In this document: positions 1 to 64,000 of the stretch, one piece after another
Position numbering within the stretch: position 1 is the stretch's first letter
Layout: each line of letters opens with the position of its first letter
Assembly: GCA_902627615.1 (NCBI GenBank)
Contig: CACOJW010000001.1
Location: 71,342 to 135,341, forward strand
Reading direction: 5' to 3'
DNA length: 64,000 nt
Origin: an uncultured marine group III euryarchaeote
Lineage (GTDB): Archaea; Thermoplasmatota; Poseidoniia; MGIII; CG-Epi1
Translations under genes and position numbers: made by a program
Notes under the pieces: model-generated
Databases searched by the model: none
What the model saw: only the letters and a program-made list of their open reading frames with translations
What the model was told of the DNA's origin: nothing

Positions 1-1
1 T

Positions 2-598
2 AAAAAAGCTAAATTAATAAACTCGAATCAGTCTGATTTTCATTCTAATTTGAAAAGAGGGCCTCAGATTATATCTCCCAAGGATGCGGCTTGGATAATT
101 TACAAGTCCGGTATATCTGCTGGTGATACCGTAATTGAAGCTGGATCAGGTTCAGGTGCTTTGACCTTATCTCTTGTCCAAGCTATCAGTCCCAATGGCA
201 AAGTGATAACTTTTGAGAACAATTCAAAACATTTTAAAATAGCTAACAGAAACATAAAAATGAGTCCTTGGTCAGATTCAGTCGACATTAGGAAAGAGGA
301 ATTGAGTGAAAATACGGAAGCTATTGATGCATCCTCAGTCATATTAGATCTTCCTAAACCTTGGACTCTTGTTAAATGGTCTACGAATTCGTTAAAGATT
401 GGTGGCGTTTTGATATGCTATCTTCCTACAGTTAATCAAGTTCAAACCTTGCTTGAAACTTTAGGCGATTGGGAAGAAATAGAAATTATAGAGAATATCC
501 AAAGATCATGGCAATCTAAAGTAAATGCTTTGAGGCCCCAAAGTAACATGATTGGTCACACTGGCTTTATTGTATCAGCCAGATGGTTGGGTAAATAG
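2..598 (+). CDS. trmI: tRNA (adenine-N1)-methyltransferase, 5'-truncated by the window edge
   Basis: PQIISPKD, SAM-binding EAGSGSGAL, LDLPKPW and GHTGF motifs. The frame is open back to position 2, so the real start lies outside the window. Confidence 0.92.
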   Translation, partial: KKAKLINSNQSDFHSNLKRGPQIISPKDAAWIIYKSGISAGDTVIEAGSGSGALTLSLVQAISPNGKVITFENNSKHFKIANRNIKMSPWSDSVDIRKEELSENTEAIDASSVILDLPKPWTLVKWSTNSLKIGGVLICYLPTVNQVQTLLETLGDWEEIEIIENIQRSWQSKVNALRPQSNMIGHTGFIVSARWLGK

Positions 599-630
599 GC
601 GCAGTATTTTACACACCTTGTTTATGGGTT

Positions 631-1563
631 ATGATGTCAGATGTAAGAGATGTCATAATTATTGGTTCAGGTCCTGCAGGTTATACAGCAGGCCTTTACA
701 CTAGTCGCGCCATGCTTAATCCGTTACTTTTTGCAGGATTTTCTAGTGGTGGTCAATTAATGTTGACAAGTGACGTTGAAAATTTCCCAGGATATCCTAA
801 TGGTATAGAAGGTCCTGAAATGATGATGGAACTTAGATCGCAAGCAGCAAGATTTGGCTGTAAAATCGTTGATAAAAATGTAGATTCCGTAGATTTATCT
901 CAACGTCCTTTTAGGGTAAATGTAGGTACTGAAAGTTATCTTGCAAATTCATTAATAATTACAACGGGAGCTGAAGCAATTTGGTTAAATGCCAAAAATG
1001 AAGAGATACACAAAGGGAGAGGAATTTCTACATGTGCTACTTGTGATGGAGCATTTTTTAGAGACAAAGAGGTAATTGTTATTGGTGGTGGAGATTCTGC
1101 TATGGAAGAAGCTAATTTTCTTACACGATTTTGTAGCAAAGTTACCATAGTACACCGAAGAGAAGGTTTACGCTCATCTCAAATAATGGAAGATAGGGCC
1201 AAAGAAAACCCTAAAATTGAATGGAAATTAAATTATCAAGTTAAATCGTGGTTGGGTTCAGACGGGAATTTTGAAGGTGCTACATTAGTAAATACAAAAA
1301 CTAATGAAGAAGAAGATTTTTCTTGCGATGGAGCATTCATTGCGATAGGACATAAGCCTATTACTTCATTCTTAGACGGACAAGTAGAAACAGACGATCA
1401 CGGTTATATTTTGTGGAAAGAAAATTCAATGACTAGCGTTGCAGGAGTTTTTGCCGGAGGTGACGTTGTAGATACTCGTTATCGCCAAGCAATAACTGCA
1501 GCAGGCATGGGTTGTATGGCTGCCATAGATGCTGAAAGATGGTTGGAAGATAACTTACATTAA
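631..1563 (+). CDS. trxB: Thioredoxin-disulfide reductase
   Basis: GSGPAG FAD motif, CATCDG redox centre, GGGDSAMEEA NADPH motif and RQAITAAG. Confidence 0.97.
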   Translation: MMSDVRDVIIIGSGPAGYTAGLYTSRAMLNPLLFAGFSSGGQLMLTSDVENFPGYPNGIEGPEMMMELRSQAARFGCKIVDKNVDSVDLSQRPFRVNVGTESYLANSLIITTGAEAIWLNAKNEEIHKGRGISTCATCDGAFFRDKEVIVIGGGDSAMEEANFLTRFCSKVTIVHRREGLRSSQIMEDRAKENPKIEWKLNYQVKSWLGSDGNFEGATLVNTKTNEEEDFSCDGAFIAIGHKPITSFLDGQVETDDHGYILWKENSMTSVAGVFAGGDVVDTRYRQAITAAGMGCMAAIDAERWLEDNLH

Positions 1564-1605
1564 TTTAACCTAACACTTTTTAGAACCCCGTATTAATGTG
1601 ATAAT

Positions 1606-2658
1606 GTGCAGCGACAGCTATCCCTATCCAAATCAGAAGACGCCGTTAGTCCCGTAATAGGCACAGTTTTGATTTTGGCAATTATGATTACAATTACAGG
1701 AACTATGCTTGCATGGGGTATTCCACAGATACAGCAAAGCGAAGCATATGCGATTTATACTTCAGCTCAAAATAACCTATTAAATTTCGATGCAGATTTA
1801 GATCATGTTATTATTCAAGGAGAAGGTGCATCTCGAACTTCCACAGTTTCGTTTAGTTCAGGTTCTTTCGTTGAGAGGTCAAATCTTGATGAAATTAGAT
1901 ATTATTATACAACAGTACCTTGGTCAAATCCTAAAATAGTAGGTGTCGAGAATGGAGTTACTAGATTTGCAATGACAGATGAATCATTTGTCGTTTCAGA
2001 TTATAGGATAACTATAACCTATCCTAATGGCACAGAGTGGACAGGTACAACTTCAGATAACTTAGTTACAGGTTTTCCTGCATTGGTTTATGGTGTTGAT
2101 GTTACCTATACAAGCACTACTAACGATACGCAAGTTGGTGGCTTTTTCATTTATGGTACTGATTCCTTATCTTACAGATATTCATCCGTTTCAGGAGTTT
2201 TTAAGATGCGAATGTTTAATGGAGGTATAGTTTCAAAAGAGCCAGGCGGTCCGTTTTTTGTTACTTCAAAACCTTTAATTTACACAGTATCTGATTCAGA
2301 TTCTTATGATTCTTTTACAATTTATCAAACAGATTATAACATGTCTTCATCATCTAAAAGTTTAACAGCAGGTAATTTCATATTTGATGCACGGAATCAA
2401 GGCGGTAATGATAATCTAGTTGAAGTCTACAGCATAAGAATTGGTTTTAGTGGCGACAGTTCAACAGCTCTCCAAACATACTATACTTCGACAGCTAATA
2501 ATTTAGGTTTTAAAAGAGCAATTTTTTCATTCACACCCTCCGAATCCTTGATTGGAACGAGTCTGGGGTTTGAAGAAGATGTAACTTACACACAAGCAAC
2601 GCCTTTTGATTTTAGGATATTAGAGAGAACAATCAATGTCAAATTTAACTTACGATGA
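1606..2658 (+). CDS. Archaeal type IV pilin-like protein (large)
   Basis: Class III signal peptide EDA/VSPVIG followed by a hydrophobic helix. First gene of the pilus operon. Confidence 0.8.
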   Translation: MQRQLSLSKSEDAVSPVIGTVLILAIMITITGTMLAWGIPQIQQSEAYAIYTSAQNNLLNFDADLDHVIIQGEGASRTSTVSFSSGSFVERSNLDEIRYYYTTVPWSNPKIVGVENGVTRFAMTDESFVVSDYRITITYPNGTEWTGTTSDNLVTGFPALVYGVDVTYTSTTNDTQVGGFFIYGTDSLSYRYSSVSGVFKMRMFNGGIVSKEPGGPFFVTSKPLIYTVSDSDSYDSFTIYQTDYNMSSSSKSLTAGNFIFDARNQGGNDNLVEVYSIRIGFSGDSSTALQTYYTSTANNLGFKRAIFSFTPSESLIGTSLGFEEDVTYTQATPFDFRILERTINVKFNLR

Positions 2659-3112
2659 TTCTGCAGCTTCAGAGTTAATTGGCTATGTATACACAGCCTC
2701 AATCTCTGTCTTAATTTTGTCCTCGATGATGCTCACTTCAAGCACTATGTTAAATGGAAATATAGCTAATACAGCTCAAGAAGAGGCTGAAGAAATTGCA
2801 CATTATTACCAATTAGGAATTGAAGATCTTTTGAATACTGTTAGAGAGTATCCTGGTTCTTCTCCTACAATTCGCTTAGAGTTTGGAATTGAATCTATTA
2901 ATCATGGAATACAATATCAAGTGAATGGTACTGAAACTGGGCTCAAAGTTACTACGATACAGCCTCGCGGAGGGAGTTTTGAAGTGACTTTTCCATTAGA
3001 GCCTGCAACAGCAATTCAGACAGATACTGGCAAATCTCTAACTTCGACTACTTCTTATATACTCGCTTACTATGATGAGAATCTGAAGGTTGTTAAGTTA
3101 ACCAAGGAATGA
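2636..3112 (+). CDS. Pilin-like protein
   Basis: DDSA/ASELIG class III-like N-terminus with a hydrophobic segment; operon context. Confidence 0.7.
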   Translation: MSNLTYDDSAASELIGYVYTASISVLILSSMMLTSSTMLNGNIANTAQEEAEEIAHYYQLGIEDLLNTVREYPGSSPTIRLEFGIESINHGIQYQVNGTETGLKVTTIQPRGGSFEVTFPLEPATAIQTDTGKSLTSTTSYILAYYDENLKVVKLTKE

Positions 3113-3116
3113 TACG

Positions 3117-5345
3117 ATGAGTGCATCTAAAGAAACCTTAGACGCAGGGTCCAACTTACTTGGAGAAGAAGAACAAATTGATGAATCAAAACTTTCTTGG
3201 TTACAGAGGCGTAGGCTTAGGAAAAAGAGAGCTGCAGCTAAGAAAGATGGTGTCATTCATGACTTGGTAATGGATGATATAGAGATAGGTGAAGATTTTG
3301 AAGAGTTAGATACTTATCCTGTTTATCCTCCTTTTTCTTACGTAAGAGTATTATTTGACAAGCGAGATTATTCTAGATTTTATTATGTTGTCGAACCCAA
3401 GGCAACTAAGCAAGAGCAAGAAGATTTGGATACAATTAAGGAAGTTCTTCAGCGAGCACTTAACATAAATCGCGAGACTCTTGATGAATCACAAGAAGAT
3501 TTTCTCAAGCAGGCAGTTGATGACATTTTAGATAGTTACAGGCTGAAGTCTCGCAAAAGTAACCGTGCTAAGATTCATTATTTCATTGAAAGGGATTTGA
3601 TTGGTTACGGTAAAATCGATACCATGATGAGAGATCCAAATATCGAAGATGTTTCTTGTGACGGTCCAGGAGTTGAAATTTTCGTTTATCATCGTCGTTT
3701 TGAGTCATTAAGAACTAATGTAATGTGGGAAGATGAATTAGAATTAGAACAATATATAATACGTATGGCTCAACGTTGTGGTAAGCACATTTCTATTGCA
3801 GAACCGTTATTGGATGCAACATTAATGGATGGGTCACGTATAGTGATGACTCTTGGCAGAGAAGTGTCAACTAAGGGTTCTACGTTCACAATTCGGCGTT
3901 TTAGAGATGAACCTTTTACTCCTGTTGATTTATTAGAATTTAAAACGTTTTCATCTATGCAAATTGCATTCTTTTGGTTGGCAATGCAATATGGTATGTC
4001 TATGTTATTTGTCGGCGGAACAGCTTCAGGTAAAACAACATCTCTGAATGCATGTTCACTTTTCCTTCCATGGCAACATAAAATTGTCAGTATTGAAGAA
4101 ACTCGAGAGTTGAATTTACCTCATCCAAATTGGATTCCAGGTTGTACAAGACAGGGTTTTGGTGGTGAAGGTAGCGCAACAGGTGGAAAAGCGGCTGGAG
4201 AAGTTGACATGTATGATTTATTGAGAGCAGCTCTTCGTGAGCGTCCTGAATATATTATTGTAGGAGAAATTCGTGGTGCTGAAGCTTATGTTCTTTTCCA
4301 GGCAATGGCAACAGGTCACACAACATATTCCACTTTCCACGCCGATTCAATTCAAAGTTTAGTGCATCGTCTTGAGAATAAACCAATTGAAATTCCTCGT
4401 GTTTTGATTCCAGCCTTAGATGGAATATCAATTCAGATTCAAACGCGTGTGGGTGGTAAACGTGTACGAAGGAATAAAGGAATTATTGAAATCATTGGAA
4501 TAGATCCGCACTCTCATGAATTGCTTACAAATGAGGCTTTCAGATGGGACAATACGGTAGATGAGTTTGTTTTTACCGGTAAATCTTATATTTTTGAAAA
4601 AATTATGATGAAAGCTAATCTCAATCGTGTTGAGATTATGGATGAGACCAAGAGAAGACAATTAGTTATTGAATGGTGTTTGAAGAAAGGAATCAGAGAT
4701 TACAAAGATTTTGCCCGCGTAGTTGCAGAGTACTATGTACACCCTGAGGATGTAATGAGGCAAGTTTACGAAGACATGCAAGTTGGAGGCAAGAAACGCC
4801 GTCGTAAGGTAGAAGATCGTGATTTAGATTTATCACGTGAAGATGACGAAGTTGATGTTGGAGATTTTCCGCCTAAAGTTAGGCAAAAATATCAAAAGCG
4901 TGAAGCAAAAGAGCAGGCAACTCGAGCTAAAAACGATGCTAAAATTTCACAAACTGATGATCCAACTAAGCGATCTAAGTTAATTGCAAATGAAGAAACT
5001 AGAAGAGAAAAAATAGAGATAAAACTCCAAAACGATTTGTTAAAGGATCAAGCTTACTATGTTCCACTTAAACAATTGACTCCACTGGCTAAAGATATTG
5101 ACTTAGGTGACGTATCCTCTTTGAATGAGGTTGAAGGTAGAAGGATGTTGAATAATGTTCGTTCAGAACTTAATAAAAGATCCAAATCAGCTGCAAAGAT
5201 TGAAAAATTAGAAGGAGATAAACGATCAAAGGCAGTTGAAAATGAAGAAGCTCGGATTGCTAAGGCGTTGGTAAGTCTGAAATCAAGTTTAGCTAGCAGA
5301 GTTCAACGTTCCGCTAATCCACGTTGGTGGCACAAATGGCTCTGA
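3117..5345 (+). CDS. Type II/IV secretion system ATPase (PilB/FlaI/VirB11-like) with charged C-terminal extension
   Basis: Walker A GGTASGKTT, SIEETREL, LRERPEYIIVGEIRG and His box GHTTYSTFHA. Confidence 0.93.
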   Translation: MSASKETLDAGSNLLGEEEQIDESKLSWLQRRRLRKKRAAAKKDGVIHDLVMDDIEIGEDFEELDTYPVYPPFSYVRVLFDKRDYSRFYYVVEPKATKQEQEDLDTIKEVLQRALNINRETLDESQEDFLKQAVDDILDSYRLKSRKSNRAKIHYFIERDLIGYGKIDTMMRDPNIEDVSCDGPGVEIFVYHRRFESLRTNVMWEDELELEQYIIRMAQRCGKHISIAEPLLDATLMDGSRIVMTLGREVSTKGSTFTIRRFRDEPFTPVDLLEFKTFSSMQIAFFWLAMQYGMSMLFVGGTASGKTTSLNACSLFLPWQHKIVSIEETRELNLPHPNWIPGCTRQGFGGEGSATGGKAAGEVDMYDLLRAALRERPEYIIVGEIRGAEAYVLFQAMATGHTTYSTFHADSIQSLVHRLENKPIEIPRVLIPALDGISIQIQTRVGGKRVRRNKGIIEIIGIDPHSHELLTNEAFRWDNTVDEFVFTGKSYIFEKIMMKANLNRVEIMDETKRRQLVIEWCLKKGIRDYKDFARVVAEYYVHPEDVMRQVYEDMQVGGKKRRRKVEDRDLDLSREDDEVDVGDFPPKVRQKYQKREAKEQATRAKNDAKISQTDDPTKRSKLIANEETRREKIEIKLQNDLLKDQAYYVPLKQLTPLAKDIDLGDVSSLNEVEGRRMLNNVRSELNKRSKSAAKIEKLEGDKRSKAVENEEARIAKALVSLKSSLASRVQRSANPRWWHKWL

Positions 5346-6280
5346 CCGGATTTGAAACTTTTAGCAGGATTATTTTCGGTTGGTTAGGCCGTTTATTAAC
5401 TAAAGATTCTATAGGGTTAAAAAATCAGTTAGTTAAGGCAAGAATTCCTCTCTTACCTGAAGATTATGTTGCAACTTCAGTCATGCAGGTTGTTACGGCA
5501 TTTATCGTAGGAGTTTTGTTAGTCCTTGGTATTTCAGGTTTTTTAATTCCTCAAGTTATAGAAACTCTCCCGGCTCCTGGAGGAGAAGAAGGTGAAACAA
5601 TTAATGTTCAGAGAATTCACGAGGTTGTTATTGCCGTATTTTTATGTATAGTCATTCCTCTTTTGATAGCTTTAGTTCAATGGTTGACACCAGCTCTTCT
5701 AGAAAGTAGTAGAGGGACTAATATGGATAGGCAGTTACCTTTCGCAGCCAGTTACGTTTCGGCAATGGCTGCAGCCAATGCAACTCCAACTCAAACTTTC
5801 AAGTCACTTGCTAGAAATGAAGATATTTATGGTGAAATATCAGTAGAAGCTGCCTGGATTTTCCACAGCATGGAATTCATGGGCAGAGATTTAGTTACAA
5901 CTTTAAAGGAAGCTGTTGAACGTACTCCTTCAGAAAGGTTTGCAGAATTCATCCAAGGAATTATTGGTACTGTAACTTCAGGAGGTAACTTGAAGTTATA
6001 TTTCCTGAACAGGTCAGAATATTATGCGCAACAGAATAGAGTTCACGTAAAAGACGTTTTACAGCAAATGGCACTTTTCTCAGAAGCATATGTTGTTGTT
6101 GCGGTAGCTCTTCCTATTTTTGCCATGATTATCGCGGTCATTACCTTTTGGGTTTCTGGTGCAGGGATGCAGCTTGAAGAAATTCATATGTATCTATTAG
6201 TCTTTGGAGGCTTTCCAATAATTCAATTAATTTTTTCAGGTTTATTCTTTTCATTGAGTCAGGAGGTCTCGACGGACTAA
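5336..6280 (+). CDS. Type II secretion system F / PilC (TadC-like) membrane platform protein
   Basis: Multiple TM helices and a DRQLPFA...YGEIS...RTPSERFAEF T2SSF pattern. ATG at 5336 is preferred to GTG at 5324. Confidence 0.88.
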   Translation: MALTGFETFSRIIFGWLGRLLTKDSIGLKNQLVKARIPLLPEDYVATSVMQVVTAFIVGVLLVLGISGFLIPQVIETLPAPGGEEGETINVQRIHEVVIAVFLCIVIPLLIALVQWLTPALLESSRGTNMDRQLPFAASYVSAMAAANATPTQTFKSLARNEDIYGEISVEAAWIFHSMEFMGRDLVTTLKEAVERTPSERFAEFIQGIIGTVTSGGNLKLYFLNRSEYYAQQNRVHVKDVLQQMALFSEAYVVVAVALPIFAMIIAVITFWVSGAGMQLEEIHMYLLVFGGFPIIQLIFSGLFFSLSQEVSTD

Positions 6281-7563
6281 TGGGAATAAAGGGTAATTTA
6301 CAAAAGAAAGTTTACAAGGACCGCCGTACCGGAGTCAAGAGGCGCTGGATGGAATATTGGAAGGTTCGCCAGTGGTTAAATGTCAGGGATAAAACTACTG
6401 ATTGGGGTCCAGTCATTGTAGTTTTCTTCTCTATAATTTTAGCAATTTTCTTTTTTGCTATAGCCAACATAAATCATGAGAGCGATAAATCAACATTGAT
6501 GGTCGACTCTGACAGAGATAAGCAATTTGATAATCCTTGGCACATGAATGATGGCCGTTTCTCTTTTACATTTGGAGGAGAAGGAAAAAACGATAATGGT
6601 GTAGAAATTGGTGCATCAAATAATGTAAATGATCCAAACAAAGTTTGTACGATAGATAAAGCAGGATGCATTATGCCTCTTAATTTATTTGGTTTAAATT
6701 CAAATGAGACAAGAGATTTAGATCCTGCAGTAGATGGCATTGAAAATGAAATGACTGCAACTATTTGGTTGCGTAGTTATCCTGAGGTTTCAGCAATTGA
6801 CTACATAACCTTTGGACTAGTTTCACTCATGCTTCCTTATGGAATTTATGGTTGGCGTAGAGATCAAATTAGAGCACGCGTTGAGGAAAAATTTCCAGAT
6901 TTTTTACGCGACTTAGCAGAATATTGGAAAGGTGGTCTAAGTATGACAGTTGCAATCCAAACTTTAGCTAAAGGAGAATATGGTAATCTAAATGACGAGG
7001 TTAACAAAATGGCTTCACAAATTTCTTGGGGAGTTTCTTTTGGTGAAGTTTTAGAGATGTTTACAGAAAGAGTCACTTCTCCGATTGTGACTAGAGCCGT
7101 TAGAATGGTTGACGAAGCAAATCGTGCCGGAGGTCGTATTTCCGATATTTTGTTAGCAGCATCATATGATGCTAAAGAAATTAAGGCATTAGAGACGGAA
7201 AGAAGGCAGGAAGTGGGAAGTTACGTTACAGTTATTTATGCGTCTTTTTTCGTTTACTTAGGTATTATTTTAGTTTTAGCAAGTACTTTTATTCCAGCAA
7301 TTGTTGACTCTTCAGCAACTACAGGTGGAGGAAGTATGTCGATTGGTAATTTAACAATTAGAGAGATGAATGAAGTTTGGATTTCAACTATGTTTCTGTA
7401 TAGTTTAATGGTTCAAGGCATGGGTAATGGTCTTGCAGCAGGCTTTATGTCAACGGGAAGATTATACTCAGCATTTCTTCGGGCCTCATTCCTATTACTA
7501 TTGGGATGGTTTATTTTTGAACTAACAGGAATTGCAACTTCTATGATTACACCTCAGATTTGA
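6280..7563 (+). CDS. Second T2SS-F / PilC membrane platform protein
   Basis: EEKFPDFLRDLAE...GEYGNL...ISWG T2SSF pattern with TM helices; TAATG coupling to the previous gene. Confidence 0.88.
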   Translation: MGIKGNLQKKVYKDRRTGVKRRWMEYWKVRQWLNVRDKTTDWGPVIVVFFSIILAIFFFAIANINHESDKSTLMVDSDRDKQFDNPWHMNDGRFSFTFGGEGKNDNGVEIGASNNVNDPNKVCTIDKAGCIMPLNLFGLNSNETRDLDPAVDGIENEMTATIWLRSYPEVSAIDYITFGLVSLMLPYGIYGWRRDQIRARVEEKFPDFLRDLAEYWKGGLSMTVAIQTLAKGEYGNLNDEVNKMASQISWGVSFGEVLEMFTERVTSPIVTRAVRMVDEANRAGGRISDILLAASYDAKEIKALETERRQEVGSYVTVIYASFFVYLGIILVLASTFIPAIVDSSATTGGGSMSIGNLTIREMNEVWISTMFLYSLMVQGMGNGLAAGFMSTGRLYSAFLRASFLLLLGWFIFELTGIATSMITPQI

Positions 7564-7581
7564 TTTGAGAGGCAACTTATT

Positions 7582-8034
7582 ATGAAAAATACAAAGGGGC
7601 AAATGCACGTGCTTGAAGTCCTTTTAGTAGCTACGTTGTTTACATCTACAGTTAATGTTGCAGTTAATGTTTTACCAACTAGTGATGCCAATAATGTCGA
7701 TGAATATGATTTATATTTCTCAGGATTAGAAATTCTCGAAGTTTTAGATGAATGGGTACCTTCAGATCCGCCTACAGCTGAAGCTCATCATGATTCAACA
7801 TTGTCTTGGTGGTTAGCAACTGAGAATTTTGAATCTATAAAGCAGTATCTCGATGCAGGTCTTTCTTCCTCTATATCTTATAGGTTGGAAGGTGCGCATG
7901 GCTCAGAGTCGGAAGTAATAGTTGATAGAGTAGTGCCTGGAGGCTCAGTTTCCCAAACATTTAGATTAGTTTGGGCAGGGGATGAACTTTGGGAATTAAA
8001 TTTACAGCTATGGTATGGATATAGAGAGGATTAA
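7582..8034 (+). CDS. Pilin-like protein
   Basis: KG/QMHVLE class III signal followed by a hydrophobic helix. Confidence 0.7.
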   Translation: MKNTKGQMHVLEVLLVATLFTSTVNVAVNVLPTSDANNVDEYDLYFSGLEILEVLDEWVPSDPPTAEAHHDSTLSWWLATENFESIKQYLDAGLSSSISYRLEGAHGSESEVIVDRVVPGGSVSQTFRLVWAGDELWELNLQLWYGYRED

Positions 8035-8423
8035 TGAACAATAAAGCTCAACTTCTTTTAGTTTCAGGACTTCTTATGTCTATTACTTTAATTGCTGTTA
8101 CCAGTTCAATATCGCATTCAGTTAACATAGGGAGCCACCAAGGTGAAAAGCACGATATTACTCCAATAATAAGTTCATTGGAGAATAGTTTTCCTTTAGC
8201 TTTAGAGCATGAGGTAGATAGTGCCACAGAAGGAGTCTCTTTATCAGAATCCTTCGAAGAAGTTGCGCAGACTTTTGAATCTATTTTGATATCTAGAGGA
8301 TACTCCTCTTCTTTTATTTTGGTTACAGCTTCAGAGCAAGATGGAACTCATACATTTGTTTACAGCTATATTTTAAGCGATGGAGCTATGGGAATTGAAA
8401 TTGATAAGACAATTACGTTTTAA
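8034..8423 (+). CDS. Pilin-like protein
   Basis: KA/QLLLVSG class III signal followed by a hydrophobic helix; TAATG coupling. Confidence 0.7.
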   Translation: MNNKAQLLLVSGLLMSITLIAVTSSISHSVNIGSHQGEKHDITPIISSLENSFPLALEHEVDSATEGVSLSESFEEVAQTFESILISRGYSSSFILVTASEQDGTHTFVYSYILSDGAMGIEIDKTITF

Positions 8424-8424
8424 T

Positions 8425-8739
8425 TTATTCTTCTGAAGAAACTAATGAAGTCATTGCTCTTCTGAACATTCCTCCAAAGCCTAGAAAACTGGTTATAAGC
8501 ATTCCAACGAACATGACAATGTAACTGAGATAAAGCTGATCAAGTTGTTCATCATAGTCTGCAGGTATTTGACCATCTTTAAGTCCTAGTAATCTAACTA
8601 AGCCTAGTATAAATCCTGCGACAATTAAAATAAAACCAAATCCCATAATCATTTCAGTTGCGGTTAATCCACCTTCGGAAGGATCAGGTCTACCTTTGAA
8701 TTCTTCAAAGTTTTCACCGTTATCATTATCGTCTGACAT
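8425..8739 (-). CDS. Hypothetical membrane protein (2 TM)
   Basis: 104-aa ORF with an acidic N-terminus and two hydrophobic helices; fills the gap downstream of pyrG. Confidence 0.7.
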   Translation of the reverse strand: MSDDNDNGENFEEFKGRPDPSEGGLTATEMIMGFGFILIVAGFILGLVRLLGLKDGQIPADYDEQLDQLYLSYIVMFVGMLITSFLGFGGMFRRAMTSLVSSEE

Positions 8740-8769
8740 AATAACGCCAGATATTACAGCTTAATAAGC

Positions 8770-10371
8770 TTACCCTGATTTTTTACTATCCAATGCAGCT
8801 TTTACAAGACCTAAATGTAGAGGGGATGGCGCATCGGGCCTCGATTTAAATTCAGGGTGGAATTGGGAAGCCACAAAATAGGGATGCCCTTCAAGTTCTA
8901 ATATTTCCATTCTTCTTCCACTTACATCTCTCCCTGTATATTTCATACCCTTTTCTTCAATTTTTGAAATATACTCAGGATTGATTTCATATCTATGTCT
9001 GTGCCTTTCAAAAATAGTACTATTTCCATATAGTTCTTTTGCAATTCCCTTAGAAATCTTAACTTCATGATCTCCCAGTCGCATAGTTGCACCCATATCT
9101 TTTACACCTTCTTGTTCAGGTAAAATATCTATGACTGGATGCTTACTATCAGGATCTAGCTCGAATGAGTTTGCGTTTTTTAATCCTAATACATTTCTAC
9201 AAAACTCTACCGTCGCTAATTGAAATCCAAAGCAGACTCCCAAATAAGGAATTTGATTTGTTCTTGCCCAACCTGCGGCCATAATTTTGCCTTCAGACCC
9301 TCTGCTTCCAAATCCTCCGGGAACTAAGACTCCATTTACGCCTTCTAGCGATTTAGTTGTTTTAGAATCTTCTAAATCAGGAGCTTCAATCCACCTAATA
9401 TTAACTTTACAACCAAGAACTGCTCCCGCATACCTCAGTGTTTCTTCGTGAGAGATGTAGGAATCTTTCAATGCAGTATATTTTCCAATTATAGCAATTT
9501 CTACTTCTTCACCACCATTTGTTATTCTTTCAACAAAGTCTTTCCATTTAGTAACGTCTGGTTTTTTAGTTTTTAATCCAAGTCTATTCTCGATTAGTTC
9601 AGGAACTTTCTGCTCCAAAAAGATTAGTGGTACTTCATAGATACTTTTTGCATTAGGAGCTGAGATGACGGCTTCTCTTGGTATGTCAGCAAAAAAAGCT
9701 ATTTTCGAAGCAATATCTTCGTCTAACTTTTCTTCGCTTCTACCGACAATTACATCAGGTCTAATTCCAAGTCCCTGTAGCTCTTTTACAGAGTGTTGTG
9801 TAGGTTTTGTTTTTTGTTCACCAACAGCGCCAAGAACAGGTACTAGTGTGGTATGAATAAACATTACATTTTCTTTTCCTTCTTCTCTACCTAATAGTCT
9901 TGCAGCTTCCATGAAGGGCATAGATTCAATATCGCCTACGGTTCCTCCCAATTCAACTACACAAACATCTGCTTTTGCATTTTGAGCAGCATGCTTTATT
10001 CCATCCACTATTTCTCTAACTATATGTGGGATTATCTGGACGGTTTGGCCCAAATAATCGCCTCTCCTTTCTTTTTCTATAACTTTTTTGAAAACTTTAC
10101 CAGTAGTTATGTTGTGATCACTAGTTAAATTACATTTGAGAAATCTTTCATAATTGCCAAGGTCTAAATCTACTTCAGCACCGTCAGTCATTACGAATAC
10201 TTCACCATGCTCATATGGATTCATTGTTCCAGCATCAACATTTAGATAGGGATCAATTTTTACTGCAGTCACTTCGTAGCCTGCACATTGTAATAGAAGG
10301 CCTGCTGAAGAAGAGGTTACGCCTTTACCTAGGCCTGAAAGAACTCCGCCGGTTACAATTATGTATTTCAT
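8770..10371 (-). CDS. pyrG: CTP synthase
   Basis: [33 protein letters not shown] and glutaminase motifs GVCFG and QFHPE. Confidence 0.98.
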
Positions 10372-10450
10372 TTAACTCAACGGACTAATACATGTTAACA
10401 GGACTCTATAAGGCCGATGGTTCACTTAAACCCCTATCTTATGATATCAT

Positions 10451-11353
10451 GTGACAATATCAATCAAGAGGCATAGTGAAAATATATTTTGGTTCGATTT
10501 AAGTCCTAACAAAGAATTAGAATTTATATCAATTTATTTGGTTGTAGATGATAAAATTGCGCTGATTGAAACAGGTCCTGCTTGTTCACTTGATAATTTA
10601 GTGAGCGGTATAAAATCAGCAGGATTGAAGCTTGAAAATGTAGATTATGTAGTTCCTACACACATTCATTTGGATCATTTTGGAGGTGGAGGTCATATTA
10701 TGGAGCTTTGTAAGAATGCAAAGGCACTTGTTCACCCTAAGGCGTACAAACATGTTTCTAATATAGAAAAATGGTGGCAAGGAAGTAGTGATTTTTTAGG
10801 CAGAGTTGCTCAACTTTATGGAAAACCTAAACCGATTTCAGAAGATAGGCTCGTTTCTACTGTAGATGGCTTTGAAGTTTCCCTAGGCAGCCTTTCTTTG
10901 AAGGCAATACACACACCAGGCCATGCACCTCATCATATTACTTGGATTTATGGGGATGAAGCATTTGTAGGTGATTCAGCAGGACTTTGGTATCCAGAGG
11001 TGGGTTCTTCATTTCCAGTTACGCCAGGATACTACAGGCATGATTTAGCGTTGGAAAGTATTAAAAAAATGGAATCACTTAATTTAAAAAATGTTTTTTA
11101 CACTCATTTTGGTCCGAGGCCTGTGTATAATACGTTTGAAGAAACAAGGAAAGAATTTGAGTTATGGATGAATATAGTAGAAGAAGGATATAATCAACAA
11201 TTGTCTTCTAAAGAAATATTACAAATGTTATTTAATAAACGACCTGGGTTATTAGAGACTAATCAAAATCATGGAATTCATCAAAAAGATACTCATAAAA
11301 GTACGGTGGAGGGAATGATTGGTTGGCTAAGGAGAAAAAATGAGAAATACTGA
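10451..11353 (+). CDS. Metallo-beta-lactamase fold hydrolase
   Basis: THIHLDHFGG, TPGHAPHH, GD and THFG metal-binding motifs. Confidence 0.9.
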   Translation: MTISIKRHSENIFWFDLSPNKELEFISIYLVVDDKIALIETGPACSLDNLVSGIKSAGLKLENVDYVVPTHIHLDHFGGGGHIMELCKNAKALVHPKAYKHVSNIEKWWQGSSDFLGRVAQLYGKPKPISEDRLVSTVDGFEVSLGSLSLKAIHTPGHAPHHITWIYGDEAFVGDSAGLWYPEVGSSFPVTPGYYRHDLALESIKKMESLNLKNVFYTHFGPRPVYNTFEETRKEFELWMNIVEEGYNQQLSSKEILQMLFNKRPGLLETNQNHGIHQKDTHKSTVEGMIGWLRRKNEKY

Positions 11354-11915
11354 AAAAATTCCTAAAATTGTCAAGGAGCCTTACCCTCATGTGGTAGTGA
11401 AAGATTTTCTTGATGAACAAACTTTAGATTTAGTCACTTATGCTTTGGCAGGACTGGAATATGATTTTGATGAATCGGATTTATTTAGTTATCTTTCTTT
11501 TGGATTAACCGATGTCGATCATCCAGTCATAAACATTCTTAGAGATGATTTAGGCGATTCAAGTTGGCGGAAGAAAGTTGCAAGTAGTTTTGGAGTTAAG
11601 CCCTTGTCTAAGATTGATTTGAGTGCTTATGTTTATGGTCTTGGTTCTTTTCTTTTGCCACACGATGATCAAGTTGAAGGCCGTGTTATAGCCTATAGTT
11701 TGCATTTGACAGATATTGAAATGACTGATAAAAGTGGGGGTGCACTCTGTATTTACGAAGCAAATGAGGTGGGCAAATCAGAATTAGTAAAAACGATTAT
11801 TCCAGAATATAATTCTTTGATAATGTTTGAGGTGTCTGATAAGTCTTGGCACCAAGTAGGCGAAATTTTAGAAGATATTCAAAGATTAACAGTCACGGGG
11901 TGGTATCATTCCTGA
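11340..11915 (+). CDS. 2OG-Fe(II) prolyl-hydroxylase-type oxygenase resembling the OGFOD1/Tpa1 catalytic domain
   Basis: HxD in LLPHDD, GGAL, distal His in SWHQV and 2OG-binding Arg in RLTVTGWY. Confidence 0.85.
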   Translation: MRNTEKIPKIVKEPYPHVVVKDFLDEQTLDLVTYALAGLEYDFDESDLFSYLSFGLTDVDHPVINILRDDLGDSSWRKKVASSFGVKPLSKIDLSAYVYGLGSFLLPHDDQVEGRVIAYSLHLTDIEMTDKSGGALCIYEANEVGKSELVKTIIPEYNSLIMFEVSDKSWHQVGEILEDIQRLTVTGWYHS

Positions 11916-12462
11916 AATTAATTTTTACTATTTAGAAGAAGCCACAATTTCTAATTTGAATCGTATCTTCAACTCTTCAGATTTTCCTTTTGTTCGTCTT
12001 TCGAAGTTTTTAGATATAGACTCAGTTGAGTATAATCCTAGTTTTAGAAATGAGGAGAATATAGGTTATTTTAAGCGAAAGCAGTCAAAAGCAGTTCTTG
12101 AGGAGTTTTGGAAATCTTCAGATTTTGTTGAGTTTTTAAAGGAAGTAACTGGATTGACTTTATCGTTTAGAGGCGCAAAACATTTGAGTTATTCAGCAGG
12201 TGACTATTCATTATTACATGCAGATGAATTAGAACCAAATAGATTAGCAATAGTTTATGATTTTACAAAGAAATGGAGATTAGAGTGGGGAGGATATGAT
12301 CTTTACACATCCCCAGATAAGGAACCTTTGATTTGTAATAGAGATTATGGATCACTCATGATTGTTAAACTTGATAAGGGCGATTTATCTTGCACAAGAT
12401 ACGTTAGTTTGAAAGCAAAAGAGGATGCAGTTATCGATTTTGTAACCTATATACCGGAATGA
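11905..12462 (+). CDS. Degenerate 2OG-oxygenase-fold protein resembling the OGFOD1/Tpa1/Ofd1 C-terminal domain; start uncertain
   Basis: GDYSLLH, WRLEWGGY and GSLMIV...RYV motifs; no obvious distal His. The frame is open from 11890 but the first canonical start is TTG at 11956. Confidence 0.7.
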   Translation: MIPEINFYYLEEATISNLNRIFNSSDFPFVRLSKFLDIDSVEYNPSFRNEENIGYFKRKQSKAVLEEFWKSSDFVEFLKEVTGLTLSFRGAKHLSYSAGDYSLLHADELEPNRLAIVYDFTKKWRLEWGGYDLYTSPDKEPLICNRDYGSLMIVKLDKGDLSCTRYVSLKAKEDAVIDFVTYIPE

Positions 12463-12551
12463 CTACTCATTTTTGAGTATATACGCAATTATTTAATGCC
12501 TGCTTTTGGATTAATTTTCATAGGGATAGGTCTATCTTTGTAAAAGATATT

Positions 12552-13247
12552 ATGCTAGATGTAGAAAAGATTAGTAAAACGCTAAGAAAGGGAGAACCTA
12601 TCTTGGTTTTTGATGAGGCGGGTAGGGAAGGTGAAACAGATATTTTCTTTTCTGCAAAACATGTATCAAATTCAAGTATACGTTTTTTAAGAAAAAAAGG
12701 AGGAGGTATGATCTTCATAGCCTCAGATAATTTAGCATCTACAAAATTAGGACTCCCTTTTTCTCACGATATTTTTGAATCAGTTGGTAAAATAAGTGAT
12801 GACTTTACAGTAGTTAGAAAAATGCTTGAACATACGATACCCTATGATAAGAAGTCTTCATTTTCTCTTTTTATTAATCATAAAGATACTTTTACAGGTA
12901 TAAGTGATTATGATAGAGCCTTAACATCGAAGTCTTTTGCAGAACTATTGGAGGCATCAGTCTCACTTTCAGACTCTGAATCTCAGAAGAAAATATCAGA
13001 TAGCTTCCGAATACCTGGGCACGTACCAGTTTGTATTGCAGACCAAGAACTTGTGAAAGCCCGTAAAGGCCACACAGAGTTAATTGTTTCTTTGTTAAAA
13101 TTACTCAATATGAATCCGGTGGCAGTGGGTTGTGAAATGGTAGGAGATGACGGCAATTCTTTATCACCAGAAAACGCGAAAGCTTGGGCATCAGAAGAAG
13201 GGTATCTGTTTTTAGAAGGGCAAAGTATAGTTGAGGCATACCTATGA
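12552..13247 (+). CDS. ribB: 3,4-dihydroxy-2-butanone-4-phosphate synthase (archaeal type)
   Basis: FDEAGREGETD, TFTGISDYDRA, FRIPGHV, RKGHTE and CEM motifs. Confidence 0.93.
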   Translation: MLDVEKISKTLRKGEPILVFDEAGREGETDIFFSAKHVSNSSIRFLRKKGGGMIFIASDNLASTKLGLPFSHDIFESVGKISDDFTVVRKMLEHTIPYDKKSSFSLFINHKDTFTGISDYDRALTSKSFAELLEASVSLSDSESQKKISDSFRIPGHVPVCIADQELVKARKGHTELIVSLLKLLNMNPVAVGCEMVGDDGNSLSPENAKAWASEEGYLFLEGQSIVEAYL

Positions 13248-13687
13248 GAGTAGTAGCAACAGGTGTCTTCGATATTATCCACTCAGGACATGCACATTTT
13301 TTGAATGCAGCTAAAGAAAATGGAGATGAATTGGTTGTCATAATAGCCAATGATGATACAGTTCGCAAAATGAAAGGAGAACCTATACTTTCAGCAGAAA
13401 TGAGAGCGGAGGTTGTATCTCATCTGAAACCAGTTAGCTCTACGGTTATTGGAAGAACGGGAAATATGCTTGATATCATAGTTGAAGAAATTAAGCCGGA
13501 TGTAATTGCTTTAGGTTATGATCAAAGATTGTTTACCAGAAAAGAATTAGAATCAAAATTATTAGAGCGTGGATTAAATGTTAAAGTTGTTCGTTTGCCA
13601 GAGATGGAGCAAGATTTAGCAGGATCACGTAAAATAATAGCTAAGATTTTAAAGATTTACAGGAAAAAATATATTGAGGAAGAATAA
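13244..13687 (+). CDS. ribL: FAD synthase (archaeal cytidylyltransferase-like)
   Basis: TGVFDIIHSGH (HxGH) and PDVIALGYDQ; lies in the riboflavin operon. Confidence 0.85.
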   Translation: MRVVATGVFDIIHSGHAHFLNAAKENGDELVVIIANDDTVRKMKGEPILSAEMRAEVVSHLKPVSSTVIGRTGNMLDIIVEEIKPDVIALGYDQRLFTRKELESKLLERGLNVKVVRLPEMEQDLAGSRKIIAKILKIYRKKYIEEE

Positions 13688-13689
13688 AA

Positions 13690-14313
13690 ATGGTTTTTAG
13701 TGGAATTGTAGAGGGGACTGGTAAAATTATTACAGTTTCTAAACTAGAAAATTTGACAAAAATTTCAATTAAAACTCCTCAAAAATTTTCGGATGGTATA
13801 AAAATTGGAGCAAGCGTTTGTGTTGATGGGGTATGCTTAACTGTATCCTCAATAAGTGATGACGTTCTTAGTTTTGATATTATAATGGAGACTCTGAATG
13901 TTACAACTTTTAAAAATATTAAAAAGAAAGATGTTGTTAATTTAGAGCGTTCAATGAGATTAGGAGATGAAATAGGTGGCCATTTACTTTCAGGTCACAT
14001 TTCGACAACAGTTCAAATTAGTAACATAGAAAATCCAGAAAATAATCATATAATTACATTTAAATTAGATCCAGAAACTTTAAGGTATATTTTTCCGAAA
14101 GGTTATGTTGCATTAAACGGAGTTAGTTTAACTGTAGGGGAGGTTGAAAAATCAAATAATAGTTTCAATGTTTATCTCATACCCGAAACTTTACGTTTAA
14201 CTAATTTGAGTAATAAATCTATAGGCGATAAAATAAATTTAGAAATTGAGACACAGACAAAAAATATGGTTGATACAATGCTCCAAATAAACAAGGAGTT
14301 AATACATGGCTAA
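13690..14313 (+). CDS. ribE: Riboflavin synthase, bacterial-type alpha chain
   Basis: N-terminal FSGIVE, duplicated GVCLTV/GVSLTV lumazine-binding repeats, VNLERS and GGHLLSGH. Confidence 0.93.
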   Translation: MVFSGIVEGTGKIITVSKLENLTKISIKTPQKFSDGIKIGASVCVDGVCLTVSSISDDVLSFDIIMETLNVTTFKNIKKKDVVNLERSMRLGDEIGGHLLSGHISTTVQISNIENPENNHIITFKLDPETLRYIFPKGYVALNGVSLTVGEVEKSNNSFNVYLIPETLRLTNLSNKSIGDKINLEIETQTKNMVDTMLQINKELIHG

Positions 14314-14710
14314 ATCAATAGCAATAGTAGCAGGAAGTTATCACAGAGAATTAGTTGAGAAAATGGTTGAAAAGGCTAAGTCAGTAGCTTCTGAGAATAA
14401 TCTTATTGTTGAAGAGATAAACTGGGTACCAGGCACTATGGAAGTTCCATTACAGATTAAGCGCTTATTTCTTAGAGAATCAATTGATGGGGCTGCAGTT
14501 TTAGGAATCATTGAGAGTGGAGAAACTAAGCATGGCTTAGTCATGGGACAAGCAGTTACAAGTTCTTTAGTTGATTTACAGTTGGCCTCGATGAAGCCGA
14601 TAGGCTTTGGAATTATAGGACCAGGGGCTAAGCCAGAACATCTTGAGGATAGACTGTTGCCATACGCAGAAAATGCCATTTTAGCTTTATCCGATATGCT
14701 ATCTAATTAG
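14306..14710 (+). CDS. ribH: 6,7-dimethyl-8-ribityllumazine synthase
   Basis: VPGTMEVP, GETKH and KPIGFGIIGPG motifs; operon context. Confidence 0.9.
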   Translation: MAKSIAIVAGSYHRELVEKMVEKAKSVASENNLIVEEINWVPGTMEVPLQIKRLFLRESIDGAAVLGIIESGETKHGLVMGQAVTSSLVDLQLASMKPIGFGIIGPGAKPEHLEDRLLPYAENAILALSDMLSN

Positions 14711-17324
14711 ATTTTGTTTTAATTCTCCAGTTTCTTTTTGCATATTTATTTTGTACATAATTCAATGCATGATAGAAACTTGGTAATGCAAATACAGCCA
14801 TCAGTAACGAAAATAAAACTAAGGTAATAATTAAAGCAAAGAAATTTCGTAATCCAACAAATTGAGTTCTGTAAAAGGAAATAATGACACCTGAGAAAAC
14901 TCCTCCCATTGTTGTGAATGTTGCTTCGACAACGGATTGACCAGTATTTTCTACGGCTTTTTGGATACCTTTTGGAGTAGCCCCTTCTTCTCTAACTCTT
15001 TCAGTTATTTGTATAGAATTATCTATACCGATACCTATGATAATAGTTCCAACCATTGCTGTAAAAATATTTAGATTTGTACCTCCAGCATCAACTGTAG
15101 CAGGATACCAGAGAATAACTAATAGAATTGGCAAGAACGTAACAAATCCATATTTTACAGACCAAAATATACAAATCATAGCAATTAAGACTAACACTAA
15201 ACTCAATTTTATCGTGTCAAATTGCGTCTCTTGTATACCTTCGTTAATTGCTATAGATACAGGAGGTCCTCCTGTAAGCGTAGACATTTGTGCATTCTCA
15301 AATGACATTTGTCTGTCTCTGATTTCTGCAATTTGATCTATAGTTTTTACAACAATAGCCGTATCATCTATGTTTACGTATGGCATACTAACATAGATTA
15401 GAGCTTTATCGTATTCATCAGTTAGAAGCATAGACCTCATTTCATCAGTAAAAGATTCGTAAAAGACATCTATCATATCAGATCTAAGTTGTTCTCTGCT
15501 GTATATCTGATTTAAATCTACTAATGCATAATCGTCCCCAAAGAAATCACTGTGTAAGAAATCCCAGAAACTTCCTTCAAATTGATAAATTGCTTCCCCA
15601 TCTAAATCTTCTATTACTATTGCAAAATAAGCAGATTTAAAAAAATCCACAATTGAAAACGCAGAGACATTAATGACATCTCCTGTATTTCTATTATTCA
15701 CAGTGATGTTATTAATTTCCCCTTGAGTCCAATTCATAATATCGAGAACATCTAAATCCTTAGCAGCAGGTTTGTCTCTTGCAGTATCGTTATTTATTAA
15801 TAAAATTCCAGTTTGACCTGCATCAAATTTGTCTGAGTATTCACTTAATTTTTGTATTGAATCAACATCCTCAGGTGCAGATTCACTGCCAGTTATGTTT
15901 TGATCCATAACTGAAATTCTAGCTATGGAATAAGTGGTTGTTAATAGAACAACTACGAGAATTGCCTTCCATTGTTTTGTAGATAGTATCGCAATGCTAG
16001 TCCATCCTTTATTCTTATGTCTGGAATAGTTTGTTAATTTCATTATTGCAGGCGTCATGCTCACAGTTAAGAAGAAAGAACAAATAACTCCAATAATCAT
16101 CGTAAGGCCGACAGTTCTCATTGGAACTATCGGTGATATGAAAAGAGCCGAAAATCCTATGGAATCAGTAATAGCACATAGTAATGTTGCCTTCCCCGTC
16201 GTTAAAAGTGCTAAGTATGTAGCCTTAGGCATTTTATTTCCTTCTTCTTTGAATTCAACAATTCTGTTAGCTACATGCAGTCCATAATCAACACCAATAC
16301 CTACTAAAATTGGACCTGCGGCGACAATCATCGGAGTAAGAACAACCCCAGATAGATTTACCAATCCTAATGTCCAAATTAGTGCACAGAAAATTGGGAC
16401 TAAAACAACAGGGATTGCTAACCAATTTCGATGGAATATAAGCATCAAAGCAATGACTATTCCAAGAGACATAGGCAGCATTGTTAGCAAATCTTGGTAT
16501 AATCTATCAGTAACTTCATGAAGAACAACTACTATTCCAGTTTGCGTCATTTCAGTTTTTGGATTTATTCTTTCATCAATATGATTTTGTATTTCTATTA
16601 TTTTTTGTTTTTGTACTTCGTCATTGTTCTCTTCCGATGCTTTAAGAGCAAAAAGAATTACAGCTGTATCTATGATTCCATCATCATTTGTATCTACAGC
16701 AAAATTTTGGAGTGAAGATGCAGTTCCTGAAAAGATTTGGTCTACTCTATCCTGATCATCAGGAATTGCGTACGTTCCGGTTTGATTTACGAGATCATCG
16801 TCACTTTCTTCTACGGCAAGACCTCCAAATATCTTCCCTTCACTTGCTTCTATAAATCGTGCATTAGTTGAATTAAACTCTTTAATTAATGTAGAAATAC
16901 TAAGTGTAAATATTATGTCATCTTTTTCGCCTCGATCGGCCTGGTATGTTCCTAAGTCAGTAGTTTGTCCATAGGGATCTATCGTTTGTTCAAGTAAGGA
17001 AATTTCTTTTAATGTTGGAACGTATGTGATGTTGTCTAGCACAGGATCGTTGTAAAATTGAGGGTCATTCGCATTTGGAGTTTCTAGGTAAACAATAATT
17101 AAATCAGTCGCCCAGTCTTCTCTTACTTCTATTAAAATATCCGTTGATTCTTCCCCTTCAGGAAGATAAACCTCAATGTCTCTAGTCATATTCTGCTCAA
17201 AAGTCATAGCAGATTGAAGGAGCAATATTGTAACTAGTGAAAGAGCTGCTACAGTTAGTACTGGTCTCTTCATAATGACGTCCGTATATTTTTGAACTAC
17301 GAACTCTAATGTCTTTTGAAGCAC
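14703..17324 (-). CDS. RND/MMPL family transporter
   Basis: Two repeats of an extracellular loop plus TM bundle, with GIGVDYGLH and GIGIDNSIQ motifs. Confidence 0.9.
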   Translation of the reverse strand: MLQKTLEFVVQKYTDVIMKRPVLTVAALSLVTILLLQSAMTFEQNMTRDIEVYLPEGEESTDILIEVREDWATDLIIVYLETPNANDPQFYNDPVLDNITYVPTLKEISLLEQTIDPYGQTTDLGTYQADRGEKDDIIFTLSISTLIKEFNSTNARFIEASEGKIFGGLAVEESDDDLVNQTGTYAIPDDQDRVDQIFSGTASSLQNFAVDTNDDGIIDTAVILFALKASEENNDEVQKQKIIEIQNHIDERINPKTEMTQTGIVVVLHEVTDRLYQDLLTMLPMSLGIVIALMLIFHRNWLAIPVVLVPIFCALIWTLGLVNLSGVVLTPMIVAAGPILVGIGVDYGLHVANRIVEFKEEGNKMPKATYLALLTTGKATLLCAITDSIGFSALFISPIVPMRTVGLTMIIGVICSFFLTVSMTPAIMKLTNYSRHKNKGWTSIAILSTKQWKAILVVVLLTTTYSIARISVMDQNITGSESAPEDVDSIQKLSEYSDKFDAGQTGILLINNDTARDKPAAKDLDVLDIMNWTQGEINNITVNNRNTGDVINVSAFSIVDFFKSAYFAIVIEDLDGEAIYQFEGSFWDFLHSDFFGDDYALVDLNQIYSREQLRSDMIDVFYESFTDEMRSMLLTDEYDKALIYVSMPYVNIDDTAIVVKTIDQIAEIRDRQMSFENAQMSTLTGGPPVSIAINEGIQETQFDTIKLSLVLVLIAMICIFWSVKYGFVTFLPILLVILWYPATVDAGGTNLNIFTAMVGTIIIGIGIDNSIQITERVREEGATPKGIQKAVENTGQSVVEATFTTMGGVFSGVIISFYRTQFVGLRNFFALIITLVLFSLLMAVFALPSFYHALNYVQNKYAKRNWRIKTKSN

Positions 17325-17359
17325 GAACGGCTATCGGACCCCTCAATTAAATTTAATCT

Positions 17360-19123
17360 TCAGTCTGAATAGTAAAATTCTTTCTTACTTTTTTGTTCTC
17401 TATCTAACCTTGATCCTGGCTTATTTATTCTCGGACGATGCGTATTTTTATCTCTTCTAAATGTGACATCTACCTTTTCTAAAAACAAGTTCATTCCTTC
17501 TCTCATGTTGTAGGGGCCTTCAGCTTTTCCTTCTTTGCCAGCAGTACCGCCAAAACACAATAACCCATCAGACACATAATCTATGAAATAAACATCATGA
17601 TCAACAACCAGTGCAGATTTACCACGTTGTTCAATGTATTTCCTTATAGTTTTAGCCGTAACCATTCTTTGATTGGCATCAAGATAAGCAGATGGTTCGT
17701 CTAATAAATATAAATCGGCTTCTCTCAAAAGACATTCAGCTACAGCAACCCTCTGTAATTCACCACCTGAAAGCGTTTGTAATTCCCGTTCCATTAAATG
17801 TTCCAATTTTAAAGGCCTATTAAGTTCAGTTTCCAGAGCGTGTTCATCGAAACCTTCTACAGATCTTAAAAGGTCGCCAACAATTACATTTTCATGTACC
17901 TCAATATATTGAGGTTTATAAGATACAGTAATTTCGGCTTCTATCTCGCCTTCGTCAGGCTTTAGATTTCCAGCAAGCATTTTAACAAATGTAGTTTTAC
18001 CAGTAGCATTACCTCCAACAACACCTAGCACTTGTCCGCTTAATATTTCTCCAGGATCAGCTTCAAGTTTGAAATCTCCTAATGTTTTGGATAACTTAGG
18101 CCATTGAACTAATTCGAAACCATCCCATCCAGTTCTTGGAGGATGTTCTAGGAATTTAATTGGTTTATCGCGTATTCTAATGTTTTGTTCAACTAAATAA
18201 CCGTCGAGATATGCATTAATCGCTAGTCTAGTAGATCGAGCAGGTGTGAAAACACCGTAAGCACCTTCTTTACCATATACAATGTGAGTTAAATCAGCTA
18301 CAACATCCAACACTGCTAAATCGTGTTCTATAACTATTACTCTTGAGGTTTCAGCTAGCTCTTGAATAATTCTAACAATTCTCATTCTTTCATAAATGTC
18401 TAAATAAGAGGAAGGTTCATCGAAAAAGTAAGCGTCAGCTTCCTTTAGCAGTGTTGCACAAATTGCGACCCTTTGTAATTCTCCGCCGGACAATTGCTCC
18501 AGTTCTCTTTCTAATAGGTGACCTAAATCAAATTTTTCAATCATTTCACTATAAACATTTCTTTCATCAACTGAAGAAAGTAATTTTCCAACTTTTCCTT
18601 TGAATGCTTGAGGTATATTATCTATGTATTGTGGCTTTAGAGCAATCTTAATTTTTGCTTTGCTTGCATCGATTAAAAAGTCTCTTAATTCGCCTCGCGG
18701 CAAGATTTCTATTAATTCATTCCAACTTCCCTCAGTTTGCTCAAAATCACCTAAGTTTGGAATTATAGATCCGTTCAGAATGTTAAAGGCAGTAGATTTT
18801 CCCATACCGTTTGGTCCAAGGATACCAATCACAGATTCCTTTGACAAAGTAGGTAAACGAAAAAGTCGAAACCCGTTCAATGAATAGCGATGCATCATGT
18901 CACTTTCCAATTCCGTTGGTAGATTGATTATTTTGACAGCATCACCAGGGCACTGTTTTGCGCGCATCAAACACGGAGGACAAGCAGTTTCCAAAATCTT
19001 ACACTTTCCATCTTTTACTTGAATACACTCTCCACTGTCGCACATTCCTGCGTATTTCTGAAGATATTCGTATGCCTGACTATTGGGTTTACATCTGTCT
19101 TCATTGAGTACTGCAATACGCAT
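17360..19123 (-). CDS. rli: Ribosome recycling ATPase ABCE1 (RLI)
   Basis: MRIAV start, two ABC domains (GPNGMGKS, GGNATGKT, two LSGGELQR) and C-terminal TFRRD...RPRINKPGS. Confidence 0.96.
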   Translation of the reverse strand: MRIAVLNEDRCKPNSQAYEYLQKYAGMCDSGECIQVKDGKCKILETACPPCLMRAKQCPGDAVKIINLPTELESDMMHRYSLNGFRLFRLPTLSKESVIGILGPNGMGKSTAFNILNGSIIPNLGDFEQTEGSWNELIEILPRGELRDFLIDASKAKIKIALKPQYIDNIPQAFKGKVGKLLSSVDERNVYSEMIEKFDLGHLLERELEQLSGGELQRVAICATLLKEADAYFFDEPSSYLDIYERMRIVRIIQELAETSRVIVIEHDLAVLDVVADLTHIVYGKEGAYGVFTPARSTRLAINAYLDGYLVEQNIRIRDKPIKFLEHPPRTGWDGFELVQWPKLSKTLGDFKLEADPGEILSGQVLGVVGGNATGKTTFVKMLAGNLKPDEGEIEAEITVSYKPQYIEVHENVIVGDLLRSVEGFDEHALETELNRPLKLEHLMERELQTLSGGELQRVAVAECLLREADLYLLDEPSAYLDANQRMVTAKTIRKYIEQRGKSALVVDHDVYFIDYVSDGLLCFGGTAGKEGKAEGPYNMREGMNLFLEKVDVTFRRDKNTHRPRINKPGSRLDREQKSKKEFYYSD

Positions 19124-19199
19124 AATATCCTTCTCATGAGAGACTAATTAAAATAATATGTTGGCCAAATAGATTTTTGTTCCCCCCTTATAGGCCATT

Positions 19200-19637
19200 G
19201 TGCGAATTAAGTTTACTTTACCCGGAAAACCTGTTGCTCAAGGCCGTCCTAGATTTTACAGGAAGGGTAATTTTGTTGTTGCCACCGATCCGAAACCTAG
19301 TAAAGTGTACAAGGCAGATATAGCGTATATTGCTCAAAGAGCTATAGAAGAAGCAGGTCTCAAGGGACTTTTCGAAGGCCCTCTTGGGATGGAAATTTTC
19401 GCATATTTTCCTTGTCCTAAAAGTAAATGGAGAGTAAAGAATCCGAGGCCAGAGGAGCATCATTCAAAGAGGCCAGACGCTGACAATATAGCAAAATCAG
19501 TTAAAGATGGATTAAGCGGTGTCCTTTACCATGACGATGGTCAAATATCCGAACTAATAGTTAGAAAAAGAATTGCAGCTCAAGGTGATGGCCCTCGCAT
19601 AGAAGTTGAATTGTATAAATTAGAGGAATTAGAATGA
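19200..19637 (+). CDS. rusA: RusA family crossover junction endodeoxyribonuclease
   Basis: N-terminal PVAQGRPRF and catalytic PDADNIAKSVKDGL...DDGQI motif. Confidence 0.88.
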   Translation: MRIKFTLPGKPVAQGRPRFYRKGNFVVATDPKPSKVYKADIAYIAQRAIEEAGLKGLFEGPLGMEIFAYFPCPKSKWRVKNPRPEEHHSKRPDADNIAKSVKDGLSGVLYHDDGQISELIVRKRIAAQGDGPRIEVELYKLEELE

Positions 19638-20461
19638 GTGCAAAATTAATCGATGGAAAGAAGATAGCAGCTGAAATAGAATCTGAATTAAAGATTAAAA
19701 TATCAAAAATGGACAAGCCACCAAGGCTGTCTGTAGTACAGGTTGGTAAAGACCCAGCTTCAACGTCTTACATAAGAGCGAAGTCAAATGCAGCCGAAAG
19801 GGTGGGAATTAATCTTACACACCATCATCTTTCAGAAGATATTTCAAAGTCAGATTTGGAAAAATTAGTCATGGACTTAAACCAGACTGAAAATGGGATT
19901 ATCATTCAACTTCCATTGCCTGAAGGTTTGGAAGATGCCTTAGATCTGATTCAGCCTGAAAATGATGTAGATGGTTTTCACTCAGTTAATTTAGGAAACT
20001 TAGTTCAAGGAAAACCTGGAATGAAGCCTTGCACTCCCGCAGGCATTGTTGAAATGCTGTATAGGTCAGGTAATAATCCACAAGGAAAACATGTAGTAAT
20101 CGTAGGCAGAAGTACTATAGTTGGCAAACCTCTAGCTCTTCTTCTTTCACAAAAGGGAGTAGATGCTACAGTTACATTATGTCACAGTCGAACGCCAAAT
20201 ATAGGAGAATATTGTAAGCAAGCAGACATTCTTGTAGCAGCTGTAGGTTATCCTGATACAATAACATCAGATATGGTAAAACCAGGAGCTGTAGTAATTG
20301 ATGTTGGAGTCAATAGAACAGAGAAGGGACTAGTTGGCGATACTTCCTTCAATGTTAGAGATGTAGCAGGACAATTAACACCCGTACCTGGCGGAGTAGG
20401 GCCTATGACAGTTGTAATGTTGATGTCTAACGTAGTTGAGGCGTCTCTCAAAACAGATTAA
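19634..20461 (+). CDS. folD: Bifunctional methylene-THF dehydrogenase/cyclohydrolase
   Basis: IDGKKIA, QLPLP, DVDGFH, PCTPAG, GRSTIVGKP and TPVPGGVGPMT motifs. Confidence 0.97.
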   Translation: MSAKLIDGKKIAAEIESELKIKISKMDKPPRLSVVQVGKDPASTSYIRAKSNAAERVGINLTHHHLSEDISKSDLEKLVMDLNQTENGIIIQLPLPEGLEDALDLIQPENDVDGFHSVNLGNLVQGKPGMKPCTPAGIVEMLYRSGNNPQGKHVVIVGRSTIVGKPLALLLSQKGVDATVTLCHSRTPNIGEYCKQADILVAAVGYPDTITSDMVKPGAVVIDVGVNRTEKGLVGDTSFNVRDVAGQLTPVPGGVGPMTVVMLMSNVVEASLKTD

Positions 20462-20486
20462 TAACGCCTATTATAATTGATATTAA

Positions 20487-21584
20487 ATGGCCGGGAAAGA
20501 AACTAGAAAAATCATAGGTGGAGGCTTATCTGGTTTAGCGGCAGCTATCAATTTTGCAAAGAACGATGAAAAGGTAGAAATTCATGAATCAAGAGAAAAT
20601 ATAGGGATGCAATTTCATCCTAATTATCAAGTTCTTTTGAAAGAAAGTCCATCTACTCCTTCATCTGAGGCAGATGCTACTTCGTATCTTAACAGATGGG
20701 GTCTGAATCCAAAATTTACATTTAGGGATGCTAAAAAATTTATATGCAGTACAGAAAAAAGAGATTTAACCATATCATTGAAGGAGCCTCTTCCATTAAT
20801 TCTTCGGGGCGGAGAAAATTCACTTGAAAGAGGATTGGCAGATGAAGCAAAAGATTTAGGCGTAGATTTCCACTTTAAATCAAGGCCAAAAGCAAAAGCT
20901 GGAGACATTATGGCAACAGGATCTTATCGTACGGATATGGCGGCTTTTGGAGCGTATTATGAGAATTCAGACTTTCCTAGAGATCAATTTTTGTATATGC
21001 ATGATGAAAAATATTCGCCGAGAGGCTGGTATTTGTATATAATTCCAATGGATAAAGATACTATTAAAGTTATGAATTGTTGCTCCAAGCCATATGCAAA
21101 AAATGTTAAAAAATTATTGTATAAGGCAGTTGATGAAAGGCCTATTTTGAAAAATATAATTGATGGTGCAAAACCAACGGGAACTGTAGGTGGTCAGGGT
21201 GGAGTTCATTTCCCTAAAACTGCAATAAAGGATGGAGTCTATTATACCGGAGAAGCTGCAGGTTTCCAAGATCCTTGGAGAGGTTTCGGTATGAATTATG
21301 CAATAGAATCAGGGGTTTTAGCCCAAAGAGCAATTTCGAACAATCAAGATTACGATAAAATGTGGAAATCACAGTTCCATGAAAGAAAGAAAGCAGATAT
21401 TGCTCGAAGAGGTATCTTTGCATTATTAGGAAATCGAGCCTTTGAATATGGAATGAGGAAAGTTAAGGAAGGTGATGAGGTAGATTGGGAAGAGATAAAT
21501 CCAAGTGGATGGAAAAAATCGTTAATTTACAATACTTTTTATTCAGTTGAAATGGCAAGAAAAACAGTTTGGGATTCTTGGTAA
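20487..21584 (+). CDS. NAD(P)/FAD-dependent oxidoreductase, geranylgeranyl reductase-like
   Basis: GGGLSG Rossmann motif, PRGWYLYIIP and GEAAGFQDPWRGFGMNYA. Confidence 0.75.
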   Translation: MAGKETRKIIGGGLSGLAAAINFAKNDEKVEIHESRENIGMQFHPNYQVLLKESPSTPSSEADATSYLNRWGLNPKFTFRDAKKFICSTEKRDLTISLKEPLPLILRGGENSLERGLADEAKDLGVDFHFKSRPKAKAGDIMATGSYRTDMAAFGAYYENSDFPRDQFLYMHDEKYSPRGWYLYIIPMDKDTIKVMNCCSKPYAKNVKKLLYKAVDERPILKNIIDGAKPTGTVGGQGGVHFPKTAIKDGVYYTGEAAGFQDPWRGFGMNYAIESGVLAQRAISNNQDYDKMWKSQFHERKKADIARRGIFALLGNRAFEYGMRKVKEGDEVDWEEINPSGWKKSLIYNTFYSVEMARKTVWDSW

Positions 21585-21787
21585 TGGATTTCAGTGAAGC
21601 ATTATCTTATGTTTTAGCAGTTGTTTGTATTTTCGCAGGAGCATTGATAATGTGGGGAAGTGAGGACTACATGGTTCCAACTTCGGGTCGCTCATTACGC
21701 ATACCTTGTTCATTTCTTTTTTGGGTTTTAGCAGTAATATTTTGCGCAATGGCGATTGTTATAGAGGATGAAGATAATCTAATATAA
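21584..21787 (+). CDS. Small hypothetical membrane protein (2 TM)
   Basis: ATG overlaps the upstream TAA (TAATG); two hydrophobic helices. Confidence 0.6.
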   Translation: MDFSEALSYVLAVVCIFAGALIMWGSEDYMVPTSGRSLRIPCSFLFWVLAVIFCAMAIVIEDEDNLI

Positions 21788-21807
21788 CCAATTGTTTAGT
21801 TAAGATT

Positions 21808-24060
21808 ATGTCGGATTTTGAGGTGATTCGTAATTATTATTCCCAAATGCCTGAAAAGATAGAGCAGGCTAGAGCCATCTTGAATCGTTCAATGACTTTA
21901 ACTGAAAAAATTCTTTTTAGCCACTTAGTTAAAATTAAAAAAGAGCCTAAAAGGACTAAATCTTATGTTGAATTACAACCTGATAGAGTAGCAATGCAAG
22001 ATGCTACTGCTCAGATGGCTTTGCTTCAATTCGCACTTACAGGCCGCCCAAAAGTAGCAGTTCCATCTACAGTACATTGTGACCATTTAATTCAAGCCAG
22101 AGTCGGAAAAGAGGAAGATTTAGAGTATGCAAATGAAGTTAGTTCTGAAGTTTTCTCTTTCTTGAAATCAGCATCAGCAAAATACGGTCTTGGATTTTGG
22201 AAACCCGGAGCTGGAATAATCCATCAAGTAGTTCTTGAAAATTATGCATTTCCTGGTGGTATGATGATTGGTACCGATTCCCATACTCCTAATGCAGGAG
22301 GATTAGGAATGGTTGCTATAGGTGTTGGAGGTGCAGATGCCATGGAAGTTATGGCCGGCTTACCCTTTACAATCAAATGGCCAGGAATTATTGGCGTTCA
22401 TTTAACTGGAGAATTGTCTGGATGGGCCTCTGCAAAAGATGTAATTCTCAAAGTATGCGAAGAATTAACTGTTAAAGGAGGTACAGGACACATCGTAGAG
22501 TATTTTGGACCGGGAGCCTCAACAATTTCGTCTACAGGTAAAGGAACAATTTGTAACATGGGTGCAGAAGTCGGAGCTACCACTTCACTTTTCCCATATG
22601 ATAGTTCAATGGATGACTATTTGAGAGCAACAAATAGAGCTGAAGTAGCAGATATAGCAAAAGAGTATTCTGAGTATTTAGTTCCAGATGCAGAAGTTGA
22701 AGCTAACCCTGGCCAGCATTATGATAGAATAATTGAAATTAATTTATCGGAATTAGTTCCAGCAATCGTTGGTCCACACACTCCTGATTTAGCAAGGCCA
22801 GTTTCAGATTTAGGAGATGAGGCAAGAGAAAATGGATGGCCAACAGATATTCAAGCAGCCTTGATAGGATCTTGCACAAATTCGTCTTATGAAGATATGG
22901 AAAGAGCCTCTTCAATTGCCTTACAAGCAAGGAGCGCAGGTCTGAAATCAAAAGTTCAGTTTATGGTTACTTCAGGTTCAGATACTATTGACAATACTAT
23001 CAGAAGAGATGGTCAAATGCAAATTTTTGATGATATTGGTGGAACTGTATTAGCAAACGCATGTGGGCCTTGTATTGGTCAATGGAAAAGAGATGACATC
23101 GATAGCGGAGATGTAAATTCCATCGTTTCTTCATATAATCGAAATTTTAGCGGTAGAAATGATGGAAATCATCAAACATTATCTTTCCTTACTAGTCCGG
23201 AGATAGTTACAGCCATGGCAATTGCTGGTAGTTTGGATTTCAATCCCATTACAGATAAGTTGACTGCAGAGGATGGGAGTGAATTTTTACTTGAGCCTCC
23301 AGAGGGAGATCAATTACCTGAAAATGGTTTTTTATTTAATTTAGAAGGTTTCATTCCACCTTCAGAAGATTCAGATTCTGTTGATTTGGATGTATCACCT
23401 GAAAGTCGCAGATTGCAACTATTAGAACCATTTGTGGCAACTAGTAAGAAAGATTTAGAAGATTTACCAATTTTAGTCAAAGTTAAAGGTAAGTGTACAA
23501 CAGACCACATTTCTCCAGCAGGAGTATGGTTGCAATTTAGAGGTCATTTAGATAATATTTCAGATAATTGTTACATTGGCGCGCATAATTCATTTACAGA
23601 AGAACAGGGAACTGCGATTAATCAATTAGACGGAAATAAAGGGAAAATTCCAAAAGTTGCACGTAGTTATTTTGAAAATAAACAGCCTTGGGCAGTTATT
23701 GCTGATGTTAATTATGGAGAGGGCAGCAGTAGAGAACATGCAGCTATGTCTCCAAGATTCTTGGGATGTAAAGTTGTAATTGCAAGAAGTATGGCTAGGA
23801 TTGCTGAAACTAATTTGAAGAAACAGGGAGTTTTACCGCTCATTTTTGCGGATGAATCTTCATGGGATTTATTGAGAATAGACGATAGATTAACAATCAA
23901 AGGAACTGATGAACTAGGACCAAATTCCAAGGTCACTGTGGAAGCAAAACACAGTGATGGAACTATGGATACTTTTGTCTGTAATCACAGTATGGATGAA
24001 TTACAGGTAGAGTGGTTCAAAGCAGGTTCAGCCTTAAATTATCTAAGATCTAAGAATTAA
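21808..24060 (+). CDS. acnA: Aconitate hydratase (mitochondrial/Bacteroidetes-like type)
   Basis: DRVAMQDATAQMA, HCDHLI, DSHTPN, IGSCTNSS, ACGPCIG, TTDHIS and GSSREHAA motifs. Confidence 0.96.
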   Translation: MSDFEVIRNYYSQMPEKIEQARAILNRSMTLTEKILFSHLVKIKKEPKRTKSYVELQPDRVAMQDATAQMALLQFALTGRPKVAVPSTVHCDHLIQARVGKEEDLEYANEVSSEVFSFLKSASAKYGLGFWKPGAGIIHQVVLENYAFPGGMMIGTDSHTPNAGGLGMVAIGVGGADAMEVMAGLPFTIKWPGIIGVHLTGELSGWASAKDVILKVCEELTVKGGTGHIVEYFGPGASTISSTGKGTICNMGAEVGATTSLFPYDSSMDDYLRATNRAEVADIAKEYSEYLVPDAEVEANPGQHYDRIIEINLSELVPAIVGPHTPDLARPVSDLGDEARENGWPTDIQAALIGSCTNSSYEDMERASSIALQARSAGLKSKVQFMVTSGSDTIDNTIRRDGQMQIFDDIGGTVLANACGPCIGQWKRDDIDSGDVNSIVSSYNRNFSGRNDGNHQTLSFLTSPEIVTAMAIAGSLDFNPITDKLTAEDGSEFLLEPPEGDQLPENGFLFNLEGFIPPSEDSDSVDLDVSPESRRLQLLEPFVATSKKDLEDLPILVKVKGKCTTDHISPAGVWLQFRGHLDNISDNCYIGAHNSFTEEQGTAINQLDGNKGKIPKVARSYFENKQPWAVIADVNYGEGSSREHAAMSPRFLGCKVVIARSMARIAETNLKKQGVLPLIFADESSWDLLRIDDRLTIKGTDELGPNSKVTVEAKHSDGTMDTFVCNHSMDELQVEWFKAGSALNYLRSKN

Positions 24061-24097
24061 TCTGTTTAAGGGCGGATGAATACTGGTCTAAGAGAGC

Positions 24098-24514
24098 TTA
24101 GAATGTTCCAGTACTGCTATACAAGGGACTGTCTTGGTTCCAATTACTGAGAGTAATACGTACAGGTTCTTGAGGCAGAGTTATGTTTACTCTAATATAA
24201 GAGTCCTCAGTTGGGCATTGTTCCCAACCATATTGTCCACTATTAAGATTATAACCATCCAATGTCCATATTACATTTGAATTTGCGTCTGCTATTGAAA
24301 TATAGTAATAATCCCAACCAGCTGCACTCTTACAGCTGCTAGTAATTGAATTTCCTGTTTTTTCAAATGTAGTACCTGGAAAAAGTACAGATGAATTTTT
24401 ACTTGGTTTATAGGTTGTATCTGTCGTTTCATCAACGGATGTATCATCCGTATTCAGGCAGCCCGTAAGGGAAGCCATCGCTAGCAAAGCTATTGCAAAA
24501 ATGACTTGCTTCAT
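24098..24514 (-). CDS. Putative lipoprotein of unknown function
   Basis: Signal peptide ending in lipobox LTGC, followed by a Thr/Asp-rich linker. Confidence 0.7.
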   Translation of the reverse strand: MKQVIFAIALLAMASLTGCLNTDDTSVDETTDTTYKPSKNSSVLFPGTTFEKTGNSITSSCKSAAGWDYYYISIADANSNVIWTLDGYNLNSGQYGWEQCPTEDSYIRVNITLPQEPVRITLSNWNQDSPLYSSTGTF

Positions 24515-24541
24515 GAATCTGAATAAATTTGCTATTTATTC

Positions 24542-25507
24542 TTACTGCATTGCACTGTGTGAAATGCCTTGTCCGTTTCTGACAGATCCAATAATTTGTG
24601 CATGTTCACCAAGAATTGATACAGATTTCTCCGCGTCATCCTCGTTTACAATAATTACCATACCCATTCCCATATTGAACGTTCGATACATTTCTTTATC
24701 CTCAATATTTCCTTTTTCCTGTAGCCAATCAAAAATAGAAGGAACTGGCAAAGGATTATCTATTACATACTGAAAATTATTATTTATTCGACTAATATTG
24801 TCTAGACCTCCTCCAGTAATGTGAGCTATTCCATGAACCTCTACTTGCTTAATCAAAGCCATTATTTCTTTGACATAAATTCTGGTTGGTTCAACAAGTT
24901 TCTTTCCAAGCCCTTTGTCACCATCAAATAATTTCCGGATTAAAGTGTAACCATTTGAGTGCGGGCCACTTGATTTTAGACCAATCAAAGTATCTCCGTC
25001 AGATATTCTTGTTCCGTCAATGATTTCATTCTGTTTTACGTATCCTACGGAAGTTCCAGCAATATCAAAGCCATGAACTAATTCAGGCAAGATTGCAGTT
25101 TCTCCTCCGGAAAGTGTACAATTTGATTGTTTGCAACCTTCAGCCAATCCTTTTCCGATTTTAGCCATTAATTCTTCGTCAGGTTTGTCAAGTGCAACGT
25201 AATCGACAAAACTTAGAGGTTCAGCTCCTACACAGATTAGATCATTAGTGTTCATTGCGACACAGTCAATTCCAACAGTGTGAATTGAATCCATTTCTTC
25301 AGCAAGTAATAATTTGCTTCCTACACCATCAGTACACATTGCCAGTGCCCCATCTCCAAGTTTAACTAATCCTGCAAATCCGTTATCTAACTTAATTGCT
25401 TCACCGTCGCCTTTTCTGTTAACTCCCTTTATTTGAGCAATTAGGGCTTCAGTAGCTTTTTCACTTGCATCAATATCAACACCAGCTTCAGAATAAGTAC
25501 TTACCAT
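24542..25507 (-). CDS. purM: Phosphoribosylformylglycinamidine cyclo-ligase
   Basis: YSEAGVDI, TDGVGSK, GGETA, SSGPHSNGY, HITGGG and TFNMGMG motifs. Confidence 0.97.
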   Translation of the reverse strand: MVSTYSEAGVDIDASEKATEALIAQIKGVNRKGDGEAIKLDNGFAGLVKLGDGALAMCTDGVGSKLLLAEEMDSIHTVGIDCVAMNTNDLICVGAEPLSFVDYVALDKPDEELMAKIGKGLAEGCKQSNCTLSGGETAILPELVHGFDIAGTSVGYVKQNEIIDGTRISDGDTLIGLKSSGPHSNGYTLIRKLFDGDKGLGKKLVEPTRIYVKEIMALIKQVEVHGIAHITGGGLDNISRINNNFQYVIDNPLPVPSIFDWLQEKGNIEDKEMYRTFNMGMGMVIIVNEDDAEKSVSILGEHAQIIGSVRNGQGISHSAMQ

Positions 25508-25512
25508 GGGGT

Positions 25513-26745
25513 TTACATCTTGGCGTAATAGTTTTGGATAACAGTACCAACCTGATTAATGTCAGTTATTCCTCTTTGTACCATGGACTCTAGAATCTTC
25601 TGTCGGTTTTGAGCCATTTCATCAAATTGCCTTGGTGAAACTCCTGCAGCCTTTGATATTTTTTCTCTTAACTTACTTGGGACTCCAGTTTCTTCTAATT
25701 TATTTGTTTGTCCATTCCATTTGAATAATGTGTTTAATCGAGGTTTGTCGCCTTCAAGACCTGCCAATTCAGAAACTTCAGTTATAGTTCTGACTTGTTT
25801 TCCACCAACAGCAATACGGCTTTGCATAACAATTAGGTGTAATGCATTCATCATTATTGGTGGTACTTCCATAGGAGGATTAATTAATCTTGAAACAGTT
25901 TCTTGTGCTGTATTTGCGTGAACAGTACCAAAACATCCATCGTGTCCAGTATTCATAGCAGTAAACAGAGTCTTTGCTTCTGGGCCTCTTACTTCACCTA
26001 CAATTATTCTATCTGGCCTCATACGTAGTGTGTTTTTCAATAGTGAATCCATATCTACAGCAGGTTCTTCAGGTTTTGTTGAATTGAAGGTTTCAAGTTG
26101 AACATGATGTTCGTGAATTAATTGAACTTCAGCTACATCTTCAATAGTGATTAGCCTATCCTTTGAAGGAATAAATGAACTAATAACGTTCAGAGTTGTA
26201 GTTTTTCCTGAACCAGTTCCACCAGCAACTAGAATGTTACAGGGAGCAGCCCCCATACCGTCACCAAACATCCAAAAGAGAGATGCTAATCGAGGAGGTA
26301 TAGTTCCAAATTTCATCAAATCTACAACAGTGAGTGGATCACTCATCTGTTTTCTGATAGTCATAGTAGGGCCATTTGGAGAAACAGGAGGTATTGTTGC
26401 ATTTACACGACTGCCATCTGGAAGTCTACCGTCTAATAATAGATTGCCTGGCCCAATTTCTCTTCCAACATATTTTGCTACTTTTTGAATAATTGAAGTT
26501 GCTTCTTCACTGCTCATTTTGACATTAGTAACACACATTCCATGTTTTCTATGAGCTACCATTATTGGTTTCTCAGGATGGTTGTACATAATTTCTTCTA
26601 AATTGTCATCGTCCAACAAAGGTTTGAGTGAACCATACTGAGGAGATTTTGTTGCCTTTGTCACCTGATAGAGGTGACGCTCAGCACCGGGTCTTTCGAC
26701 GATGTTGGCGGTAGCATACTGTTCGATAATTCGGCCTTGTTCCAT
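25513..26745 (-). CDS. CpaF/TadA/VirB11-family secretion ATPase
   Basis: GGTGSGKTT, LRMRPDRIIVGEVRG and AMNTGHDG. Start moved to the ATG at 26745 (MEQGR) to avoid overlap with the upstream gene. Confidence 0.92.
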   Translation of the reverse strand: MEQGRIIEQYATANIVERPGAERHLYQVTKATKSPQYGSLKPLLDDDNLEEIMYNHPEKPIMVAHRKHGMCVTNVKMSSEEATSIIQKVAKYVGREIGPGNLLLDGRLPDGSRVNATIPPVSPNGPTMTIRKQMSDPLTVVDLMKFGTIPPRLASLFWMFGDGMGAAPCNILVAGGTGSGKTTTLNVISSFIPSKDRLITIEDVAEVQLIHEHHVQLETFNSTKPEEPAVDMDSLLKNTLRMRPDRIIVGEVRGPEAKTLFTAMNTGHDGCFGTVHANTAQETVSRLINPPMEVPPIMMNALHLIVMQSRIAVGGKQVRTITEVSELAGLEGDKPRLNTLFKWNGQTNKLEETGVPSKLREKISKAAGVSPRQFDEMAQNRQKILESMVQRGITDINQVGTVIQNYYAKM

Positions 26746-26747
26746 GT

Positions 26748-27515
26748 TTATAATTGAATTTGTAATGATAGTATAAGAGCAGTTAGTGAATAAAATACGA
26801 AGATAGGAGTCCTCCAAATCGCAGTACTAGTCTTTTGCAAAATTACAGCCTCCATCCAAACACTGCTTGTTCCCATAACTACCATGTAGAAAAATAAAGC
26901 ACTGTTGAGTCCACTCATATCAAAGCTGAGCGTGCTTGAACCTGCACTAATGTCTCCTCCAAAAATGGCTACAATCGCACCCAAGATTACTGGACATGCA
27001 ATAGAACCGAAATAAAGAATGAAATTTGCATTACTTTGAGTTTTCATCAGCCTTTCTTTTTTGAGCATATAAATTTCCCAAAATTCATCAGAAATCTTCT
27101 CGAGTGTCGTAGCAATACTGCCAGATGATGCTAGCGCAACATTCAAAATACTTACAATTCGTGAAATCATAGGGGATTCACTTTTCTTTGCAAATGTTTT
27201 CATAGCATTTCCAAAGCCATTGTCTCTCATGTCACTTACAGCGTCTCTAAGCATCAATCCCATTTTGTCGTTTCTACCATTTGCTATGGCATCTAATGCA
27301 GATTCAACACCCATTCCAGCTCTTAATTCTTCAGCTAAATCAGCTAAAACGTCGGGCCATGCGTTTTCAAGTTCGGTAATACGCTCTTGTTTTCTTTTTT
27401 GAGGAATGTAAATCATAGCTCCAATTAAACCTAAAACACCAAAAGCTAACCAAATTAGCAGAGCAGTTCCTCCTATTCCTTCGACACCTAAACTATCTTC
27501 TAATGTGTCTATCAT
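26748..27515 (-). CDS. T2SS-F / TadC-like membrane protein
   Basis: ELENAWPDVLADLAEELRAG T2SSF motif and TM helices. ATG at 27515 is the likely start (GTG at 27524 is an alternative). Confidence 0.85.
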   Translation of the reverse strand: MIDTLEDSLGVEGIGGTALLIWLAFGVLGLIGAMIYIPQKRKQERITELENAWPDVLADLAEELRAGMGVESALDAIANGRNDKMGLMLRDAVSDMRDNGFGNAMKTFAKKSESPMISRIVSILNVALASSGSIATTLEKISDEFWEIYMLKKERLMKTQSNANFILYFGSIACPVILGAIVAIFGGDISAGSSTLSFDMSGLNSALFFYMVVMGTSSVWMEAVILQKTSTAIWRTPIFVFYSLTALILSLQIQL

Positions 27516-27516
27516 T

Positions 27517-28083
27517 CTATACACCTGGCTCCTTTGATTTTGTGCTTGTGATTAATCCTGCTAACAGGATTCCAGTAATAACGAATGCAACAGGGGCACA
27601 CCAAGCAGGCATAGTCATGCCACCTCCGAATGCTGCAGCAGCTTCATTATCCATGATTCCACTAATTACAGCACCTATTACAACAATAATTGGCAATAGC
27701 ATTGAAACAATCATGAATTGTTCAGAAGCTCCAGATAAGCTTTCAATGAATCCATCTAATTCAACTCTTCTGTCTCTGGCTTCTTTCTCAGCGATAGATC
27801 TTAATCTGTCAATTACATTTGTATCCTCTTCAACAGACATAACTAGCGTTGTGAGAACTCTTCTTAAACCGGGCGAGTCAGTTTTTCTTGATTGAGTACG
27901 GATAGCATCAGCAAAAGCTCTTCCACTATCTGTATCTCTGAAAATTTGCTTGAAAATACTGCTCAAATCACCATATTCTTCGTCGGCGACATGCTTCATT
28001 GCTTCAGCAACACCTACGCCGGATTCAAGCAATACTTCTATAGCACGAATAGCGTATAACAGTTCTTGATCAACAGATGCCAA
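27517..28083 (-). CDS. T2SS-F / TadB-like membrane protein (short)
   Basis: QELLYAIR...LESGVG...EYGDLS T2SSF pattern and two C-terminal TM helices. Confidence 0.8.
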   Translation of the reverse strand: MASVDQELLYAIRAIEVLLESGVGVAEAMKHVADEEYGDLSSIFKQIFRDTDSGRAFADAIRTQSRKTDSPGLRRVLTTLVMSVEEDTNVIDRLRSIAEKEARDRRVELDGFIESLSGASEQFMIVSMLLPIIVVIGAVISGIMDNEAAAAFGGGMTMPAWCAPVAFVITGILLAGLITSTKSKEPGV

Positions 28084-28106
28084 GTATCATGTTAATACGA
28101 GGCCAA

Positions 28107-28117
28107 TATAAACTTTT
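28107..28117 (-). promoter_or_regulatory. Putative BRE/TATA box for the second tad operon
   Basis: Minus-strand AAAAG-TTTATA about 24 nt upstream of the TTG start at 28083, consistent with a leaderless transcript. Confidence 0.5.
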
Positions 28118-28123
28118 AACCTT

Positions 28124-28822
28124 TTAAATTCTTATTCCTTTTAATTCTTTTCTGTAAGTTAAAGCATTGGTGTAGAATGAAAACACCATTGCCCACTCGC
28201 AGAAAGCAGTAAGATTAAGGTAAAGAGATCTCTCAGTATCTATGGTTGGAGGATTATCCATGCGGTGGAAAAAATCATCTTCTTTTTGCATTAAATCAAG
28301 ATTGTCCATCACACTAAAGACAATCATCAGAAAATAGAATATCCACCCAGAGTAAACTGCATATTTTCGAATGTTGTTTTTCTTTCCAGATTTTTCCAGT
28401 AGTATATATGCAAAAGTCCCCCATATTAGAAATGAAGTGAATAGAATGAATGCAGTAATTCCGTGCAACATAGGGTATAAGTTCCAATGAAAATTAACGG
28501 TTATAACTCCACAAATGGCACCGATTGTCGCCAATATACGCATTATATCATTTAGATGATCATACTCATTTCCAATATTTTTTGCTAAAGGTTCAAAAAT
28601 TCTATGGAAAACTTGAGCTAAAATTAGAAAGCTAAAAATGCTAATTCCGAGTCCTGTGCCAAATATAGTGGATTCAGGTTCATTAAATGGCATTTCAGAG
28701 ATTATAGGAATAAATGCTGCAACTCTTCCACTAGCAGTTGATACAATATATGTAAGAATAAGCGTACTCAATCCCAATCCGACAGTAAACTCTAGTAATG
28801 ATTTGGCACTATTTTTCATCAT
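28124..28822 (-). CDS. Frag1/DRAM/Sfk1-like multi-pass membrane protein
   Basis: About six TM helices with PIISE...PESTIF, HGITAFILF and terminal CEW motifs. Confidence 0.65.
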   Translation of the reverse strand: MMKNSAKSLLEFTVGLGLSTLILTYIVSTASGRVAAFIPIISEMPFNEPESTIFGTGLGISIFSFLILAQVFHRIFEPLAKNIGNEYDHLNDIMRILATIGAICGVITVNFHWNLYPMLHGITAFILFTSFLIWGTFAYILLEKSGKKNNIRKYAVYSGWIFYFLMIVFSVMDNLDLMQKEDDFFHRMDNPPTIDTERSLYLNLTAFCEWAMVFSFYTNALTYRKELKGIRI

Positions 28823-31511
28823 TTAGAACTGCTTGGGCAGCAGATAATCTAGCGATAGGTACTCTAAATGGAGAGCATGAAACATAATCCATGCCTACAT
28901 TATGGCAAAAGTGAACAGACTTAGGCTCTCCTCCGTGTTCGCCACATATTCCTACTTTTAGATTAGGTTTCGTATTTCTCCCTTTTTCTATGCCCATTTT
29001 GACCAATTCACACACACCCTCATCTAGGCTTGCAAAAGGATCTTCAGGTAGCAATTCCAATTCCAAGTATGCTGGCATGAAGCCACCGGTATCATCACGA
29101 CTGAATCCAAATGTCATTTGTGTCAAATCATTTGTACCAAATGAGAAAAATTCAGCAGTTTCTGCAATTCTATTTGCAACAAGACTTGCTCTTGGAATTT
29201 CCATCATTGTTCCAACCATGTAATTATCTAAACCTTCAATTTTAGCAGCAACTTCTCTTACAATTTTTTCTTGATGATTGTATTCGGTTTCCATTCCAGT
29301 TAATGGAATCATTATTTCTGGGAAAGTCTTTACATTTTCAGCAGTGAGTTCGGCAGCAGCTTCCAATATTGCTCTAGCTTGCATTTCAGTTATTTCAGGG
29401 TGTGTTATTCCTAATCTAACACCTCTATGCCCCATCATAGGATTGGACTCTTTTAGTGCCTCGGATCTTCTTTCTAATTCTTCAGTATTTATTCCTAAAG
29501 CATTAGCGAGCTTCTTCTGTCTTTTAGCATCATGTGGAATAAATTCATGAAGTGGTGGATCCATTAGTCTAATTGTTACAGGCAATCCTTTCATTGCTCT
29601 TAATGTTTCTTTAATATCATTTTTCATGAAAGGAAATAAAGAGTCTAAAGCAACCCTTCTTTCTTCTTGGCTATTTGCCATAATCATTTCTTGAAGATGG
29701 AAAAGTGGTTCTTCAGATCCTTCACCATAGAACATATGTTCTATTCTGAATAATCCGATACCTTCAGCGCCAAAGTCTAAAGCTCTTTTTGCGTCAGATG
29801 GAGTTTCAGCATTTGTTCTAACCTTTAATTTTCTTACTTCGTCGCATAATCCTAAGAAATGTGTTAGATAATCACTACTGATATCAGTTTCAATTAATGG
29901 TAATTCTCCCTCATATACTTTTCCAGCAGTTCCATTAAGAGTAATTGGGTCTCCTTCTTTTATTGTTCTATCTCCAACAGTAAACTCTTTCTTGATGGAA
30001 TCTACTTTCATTTCACCAGCACCAACAACACAGCACATCCCCCATCCTCTTGCTACTAAGGCTGCATGTGAAGTCATTCCACCTCTTGATGTTAAAATTG
30101 CAACAGAGGCTCTCATACCTTCGACATCTTCTGGATTTGTTTCTTCTCTAACAAGTACAACAGTTTCACCTTTTGCAGCCCAATCAACAGCATCTTGTGC
30201 AGTAAAAACAGCTTTTCCAGTTGCGCCTCCGGGTCCGGCGGGCAGTCCTTTTGCTAGTAAGGCAGTACTTTTCTCCACGTCAGGATCAACAATAGGGTGT
30301 AATAATTCATCTAATTGGGATGGCGTAACCCTACCAATAGCAGTTTTTCCATCTATACGGTTTTCTTTAACCATTTCAGAGGCCATGCGAATTGCAGCAG
30401 GACCATTTCGCTTCCCAATTCTACATTGTAGCATCCAAAGTTTGCCCGATTGAATAGTAAATTCAATATCCATCATATCACTGTAGTGATCCTCTAGGTT
30501 CAATCGAATTGTATCGAGTTCTTTGTAGAGATGAGGTGCAGATTGCTCTAAACTAGGTAAATCTCCGCTATGATCAGTTCTGCAAATTTCGTTCAAAGGA
30601 TTAGGAGTTCTAATTCCTGCAACAACATCTTCACCTTGAGCTTTTTCTAACCATTCACCATAGAAGTTATTCTCACCAGTTGCAGGATTTCTAGTAAAGG
30701 CAACACCGGTTGCACTATCATCACCTAAATTTCCGTAGACCATAGCTTGCACATTAACAGCCGTTCCCCATTCTTCAGGTATATTTTCAATTTTTCTGTA
30801 AGCTTTTGCTCTTTTCCCGTCCCATGAATGGAATACTGCAGAAATAGCGCCCCACAGTTGTTCCCAAGGATCTTCTGGGAACGGTTTTTTTAGTACTTCC
30901 ATCACTTTACCCTTGTAAATTTCTACCAAATCTTTTAAGTTTGTAGCAGATAAATCAGTGTCTTCAGTTACACCTTCTTGTTCCTTCATTTTTTCTAATT
31001 CGTGTTCTAATTGATTTCTAATCCCCATGCCTTCTTCAGGTTCTATTCCAGATGCTTTTTCCATTACAACATCTGAATACATCTGAATCAATCTTCGTTG
31101 TGCATCATAAACAAATCTTGGATCTTCACTCTGTGCAATTAATCCATCTCTTGTAAAATCATTTAATCCTACGTTTAGAACAGTTTCCATCATTCCAGGC
31201 ATTGATGTTCTAGCTCCAGATCTCACAGACAACAGTAAAGGATTTTCTGAATCACCAAATACAGCCCCTACTCTATCTTCTACATCTTTTAAAGCACTTT
31301 TGAGTTGTCCATCTAACTCCTTTGGATATGTTTTTCCATTTTCATTGAAAAAAGTACATACTTCGGTAGTTATTGTACAACCAGGTGGAACAGGTATGTC
31401 TAGAAGTGACATTTCAGCTAAATTAGCACCTTTACCTCCCAATAAATTTTTCATGTCAGCCTTGCCATCAGTCATATTTGGACCGAATCGATAAACGTGC
31501 ATTTCGCTCAT
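28809..31511 (-). CDS. ppdK: Pyruvate, phosphate dikinase
   Basis: LLGGKGANLAEM, VRSGA, phospho-His motif GGMTSHAA, SFGTNDLTQ and GICGEHGG. Confidence 0.98.
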   Translation of the reverse strand: MSEMHVYRFGPNMTDGKADMKNLLGGKGANLAEMSLLDIPVPPGCTITTEVCTFFNENGKTYPKELDGQLKSALKDVEDRVGAVFGDSENPLLLSVRSGARTSMPGMMETVLNVGLNDFTRDGLIAQSEDPRFVYDAQRRLIQMYSDVVMEKASGIEPEEGMGIRNQLEHELEKMKEQEGVTEDTDLSATNLKDLVEIYKGKVMEVLKKPFPEDPWEQLWGAISAVFHSWDGKRAKAYRKIENIPEEWGTAVNVQAMVYGNLGDDSATGVAFTRNPATGENNFYGEWLEKAQGEDVVAGIRTPNPLNEICRTDHSGDLPSLEQSAPHLYKELDTIRLNLEDHYSDMMDIEFTIQSGKLWMLQCRIGKRNGPAAIRMASEMVKENRIDGKTAIGRVTPSQLDELLHPIVDPDVEKSTALLAKGLPAGPGGATGKAVFTAQDAVDWAAKGETVVLVREETNPEDVEGMRASVAILTSRGGMTSHAALVARGWGMCCVVGAGEMKVDSIKKEFTVGDRTIKEGDPITLNGTAGKVYEGELPLIETDISSDYLTHFLGLCDEVRKLKVRTNAETPSDAKRALDFGAEGIGLFRIEHMFYGEGSEEPLFHLQEMIMANSQEERRVALDSLFPFMKNDIKETLRAMKGLPVTIRLMDPPLHEFIPHDAKRQKKLANALGINTEELERRSEALKESNPMMGHRGVRLGITHPEITEMQARAILEAAAELTAENVKTFPEIMIPLTGMETEYNHQEKIVREVAAKIEGLDNYMVGTMMEIPRASLVANRIAETAEFFSFGTNDLTQMTFGFSRDDTGGFMPAYLELELLPEDPFASLDEGVCELVKMGIEKGRNTKPNLKVGICGEHGGEPKSVHFCHNVGMDYVSCSPFRVPIARLSAAQAVLNDEK

Positions 31512-31538
31512 TCTTACTCAAGGCTCTAACGAAATAGG

Positions 31539-31549
31539 TATAAATTCTC
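31539..31549 (-). promoter_or_regulatory. Putative TATA/BRE for ppdK
   Basis: Minus-strand purine-rich run then TTTATA about 28 nt upstream of the ATG at 31511. Confidence 0.45.
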
Positions 31550-31556
31550 TTTCTCT

Positions 31557-31982
31557 TTATTTTATGGGGTCATGAAGTCTTCCGATTAGAGGCCAACCAT
31601 GCCACAATAATCGATCGTCTAATTCAGTAAGAATACTGTAAATTTCATCATACCCCTCAACAACATGCTCAATTAAACAGGGTTTACATTCATCGCTTAA
31701 CCATTTTTCAATTACTTTGTGATTACCGACATCTAGTATTTTTGAGATTTCGCTCATTTCCTTCAGTCTCGTGCGTAAATGTTCAAGAAAAATATCAGAA
31801 TTTTTTAGTGCCATAGTCAAATGTAAAAATCTCAATCTGTCATCATTACTAATTTCTTTAATATTTTTATCTTCAGGTGCACCTTCTGCAACTAGCATTT
31901 CAAGTAATTTTTTCTCTCCGAATATTTTGCTTGCGGCTTCCAACAAGTATCCTAAACTTTCAATCTTTTTCTCTTTATTCAT
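31557..31982 (-). CDS. Hypothetical protein with a CxxC motif
   Basis: 141-aa ORF overlapping the upstream gene; contains CKPC and C-terminal WHGWPLIG. Confidence 0.7.
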   Translation of the reverse strand: MNKEKKIESLGYLLEAASKIFGEKKLLEMLVAEGAPEDKNIKEISNDDRLRFLHLTMALKNSDIFLEHLRTRLKEMSEISKILDVGNHKVIEKWLSDECKPCLIEHVVEGYDEIYSILTELDDRLLWHGWPLIGRLHDPIK

Positions 31983-32451
31983 AAGTGCTAATTAGATAAT
32001 CTACAACTGTCATAATATCATTTTTTGATGTAATTGCAGTTTCTTCGTTGATAATTTCACCCATCCCTATACAAAAAATTTTATTTTCTGAATAAGTATT
32101 CCATCCTTTACTTATTTCTTTAACTCTACTTAGTATAATAATTCTATCTGTTTTGGGTGTGCTCTCCTCAAGATAATTCCATAGTTCAATGAAGTGTGAA
32201 TCTGGTTTTTTAAGTCCATTTCCTACGACAATTTGGACATTCGCTACTTTTAGCCAATCAAGCCACATTTTACCTGTTGCAGTAGGCGCATCTATCTCAT
32301 AAAACATCAGATTATTTAATTCACAAGCATAATCTAGGAGCATATCTGGAACATTGTCAGGCAAAACAAAGTTTCCTTGTGGTTTTGGTAAATTTCTCAT
32401 AAGCGTGGATTTGCCGGCCCCCATAGGTCCAGTAACCATTACATATTTCAT
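31975..32451 (-). CDS. Small P-loop NTPase (divergent small-GTPase-like)
   Basis: Walker A GPMGAGKST near the N-terminus. The ATG at 32451 overlaps the upstream stop. Confidence 0.7.
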   Translation of the reverse strand: MKYVMVTGPMGAGKSTLMRNLPKPQGNFVLPDNVPDMLLDYACELNNLMFYEIDAPTATGKMWLDWLKVANVQIVVGNGLKKPDSHFIELWNYLEESTPKTDRIIILSRVKEISKGWNTYSENKIFCIGMGEIINEETAITSKNDIMTVVDYLISTYE

Positions 32452-33182
32452 AATTCTTCTCCAATTTTTTCTATACTCCACGTCCTTACTTGAACTCCTT
32501 TGCTAATATGAATTAAGTCTGGTTTAAGGGGGTTTTCAATACCTAATTCGTAATGCTCAGTTAGTGTATTGATTTCAATTTCAGCTTCAGCCTTATGATA
32601 TTCCCAAGGTTCGTGACAAGTATATGCCATATGTGTTTTTTGGTTGTAAGTCACATATAAACTGTATCTCTCAAATAAAAATTCTTCTAGACTTCCTTTT
32701 TTGGCTTTTTCGACAGATCCTATAGGGCTAGATTTGCCTCTTAGTTCAATTCCATTGCTAACTCTTTTTGAGTACCACTCAAACCCCTCTTCAGTTTCTT
32801 TCACATATCCTTTTGAATATACGTAAGGAAGCCCATATGCCCATGGCGCATATGCACTTGTAATTCTACTTTGGGCATCAAGTGTCAAAAACAGTACTCC
32901 AGGAATTCCATTCTTTCTGACATAAGTTCTTATGTTAAATTCAGGAAAATTTGAAACAAAAGGAACAGATGGCAGAAAGCGAGGCCTTACTCTTTCCATT
33001 CTAAAAGGAATCGTACCAACATAAGCATCACCATCAAAGTCTTCAAGTTCAATATCTTCTGGAATATACTTACTAATCTTCTTCTTATCCACAATCCAAT
33101 GCATGAAAGTTAGATTAACCCAATTTTGATTTAGGGACCAACTACGCGCAGGCATTGGAAATGGAATATGGTCAGTCCTCAT
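32448..33182 (-). CDS. YqjF / DUF2071 family protein
   Basis: QNWVNLTFMHW, FPEFNIRTYV, GVLFLTLDA, FLFERY and HEPW motifs. Confidence 0.85.
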   Translation of the reverse strand: MRTDHIPFPMPARSWSLNQNWVNLTFMHWIVDKKKISKYIPEDIELEDFDGDAYVGTIPFRMERVRPRFLPSVPFVSNFPEFNIRTYVRKNGIPGVLFLTLDAQSRITSAYAPWAYGLPYVYSKGYVKETEEGFEWYSKRVSNGIELRGKSSPIGSVEKAKKGSLEEFLFERYSLYVTYNQKTHMAYTCHEPWEYHKAEAEIEINTLTEHYELGIENPLKPDLIHISKGVQVRTWSIEKIGEEL

Positions 33183-33876
33183 CTCTCTTACCTTCTTTAA
33201 TGGCTTTGAAGATACCCATTAGATTTTCGTATTCTCCCTGATCGGGATTTCCTCTAGAAATAAGTCTTCTTAGAGTAGTTTTTGATCTAGCCAATTTTCT
33301 CTTAGGATAACTACTATTTTCTAGCATTCCTATGATTCTATCGACGAGCCTCTCAAATTCTTCTTGAGACACAGACTTTCTTCGCCTTGGCTCTTTTACC
33401 TTCAAATTTCTATTAATTTCATACAGTAAAATACCTACTGCATGCGATAGGTTCAAAACAGGGTAATCGGGACTGGTTGGAATGGTTACAGTAGTTTCGC
33501 ATAAGGCTAATTCGTCCTTATATAATCCATAATTTTCTCTTCCAAAAACTAATGCAGGCCTATCTCTTGAATCAATTAGTTCATTAATTTTTTTCACGTT
33601 TTGAGGAGCTCTAAACCATCGTTTATCTCCCTCAGCTCTGATTCCACTCGTTCCAATCACTATATCACAGTCAGCTAGAGCTTCTTGCATTGTTTCAAAG
33701 CGTTGAAGTTTTTCTAGTATTGGCCTTCCAGATTTGGATCTTGCGAAACCTTCTCCAGTAATCTCGCATCCTTTAACCAGTGCTAAATCATCTATTCCAA
33801 AATTTGCCATAACTCTTGCTACAGCTCCAACATTACCTGGAATTTGGGGTTCAACTAAGACAATTCTCAACAGCAC
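33172..33876 (-). CDS. trmJ: SPOUT tRNA methyltransferase, TrmJ family
   Basis: LVEPQIPGNVGAVARVMANFG, LVFGRENYGL and YPVLNLSHAV motifs. Confidence 0.9.
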   Translation of the reverse strand: MLLRIVLVEPQIPGNVGAVARVMANFGIDDLALVKGCEITGEGFARSKSGRPILEKLQRFETMQEALADCDIVIGTSGIRAEGDKRWFRAPQNVKKINELIDSRDRPALVFGRENYGLYKDELALCETTVTIPTSPDYPVLNLSHAVGILLYEINRNLKVKEPRRRKSVSQEEFERLVDRIIGMLENSSYPKRKLARSKTTLRRLISRGNPDQGEYENLMGIFKAIKEGKRDED

Positions 33877-33944
33877 TCAAAGGAGGACTTTTAGATAACT
33901 TTCTATGTATAACAATTAATAATTGCCTTTGTTGGAGTAATAGA

Positions 33945-35075
33945 ATGGTAGAAATTTACATTATATTGAGTTTGATTCTTGGAATAGCAATAGGATATAC
34001 TTTAGCGAATCAGAGCAATTCGTCAAGCAATGAAGACATAGATGCAATAAAGAAAGAAATGGAAAACACATTCAAAGCTTTAGCATTAGACGTTAATCAA
34101 ACAATTAGCAGTAAAAATACGGAAGAATTTTTTAAATTAGCCAATGACAAATTTCAAGGATTAAGTAAGGAATCAGATACTAATTTAGAGAATAAAAAGA
34201 AATTAATAGACGAAAATTTGAGCGAGATGTCTAAAAGATTAAAATCTATTGAAGAGCATTCCATAAAGCTCAACGAAAATTTGGAATCTACTAATCTTCA
34301 GACCAAAGATTTGACTGAGACTACAGGTAAATTACGTGAAATTCTATCATCATCTCAAAAAAGAGGCCAATGGGGTGAAAGAATTGTTGAAGACATACTG
34401 AATGTTATTGGATTGATTGAAGGGATAAATTATACCAAACAAGGAGTCGTAGAATCTGGAGAACGTCCTGATTTCACTTTCAAATTACCAAAGGAAAAAA
34501 TAATCAACATGGACGTTAAATTTCCATTAGCTCATTATGAAAGATATATTGACTCCGATGATGAAAATATTCGTAATTCTGAGAAAAGTGCATTTCTTAA
34601 AGATGTAAAAAAGCATGTCAGAGATATAACAAAACGTAGCTATATTGACCCCTCATCAGGTACTTTAGATTATGTACTTATGCTAGTTCCCAATGAGTCA
34701 ATTTATTCCTTCATAAATAAGGAAGACAGTGCCGTTATTGATTTTGCCTTAGAAAACAAAGTTCTTCTTTGTTCACCACTAACACTCTACGCAATATTGT
34801 CATTGATTCATCAGGCTACGAGAAACTTTGCCATGGAGGAAAAAGCTACTGAAGTAATGAGTTTGCTTAATACTTTCCGAGTTCAGTGGGAAAAGTATAT
34901 TGAAGTTATGGATAAAATGGGAAGAAGTTTGAATACTGCTAAAAATGATTACGATACGATGGTTTCTACGCGTAGAAAACAACTTGAGAAACCACTCAAT
35001 AAAATAGATGAAATTACTAGTTTAACAGAGTCATCAAACGTAGAAAGATTAGATGGCGGACAGCAAAAACTTTAG
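33945..35075 (+). CDS. rmuC: DNA recombination protein RmuC
   Basis: N-terminal TM, coiled coil, RGQWGE, RPD...DVKFP and LVPNES. Start is the ATG at 33945. Confidence 0.92.
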   Translation: MVEIYIILSLILGIAIGYTLANQSNSSSNEDIDAIKKEMENTFKALALDVNQTISSKNTEEFFKLANDKFQGLSKESDTNLENKKKLIDENLSEMSKRLKSIEEHSIKLNENLESTNLQTKDLTETTGKLREILSSSQKRGQWGERIVEDILNVIGLIEGINYTKQGVVESGERPDFTFKLPKEKIINMDVKFPLAHYERYIDSDDENIRNSEKSAFLKDVKKHVRDITKRSYIDPSSGTLDYVLMLVPNESIYSFINKEDSAVIDFALENKVLLCSPLTLYAILSLIHQATRNFAMEEKATEVMSLLNTFRVQWEKYIEVMDKMGRSLNTAKNDYDTMVSTRRKQLEKPLNKIDEITSLTESSNVERLDGGQQKL

Positions 35076-36490
35076 AGTTCTTTCATTGAAGATACTAATT
35101 CAGTCATCATTTGTTTTCCATCGCCAAATAGCATCATAGTTTTATCTTCATAGAATAAATCATTATCAACTCCTGCATAGCCAACAGATAAAGATCTTTT
35201 CACAATTACAACTACACCAGCCTTATCGGCATCTATTATTGGCATTCCGGCTAGTGGCCCTTCATCGCTTCTAGCAGCAGGGTTTACAGTATCATTTGCA
35301 CCAACAACTAGGGCAACATCACATTCTCCCATCTCTGAGTTTATATCATCCATTTCAATCAATTTTTCATATGGCACGCTGGCTTCAGCCAGAAGCACGT
35401 TCATGTGCCCTGGCATTCTTCCTGCAACAGGATGAATTCCATATTTGACTTCGCAACCATTTGCTTCTAGAATGTCAGCAAATTCTCTAACTTGATGTTG
35501 ACATTGCGAAACAGCCATTCCATAGCCTGGGATGATTACGCATTTAGATATTCCATCACAGACCATAGCAACTTCTTCTGGATCAGAACCAACTTTAGTT
35601 CTAGTTACTTGCTCTTTGTCCGAACCTCCAAACGATTTGAATAGAACATCAATTAATTCTCTGTTCATTGCTTTACACATTATATTAGTTAGAATTAGAC
35701 CTGCAGCTCCAACCATGGAACCAGCAATAATCAAAACATTGTTTCCAATTATAAATCCAGTGAATGCAGCAGCTATGCCAGATAATGAATTTAGTAAACT
35801 AACTACAACAGGCATATCAGCACCCCCTATTGGAAGGACGAATAAAATTCCAAGAATAGATGAAAGTGCAATAATGGCTATTACATAGTCTTGGTTTCCA
35901 GGTTGCTCTATTGTCATGTAAAGGAGCCCTATAATTGAAATTAAAATTAGTGCTTTAATGTAATTCAGCCATTCAGGTCCCCAAGTGGGAGTTCGATACC
36001 ATGTTCCAAAAATTTCCACACCACCTTTCAATTTCATCATAGCTAGTAAGCTTCCAGTCAAAGTTACCCAACCTACCAAAGCAGAAAGCCCAATCGCAAT
36101 CCATGCTACTCTGAGTTCTAACCAACCCAGATCACTCCATTCTCCACTATCTATTAATTTGAAAACTTCTGAAGCTGCAACAAGAGCACTTGCGGCACCT
36201 CCAAAACCATTGAAAAGAGCTACCATCTCAGGCATTCCAGTCATTTGTACTCTTACGGCCATTACATACCCAATTAAGGCACCTAATCCTAGTCCAGCAC
36301 CAATAATCAACAGTGTGTCAGTTGCTCCAAAATCCATCTGAGCAATTGTAACTATTACAGCCAATAACATCCCCATTGCACCATACAGATTTCCAGTTGG
36401 GGCAGTTCTTGGATGTCCTAGTTTCTTTAACCCAAGAATAAATAAAATTGACGCAATTAGATATCCAATATCCCAAATTGCAGGATCCAT
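35072..36490 (-). CDS. pntB: NAD(P) transhydrogenase subunit beta
   Basis: PIGGADMPVV, MCKAMNR, PGYGMAV, HPVAGRMPGHMNVLLAEA and GANDTVNP motifs. Confidence 0.97.
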   Translation of the reverse strand: MDPAIWDIGYLIASILFILGLKKLGHPRTAPTGNLYGAMGMLLAVIVTIAQMDFGATDTLLIIGAGLGLGALIGYVMAVRVQMTGMPEMVALFNGFGGAASALVAASEVFKLIDSGEWSDLGWLELRVAWIAIGLSALVGWVTLTGSLLAMMKLKGGVEIFGTWYRTPTWGPEWLNYIKALILISIIGLLYMTIEQPGNQDYVIAIIALSSILGILFVLPIGGADMPVVVSLLNSLSGIAAAFTGFIIGNNVLIIAGSMVGAAGLILTNIMCKAMNRELIDVLFKSFGGSDKEQVTRTKVGSDPEEVAMVCDGISKCVIIPGYGMAVSQCQHQVREFADILEANGCEVKYGIHPVAGRMPGHMNVLLAEASVPYEKLIEMDDINSEMGECDVALVVGANDTVNPAARSDEGPLAGMPIIDADKAGVVVIVKRSLSVGYAGVDNDLFYEDKTMMLFGDGKQMMTELVSSMKEL

Positions 36491-36795
36491 TACTTTCCAC
36501 CTCTTTTTCCAGCAATCATATTGAGCATTCTGTTAGTTACAGCAAATCCTCCAACAACGTTAATTGTTGCTAAAACTAGTGCAGAAAAAGCAAACATTTC
36601 AGGACTCATAAATGGTATGGCTGTAGAATCTTTCAACAAAATTAATGCCCCAACTACAGTAATTCCAGAAATTGCATTTGCTCCAGACATTAGAGGAGTA
36701 TGCAAAGTCGGTGGCACTTTTGTGATAAGTTCAAATCCTAAAAATATGGCTAATATGAATACTGTAATCAGCCCAATTAATGTAATTAAATCCAT
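36490..36795 (-). CDS. pntA: NAD(P) transhydrogenase subunit alpha, part 2 (membrane)
   Basis: VPPTLHTPLMSGANAISG and NVVGGFAVTNRML motifs. Confidence 0.95.
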   Translation of the reverse strand: MDLITLIGLITVFILAIFLGFELITKVPPTLHTPLMSGANAISGITVVGALILLKDSTAIPFMSPEMFAFSALVLATINVVGGFAVTNRMLNMIAGKRGGK

Positions 36796-37967
36796 TATTT
36801 CATAGCCTCCATTAGTTTAGTATGGTTTTCATGTATTTTCCCATCTTCAGCAATCAAGATTCCGCCATATCCTGCAGAAATTCCACCTTCGTCTCCTGTT
36901 AGAACTTCTTCTTCTTGATTAATGGTGAGTTTTCCCTCATCAACCAAGACTGTAACGAAATTAGTAACATTATTTGAATAGAGCATAGATGCAGTATTTG
37001 GGATAGTTCGGCAAAGGTTGGGAATGCCTACTATTGTGACTCCATTTTCTTCAACTATTTCTCCTTCTTTACTTCCAATAATATTTCCTCCAGTATCTGT
37101 GTTCATATCAACAATCACAGAACCTTCTTTCATTTCTTTAGTCATGTTATCATTATTTTCCTTTCCGAAGAATAACTTTGGAGCATCGCTTCCAAATAGT
37201 CTAGCAGTTGTGATTACAACGTCAGCATCTTTTACGGCACCCATTAATGCATCATCGAATGCATTTTGAAGATCTTTATCAGTGAATAGAGACGCATGCC
37301 CACTTGAGCTCTCGGCATCTTTCCATCCAGGAACATCAATAAATTTCGCACCTAAGCTTTCAGTGTCTTGTTTTGCAGCTAGTCTTACATCGATGGCTTG
37401 TACTGCAGCGCCTAATCTTTTTGCTGTAGCAATTGCCTGAAGGCCTGCAACAGCAGCCCCTTGGATTACAAATTTTGCTGGCCTTACTGTTCCAGCAGAA
37501 GTCATCATCATAGGTACCATTTTTGCAATATGTTGTGATCCCATTAGAGCTGCTTTGTATCCTGATAAATTGTCTTGACTAGAGTTAACATCCATTGATT
37601 GCCCTTTTGATAATCTTCTAGGAATTACTTCAAGTGAAAGCAAAGTTATCCCTGCATCAATTATTTCCTTTGTTTCTTTTAAATTTCTAAATGGATCAGA
37701 GATGCAAGCCAGCATCTGGCCTTTTTTCATCATTTTAAAAACAGGAATATCAATTGATACTACTAATTCTGATTTCATTACATCTTCTAAATCAGATATT
37801 TTTGCTCCCTTTTCCTCATACTCGGAATCCGAGTATCCTGAATTTTCCCCGGCGCCCTTTTCAATTACAATATCAAAACCTAGTTTTGCTAATTTGGGTA
37901 TTGAAAGAGGAACAAGTGAAACGCGTGTTTCATTTTCATTCTTTTCTTTTGGTATTCCTATTCGCAT
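36795..37967 (-). CDS. pntA: NAD(P) transhydrogenase subunit alpha, part 1 (NAD-binding)
   Basis: IGIPKE...ETRV, QSMDVNSSQ, MMTSAGTV and VAGLQAIATAKRLGA motifs. Confidence 0.94.
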   Translation of the reverse strand: MRIGIPKEKNENETRVSLVPLSIPKLAKLGFDIVIEKGAGENSGYSDSEYEEKGAKISDLEDVMKSELVVSIDIPVFKMMKKGQMLACISDPFRNLKETKEIIDAGITLLSLEVIPRRLSKGQSMDVNSSQDNLSGYKAALMGSQHIAKMVPMMMTSAGTVRPAKFVIQGAAVAGLQAIATAKRLGAAVQAIDVRLAAKQDTESLGAKFIDVPGWKDAESSSGHASLFTDKDLQNAFDDALMGAVKDADVVITTARLFGSDAPKLFFGKENNDNMTKEMKEGSVIVDMNTDTGGNIIGSKEGEIVEENGVTIVGIPNLCRTIPNTASMLYSNNVTNFVTVLVDEGKLTINQEEEVLTGDEGGISAGYGGILIAEDGKIHENHTKLMEAMK

Positions 37968-38045
37968 TATTTACACCATTAAATTACATGACGACTAAAA
38001 TAGTCTATACTGTAGCTTACAAACATACAGATAAAAGTTTTCCTA

Positions 38046-39215
38046 TTATTTTCCTATTTCTCTAGCTATAACTAATCTTTGAACCTCTTGTGTTCCTTCA
38101 TAAATTTGAGTTATTTTAGCATCTCTAAAGAATCTTTCAACAGGAAATTCGGTAGTATATCCATATCCACCTAAAACTTGTACAGCTTTTTCAGAAACCC
38201 ACATTGCAGTATCTCCGGCATTTAATTTTGCAAATGATGCCTCTAAGGTGTGTCTTGCAGAACCATTTTCGTAATGTTCTTGTTTTGCCCATGCAGCTTT
38301 GTAGACTTGCAATCTTGCAGCATCTATCTTGAGTGCCATATCGGCTAGATAATTACTGATAGACTGGTGTGCAGCTATTGGTTTTCCGAAAGTTTCTCTT
38401 TCTTTAGAATATTTTAGCGCTGATTCGTATGCTCCTTGTGCAATTCCAAGACCTTGAGCTGCAATTCCAATTCTTGAATTATCCAAGGCATTCATTGCAA
38501 TGGGAAATCCTTTTCCTACTTCACCTAAAACATTCTCTTTCGGAACTTTACAATTATCCAATATTAAAGTGCAAGTATCACTTGATCGTATGCCTAATTT
38601 ATCTTCTTTTTTACCAATTTTAAATCCTTCAAAGCCTTTTTCGATTATGAAGCATGTAACGCCTCCGTGACTTTTTTTACCATAATCGGGGTGATCGGTT
38701 ACTTTAGCAAATAGAACGAAAAGATCAGCAGTAGTTCCATTGGTAACCCACATTTTTTCTCCGTTTAAAACGTAAAATTCATCTTCCTCATTGGCCTTTG
38801 CTACCATTGCAGCAGCATCTGTTCCAGAACCAGCTTCACTCAGAGAATATGCACCTAAATATTCACCTGTGGCTAGTTTTGGTAAATATTTTTCTTTTTG
38901 TTCTTTACTTCCACTAAGAGCGATAGTCATTGAACAAAGTCCTACATGTACTGCAACCATTACACCTAGTGACGGATCTACTCTAGATAATTCTTCTATA
39001 ACGATAGCTTCTGAGATGTCATCTAATTTCTGTCCTCCATATTCATTAGGTATTGTCATTCCTGCAAATCCAAGTTCTGCAAGTTGTTTAAATTCCTCAA
39101 TAGGTGGTTTTTGTTCTTTATCTCTTTTATTGCAGGTTGGACCGGCTATTGTTTCAGCAAAGTCACGAACCATATCTCTAATCATTTTCTGATCTTCAGT
39201 TTCTGCAAAATCCAT
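38046..39215 (-). CDS. Acyl-CoA dehydrogenase
   Basis: LSEAGSGTD, NGEKMWVTNG, KLGIRSSDT, GGYGY and IYEGTQEVQR motifs. Confidence 0.95.
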   Translation of the reverse strand: MDFAETEDQKMIRDMVRDFAETIAGPTCNKRDKEQKPPIEEFKQLAELGFAGMTIPNEYGGQKLDDISEAIVIEELSRVDPSLGVMVAVHVGLCSMTIALSGSKEQKEKYLPKLATGEYLGAYSLSEAGSGTDAAAMVAKANEEDEFYVLNGEKMWVTNGTTADLFVLFAKVTDHPDYGKKSHGGVTCFIIEKGFEGFKIGKKEDKLGIRSSDTCTLILDNCKVPKENVLGEVGKGFPIAMNALDNSRIGIAAQGLGIAQGAYESALKYSKERETFGKPIAAHQSISNYLADMALKIDAARLQVYKAAWAKQEHYENGSARHTLEASFAKLNAGDTAMWVSEKAVQVLGGYGYTTEFPVERFFRDAKITQIYEGTQEVQRLVIAREIGK

Positions 39216-39216
39216 T

Positions 39217-39576
39217 TTAGCCCCCCATTAATTTGATTATAGCTTCAGCAGGCTCTCCGCCACATTCTTCTAAAGCTTCTTTTGCTTTTTCTTCTGAAAC
39301 TCCAGCCTGTGCAGCTACTAATTCAATGTCTTCATCAGGTATGCTCGCGGATTCTTCTCCTCCACTAACTCCCCTTTCTTGCGGCTCTCCAACAATTTGG
39401 TATGATTGTTGCCCCATCATATTCATAGAGGTAACTGAAGGATTCGAAAAATAAATTTCTTTATCTTTAGTTTTGATAATGACTTCTGTAGCATCAATAT
39501 CCTCAGTAGAATTTTGCAATTGCTTTTGCAGTTTCTTCATCATTCGGGGATTCATACGCCCCATGCCTGGCATCAT
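39217..39576 (-). CDS. nac: Nascent polypeptide-associated complex protein (archaeal NAC)
   Basis: MNPRMMKK, EVII, YQIVG and C-terminal UBA domain EDIELVAAQAGVSEE...AEAI. Confidence 0.92.
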   Translation of the reverse strand: MMPGMGRMNPRMMKKLQKQLQNSTEDIDATEVIIKTKDKEIYFSNPSVTSMNMMGQQSYQIVGEPQERGVSGGEESASIPDEDIELVAAQAGVSEEKAKEALEECGGEPAEAIIKLMGG

Positions 39577-39607
39577 ATTAACACTACACAAAACCCACTA
39601 AAAGAAA

Positions 39608-40630
39608 TTATGTTAAGCGATACCTTAGTATTACTGCAAAATCTCCCAAGCCAGTCAGCATTTCACCGCCGTGGTGATGAGGTGAAATTTCAATAACTTT
39701 AGTTCTTGTTTGCTCAGCTAGGTCCAACAGTTCGATTCCTTCTTCAGTTTTCGCTTTTTCCGATAAAATCAAAATTTCCTCAGCAGCACCTGCTTCGATA
39801 GCTCTCTTTACTTCAATTTTACCATAAGTTCCCATATCATTTCCGATAGCATCTTTCAGTTTCTCAACTGCAGTCATTTCTTCCTGTATCTTAATTTGAG
39901 CAACAGCTTTTGGTAAAGTACCTCTGCTTATTGCTTCATGAATTCCTGCCATTCCACCTTGTCCAGAATTTTCTACTACACAGCCTGAAAAAATTTCGGG
40001 AGATTCACTTCTTCCTACATTTACAAAATCTTCCTTTAGAAAACCAGGCCCCACTACTACTAGGATGGCCCCTTTGATATGTACATCCATCAGTTTTTTT
40101 ACAGCTCTCGAATAAAAATCTCTTAACTCTTCACCACCAGTAGACTTTCCACTTCCTACACGGTTTAGCGTCTTTAGCTCTCTAAGGCCATATGTTCTTA
40201 ATTCAGCCATTACTATACAGTCACTTTCAATAGCAATAGCTACTGCAGTTACAACGGGTTGTTTAGCTTCATTTAATCTTTTTTTGTGGTGACCATGCCA
40301 AACAGATTTTCCAAAATCAAAATCATCTCCTGGCTCCAAAATTAAAGTATGGTGCATGCCTTGATCCCTTTCACCAACTGCAATAGTTCCGTGACATCTA
40401 AGACGTTGACCAAATGCTTGGTATTCCACATTTTTTACGTCGATAGTTAGACGCATCTTTTGTTTTTTACCTCTTTCCTGTCTAATTCGATCAGATTGAG
40501 CAGCTTCACGTCTTTCAGTTAGTGCTCTAACCATATCTCCACAATCTAATAGTAGACTTAAGTGATACAAATCGTCTTCATGTTCAAGCCTTATGTGATA
40601 GATGTTACTATCACGTTTTCTTACTTTCAA
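39608..40630 (-). CDS. pelA: mRNA surveillance / ribosome rescue protein pelota (Dom34)
   Basis: EDDLYHL, RLRCHG, HHTL, GPGFLK and C-terminal LGDFAVILRY. Confidence 0.9.
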   Translation of the reverse strand: MKVRKRDSNIYHIRLEHEDDLYHLSLLLDCGDMVRALTERREAAQSDRIRQERGKKQKMRLTIDVKNVEYQAFGQRLRCHGTIAVGERDQGMHHTLILEPGDDFDFGKSVWHGHHKKRLNEAKQPVVTAVAIAIESDCIVMAELRTYGLRELKTLNRVGSGKSTGGEELRDFYSRAVKKLMDVHIKGAILVVVGPGFLKEDFVNVGRSESPEIFSGCVVENSGQGGMAGIHEAISRGTLPKAVAQIKIQEEMTAVEKLKDAIGNDMGTYGKIEVKRAIEAGAAEEILILSEKAKTEEGIELLDLAEQTRTKVIEISPHHHGGEMLTGLGDFAVILRYRLT

Positions 40631-40637
40631 GTCACTC

Positions 40638-41582
40638 TCACTTGTATACAGTTATGTCTAAGTTTTTAGCTAATTCTTTGTAACGGTTTCTAATTGTTAC
40701 TTCCGTTACACCCACTGTATCAGCAATAGTTTTCTGAGTCTTTCTTTGATCGTAAACTACAGATGCTATGTAAATTGCAGCTGCAGCGACACCCGTAGGT
40801 CCTCTGCCTGAAGTTAATTCAGCTTCAACAGCTTGATTGAGAATATTAATTGCTGCACTTTCAACATGACCTGGTAGTTCTAGTTCCCTACAAAATCTAA
40901 CGATATAAACAGAAGGTGAAGCAGGTTGTAGATTCAGTTTTAGTTCTCTTGAAATGTATCTATAGGTTCTCCCAACTTCTTTTTTTGATGCGCGTGAAGC
41001 TTCAGTTATTTCAGTTAAAGTTCTTGGAACTTCACACCTCCTACAAGCACCATACAAAGCAGCAGCAGCTACTCCTTCCACGGAGCGGCCCCTTACCAAG
41101 TTGTCTTGTACAGCCCTTCTGTAAAGCATTGCAGCTTCTTCCCTTACTTGACGATGCAAACCTATTTTTGATGCAAGTCGATTAAGTTCATTCAAAGCTT
41201 GAGCCAGATTACGGTCAGCTGAATTTGATGCCCTTGTGCGATTTTGCCATTTTCTCATTCTATAAACTTGTGATCGATTTTTTGTGGGAACATTATTTCC
41301 ATAAATATCTCTTCCACCCCAACCAATATCGGTAGATAATCCCTTATCATGTACCATAACACTCATAGGCGCTCCACCTCTGGCCCTTCGTTCATTTTGC
41401 TCAGAATCAAAAGCCCTCCATTCAGGGCCTTGGTCAATAACTTGGTCATCAACTACGAGCCCACAATTGCGGCATGTAATTTCACCTCGTTTGTAATCTC
41501 TAACGATGTGTTCAGATTTACATTCGGAGCATTCAGTTAACTCTTCAACTTCTAATTGTTTAGATTTTTCGGAGTCACTCAT
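40638..41582 (-). CDS. tfb: Transcription initiation factor IIB
   Basis: Zn ribbon CSEC/CRNCG, GPEWRAF B-reader and two cyclin repeats ending in [14 protein letters not shown]. Confidence 0.98.
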
Positions 41583-41716
41583 AGGATATTATTTTACACA
41601 CGATTTAGTCATTATAAGGCTTGGGCCACAGTCTTTAAATTCTGCATTATGAAAGAAGGTGGAACACATTTTTTTCGAGCAACTTATTTATGACACCCAC
41701 TTGCCCTACATTATTA

Positions 41717-42916
41717 ATGACAAGGGTCCGTGATCCCATCCACGACTATATTGATTTGACGCCTGTAGAAGTAAAATTAGTTGATACTTCAGCTTATCAA
41801 AGGCTGCGTTGGATTAAGCAACTAGGACCTTCAAATTTAGTTTATCCAGGCGCAAATCATACTAGACACGAGCACTGCATGGGCACTAGTCATGTAGTTG
41901 GAAAGATGGCAGATTCAATAGGGTTAGATGGTGAGCAAAAGCAATTAGCTAAAATATCGGGATTACTACATGATTTAGGGCATACTGCATTTTCACATCT
42001 GGGAGATGAAATAGAAGGTGTAGAAGATCACGTAATTAGAACAACACAGATAATTAAGGAATCAGAAATCTCAGATATTCTTTCAGACGAAGGTATTGAC
42101 AGCAATGTTGTCAATCAGGTAATTACAGGAAATCATCAATTAGGTCCATTAGTATCAGGAGATTTAGACGGTGATAGGTTGGATTATTTGGTTAGAGATG
42201 CACATTACACTGGTGTTAATGTAGGAGTAGATATGGGCCGAATCATAGATACCATGACAATGGCAGATTCTCGAATTAATGACAAGGAATCTTGGGGGTC
42301 AATAGCAGAAGAAGTTGATTCAGAGTTGATGATTAAGCAAAATGGCCTTCCGGTAGTTGAAACACTCCTTACAGCTAGATCTATAATGTATCCTACAGTT
42401 TATTTTCATCCTTTCACAAGAGGTGCAGAATTGATGTTAGCAAGGTGCACAAATCATGCAATTGAATCAGGAAAAATGAATGTTTCAGATTTCACAAAAT
42501 TTACGGACCATAAATTAATGTCTACATTAGAGCGTCTCGGAGGCAAATTTGAGCAAATTGTGAAGGACTTTGAGAATAGAAAAATTATCAAGCCAGCGTT
42601 GAGTATTACGAAGGAACAAGCTGAAGTTTCAGGTCTTGAGAAATCTAATAGGGGAGAATATGAGATGTCTATAGCCGATGAATTAGGCGTTTCTCAAGCA
42701 GAAATTTATGTAGATTTACCTAAATTTTCCGTTTTACCTGGTTTGAAGACACAAATTTTAAAGGAAGACGGGGAAGTTGATTTAGCACGTAACATGTCTA
42801 AAATCATTTCAGGATTATATGAAGCTCAATTTGATCATTGGAGATGTCGAATTTACGGCCCTTCTAAAATAAGAAAAGAATTAAAAGAAGTCTCTGAAAA
42901 AGTTCTTGGTGTATAA
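41717..42916 (+). CDS. HD-domain phosphohydrolase (SAMHD1-like)
   Basis: RDPIH, QRLRWIKQLG, HTRHEH, LLHDLGH and DRLDYLVRD. Start is 41717 or 41690. Confidence 0.9.
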   Translation: MTRVRDPIHDYIDLTPVEVKLVDTSAYQRLRWIKQLGPSNLVYPGANHTRHEHCMGTSHVVGKMADSIGLDGEQKQLAKISGLLHDLGHTAFSHLGDEIEGVEDHVIRTTQIIKESEISDILSDEGIDSNVVNQVITGNHQLGPLVSGDLDGDRLDYLVRDAHYTGVNVGVDMGRIIDTMTMADSRINDKESWGSIAEEVDSELMIKQNGLPVVETLLTARSIMYPTVYFHPFTRGAELMLARCTNHAIESGKMNVSDFTKFTDHKLMSTLERLGGKFEQIVKDFENRKIIKPALSITKEQAEVSGLEKSNRGEYEMSIADELGVSQAEIYVDLPKFSVLPGLKTQILKEDGEVDLARNMSKIISGLYEAQFDHWRCRIYGPSKIRKELKEVSEKVLGV

Positions 42917-44497
42917 ATGTCCAAAACAATGAAAATTTTTATAGAAAAATTAGGCTGGAAAGTCACTAATCACTTTTGGGACGGGAATGCCCAAATGTTT
43001 AATGTTGAAGAGCCTGAAGATTTAGAAAGAGATTTTGAAAATTTGCGTTTAGCTTTCAAAAGGGTAAATGATCTAGGAACAGAACGAGTGTTTCCAATGC
43101 TGAGACGAGCTGGTGATGAGCTCGTCTTAGTTTTGCTTCCCCAACCGTCTCTTGATTATGTACAAAGTAAAACGAATTTATATTTACTTTTTGCGACAAT
43201 ATTCTCGACTACGTGGGCAGGATGTTTTTGGTGGGCTTCATATTCAGATTCACCAGTACTTGATTCTAGTTTAGTCTGGTTACGAGTATTGATTACACCA
43301 GATGTTTTGTTAATGGGATTTTTAACTTACTCATTGCCTTTGATGGCCATTTTAGGAGCCCACGAAATGGGCCATTATTACTACGCTAAAAAACACAATT
43401 TAGATGCTTCACTTCCATTCTTTTTACCAATGCCCCCTATTTTGTTTATTCTTGGAACAATGGGAGCTTTCATATCTATAAGAGAGCCCATTCCGAATCG
43501 CAAAGCTTTGTTGGATGTAGGGGCTAGTGGACCTATCGCAGGATTGCTTGTTGCAATTCCAGTTACTCTTCTTGGATTTTGGTTGACCGAAAAAAATGGA
43601 GTACCAGTACCTCTTGATTCTGGTTCATCTATGTTTCTGGGTTCATCATTGTTCTGGGAATTCTTGTACATTCAATTTAGTTCTTTTTTAACTCCTTCAG
43701 GAGACTACCTTTCGCACCCTGTAGTTTTGGCAGGTTGGGCCGGTTTTTTCGTAACTGCATTAAATTTAATGCCTGCAGGGCAATTAGATGGAGGTCATAT
43801 TGCACGTGCGGTCCTTGGTCCTAAATCAAACGGTATTTCATTAACAGTAATTATTTTATTAATTTTTATGGCCTTTTATGGAATACCAGGGCTGGCGGAA
43901 CCATATTTGGGATGGGCAGTTTATGCGGTATTAATCTTTTTCTTAGGAACTTCTCACCCCCCGCCTTCTGAAGAGTTGTCAAATTTGGGAAAATCTCGAA
44001 TTGGTGTTGGCTTTGTCACGGGCATCATCTTAATCTTTACTTTCATCCCTTCTCCATTAGTTTTTGGAGAATCTCAATTCGATTTAGATATAAGTTCAGA
44101 AGTTAATGAGTTCAATCCAGTCTTTGGGGAATCTAATACTACGTATTTAGTAATCTTGAACAGTGGAAAAGTAGATGGCTGGGATAATCTTACAGTTAGT
44201 GTTGAAAGCATTGAGAACTATACTATTGAACTTGTTGTTAATTTTGTTAATATTAGTGATTTAGGCAAATCTTACAATGCTACTAACCATAATTTTAGCA
44301 AATATGTTTATCAGGATGATACAGGATATAATTTGACCTTGAATTTGACTTCAAATTCTTATGCAAATTTGACTTTGATAATTACTCCTGAAGAGGTTCC
44401 AGTATCAGGCGAAATTAATTTTGATATAAATATTACAAGTAGAACCGAACGTGTTTATACAAGAACCTTTGTTTTAGTGACAGAGGAAAAAAGTTAA
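42917..44497 (+). CDS. Site-2 protease (M50) with C-terminal extracellular domain
   Basis: HEMGH zinc motif, ASGPIAG and NLMPAGQLDGGH. Confidence 0.92.
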   Translation: MSKTMKIFIEKLGWKVTNHFWDGNAQMFNVEEPEDLERDFENLRLAFKRVNDLGTERVFPMLRRAGDELVLVLLPQPSLDYVQSKTNLYLLFATIFSTTWAGCFWWASYSDSPVLDSSLVWLRVLITPDVLLMGFLTYSLPLMAILGAHEMGHYYYAKKHNLDASLPFFLPMPPILFILGTMGAFISIREPIPNRKALLDVGASGPIAGLLVAIPVTLLGFWLTEKNGVPVPLDSGSSMFLGSSLFWEFLYIQFSSFLTPSGDYLSHPVVLAGWAGFFVTALNLMPAGQLDGGHIARAVLGPKSNGISLTVIILLIFMAFYGIPGLAEPYLGWAVYAVLIFFLGTSHPPPSEELSNLGKSRIGVGFVTGIILIFTFIPSPLVFGESQFDLDISSEVNEFNPVFGESNTTYLVILNSGKVDGWDNLTVSVESIENYTIELVVNFVNISDLGKSYNATNHNFSKYVYQDDTGYNLTLNLTSNSYANLTLIITPEEVPVSGEINFDINITSRTERVYTRTFVLVTEEKS

Positions 44498-45711
44498 TGG
44501 ACGTTTTTGAGGGTAAATCTTGGATTTCAGGACATGGTCTAAACCAGGTGTGTGTTGGGGTTGAAGAGGGTAAGATTAGTTCAGTAAAAAAAATACTAAA
44601 AGGAGATAAACACACCAAATTTCAAGGAGTTCTTTTACCAGGTGCATTTGATATGCACGTTCACTTTAGAGATCCAGGTTATCCTCACAAAGAAGATTGG
44701 AAAACAGGCTCAGAATCTGCGGCTGCAGGGGGCGTCACAGCAGTTGTTGATATGCCTAACACAAATCCCTTTACTTCAGATTTAGAAACATTTAGAGCAA
44801 AAAAATCAATAGCCGCCTCTAAATCGGTTGTAGATTTTGGTATAGGAGTAAACGTTGATCAGAACCTTACTAAACAGGATTGGTTTGATACAATACCTGC
44901 AGCATTTTGGAAGCTATATCCTTATGGTATAAGTTCAGACGATTTTTTTTCTTACGCAAGCGAGGTTTTAGATAAAACAAAAAAGACCTTAGTTATACAT
45001 TGCGAACACCCTGATCACATGCATAACAATCCCTTGAATCAATTATCAGATCATACCCAGAATAGATTGATTGCTGAACCTGAATGTTTAGCCTCTATGC
45101 CCTCATCTCCATATTTGCATGTAGCCCATTTATCAACTTTTGAAGGATTGAAGAAAGTTCCAAAATTAGCTAGTTCTGAAGTTTGCCCACATCACCTTCT
45201 TTTAAATCTTGAAAATTGTAAATCAATTGATTGCAAGGTAGATCCTCCACTTCGTACTAGCAAAGATAACTCAAGGCTATATGATGCATTTAGAAGCGGT
45301 CAGATTTCAATTCTTTCGAGTGACCATGCACCTCATACCATAGAGGAAAAACAATCCGATAACCCTCCCTCAGGGCTTCCAGGTGTTGAGACTATGGTTC
45401 CTTTAATGCTGAATGAAGTTTCGGAGGGTCGCTTGAAATTAGAAAGATTGGTAAATGCAATGTCTGAAGCTCCAGCACACAGACTTGGCTTAGAAAGAGG
45501 TAAAATAATAGAAGACCAAACCGCAGATTTTATGATTGTAGATATGAAAAAATCGTTGCCTATTAAGCTTGACCGCTTACATTCAAAATCTAATTGGACG
45601 CCTTTTGAAAATTGGCCAGCCATTTTTCCATCGCAAGTTTATCGTAGGGGCGAATTGATTGCAGAGGATGGTGAAATTAAGAAAGAAGCAGGGGGTCAGA
45701 ATCTCTTTTAA
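44497..45711 (+). CDS. pyrC: Dihydroorotase (amidohydrolase family)
   Basis: DMHVHFRDPG, DMPNTNP, EVCPHHL, PPLR and SDHAPH motifs. Confidence 0.88.
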   Translation: MDVFEGKSWISGHGLNQVCVGVEEGKISSVKKILKGDKHTKFQGVLLPGAFDMHVHFRDPGYPHKEDWKTGSESAAAGGVTAVVDMPNTNPFTSDLETFRAKKSIAASKSVVDFGIGVNVDQNLTKQDWFDTIPAAFWKLYPYGISSDDFFSYASEVLDKTKKTLVIHCEHPDHMHNNPLNQLSDHTQNRLIAEPECLASMPSSPYLHVAHLSTFEGLKKVPKLASSEVCPHHLLLNLENCKSIDCKVDPPLRTSKDNSRLYDAFRSGQISILSSDHAPHTIEEKQSDNPPSGLPGVETMVPLMLNEVSEGRLKLERLVNAMSEAPAHRLGLERGKIIEDQTADFMIVDMKKSLPIKLDRLHSKSNWTPFENWPAIFPSQVYRRGELIAEDGEIKKEAGGQNLF

Positions 45712-45765
45712 GTTAAAATGTTTTTAACGAAACTTTAATACTGTAATGAATTCAATGTAGTACTG

Positions 45766-47997
45766 ATGCAAAAACCATGGACTCTATTTTCGTATCTCGC
45801 ATTTAACTTTTCAGTTGTTATTTTTACGATGTTCGCAATTTTGTTTTTAGCTACATCTGAAGCAGAAGGTGATGATTTTGCAGACGTAGACTTTCATTTA
45901 TCAAGAGAGTGTATTGGGGAAAATTGTGAATTTTCATTAGACGAACCGACAGCAACTAGGCCAAAATATTGGGTGGCACAAAACGACCCTCCTGTTCAAA
46001 ATGAATATTATTCCTTATCATCTTGGGAAATGAATATGGGTGGACCTGTAGAACTAGGCGATTCCTACAGCTATGTAATTTGGGTACAGTCAACAAACGT
46101 TCAAGAAATAAGCTTTCGAACTACATTATATATAACTTGGATAGATTTTTCTGAAGATCCTGCTAAAACAAGGGTAACCAATATTTCTATTGACGAAGTA
46201 GGCAAAACGGCACCTCCATTTCAAGTATTAAGTGGTAATTATTCAGTTGAATTAGAAAGTTCAGCATTAGACAAAAGCGATTTTCCAAATGGAGTACCTG
46301 CTTATACAACTTTAGGGATGAAACTCGAGACTATGGTTCGATGGGCACCAGATACACAAAATAATACTGCATGGATAAAATCAGATTCTAGTCAAGGTTG
46401 TGAGAATGATGCTTCATTTGTTGCCTGTGATTCATACATAACTATGAATCTCAGACACGTTGATATTGCAACTAATTATGAGGGCTATTTTGATAACAAC
46501 AGAGTTGATGAGATGAATTCAGACTCATTATTAATCAAAGTAAATGTAACTAATGCATTAGGTGCAGATAATTTAGATACTTCTAGCGCCTCGATAGAAA
46601 TCCAAGGAGTTCCAGGGGGTGGAACTTTCAAAAATTCAGTAGAGTCAAAAGACAAACACAGTTATGCAAAATACATTCAAGGAACTTGGTGGTACCAAGA
46701 AGATCAAAATATTGTTACAGGGACTTATACGATTGAATTTTCTATTGAAGACATATACGGAAATAAATGGCTTGCAGAGATGGACTATGAATTGATTGTG
46801 GATGAGTATAGTCTTTCTATAGAATTTGAGGAAGGTTATAGTACTAATGGCCAACTTCCAAAAGGAGGAAGGGCAGACTTTGAGTTTCAGGTTTTTAATC
46901 AGGGAAATACAAGAGATATTTTTTCCGTTGAAATTGATGATTCTTCTTTGCCTTCTGGATGGGAGGCCACATTAAGGTCACAGTCTGAGTTAGATGTGGC
47001 AGCAGGTTTGTATGGTTACGTACAAGTCAGAGTTGAGGCGCCAGTCTCAGCAGCAGGAGGAAGTAAAGAAAAGATTACAGTTACCGTAACTTCTTCAGGC
47101 AATAGCAATGTTTACGAGCAGATAAGATTAGAGACTACGGTGAGAACATATGGCGTAGTGTTTCTTTCACCTCCAGATGAAGTGAAAATTGATCCAGATC
47201 AATTAGATATGGATGGTTATTACACATTTAGTGTAACTCTTAGAAACACAGGTAGTGACAAAGACACTTACAAATTAGACGCAACTACAGCTCGTGGAGA
47301 CTGGACTATTAGGATAGAAATAGACGGCTATGAAGTTTCAGCAGTTACTGTCGATAAAGCTTCTTCGCAAAGAATTGATGTTGTTGTTAGGCCTGTAAAC
47401 TATGAAGATAATCTTGGGGAAGCTGTAACTTTTGTTATAAATGCAGATTCTATTTCACCTGGAGATGGTTCAGCAACCTTATCCTCCTCAATAATAATGG
47501 ACGTTCCTTTAGATAAAATATCAGATTTATCCATTAGTGTAGATGATTTATTGATTAATGGTAAACCAATAGCAATTTTGACAGAGTCCGATGTACCTGC
47601 ATCTCAACCAGTACAAATTCAGTTGACAATTTTTAACAATGGAGGTAAAAGTACAGGTTCTTTTGGAGTAAAATTATACGAAGGGTCTAGAGTAATTGAT
47701 GAGTATACTGTTGTTCAAGGAATAGGCGGATTTGGTAGTGAGCCTGTAATTTTAGAATGGACTAATCCGTCCGCAGGAGCTAAAACTTTGAAAATTTATG
47801 TTGATTTTGAACAACAAGTAGATGAATCTAATAATAATAGGTTTGATAATGCGTTGACTCTCCCAGTAGTTATTGGAGAGCAATCTTCAGGTGGGGTTAC
47901 AGATTCAGAAGGTGAACCACTCTTGTATGGGCCTAGCCATTTATTGACTATATTAATTTTAGTTACTTTATCACTAATTTATCGAAGAAGAGTTTAA
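45766..47997 (+). CDS. Secreted cell-surface protein with Ig-like (NEW3/CARDB-like) repeats and C-terminal membrane anchor
   Basis: Signal peptide, repeated NxG..D and LPSGW motifs, VDE...DN CARDB-like motif, and TM plus RRR tail. Confidence 0.8.
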   Translation: MQKPWTLFSYLAFNFSVVIFTMFAILFLATSEAEGDDFADVDFHLSRECIGENCEFSLDEPTATRPKYWVAQNDPPVQNEYYSLSSWEMNMGGPVELGDSYSYVIWVQSTNVQEISFRTTLYITWIDFSEDPAKTRVTNISIDEVGKTAPPFQVLSGNYSVELESSALDKSDFPNGVPAYTTLGMKLETMVRWAPDTQNNTAWIKSDSSQGCENDASFVACDSYITMNLRHVDIATNYEGYFDNNRVDEMNSDSLLIKVNVTNALGADNLDTSSASIEIQGVPGGGTFKNSVESKDKHSYAKYIQGTWWYQEDQNIVTGTYTIEFSIEDIYGNKWLAEMDYELIVDEYSLSIEFEEGYSTNGQLPKGGRADFEFQVFNQGNTRDIFSVEIDDSSLPSGWEATLRSQSELDVAAGLYGYVQVRVEAPVSAAGGSKEKITVTVTSSGNSNVYEQIRLETTVRTYGVVFLSPPDEVKIDPDQLDMDGYYTFSVTLRNTGSDKDTYKLDATTARGDWTIRIEIDGYEVSAVTVDKASSQRIDVVVRPVNYEDNLGEAVTFVINADSISPGDGSATLSSSIIMDVPLDKISDLSISVDDLLINGKPIAILTESDVPASQPVQIQLTIFNNGGKSTGSFGVKLYEGSRVIDEYTVVQGIGGFGSEPVILEWTNPSAGAKTLKIYVDFEQQVDESNNNRFDNALTLPVVIGEQSSGGVTDSEGEPLLYGPSHLLTILILVTLSLIYRRRV

Positions 47998-48512
47998 TCT
48001 TCATAAACTTCAAGAAATTCACCACAGAAAGGGCAAGCTTTCCATTCAGGTTTTACCGGTTTGTTACATTCAGCACAGAATTCTTGCTCATCGGCAGCAT
48101 TCGTTAATTTCCCTTTCATATTGCTGAAATTTTGATTATGTAATGGTATATTCACGTCCTGTTCTCTAATAGTTATAGCATCTTCTTCATCAAATCCACT
48201 CAACTCTTCAGTATTTTTTTGACCCAGTAATTCATTAAGAATTTTATGCTCATCTTCGATAATTTCGCCTTTGAGTTGTCGACTACTTCCGTCAAGACTC
48301 TGAGGTTTTTTTATTTTAGTTTCATACTCCTCATCTATTGGTATTAATTTAGGTAGAATTCTAAATTTTCTTCTTACACTTCTTCCTCTTTTTGTTTTTG
48401 TTAAAATTAAATAAATGATAATTAACGAAGAGATGACTATCACAATTAACTGCTCTAAAGCTAAATTCTCTACTTCTTGTTTGATTTTATCAATAGATAC
48501 GTCCTCTATCAC
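47994..48512 (-). CDS. Membrane-anchored protein with C-terminal zinc ribbon
   Basis: One TM helix and a CAEC...CPFCG motif. Confidence 0.75.
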   Translation of the reverse strand: MIEDVSIDKIKQEVENLALEQLIVIVISSLIIIYLILTKTKRGRSVRRKFRILPKLIPIDEEYETKIKKPQSLDGSSRQLKGEIIEDEHKILNELLGQKNTEELSGFDEEDAITIREQDVNIPLHNQNFSNMKGKLTNAADEQEFCAECNKPVKPEWKACPFCGEFLEVYED

Positions 48513-48621
48513 ATCTTGTTTAAAGTGGCAACATATTTATGATTTAGCGCTAACAAGATTTTATATGAACCGTATTTTAGAGTCAATTACTCCGGAGCCT
48601 GATTTATCCTATTTTTAACGT

Positions 48622-48699
48622 AGCGGGGTGGGGTAGCTAGGAAATCCCGTCGGGCTCATAACCCGGAGATCGATGGTTCAAATCCATCCCCCGCTACCA
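48622..48699 (+). tRNA. Initiator tRNA-Met (CAT) with encoded CCA
   Basis: Acceptor stem AGCGGGG/CCCCGCT with A1-U72, three consecutive G-C pairs closing the anticodon stem (GGG CT CAT AA CCC; anticodon 48657-48659), T-loop GGTTCAAATCC and 3' ACCA. Confidence 0.97.
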
Positions 48700-48729
48700 T
48701 TTAATATTGGTAATTCTACAGTCTTTAAA

Positions 48730-49143
48730 TTGCGTAAAATCTTTGAACATACAGCAGATGCAGGAATAACCGCAGAGGGAAGCACTTTGTCTGAGGCCTT
48801 TGATGAAGTTAGTTTGGCATTTACAGAAATAATTACGGGCGGTAAAATTCCAAATTCAAAAATTAATTTTGACGTAATCCTCGAATCAAATTCCTTAGAT
48901 TCATTATTGGTAAATTATCTTTCTCACTTGATTTTTTTATTCGATACGGAAGATTTTTTGGTTTCTAAAACAAATTTAGTTCTTGAAATAGGAAAAGTAA
49001 ATACGATTTCAGGAAAATTAAAGGGTGACTTTTACGATGAAACCAAGCACGGTTATGGTGTTGAAATAAAGGCAATTTCATACCATATGTTGGAAATTAG
49101 CGAGGGACCACCTGCTAAAATTGTAGTAGTTCTAGATCTTTAG
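48730..49143 (+). CDS. Archease
   Basis: FEHTAD N-terminal motif, EIKAISYH and terminal VLDL. The TTG start at 48730 lies just after the tRNA. Confidence 0.93.
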   Translation: MRKIFEHTADAGITAEGSTLSEAFDEVSLAFTEIITGGKIPNSKINFDVILESNSLDSLLVNYLSHLIFLFDTEDFLVSKTNLVLEIGKVNTISGKLKGDFYDETKHGYGVEIKAISYHMLEISEGPPAKIVVVLDL

Positions 49144-49153
49144 AAAGTTTTAA
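49143..49153 (+). promoter_or_regulatory. Putative BRE/TATA box for the HisA-like/tiaS/DMT genes
   Basis: GAAAG-TTTTAA about 24 nt upstream of the ATG at 49177. Confidence 0.45.
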
Positions 49154-49176
49154 CCTATACACCTTTCTGAATATTT

Positions 49177-49755
49177 ATGGCTTGGAAGGCAATCGCTTAC
49201 AATGGCACAAAAAGAGCGTTACCAATTTGGGATTCAAATGGTTTAAGCTTTATGCCTTCCAATACAGATATTTTAGTTCCGGAAAATGATGAACCTTTAT
49301 TGATAATGGATATGGGTGGAGTAATTCGCAATCGTCCTAATCCGTTTAAATTACCTACTAATCCTGAGAAGAATTACATTGATTTTGGATTAATATGGGG
49401 TGAAGATATTATTGATTTAATAATGTCCGATAGAGGGCGTGTTATTCTTCCTTTAAGAAAGTTACAAGGTTTAAAAGAATTAGATGCAGCTTTAGCGTAT
49501 GCAGAAGATGTTACGATTGGAATAGATTGGTCTAACGTTGTTGAAGCTCAACACAGTGATTTTTCAATCGATATTGTAGATTTGTTAAAAGAGTTACATA
49601 GAAGAGGTCAAACAGATATTTTAATTTATAGTCTAACAGGCGAATGTCCTTACATTCCGGCTGGAATGAATGCAAATTTTGACATAAAGATAGCCTATTT
49701 TTCAGAGTTCAGGCAAATCCCTAGTTGGGAAAAAGGGGTTTTCGTTTTCGAATAA
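49177..49755 (+). CDS. Hypothetical protein, possibly a degenerate HisA/HisF-related TIM barrel
   Basis: IMDMGG...NRP and YIDFGL...EDIIDLIM segments resemble HisA-like strands; similarity is weak. Confidence 0.5.
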   Translation: MAWKAIAYNGTKRALPIWDSNGLSFMPSNTDILVPENDEPLLIMDMGGVIRNRPNPFKLPTNPEKNYIDFGLIWGEDIIDLIMSDRGRVILPLRKLQGLKELDAALAYAEDVTIGIDWSNVVEAQHSDFSIDIVDLLKELHRRGQTDILIYSLTGECPYIPAGMNANFDIKIAYFSEFRQIPSWEKGVFVFE

Positions 49756-49760
49756 GAACT

Positions 49761-51062
49761 ATGTTGCATATTGGAATGGATGATACCGATTCAGTTGAAG
49801 GAGGCTGTACTACTTGGTTAGCAACTGAGGTAATCAAAGAATTATCTGATTTTGATTTAATAGGCTGCCCTCGTTTAGTTCGATTAAATCCAAATGTTCC
49901 ATGGAAGACAAGAGGAAATGGTGCAGTATCATTTACTTTTGGGAAGGGTAAAGGTAATAAGAAAAAAATAGGGGAAATTGATGGTTCTAATATTTTTTCT
50001 TTTGAAAATGGAGTATCAATTGATTACAACGGTCGGGAGATATTAGAAAGAATAAAGGCAGTAGTTCTGCAACATTCCCATCCAGATTCAGAGCCAGGAA
50101 TTGTAGTATCTGATGTTTTTTTGCCAGAGGGTTTGTATTGGCAGGGTGTAGCAGACATTGTCACTGAGGACATATTATCAGATGCACTTCACGGCACAAT
50201 TTTTCTTGGTTTCAGAGGCTCCAGAGGAGTCTGCGGGGCAGCATGTTCTTTAGCTTGGTCAGGAACTTCACATAATATGAATGAAATTCCGCATACTTGG
50301 GAATTAATAGGCTACAGAGAAGAATCCAATTGGGGGGGAAATAGAGATATTTCAACAGATTCAGTCAATAAGGTTTCAGACCTTGAAGGAGTTTTTTCCT
50401 GCATCGATTCCGACGGAAAAATAGCCATGGTTCCCAATTCACCTTGCCCCGTTTTATGGGGTTTTAGAGGTACAGAGGATTCGGTACTAATTGATAATTT
50501 TCACAATCTTGGTCCTGAAAAGCCAGTACGCTGGCTTCTTTACAGAACAAACCAAGCTACTGATGATCATCTTCGTTCTAAAGAAATATTAAACGTAAAA
50601 GAGGGAGACTGCATACGAGTAGAAGTAGCAGTTTCTTCAGTTCCAGAAACAATAGAAGGAGGTCACAGATTCTTTAGTGTCAAAGACTCTTTCGGCGAAA
50701 TGATAAAATGTGCGGCCTTTGAACCGTCAAAGGATTTCAGACACATAATCGATAAATTAGAAGTTGGAGATAAATTGATTGTTTGCGGTAGTGTTAATAA
50801 TGACACATTAAACCTTGAGAAGATAAAAATTTTAGATCTTGTTACTAGATATTCTAAGCCCCCTAATCCAATATGTGAATGTGGCAAAAGAACACATTCT
50901 TCAGGTAAAAATTCATACTATCGTTGCAAGGCATGTGGTAAAAAATATTCAAGACCTGAGTTGATTGCCTTTGAATCAGAATTAGAATTAGGTTGGTATG
51001 AACCGCCGGCTTCGTCTAGGAGGCATTTATCTACTCCTGCATCAATGATGTTGAAATTATGA
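49761..51062 (+). CDS. tiaS: tRNA(Ile2)-agmatinylcytidine synthase
   Basis: IGMDDTDS..GGCTT, LVRLNPNVPWKTRGNG, TNQATDDH, OB fold CAAFEP, Zn ribbon and RRHLS. Confidence 0.95.
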   Translation: MLHIGMDDTDSVEGGCTTWLATEVIKELSDFDLIGCPRLVRLNPNVPWKTRGNGAVSFTFGKGKGNKKKIGEIDGSNIFSFENGVSIDYNGREILERIKAVVLQHSHPDSEPGIVVSDVFLPEGLYWQGVADIVTEDILSDALHGTIFLGFRGSRGVCGAACSLAWSGTSHNMNEIPHTWELIGYREESNWGGNRDISTDSVNKVSDLEGVFSCIDSDGKIAMVPNSPCPVLWGFRGTEDSVLIDNFHNLGPEKPVRWLLYRTNQATDDHLRSKEILNVKEGDCIRVEVAVSSVPETIEGGHRFFSVKDSFGEMIKCAAFEPSKDFRHIIDKLEVGDKLIVCGSVNNDTLNLEKIKILDLVTRYSKPPNPICECGKRTHSSGKNSYYRCKACGKKYSRPELIAFESELELGWYEPPASSRRHLSTPASMMLKL

Positions 51063-51961
51063 ATGCTGATAATCAAGAAAAAAGATTAGCCTATTTTGGA
51101 TTATTAATAGGAATATTTGCAATTTCAACTTCTGCAATTTTAATACGTTGGAGTAATAGTGATCCTTTAGTTATTGGCTCATACAGGCAAACGTTTGCTA
51201 CTTTTCTATTTTTACCATTTTTATTAAGTGATAAATTTAGAGAAATTAAGTCCCTTTCATTTAACGAAATTTTAGAACTTCTTGTAATTGGAGTTCTTTT
51301 AGGTGCACATTTTGGTTTTTGGATATCTTCAGTAAAGGCAACATCTGTTGCAGCTTCAGTACTTTTAGGAACTTGTCACATAGTTTACGTTTCCATCATA
51401 GGTTGGATTATTTTTGGAGAAAAGTTAAATCGAAAAGGAATTTATGGCACAATGTTTTCATTGTTAGGTATAATAATTTTATTTTGGGGAGATTTAGTTG
51501 AAGATCCAGGTAATTTCGAGGGTAATTTATTGGCATTTATTTCAGGCGTACTAGCTGGTTTATATTATTTAGGAGGGCGTAAACATCGTAAAAAAATTAG
51601 TTTACCTACCTACGCTTTTTTAGTTTATTTTTCGAGTGCACTAACTATGTGGGTTGTTGTTTTATTACAAAATTTAGAATATAGAGAAATATCAAATTCT
51701 GAATTTCAATTATTCTTCGTAATGGCGTTAGTACCTACATTATTAGGACATACAATGCAAAATTGGGCACTGGCATTTTTACCGGCCTACATAATATCAA
51801 TAACTTTACTTGCTGAACCAATAGGCTCTGGATTATTAGCATGGTATTTCTTTAATGAAGTTCCCAGTTTCGGAGTTATTTTAGGCGGATTAATAGTCCT
51901 AATTGGAGTTTATAACGTAGCAGTTTCTGAGATTGATTCTAATTCAACAAATCAGACTTGA
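51059..51961 (+). CDS. DMT/EamA family transporter
   Basis: About ten TM helices in two repeats, with HFGFW...TSVA, GHTMQNWAL and LAEPIGS. Confidence 0.9.
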   Translation: MNADNQEKRLAYFGLLIGIFAISTSAILIRWSNSDPLVIGSYRQTFATFLFLPFLLSDKFREIKSLSFNEILELLVIGVLLGAHFGFWISSVKATSVAASVLLGTCHIVYVSIIGWIIFGEKLNRKGIYGTMFSLLGIIILFWGDLVEDPGNFEGNLLAFISGVLAGLYYLGGRKHRKKISLPTYAFLVYFSSALTMWVVVLLQNLEYREISNSEFQLFFVMALVPTLLGHTMQNWALAFLPAYIISITLLAEPIGSGLLAWYFFNEVPSFGVILGGLIVLIGVYNVAVSEIDSNSTNQT

Positions 51962-52244
51962 GTTTTTCAAATTCTCTTCTAGTAATAACTCCCGTCTTTC
52001 TTAATGAGTCTAATTCCTGAATTCTCCTTAAGTTGGGATTATTTTCTTCTCTTGATTTTTGTTTATTTTCTCTTTTTAATTCCTTAATTTTCGTATCTAT
52101 TTTTTCTTTTCTATTCTTTCTTTCAGCTAACTCTTTTAGAATAGTTGCAGCCATTTCTAGTTCTTCAGAACCAGATATTTTTGCTAAAGCCTCGCTTGCT
52201 TCGTTTTTCTTTTTTTTTCGCACAACTCGTTTTTTGATTGCCAT
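51939..52244 (-). CDS. Small basic coiled-coil protein with C-terminal SHOCT domain
   Basis: C-terminal IQELDSLRKTGVITRREFEKLKSDLL. Confidence 0.75.
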   Translation of the reverse strand: MAIKKRVVRKKKKNEASEALAKISGSEELEMAATILKELAERKNRKEKIDTKIKELKRENKQKSREENNPNLRRIQELDSLRKTGVITRREFEKLKSDLLN

Positions 52245-52325
52245 TTGTTTTTTTATTCATTATAAACTCATAAATAAATGTTAAAGTCGTGTTAAACGTT
52301 TAAAACACCCGCCTGTTGTCAAGGC

Positions 52326-53219
52326 ATGTCGGATATAACACTTCTTGGTGGCGAAGAACTCAAGATGAAATTACGTCCACACATGTTTTCATTTTTTAAT
52401 CTATATTTTGTATTCTTTTTACTCTTATTATGGGGATATTGGATTTATGATTTTTTTACAAGAGAATCATTTACAAATATTCCAGCTTACGAATTTTTAA
52501 TCGGCATTCCATTTATCAACGAAGTAACGGTCGGAGCTTTGTGTTGGTCTTTGGGCCTTTTCATTGTAGGTTTTGCAGCACGTTATTTTTTCATGGACTC
52601 GGGAGGTCAAGGTATTTTCTTACTTTATTCAGGTATAGCTGTTTTTGGAATTTTAGTCTTATCATTTCATCAGTGGAAAAATTTAGATCTTTTAGGAGAT
52701 ACAATGGAGTTTGGTAGGATATTTATTCCAGGAATAACTTTTGCAGTCTCAATTATAGGAATTATGTTGGTAGATGCCTATCGTCGCTCATTTACGTACT
52801 TTTTAACAGATAATAGAATTGTTTTGAAGAGTAATTTTCTTATGAGTCGCAGTGAAAGGCAAGTACGCTATAACCATATAGAAGATATAAAGTTAGAGCA
52901 AGGAATTATTGGTAGCATATTCGGATATGGAACAGTTTTGCCCTTAACTGGTTCAGGTTTAGGAACTGGAACAGATGAATCTATGGTGGTGGCAGGAGCA
53001 GGTTCAGATGTAAAAGGTCTAGGAAGCATTGGGCTTGCAGGTGGAACGCGCAGTTCATCAAAGAAAGTACGTCATAATCCAAATGACTGCTTGTATGGTG
53101 TTCCTTCCCCTGGGAAAGTAAGGGATTTGATTACTGAAAACATTCAAGCAGATACTGGGGTAGAGCATTTGAAAAATATAAAAGAGCTCTTAAGTCAACA
53201 AGACGAAAACGAAGAATAA
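52326..53219 (+). CDS. Membrane protein with bacterial PH-like (bPH_2) domain
   Basis: Four TM helices followed by YFLTDNRIV...IEDIKLEQGIIGSIFGYGTV. Confidence 0.8.
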   Translation: MSDITLLGGEELKMKLRPHMFSFFNLYFVFFLLLLWGYWIYDFFTRESFTNIPAYEFLIGIPFINEVTVGALCWSLGLFIVGFAARYFFMDSGGQGIFLLYSGIAVFGILVLSFHQWKNLDLLGDTMEFGRIFIPGITFAVSIIGIMLVDAYRRSFTYFLTDNRIVLKSNFLMSRSERQVRYNHIEDIKLEQGIIGSIFGYGTVLPLTGSGLGTGTDESMVVAGAGSDVKGLGSIGLAGGTRSSSKKVRHNPNDCLYGVPSPGKVRDLITENIQADTGVEHLKNIKELLSQQDENEE

Positions 53220-53654
53220 TTATCCCGTTTTTATATTTATTTTAGCTTCTTTTAGCATATTAAGAGAAAGATTGAAATCTTCCATCCATCTATCAGGTAT
53301 TTCGATATCTTTAGGATAGATAATTGTTGATACTCCTGCCTGAATAAGAGATCTAGCACACCTAGTACATGGGGGCCACGTGACGTAAGCAGTACAATCT
53401 TTTAGAGAAATCCCTATTCTGGCAGCATGCATTATTGCATTTTCTTCTGCATGGCAAATAAGAGGATATTTTATTTCTCTGTTATTTAATCTTTCATCAT
53501 TATCTTCAATACCTCTAGGCAATCCATTAAATCCTGTGCTTCGAATTTCACGGTCTGGACCAACGACAACGCACCCCACTTTAGTGGAGGGATCTTTACT
53601 CCATTCAGAAATATGTTTCGCTAAATTTAGAAATCGTTGGTCCCAGTTAGTCAT
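53220..53654 (-). CDS. dCMP deaminase family protein
   Basis: SKDPSTKVG, GFNG, HAEENAI and PCTRC motifs. Confidence 0.93.
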   Translation of the reverse strand: MTNWDQRFLNLAKHISEWSKDPSTKVGCVVVGPDREIRSTGFNGLPRGIEDNDERLNNREIKYPLICHAEENAIMHAARIGISLKDCTAYVTWPPCTRCARSLIQAGVSTIIYPKDIEIPDRWMEDFNLSLNMLKEAKINIKTG

Positions 53655-53684
53655 TGTTTTACAGTTCGTAAAGGGCCCATATAG

Positions 53685-54305
53685 TTATGCGTCATTTGTG
53701 GTTAAACAAATTTTACATTCACATTTGGTTTTTCTAGCTTGGCACCATTCTCTTCCATAAAAAATGATTTGTAAATGCAATTTATTCCAAGCTTCTCTCT
53801 TAAATATTCTTTTTAGATCTTTTTCAGTAGTTTCTACATTTTTCCCACTTGATAATCCCCATCTATATGCAAGACGATGAATATGGGTGTCTACAGGAAA
53901 TGCAGGAGTGTTGAAGGCTTGAGCCATAATTACGGAGGCGGTTTTGTGCCCAACTCCAGCCAATTTTTCTAATTCTTCAAAAGTATTTGGCACTTCTCCT
54001 TTGTGATTGCTCAGAAGTTGTTGTGACATTTTTTTAATATTTTTAGCTTTTGTAGGCGCAAGGCCTATTTGTCTTATAATATCACGAATTTCATTTACTT
54101 CAAGCTTGTTCATGTCATCTGGGTTATTTGCTTTTTGAAATAGATTTGGAGTTATTTCATTTACTTTTTTATCAGTACTTTGTGCGCTTAACATAACGGC
54201 AACCAAAAAAGTAAAATTATTTTCGTGATCCAAAGGAATATCTGGATTAGGATATAACTTGTCTAGTTCAGAAGTAATAAATTCAACTTTTTTAGAAAGT
54301 TTCAA
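53685..54305 (-). CDS. nth: Endonuclease III
   Basis: LSAQSTD, HhH motif LAGVGHKTA, VDTHIHR and a C-terminal Cys cluster. Confidence 0.95.
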   Translation of the reverse strand: MKLSKKVEFITSELDKLYPNPDIPLDHENNFTFLVAVMLSAQSTDKKVNEITPNLFQKANNPDDMNKLEVNEIRDIIRQIGLAPTKAKNIKKMSQQLLSNHKGEVPNTFEELEKLAGVGHKTASVIMAQAFNTPAFPVDTHIHRLAYRWGLSSGKNVETTEKDLKRIFKREAWNKLHLQIIFYGREWCQARKTKCECKICLTTNDA

Positions 54306-54313
54306 TTTTTCCC

Positions 54314-55087
54314 CTATTTACCTTTAAAATTTGGTTTTCTTTTTTCAATAAAAGCAGTAATTCCCTCTTCCCCATCCTCAGAATTGAGACACTCAATAAA
54401 CATTTCTCTTTCTAATTTCAATCCATCTTTTAGGTTCATTTCAGAAACTGCCTTGACGCTCTTTTTTGCACGTTCGACGGCGTATTTTGATTTCTCTCCA
54501 ATAGTATTTGCAATTTGAATTGCCTCATCCATCAAATCATCAGAATCATAAACAAAATTTACGATTCCATAACTGAATGCCTCTTCAGCAGTTATCATTC
54601 TTCCGGTTAGAATCATTTCCATTGCTCTACCTTCCCCTATTAATCTTGTAAGTCTTTGAGTTCCACCAGCTCCAGGTATAATTCCGATGTTAATCTCAGG
54701 TTGTCCTAGCTTTGATCTATCGCTTGCAATTCTTAAGTCGCAAGACATGGCTAACTCTAATCCACCACCCAAGCAAAAACCATCAATAACTGCAATTACT
54801 GGTTTTTTTAAATTAGAAATTATAGTCGTAACAATCCAATCTTCTTCTAATTGTTTTTCAGTTTCAATTGTTTGATTTAAAAATTCTTTAATATCAGCAC
54901 CAGCGATGAATGCTTTTCCTTCTGAACCGGTCAGTAGGATAACAGCAATATCTTTGTCATTTTCTAGCAAGTTGAACGCTTCAGCTAATTCAGACCTTGT
55001 TAGAGAATTCATACTATTCATTTGTTTAGGTCTGTTGACTGTTACGATTCCAATCTTCCCGCTTTTTTCGATTAGTACATTTTCCAT
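54314..55087 (-). CDS. Enoyl-CoA hydratase/isomerase (crotonase)
   Basis: AFIAGADI, GGGLELA, GQPEINIGIIPGAGGTQRL and AFIEKRKP motifs. Confidence 0.95.
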   Translation of the reverse strand: MENVLIEKSGKIGIVTVNRPKQMNSMNSLTRSELAEAFNLLENDKDIAVILLTGSEGKAFIAGADIKEFLNQTIETEKQLEEDWIVTTIISNLKKPVIAVIDGFCLGGGLELAMSCDLRIASDRSKLGQPEINIGIIPGAGGTQRLTRLIGEGRAMEMILTGRMITAEEAFSYGIVNFVYDSDDLMDEAIQIANTIGEKSKYAVERAKKSVKAVSEMNLKDGLKLEREMFIECLNSEDGEEGITAFIEKRKPNFKGK

Positions 55088-55088
55088 A

Positions 55089-58000
55089 TTATTTTCCCTC
55101 TAATTCATCGAAGACTCCACATGACGGACAAGAGCTATCTTCGGCCATTTCAAACATTGCACCGCACGCGTTGCATAGAAATTCTCCATCCATTTGAGTA
55201 AAATTAGATTTACTTTCATTTTTGTCCACAATCTCTTGTGATTCATCAACAATAGCTACTTCGGTAACAATATTTTCAGCAGTATTTTTACCAACGAAAT
55301 AATATGCAGTACCGGCCAAAGAAATTAGTCCTACTAATCCAGCACCGATAAAAATTATATTATTTGTTTTCTCATTACCACTTTCTTCTACAACTTCTTG
55401 CTCTGTTTCAAATACAATAAATCCAGTTTCATTTTCAGATTCTAAATCCATCCTGTCGACTGCAACAACTGAATAATAATACTTGTAACCAATATCTACA
55501 CTAGAATCTCTATACGATAAGTAAAGTTCACCAGATTCTAATTCTCCAACCAAAGTCTTATTGTTGTTATCATTGACAGACCTATATATTCGGTATTTTG
55601 TTAAATCTTGCGATTGGGAAGACATAAAGGAAATAACTACATCGGTGGTTCCATTTTTTACAATTTTGGTATCGCTAATTTCAAGGTTTCTAATTTTTTG
55701 AGGAGGGTCTTGATCAACGATTAGTTCTTGATAGCTTTCATTTAGGATATGATTCCTCGCAAAATCATATGCTACAATTTTAAAATAATAATGGAATTGA
55801 TTGTTTAGCGGAATTGTGACGGGAAAGTCAGAAATAGTATAATCGCCGTATTTGTCCCAATTAATTGGTATAGTCTCTTGGTTTTCTCTAACTACTGAAT
55901 AGTAAAGAGTTACATTGAAAGTATCCTCTAAGTTATCCAGATCAATTTCAACAGAATTATTGGAAGTTAAGGGAGGTATTTTCTTAATATTAGTATTTGG
56001 AGCTACAGTGTCTACAGTAATAGTTTCACTTATATTAGAGATACCTTGATTTCCAGCTTCATCTGATGTAATAATTCTAAACTGATATTCTCCGTTTACT
56101 GGAACATTAAATCCCACCCATTTAGCTAAACTATTTTCCTCAATATTAGTCCAGTTACCTTCATTTAGACGGTATTGTGCAGTATATCCCGTTATATTCG
56201 GATGCTTAACGTCCCATTCGATTTCTATGTAATCTAGATTAATTACGTTGCTATCAGTTCTTAGGTTTATTGTAGCATAAGGTGCAGAAGTATCAACAAT
56301 TGTTTGAGTATCGTATTTATTCTCTTTATTTTCTACTAAACCTTCGTTGTCTCCCCCAATAGATCTAAATCTGTATCTATACCCATCCATAGCGTCTGTA
56401 AAAGTTCCAGAAGATTGCTCTGAACTAAAGTTTTGCCATACAACCCATTCACTCCATGAAGCACCGTTTGTTCCTCCATCTGTAATATATTCTATAATGA
56501 AATATTTAGTATCATTACCCATAATTTCATTATTTTTGTACCAATCTTCAACAAACCACCTAACCTCAAAAGAGGAATTATTTACTAATGCTTCAGATTC
56601 AGCGTAGGTTCCGGGAGGCAAAGTATCTGGAATAACGTATAATTTTGCAATTACATAAGTTTCAGTATCTAATTCAGAGCTTGCATTTCTCGAGCTAATA
56701 GTGATACTAATGTTTCCTATTGAAAATTCATTTATGTAGTCTGTAAGTTTTATTTTTAATTCTATATTTCTATCCTGATTGTATGGTATTTCCAAGACTT
56801 CGTTGTAACTTACAACATTAAAGGCCACAGTATCGTTTAATGAAACAAAAATGTCATAAGTATCTTTTACATTTCCTTTATTTATAACCCAAACAGTGAA
56901 TACGTATTCTTCATCATCAATGTCTTTCTCAGAAATAGGAACCATAACCTCAAAATCATATGTTTCATTTACTTTCAGTTGTAATTCCATGTTAACTTCT
57001 TCAAATCCCCACAAGCTAGATTTTAGTTTTAAAGTTTCAATTTCAAGATCTAACCATTGTTGATTATTTCCGCCTTGATATGTTTCATCACGTCCTGCGA
57101 TGGCTAGTAAATTTTCGCCTTCTTTCAGCCAAGAGGTGTCAAATGTTACTTCAGTGTCCCAATAATCTCCTTCACCATAACATTGCCAACTCCAGCTCAG
57201 GCAATCCTCAATTAATTCGCCATTAAGATACGCACGATAATAGTTGTCAGCAGCGATGTTTATGCGTATTTGACTGAAATTTAGGTCCCCGTCATAATTG
57301 AACAAGTGTCTAGCTGCAATATAGGTATAATTGTCATTGCTAGTTTGCCATATAGTATTTGGTTCGTTTCCGTTTAAATCGTCATCACCAAATGGTGCAG
57401 CTCCAGTGTTCCAGCTAGAATCATCATAATCAAAGGTGTAAAAGTCATTGGGAAAATCACTAGCATTCCATATTCTATAGATGTATTCGGTAGATGCACT
57501 AACTCCTGATTCAACTATTGTATTGGTAGTTTGTGAATAATATTGAGATCTTATTATGGGATACAGTGAATAATTTCCAGCGGGTGCGTCATCGCTTGTT
57601 GTAACATTTAATGTTATGTTTGCAATTTCATTGGGTTGTAAATTTGCTACAAAAGGGGAAAAAGTGTATTGCCAATCATTTGGAATCCCTGAAAGATAAA
57701 ATGAAAAGTTGTCATTAACATCACCTTCATTTCTCACAGTAAAGTGAAATTGAGTCGTTTCGTCTAATTCAGATGTTTCATACGAGCTTGAAAAATTTAT
57801 ACTGTATGCGTAATAGCCTACGTGTATTGTTTTCGTTAAACTTTGATCTAAAATAGTTGCAGTTAAATTATGCATACCAAGTCTACTAGGAGTCCATGGA
57901 ACTTTCCACTCATAGGTTTCATTATTTACTATATCTATAGTTTCATAGGCTGTTTCACTATCTTCAAATTGCAGTGTTACATTTACTTCGGTTTTATTTT

Positions 58001-58730
58001 CACTATCTCCATTAAAGAAATCAACTTTAATAATTAAATCATCACCTAAAATAATTGGTACATCTTTCCAAGTCTGAACCCTTATGTCTATCTCACCATC
58101 TAACCAGGTAGTATTATCTCCACCTTGCCAAAGACTGTCTCTTCCAACCAAAACGAGAGTATTATTTCCATTAATGAAAAAATTAGTATTGATGTCGATA
58201 TCTTTATTCCAATATTCGGCATCACCCTCGTAGCAGTATCCACTATAATTTAGGCAGTCTTCTATTTCTTGTCCGTTTAAGAAAGCAGCATAGTAATTAG
58301 TGTAGGCGGATTTTATTGTTCCACTAAGTATTACAGATACATCTTCTATCACAAAATCTTTTCTTAAAATTATAAAGTCCTTGTTTCCATCATTTCCTCC
58401 AGCATCTTCTGACTGCCATATTGTTCCAGGGGTTATTCCTTCATGTTGTTTATTACCAAAAGGGGCATTCCCAATATCCCATTCTCCATCATCAAATGTG
58501 ATTTCTTTCCAATCTTCAGGAAAGTCTTCGTCATTATCGAAGATGCGGTATCTGTATTCGGTCCCTTCATCTTTTCCACTTGATACTACCGTAATTGCTT
58601 CTCCGTTTTCAAAGTCATTTGTGTATTTTATGCTGTTTACTACAACATCAGAATCGTCTGCAGCAGTATAACTAGACAAAAATACAATAACGGCAGTTGC
58701 TAAAATTATTTTCAATTGGAAGGAGTACAC
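55089..58730 (-). CDS. Large membrane-anchored surface protein: duplicated sugar-binding-like domains, Ig/FnIII-like repeats, TM, cytoplasmic zinc ribbon
   Basis: Signal peptide, two DD..W..G.APFG domains, FnIII-like YRIYRS...YYYSVVAVD, TM helix and CNACG...CPSCG tail. Confidence 0.8.
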   Translation of the reverse strand: MYSFQLKIILATAVIVFLSSYTAADDSDVVVNSIKYTNDFENGEAITVVSSGKDEGTEYRYRIFDNDEDFPEDWKEITFDDGEWDIGNAPFGNKQHEGITPGTIWQSEDAGGNDGNKDFIILRKDFVIEDVSVILSGTIKSAYTNYYAAFLNGQEIEDCLNYSGYCYEGDAEYWNKDIDINTNFFINGNNTLVLVGRDSLWQGGDNTTWLDGEIDIRVQTWKDVPIILGDDLIIKVDFFNGDSENKTEVNVTLQFEDSETAYETIDIVNNETYEWKVPWTPSRLGMHNLTATILDQSLTKTIHVGYYAYSINFSSSYETSELDETTQFHFTVRNEGDVNDNFSFYLSGIPNDWQYTFSPFVANLQPNEIANITLNVTTSDDAPAGNYSLYPIIRSQYYSQTTNTIVESGVSASTEYIYRIWNASDFPNDFYTFDYDDSSWNTGAAPFGDDDLNGNEPNTIWQTSNDNYTYIAARHLFNYDGDLNFSQIRINIAADNYYRAYLNGELIEDCLSWSWQCYGEGDYWDTEVTFDTSWLKEGENLLAIAGRDETYQGGNNQQWLDLEIETLKLKSSLWGFEEVNMELQLKVNETYDFEVMVPISEKDIDDEEYVFTVWVINKGNVKDTYDIFVSLNDTVAFNVVSYNEVLEIPYNQDRNIELKIKLTDYINEFSIGNISITISSRNASSELDTETYVIAKLYVIPDTLPPGTYAESEALVNNSSFEVRWFVEDWYKNNEIMGNDTKYFIIEYITDGGTNGASWSEWVVWQNFSSEQSSGTFTDAMDGYRYRFRSIGGDNEGLVENKENKYDTQTIVDTSAPYATINLRTDSNVINLDYIEIEWDVKHPNITGYTAQYRLNEGNWTNIEENSLAKWVGFNVPVNGEYQFRIITSDEAGNQGISNISETITVDTVAPNTNIKKIPPLTSNNSVEIDLDNLEDTFNVTLYYSVVRENQETIPINWDKYGDYTISDFPVTIPLNNQFHYYFKIVAYDFARNHILNESYQELIVDQDPPQKIRNLEISDTKIVKNGTTDVVISFMSSQSQDLTKYRIYRSVNDNNNKTLVGELESGELYLSYRDSSVDIGYKYYYSVVAVDRMDLESENETGFIVFETEQEVVEESGNEKTNNIIFIGAGLVGLISLAGTAYYFVGKNTAENIVTEVAIVDESQEIVDKNESKSNFTQMDGEFLCNACGAMFEMAEDSSCPSCGVFDELEGK

Positions 58731-58754
58731 AATTTATGTATTGAAAATGTATAA

Positions 58755-59411
58755 TTAATATTTTGCTACGTTACTGATTACAGGTATTAATTCAGATAAA
58801 TTTCTTGAACGATGATGATAATTTACTTTTTCTATAACTCTAGTATCTTCAGTGTTAACAGCTATACTGAATAGAGATCTTTCAAAGAGAGGTAAATCCA
58901 CAACAGTATCTCCTACAGAGATTACTTCATTCTGTTTTATTTTCATTTCACTTAATAGAGATTCCATTACAGGTCCTTTTGTATTTCCTCTAACATGAAT
59001 TATTGCTTTCAATGATCCATTTTCATCATCAATTATTTCATTAGCTAAGGCTTTTTCCATATTCCATTTCCTAGCCCATTTATCAGCTAAATATTGAATT
59101 CCACCAGATATAATTACAGTAATAATTCCCATTTCGTGCAATGCGTCTATTAATTCTCTAGCACCTTCTATTGGTTCAATTTCATCTAATATTGAATTTA
59201 TATATTTCTCATTTACAGTTTCTTTGGTAGAGCTTTGCCATAGTTTGAAATCTGCTTTTACAAACTCTTTATCAGATATTTTTCTTTCAATATACAATTT
59301 AAGCATTTCAGTATTATCCGTACCAAAATGTTCGTGTATGTATGCCCAGCATGAGCGAGGATGAAGCAATGTTCCATCCATATCAAAGACAACTAATTTG
59401 ATTTTAGTCAT
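58755..59411 (-). CDS. HAD-IB phosphatase, phosphoserine phosphatase-like
   Basis: FDMDGTL, ISGG, K and GDTVVD HAD motifs. Confidence 0.85.
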   Translation of the reverse strand: MTKIKLVVFDMDGTLLHPRSCWAYIHEHFGTDNTEMLKLYIERKISDKEFVKADFKLWQSSTKETVNEKYINSILDEIEPIEGARELIDALHEMGIITVIISGGIQYLADKWARKWNMEKALANEIIDDENGSLKAIIHVRGNTKGPVMESLLSEMKIKQNEVISVGDTVVDLPLFERSLFSIAVNTEDTRVIEKVNYHHRSRNLSELIPVISNVAKY

Positions 59412-59707
59412 TAACCAAATGATGAGCTGAATCTATCACTAGGTCCAGTTTCTCTTTCTAACATCATCTTCATTTGTTCTTTTGACATAGAGTGTGCTTT
59501 CTGTGCCATCTCATATGATTCCTTAGCATCATTTTCACTCATTTCAACTTGAAAGCTTAATCCCGAGAATATAATCGATTCCTTTCCCTTCCCCGGAAAA
59601 ATAGAAATAAGATTGACCTCTGGACTAGATTGGAATTCTACATTTTCAAAGACTTGGGTTTTTCCATCTTCAGGCAGGAATATAGTTATCTTTTTTGCCT
59701 TAAACAT
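59411..59707 (-). CDS. Hypothetical protein
   Basis: 98-aa ORF translationally coupled (TAATG) to the HAD gene. Confidence 0.7.
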   Translation of the reverse strand: MFKAKKITIFLPEDGKTQVFENVEFQSSPEVNLISIFPGKGKESIIFSGLSFQVEMSENDAKESYEMAQKAHSMSKEQMKMMLERETGPSDRFSSSFG

Positions 59708-59739
59708 TATTAGACATCATGGGCCTATTCAAAAAACTT

Positions 59740-60174
59740 TTACTGGGTTATGATATCTAATTCTCTTTCCATTTTTCTACGGCATTCATAATTTTCATCT
59801 AGGTGATGCCAATGGTTTACGTTCCTTTCTCCAAGCCTATATGAAAGAAAAACAGTTTCTATTCCCCTTAGTGAATTAAAGTTTACAACCCCTAATGTAG
59901 GATCATCAACTTCTATTCCCATTTGGCCTAGGTCAAGAATTATATTATTAACATTGTTAATATTTTTTTCTAATTCTAGTTGCAGTTCTTCCCAACCTGG
60001 CTTTAGAGCGGCCCTGTAATCATCTCTGACTTCTTCCATTATTTCTTCTAATTGTTCTTCAAGCATCTCTTGCCTTACTGAATATTCAGACAAATTAGAT
60101 AGTATGGGATTAATTACAGAGAGTAAGCTATCAGCTTCTTCCACGGTGAATAGCCTTGTGGCATTCCTTACCAT
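59740..60174 (-). CDS. DUF2203 family protein
   Basis: FTVEEA..LL N-terminus, GVVNF...FLSYRLGE...WH and RR. Start is the ATG at 60174. Confidence 0.82.
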   Translation of the reverse strand: MVRNATRLFTVEEADSLLSVINPILSNLSEYSVRQEMLEEQLEEIMEEVRDDYRAALKPGWEELQLELEKNINNVNNIILDLGQMGIEVDDPTLGVVNFNSLRGIETVFLSYRLGERNVNHWHHLDENYECRRKMERELDIITQ

Positions 60175-60276
60175 GGAATTGTCTAAATAGAAAAGGGCAA
60201 ATAAATAGAACGGTACCCCTGAGATACATGGAAACATTCAATAATCGGCTTTTCTATGCGCTTAAATATTGTTTCC

Positions 60277-63084
60277 ATGACTAAATTACATTCCCATCCA
60301 GACACATTTGTCCGTAGGCATATCGGCCCTTCATCTGCAGAAATTACATCTATGTTAGAATACTTAGGATTTCAAAATTTATCAGACTTTTCTAATTCTA
60401 TAGTTCCGGATGCTATAAGAGAACAGGGTTCATTGAATATCCCAAATGCTTTATCCGAATCTGAGGCCATCAGTAAATTAAATTCCTTAGCATCAGGCAA
60501 TAAAGTCTTTAAAAATTATTTAGGGCATGGGTATTATGGGACTATAACTCCTGGTGTAATAAAGAGAAATGTACTTGAAAATCCAGGATGGTACACGCAA
60601 TATACTCCATACCAAGCTGAAATCGCTCAAGGAAGGTTAGAGGCCCTTCTAAATTTCCAGACCATGATTTGCGATTTCACAGGTATGGAGATTGCTAATG
60701 CTTCGTTGTTAGATGAAGCTACAGCGGCAGCTGAAGCTATGAGTATGGCTTGTAATGCACTACGTGGCCGGCGTTCGACATTTATTTTAGATAAAGAAAT
60801 TAATTCACAAACAGTCAATGTTGTAAAAACTAGGGCTGAGCCTTTAAATCTAAAAGTTAAGACTGATTTCGAATCGATTGATGAAGATACTTTTGCCATT
60901 TTATTGCAATATCCAAACAATATAGGTTCTATCGAAGATTATTCAAACCTAGTTGAAAAAGCACATGAAAATGGAACTCTTGTTATTGTTGCAACTGATT
61001 TATTGTCACTTTGTTTGTTAAAACCTCCTGGTGAGTGGGGCGCAGATATAGTAATAGGTAATTCTCAAAGGTTTGGAGTCCCAATGGGTTTTGGAGGTCC
61101 TCATGCAGCTTTTATGGCAACTAAGGAAAAATATAAAAGAAATTTACCAGGTAGATTAGTAGGAGTTTCAAAGGATCGTCATGGAAATAATGCTTTGAGA
61201 TTAGCATTACAAACTAGAGAGCAACACATACGTAGAGATAGAGCAACTAGTAATATTTGTACTGCACAAGTTCTTTTGGCCATCATGTCTTCGATGTACG
61301 CAGTATATCATGGTCCAGATAAACTTAGAAAGATAGCGGAAAGAGTAAATTATCTTACAAACGTCTTGAATCATAGTTTATCATCAGGAGGTTATGAGGT
61401 AGGTTCAGATAGCTTCTTTGATACTATCAAAATTACTAAGAAGGATAAAAATATAATTAAGAAAGCCCATGCTCAAAAAGTTAATTTTTGGGATTATGGT
61501 AACTCTATAGGCATATCTTTAGATGAGACAACTACAGTTGATGACGTTCAATTTCTTTTAGATTTATTTGGAGTTAAATGGGTTGAGCCTTCGAAAATAA
61601 GCATTCCTAAACCTTTGATCAGAGAATCAGACTATTTGACTAATCCAATTTTTAATAAATATCATTCAGAAACTGAGATGTTAAGATATATTCACAAATT
61701 AGAATCTAAGGATTTATCTTTGAATACAACTATGATTCCTCTAGGCTCATGTACTATGAAGCTTAATGCGGTTGCAGAAATGGAGGCAGTTACTTGGCCT
61801 GAATTTTCGGATCTCCATCCCTATGCACCCATTGATCAAGCCTCAGGATACTTGGAACTGTTTTCAAATTTAGAATCGTGGTTATCAGAAATAACTGGTT
61901 TTGCAGGAATTTCTTTACAACCTAATGCAGGTAGCCAGGGAGAATATGCAGGTATGCTTGCTATTAGTGGTTATCATAAATATAGAAAAGATTTCGACAG
62001 AAAAGTATGTCTAATTCCGGAGTCAGCACACGGTACTAATCCTGCATCAGCAGTAATGGCAGGAATGAAGGTAGTGGGTATTAGCTGCGATGACTCAGGT
62101 AATATCGATTTAGAAGATCTTAAGGTGAAAGCAGCCTCTCACTCTTCACAGTTAGCAGCTATAATGATTACTTATCCCTCAACACATGGTGTATTTGAGG
62201 AAGCAATAAAGGAAGTTTGTGAAATTGTACACTCACACGGAGGTCAAGTTTACATGGATGGAGCTAACATGAATGCCATGGTTGGACTCTGCAAGCCTAG
62301 AGACATAGGGGCAGATGTATGTCATCTCAATCTTCACAAAACTTTCTGTATTCCTCATGGAGGTGGAGGTCCAGGTATGGGTCCTATTGGTGTTGCATCA
62401 CATTTAGCTGATTTCCTTCCATCCAATCCTATTTCTCCACAAGGATTAGTTGGTCCAGTTTCAGCAACTAATTGGGGCAGTGCAAGTATTTTACCAATAT
62501 CTTGGGCATACATTGCAATGATGGGTCCAGAGGGATTGAAGGAGGCTACCCAGATAGCGATATTGAATGCTAATTATGTAGCTAAACGTCTTTCAAAGAG
62601 CTATAATGTTTTGTACACTGGGAAGGGAGGTTTTGTTGCCCACGAATGCATAATTGATACTAGAGAATTATTATCTGAAGCCGGATTGGTGATAGATGAT
62701 ATCGCTAAAAGACTCATAGATTATGGCTATCATGCACCTACTATGTCTTGGCCAGTACCTAGTACCTTGATGATAGAACCAACTGAGTCAGAATCAAAAA
62801 CAGAGCTTGATAGATTTTGTGAGGCAATGGTATCTATAAAATTAGAAATAGATGAACTTGGAGATTCATCAGACAATGTATTGAGTGGCGCACCTCACAC
62901 GGCTTTAGAAATTTCTTCAGATGATTGGTCACATCCATATTCAAGAATGAAAGCAGCTTACCCCTCTTCTTACACAAAAGAATCTAAATTCTGGCCAGCA
63001 GTTGGCAGAATTGATAATACATGGGGAGACAGAAACCTTGTATGCTCATGCCCAGGTGTGGAATCTTATATGGAGGATAATTAA
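60277..63084 (+). CDS. gcvP: Glycine dehydrogenase (decarboxylating), single-chain P protein
   Basis: [32 protein letters not shown] and PLP-lysine motif HLNLHKTF. Start is 60277 or 60256. Confidence 0.97.
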
Positions 63085-63326
63085 TGCCAAAAATAAAGAT
63101 GTATGGAACTCCAACCTGTAAAGATTGTGTAATAGCAAAACAGGTTTTTCAAGAGTTAAAAACAGATTATGATTTTATAGATATGACAAATGATGAGGAA
63201 GCAACAAAAAAGGCAATAGAACTCAATAATGGATTTAGACGAATACCTGTAATTGTCTTTGAAGATGAGTCCATTTTAGTCGAGCCAACAGCGGAAGAAT
63301 TAAGGGCCAAGATGGCTTCAGATTAG
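63084..63326 (+). CDS. Glutaredoxin/NrdH/mycoredoxin-like protein
   Basis: CKDC active site, RIPVI cis-Pro motif and LVEP; TAATG-coupled to gcvP. Confidence 0.88.
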   Translation: MPKIKMYGTPTCKDCVIAKQVFQELKTDYDFIDMTNDEEATKKAIELNNGFRRIPVIVFEDESILVEPTAEELRAKMASD

Positions 63327-63329
63327 CCA

Positions 63330-63348
63330 TTTTTCACCTATTTTTTTT
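63330..63348 (+). terminator. Oligo-T archaeal terminator after the gcvP-grx genes
   Basis: T5 and T8 runs immediately after the stop at 63326. Confidence 0.5.
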
Positions 63349-63350
63349 AA

Positions 63351-63417
63351 GGTAAGGCTTTTTATGGGTCAGTTAAAGTGCAAATTCGGTGTTTGATGCA
63401 TAAGACACCTCTTGGAG
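63351..63417 (+). promoter_or_regulatory. Promoter and 5' leader (TATA-like box, dyad, Shine-Dalgarno) of the final gene
   Basis: TTTTTAT at 63359-63365, near-palindrome at 63388-63409, and GGAG at 63414-63417 before the ATG at 63424. Confidence 0.5.
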
Positions 63418-63423
63418 AAAAAT

Positions 63424-64000
63424 ATGGCAACTAGAATCTCGAAAGCAGTTTTGCTTGCTACCCTAATGTTGGGTACAGCTTTGGTAATGTTCAGTCCTCC
63501 GGCTGAAGCTCAGGCAGCTGTTGCTTATTCAATTAGCTTTACAAACGGGCAAGTTACACTTGACGTTCGACCTGGAGCAAGTGGAGTAGGTTGTACCGAG
63601 ATGGTTGTTACCAACGAAGGTCAAGCAACAATCGATGTCGACGTTGCGCTGTCTGGAGGAGGAGTTACTATTTCACCAGGTGCAGTTTCAGTTACGTTAG
63701 CTCCTGGAGGAAGTATTACAGTTCCGATTTGTGCTCTAGCTTTAACTCGATCATCGTATAAAACCGTTCAAGTTAATGCTTTAGCCTCAGGACGTGAAAC
63801 AAATACACAGCTAAATCAAGTTAACAAAAACGCAGGTTTTGCAGTTATCGTTGAGCAATACGCTAGGTTGTCAGTTCAAGCTACACAACCTTTCCAAAGA
63901 ATAGGACCCGGTAAAGAATTTGTCTTAACTTTTACCGCAGTTAACAACGGAAATTACCAAGATACTGTCGCGGTTGAGGTTCTGAATCAAAAAGATCTTG
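63424..64000 (+). CDS. Secreted surface protein (Ig-like; possibly choice-of-anchor T family), 3'-truncated and absent from the ORF track
   Basis: Translated by hand: MATRISKAVLLATLMLGTALVMFSPPAEA signal peptide, then LDVRPG...TNEG...VNNGNYQD. Open to the window end. Confidence 0.8.
   Translation, partial: MATRISKAVLLATLMLGTALVMFSPPAEAQAAVAYSISFTNGQVTLDVRPGASGVGCTEMVVTNEGQATIDVDVALSGGGVTISPGAVSVTLAPGGSITVPICALALTRSSYKTVQVNALASGRETNTQLNQVNKNAGFAVIVEQYARLSVQATQPFQRIGPGKEFVLTFTAVNNGNYQDTVAVEVLNQKDL

Follow-up and report, generated by a model that had tools for sequence, protein, structure and literature searches.

A split, overlapping gene pair of Marine Group III archaea related to the eukaryotic ribosomal prolyl hydroxylases OGFOD1, Tpa1 and Ofd1

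Two adjacent genes of an uncultured Marine Group III archaeon, ORF1 and ORF2, lie within the window analysed here (the whole 64,000-nt stretch taken from contig CACOJW010000001.1 of assembly GCA_902627615.1) and are best read as the eukaryotic ribosomal prolyl hydroxylase OGFOD1/Tpa1/Ofd1 in a version made up of two genes, with probable translational coupling between them. The products of the two genes would form a heterodimer with the ribosomal protein uS12 as its target, and we assign a probability of about 0.6 to this reading as a whole. The OGFOD1/Tpa1/Ofd1 subfamily was described in 2015 as restricted to eukaryotes (Horita et al.), and according to a JBC review of the same year protein modifications by 2-oxoglutarate (2OG) oxygenases are widespread among eukaryotes and many prokaryotes "but not archaea". 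As far as gene content is concerned, the archaeal pair contradicts both statements. Our search of the full-text literature, covering the main texts of non-subscription papers, found no paper linking this family to archaea or reporting the pair.

Results

The gene pair and its junction

Both ORFs were found on the plus strand at the positions assigned to them in the preliminary description of this DNA, as checked against the ORF listing and the sequence (Table 1). The motifs quoted there are all present in the translation of ORF1 (EPYPH, LLPHDDQVEGRVIAY, GGAL, PEYNSLIMFEVS, SWHQVGE and RLTVTGWYH), as are GDYSLLH, WRLEWGGY and SLMIV...RYV in that of ORF2. The IN..YL motif attributed to ORF2 also exists, in the form INFYYL, albeit upstream of the TTG at which the listed ORF2 begins; the ORF2 frame, this motif included, is open back to position 11890.

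Table 1. Positions of the gene pair and of its functional and junction elements in the window
Feature	Position	Strand	Description or basis
AGGAG, putative Shine-Dalgarno-like stretch, 5 nt upstream of the ORF1 ATG	11330..11334	+	Read from the sequence
ORF1	11340..11915	+	191 aa + TGA; 2OG/Fe(II) oxygenase, predicted to be catalytic; equivalent of the OGFOD1/Tpa1 N-terminal domain
His108-Asp109-Asp110 codons	11661..11669	+	HxD of the predicted iron-binding triad; align to OGFOD1 H-D-D (His155/Asp157)
His171 codon	11850..11852	+	Predicted distal iron ligand; aligns to OGFOD1 His218
Arg182 codon	11883..11885	+	Predicted binder of the 2-oxoglutarate C-5 carboxylate; aligns to OGFOD1 Arg230
ORF1/ORF2 overlap, 8 nt, ATTCCTGA	11908..11915	+	Junction comparison among relatives
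ORF2, most likely extent	11908..12462	+	184 aa + TGA; non-catalytic double-stranded beta-helix; Ofd1_CTDD-type counterpart
ORF1 stop	11913-11915	+	TGA
TTG, first canonical start in the ORF2 frame	11956..11958	+	ORF listing

The two ORFs are separate reading frames, ORF2 being in the +1 frame relative to ORF1, and the beginning of ORF2 overlaps the ORF1 stop. The domains are not joined by a linker on one polypeptide, as there are two frames and a stop codon that closes ORF1. An N-type ORF followed by a C-type ORF on the same strand was seen at all 45 loci compared, and at 42 of them an ATG, GTG or TTG occurs between 14 nt before and 1 nt after the ORF1 stop, with start/stop overlaps of usually 8 or 11 nt. 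The position equivalent to 11908 carries ATG in all 11 relatives within the genus, CTG at locus L013 and GTG at locus L014, and it is here that most ORF2 homologues, 184 aa in length, begin. In the host genome the conserved ATG reads ATT; therefore, ORF2 most likely runs from 11908 to 12462, and the TTG start given in the ORF listing is to be replaced. A start at this TTG would remove 16 residues, the conserved INFYYL among them (N5, Y8 and L9 do not vary among 12 ORF2 sequences), and the relatives show synonymous changes across the stretch between the two candidate starts. Contigs of three DNA runs from three studies span positions 11874-11955 with no indel and without a variant letter at 11908-11910. 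The sole contig from an RNA library covers 11415-11571 and may represent DNA carry-over. Translation of ORF2 from ATT would probably involve near-cognate initiation, or re-initiation by ribosomes terminating on ORF1. Neither the overlap nor the missing canonical ORF2 start of the host genome had been remarked upon in the preliminary description.

ORF1 as the catalytic half

ORF1 matches the Pfam family 2OG-FeII_Oxy_4 at E 8e-23. Among solved structures, human OGFOD1 (4nhx) is its closest relative, aligned over residues 12-190 at E 2.5e-21; Tpa1 scores about E 2e-10, and other hydroxylases among the solved chains E 4.4e-5 or worse, with E 0.14 for the best chain named as a P4H. As to the concern that ORF1 might side with generic prolyl hydroxylases, its nearest relatives among solved chains are thus OGFOD1 and Tpa1. 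H108 and D110 never vary across a set of 43 archaeal ORF1-type sequences, and H171 and R182 are each shared by at least 90% of the set. Judged from these residues, which make up a complete HxD...H triad and an intact 2OG arginine, ORF1 represents the catalytic domain that uses Fe(II) and 2-oxoglutarate. The RxS motif of OGFOD1 reads RxT in ORF1 (Ser to Thr), and Tyr169, a 2OG contact in OGFOD1, is replaced by His in the ORF1 of the host genus. A relative from genome G025 (locus L014) has Tyr in place of the distal His and Val in place of the 2OG arginine, so at least some copies cannot work as oxygenases.

We also considered membership of ORF1 in the YhhC-type peptide-modifying 2OG oxygenases (NCBIfam NF041706), which was rejected at a score of 51.7 bits, below the curated cut-off of 150. 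Modelled alone from a 12-row alignment, ORF1 gave a poor structure (pLDDT 47.5). A word-index search among 758 candidates found no longer (fused) relatives of ORF1, which is weak evidence.

ORF2 as the non-catalytic half

The proposed match of ORF2 to Ofd1_CTDD was borne out by a PF10637 score of 37.3 bits (E 2.7e-9) against the Pfam cut-off of 27; the score with 2OG-FeII_Oxy_4, 26.6 bits, is just under the cut-off of 27 for that family. When a profile of 12 ORF2 sequences was compared with solved chains, OGFOD1 alone fell below E 1 (E 4.6e-7), in an alignment colinear with its C-terminal half. The AlphaFold model of ORF2 (pLDDT 89.4) returned Ofd1-CTD, OGFOD1 and Tpa1 as its top nine Foldseek matches, headed by the Ofd1 C-terminal domain 6e0t (Foldseek E 2.1e-9; VIA-align Z 20.3). 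The best fit was to OGFOD1 residues 265-542 (VIA-align Z 20.7, rmsd 2.1 over 177 residues, 22% identity), as compared to VIA-align Z 16.4 or less for other oxygenases. The lack of a clear distal His in ORF2, pointed out earlier, is explicit in the alignment of 41 ORF2-type sequences, where an invariant Tyr (Y165) occupies this position and from which the conserved HxD...H...R set is absent. ORF2 represents the second beta-helix domain, which is of the Ofd1_CTDD type, lacks a metal site and is non-catalytic. The gene order, ORF1 then ORF2, is also the domain order of the eukaryotic enzyme, as had been claimed. Overall, the homology to OGFOD1/Tpa1 put forward in the preliminary description stands, with both ORFs matching these proteins best in the tests named there, and its overall interpretation is partly supported.

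Predicted heterodimer

In three prediction runs the ORF1-ORF2 complex reached ipSAE values of 0.75, 0.75 and 0.77, as compared to 0.00 for the best of three controls. Of the solved complexes, 58 of 80 attained the 0.75 mark, as did 2 of 110 mismatched pairs; this calibration holds only roughly, since our own alignments were used for the pair. Contacts agreed between the runs to at least 94%, with a partner pLDDT of 91. The interface of the predicted complex, which may reflect the solved OGFOD1/Tpa1 structures, is formed by the HxD strand and the distal-His strand of ORF1 and by the corresponding strands of ORF2. According to Horita et al. (2015), the OGFOD1 domains pack through their minor sheets, to which the HxD and distal-His strands belong. 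From this modelling, ORF1 and ORF2 are predicted to pair as a heterodimer and so restore the two-domain enzyme; the prediction itself may owe its outcome to likeness to the solved structures of OGFOD1 and Tpa1.

Distribution and gene neighbourhood

ORF1 is present in 22 of the 24 other genomes of the host genus, and the ORF1-ORF2 pair was recovered from 75 genomes in a sample of 401 from the phylum to which a Woesearchaeota genome belongs. Marine Group III and many genomes of this second archaeal group alike retain the two-gene arrangement. That the pair is common outside the host archaeon is an observation the preliminary description did not make. As a genome probe, PF10637 proved insensitive (7 of 401 genomes; 6 of 10 in the host's own family). 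The archaeal alignment A6 detected all 10 genomes of the host's own family and 12 of 401 in all, and none in the rest of the phylum sample save for one marginal match (E 7e-4). A tblastn search of 50,697 phage records with ORF1 and ORF2 gave no match at E 1e-3. The ESM Atlas clusters listed by features for ORF2 include virus-labelled ones; the clusters nearest to ORF2 are named Ofd1_CTDD and are about 90% Archaea, with Nanobdellota as the commonest phylum.

Within flanks of 1.5-3 kb, the order pyrG, MBL-fold gene, ORF1, ORF2, ribB was found at all 11 genus loci and at none of the 34 others. At the 31 second-group loci the pair alone recurs in flanks of this size, the next commonest neighbour being present at 5 loci, and no ribosome-linked gene neighbours of the pair were found within the 1.5-3 kb analysed.

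Phylogeny of the two halves

A tree of 102 rows, in which the fused rows carry no organism names, separates all N-type from all C-type rows with 100/100 support, and places the archaeal N-type sequences with the N halves and the archaeal C-type sequences with the C halves of the fused proteins. Support is 97/82 for the archaeal N clade and 100/96 for the fused C clade; the fused, eukaryote-type forms make up a separate grouping, with the fused N rows unsupported as one group (57/0) and the base of the C half unresolved. The Marine Group III pair nests among the Woesearchaeota-phylum rows (99/96 for N; 99/91 and 97/86 for C). For one of the fused proteins, P0123, the nearest ESM Atlas clusters are 100% eukaryotic OGFOD1. 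HMMs of the archaeal halves matched 19 of 19 long (fused) proteins, with 49-223 bits for the N halves and 55-143 bits for the C halves, the cross-matches being weaker. By tree and HMM score, each archaeal half is orthologous to the matching half of the fused enzymes, and the tree shows the N/C duplication to be older than the split between the fused and two-gene forms.

Candidate substrate

Ten groove residues of OGFOD1 named by Horita et al. (2015) were mapped through the ORF1-OGFOD1 alignment. Six are identical in ORF1 (W188, R115, L105, D93, L48 and D109) and either do not vary or reach a conservation of at least 90% among the 43 archaeal sequences; F49 and V112 are conservative, and D44 and a gap represent the differing positions. 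The uS12 encoded in the host genome contains VGVEAKQPNSGIRK, and its match to eukaryotic uS12/RPS23 chains is at about E 1e-44. The KQPNS loop is found in archaeal uS12 generally, so its presence does not discriminate. We infer from these comparisons that the target of the pair would be the decoding-centre proline of uS12.

Discussion

In the proposed mechanism, the heterodimer would use O2 and 2-oxoglutarate to hydroxylate the KQPNS-loop proline of free uS12, a residue that would sit at the decoding centre after assembly, and the hydroxylation could tune the accuracy of decoding or termination by the supply of oxygen, iron or 2OG. The substrate is the step at which the most serious competing reading departs, as it accepts a true split OGFOD1 relative and the same heterodimer acting on something other than uS12, be it another translation protein, some other protein or a small molecule. 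We consider this unlikely, albeit worth keeping in view. The six identical groove residues, highly conserved over the archaeal sequences, the near identity of the proposed target loop between this archaeon and eukaryotes, and the absence of a precursor-peptide gene or other conserved neighbour from the 31 second-group loci argue against it. On the other hand, a different substrate would fit the 2 of 10 groove residues that differ, the His at the Tyr169 equivalent, the sub-threshold match to a family of peptide-modifying oxygenases (YhhC, 51.7 bits vs. 150) and the roles beyond uS12 reported for eukaryotic Ofd1 (PMC5690285; bioRxiv 10.1101/363747). Many members of the second archaeal group probably live anaerobically, which counts against the proposed O2-dependent mechanism.

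Other readings question the relationship or the split itself. ORF1 could be a prolyl or peptide hydroxylase of a generic bacterial kind and ORF2 an unrelated, cupin-like lookalike of the C-terminal domain, as the double-stranded beta-helix fold is common to all of these, generic oxygenases reach Z 14-16 against the ORF2 model, and ORF2 nearly attains the 2OG-FeII_Oxy_4 cut-off (26.6 vs. 27 bits). This is very improbable considering that OGFOD1, Ofd1 and Tpa1 rank above all others, for ORF1 by sequence and for ORF2 by sequence and fold, that the archaeal N and C types join the respective fused halves at 100/100, and that ORF1 and ORF2 are linked at 45 of 45 loci. We see just as little reason to expect that, in the host genome, a +1 ribosomal shift near the ORF1 stop yields one fused, eukaryote-like protein. 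The ORF2 frame is indeed +1 and open from 11890, overlapping the end of ORF1, and the canonical start is missing at the conserved site, as confirmed in three runs; however, the normal start present in all 11 genus relatives and at 42 of 45 loci overall argues for separate initiation, the TCC TGA before and at the stop offers no re-pairing for a +1 slip, and ATT, like the CTG of L013 and the GTG of L014, is a near-cognate or alternative start codon. At first sight, adjacent frames one base apart also resemble a frameshift produced by an assembly error or a decaying gene. The probability of this is practically negligible, given the same offset and stop at 45 of 45 loci in two archaeal phyla, the lack of indels in contigs of three DNA runs (three studies), and conserved catalytic residues. 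Both this explanation and the frameshift fusion were set aside.

An evolutionary extension of the uS12 hydroxylase reading is possible, and we put it forward tentatively: the two-gene form would be the older one, the duplication that gave one catalytic and one non-catalytic beta-helix protein would have arisen in archaea, eukaryotes would have received the overlapping pair and fused it, and some archaea would also hydroxylate uS12 in an O2-dependent manner and thereby adjust the decoding centre. Fusion in eukaryotes would need little beyond loss of the stop and gain of a linker. If so, a modification regarded as a eukaryotic invention would have an archaeal origin. The pair also illustrates cleanly how genes may fuse or split at a junction where stop and start overlap. 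Should uS12 be hydroxylated by the pair, oxygen-linked tuning of the decoding centre would not be exclusive to eukaryotes, and the small archaeal heterodimer, if it exists, would be a simple system for probing the role of the non-catalytic domain.

Comparison with known systems

The single-domain prolyl hydroxylases PHD2/EGLN1, Pseudomonas P4H and algal P4H have the beta-helix fold and the cofactors in common with the pair, but are distant from both halves (E 0.14 at best for a P4H against ORF1, Z 15.5 or less against ORF2) and are without a second, non-catalytic domain or partner. Tpa1 and Ofd1, in contrast, belong to the same two-domain family as the archaeal pair. Horita et al. (2015) describe for Tpa1 a helical linker of 95 residues and dimerisation inserts, and the fungal C-terminal domains bind Ett1 and Nro1. 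Neither the helical linker nor the dimerisation inserts of Tpa1 are found in the archaeal pair.

The Woesearchaeota-phylum pairs (loci L023-L062; auto-named Ofd1_CTDD) share with Marine Group III the gene order, the stop/start overlap and the catalytic residues, at identities to the host proteins of 22-36% for ORF1 and 18-28% for ORF2. Their ORF1 has about 20 extra N-terminal residues, often with W-I-N-P-x-Y-L, and keeps the equivalents of Lys91, Gln100 and Tyr169, which the Marine Group III copies have changed.

Human OGFOD1 (PDB 4nhx, 4nhy) is the trans-3 prolyl hydroxylase of Pro62 in uS12 (RPS23). It is a single chain with a 31-residue proline-rich linker, whereas the archaeal counterpart, known here from its genes, would consist of two polypeptides from overlapping genes. 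The C-terminal domain of OGFOD1, of about 270 residues, is longer than ORF2 with 184, and its disordered acidic region (371-430) has no part in the ORF2 alignment. On the other hand, the OGFOD1 residues His155, Asp157, His218 and Arg230 are all retained in ORF1, and the predicted contact between ORF1 and ORF2 would resemble the packing of the OGFOD1 domains in its use of minor-sheet strands.

A pair of overlapping genes for an OGFOD1-like oxygenase and its probable partner

All motifs quoted for ORF1 and ORF2 in a preliminary description of this region are present in their translations. In Pfam, ORF1, the catalytic 2OG/Fe(II) oxygenase gene, scores E 8e-23 for 2OG-FeII_Oxy_4 and E 9.5e-15 for 2OG-FeII_Oxy_3. 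Of the solved structures, human OGFOD1 comes first (E 2.5e-21 over residues 12-190), ahead of yeast Tpa1 (~E 2e-10), a Streptomyces hydroxylase (E 4.4e-5) and a P4H-named protein (E 0.14). H108, D110 and H171 of ORF1 align with His155, Asp157 and His218 of OGFOD1, and R182 with Arg230; the chain index of the alignment exceeds the residue number by 20, and with this offset sixteen literature-named anchor residues fall on the right letters. Across 43 archaeal ORF1-type sequences, H108 and D110 never vary; conservation of H171 and R182 is at least 90%. A structure model of ORF1 on its own failed, and the sole RNA-library contig covering this gene spans 157 nt of it.

Features of the ORF1/ORF2 region (window coordinates)
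Feature	Position	Strand	Remarks
metallo-beta-lactamase-fold gene	10451-11353	+	300 aa; Pfam Lactamase_B E 2.5e-23
ORF1	11340-11915	+	191 aa
ORF2, most likely extent	11908-12462	+	184 aa; conserved start position
ATT at conserved ORF2 start	11908-11910	+	sequence, DNA-run contigs
ORF2 from TTG	11956-12462	+	168 aa; start in ORF listing
riboflavin/FAD gene row	12552-14710	+	directly downstream of ORF2
873-aa ORF	14703-17324	-	many hydrophobic stretches; looks like a large membrane transporter

The reading of ORF2 as the counterpart of the OGFOD1 C-terminal domain had been staked first on a match to Pfam Ofd1_CTDD, and ORF2 scores above the curated cut-off of that family (37.3 bits vs 27; E 2.7e-9). 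A profile of 12 ORF2 sequences retrieved OGFOD1 as the sole PDB match below E 1 (E 4.6e-7). The two matching pieces run colinear with the C-terminal half of OGFOD1: 4-50 of the profile pair with chain 290-334, and 91-171 with 458-541. AlphaFold models the 184-aa ORF2 with confidence (pLDDT 89.4, pTM 0.87). In Foldseek, the nine top matches of this model all belong to the Ofd1 C-terminal domain (6e0t, E 2.1e-9), OGFOD1 or Tpa1. In VIA-align the model superimposes on OGFOD1 residues 265-542 with Z 20.7 (rmsd 2.1 over 177 residues, 22% identity) and on the Ofd1 C-terminal domain with Z 20.3, as compared with Z 16.4 or less for unrelated 2OG oxygenases. The HxD...H...R set is absent from all 41 ORF2-type sequences, and the position of the distal His, already noted as unclear in ORF2, is occupied by an invariant Tyr in these 41. 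On these two grounds ORF2 is a non-catalytic domain, which is also how the OGFOD1 C-terminal domain has been described (Horita 2015).

Prediction of the ORF1-ORF2 complex, with our own alignments as input, gave ipSAE values of 0.75, 0.75 and 0.77 (best of three controls, 0.00), a mark that 58 of 80 solved complexes attain, as do 2 of 110 mismatched pairs. Because the structures of OGFOD1 and Tpa1 are solved, this pass may stem from resemblance to them and not be independent evidence. Contact agreement between runs was at least 94%, with a partner pLDDT of 91. The predicted contacts (ORF1 residues 46-48, 102-109, 139-147 and 170-177; ORF2 residues 50-56, 98-103, 132 and 162-169) lie on the HxD and distal-His strands and on the corresponding strands of ORF2, in agreement with the packing by minor sheets described for OGFOD1 (Horita 2015).

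The gene junction and the start of ORF2

The ORF2 frame is +1 relative to ORF1 and is open back to 11890. In all 11 loci taken from congeneric genomes, an ORF2 ATG lies within the last ORF1 codons in an 8-nt overlap (type ATGNCTGA) and opens a segment encoding M-x-(D/E)-I-N-F-Y-Y-L; third-position changes preserve N-F-Y-Y-L, and the stretch is therefore coding. We surveyed 45 junctions (the window and loci L002-L014, L025 and L033-L062 of other genomes). A C-type (ORF2-like) frame follows an N-type (ORF1-like) frame on the same strand in every one, and in 42 an ATG, GTG or TTG is found in the interval from 14 nt upstream of the ORF1 stop to 1 nt downstream. Most of these starts precede the stop by 8 or 11 nt, and many use the His codon CAT plus G. 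The three exceptions are the window itself, with ATT; L061, with a start 69 nt downstream; and L013 of genome G026, where a CTG occupies the conserved start within the 8-nt overlap (2788-2795), a second case without a canonical start.

An assembly error as the source of the ATT or of the frame offset is ruled out, since contigs from three DNA runs (three studies) spanning 11874-11955 list neither another letter at 11908-11910 nor any indel. Initiation at the downstream TTG would drop the invariant N5, Y8 and L9 of ORF2, and most homologues in the protein database have 184 aa. One ORF2 homologue, 56% identical, is labelled as from a Marine Group III euryarchaeote. The window ORF2 most likely begins at the ATT, where ribosomes might either start on the near-cognate codon or re-initiate after ORF1. 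The homology of the pair and its split into two genes are secure.

Distribution and relation to the fused enzymes

Within the genus, 22 of 24 further genomes have ORF1. It also occurs in both genomes from a second family of the order, and in none of 14 genomes from the two other sampled families of the class. The archaeal ORF2 alignment was run on a sample of 401 genomes of the phylum and matched 12: the window's own, all 10 of its family and one marginal case (E 7e-4). Searched in full against 1.84 billion representative proteins by HMMER, the ORF2 profile returned 542 matches at E 0.001 or better; among 144 newly listed proteins, 112 have 165-230 aa, nearly all opening with M-x-I-N-x-x-Y-L, and 19 have 330 aa or more. 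Scanning species-representative genomes with an ORF2 sub-alignment yielded five loci, all from Candidatus Woesearchaeota records, two of which (L025 and L027) have the identical overlapping-pair layout. In the phylum of one Woesearchaeota genome (the second archaeal group), 75 of 401 sampled genomes matched, nearly all with two adjacent matches. ESM Atlas clusters near ORF2 are ~90% archaeal, the commonest phylum being Nanobdellota. Separately, of the 30 Atlas feature matches of ORF2, 18 are clusters that bear a virus label and lack a Pfam family (score 0.95). When 50,697 phage records were searched by tblastn, neither ORF1 nor ORF2 gave a match at E 1e-3.

The archaeal N and C HMMs matched the respective halves of all 19 long proteins (49-223 and 55-143 bits), with weaker cross-matches. 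These proteins carry no organism names, and the Atlas clusters nearest one of them are 100% eukaryotic OGFOD1. An IQ-TREE analysis of 102 rows drew on Marine Group III (6 pairs), the Woesearchaeota phylum (30 pairs) and the separated halves of 15 fused proteins. Omitted from it were four partial or aberrant long proteins, seven Marine Group III loci that are near-identical, and L037, a duplicate of L027. N and C rows are fully apart (100/100), and the N/C duplication is therefore older than the divergence of two-gene and fused forms. An archaeal N clade (97/82) and a fused C clade (100/96) were also recovered; the bootstrap of the tree as a whole had not fully settled. As to direction, an archaeal pair fused by eukaryotes and a eukaryotic gene split by archaea fit alike. 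Marine Group III rows nest among those of the second archaeal group (N 99/96; C 99/91 and 97/86). Because its own phylum otherwise lacks the pair, the Marine Group III lineage probably acquired it, as a unit, from that group.

Several variants were seen. ORF1 N termini in L025 and L033-L062 often carry a W-I-N-P-x-Y-L-like motif, a stretch missing from Marine Group III ORF1. ORF2 begins with the same motif, as does the C-terminal domain in fused enzymes. The 1004-aa protein P0206 has two N-type and two C-type stretches, an apparent tandem duplication of the whole two-domain unit, and no HxD motif in a pattern scan. In a high-GC genome of the same order (G025; L014 2934-3515, minus strand) ORF1 has Tyr for the distal His and Val for the 2OG-binding Arg, and ORF2 is retained with a GTG start in the usual 8-nt overlap; the pair may be an inactive pseudo-enzyme.

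Candidate substrate and gene neighbourhood

Of ten OGFOD1 groove residues (Horita 2015), six are identical in ORF1 (Trp236, Arg162, Leu152, Asp140, Leu95 and Asp156), two are conservatively changed (Tyr96 to Phe, Leu159 to Val) and two differ (Lys91 to Asp, Gln100 deleted); the second archaeal group keeps the Lys91 and Gln100 equivalents. The genome's uS12 (L022 1255-1833) contains VGVEAKQPNSGIRK; its nearest chains are archaeal S12P (E 4e-57), and eukaryotic uS12 chains score ~E 1e-44. This loop is common to archaea, and thus permits uS12 as the substrate without selecting for it. No neighbour linking the pair to translation was found at the compared loci of the genus and other lineages. All 11 genus loci share the order pyrG (minus strand), metallo-beta-lactamase-fold gene, ORF1, ORF2, ribB, which none of 34 loci from other lineages shows. 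The metallo-beta-lactamase-fold gene overlaps the ORF1 start by 14 nt, and the downstream row encodes DHBP synthase, a cytidylyltransferase-like protein (weak FAD_syn match), a riboflavin synthase (two lumazine-binding domains) and a lumazine synthase. We consider uS12 a well-motivated candidate target, with a probability of roughly 0.6. Fission-yeast Ofd1 is reported to act on unassembled Rps23 (PMC5690285), and the archaeal pair is assumed to act likewise on unassembled uS12.

Comparison with known systems

Half by half, the pair is orthologous to OGFOD1/Tpa1/Ofd1, and it probably works like them. The label Ofd1_CTDD is already known from automatic annotation, since the ESM Atlas clusters near ORF2 carry it; no report of the archaeal pair was found in the full texts searched. 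The OGFOD1 subfamily has been described as 'found only in eukaryotes' (Horita 2015), and a 2015 review excludes archaea from protein modification by 2OG oxygenases. Overall, the archaeal pair departs from OGFOD1, Tpa1 and Ofd1 both in the one-chain architecture of the family and in its stated eukaryote-only range.
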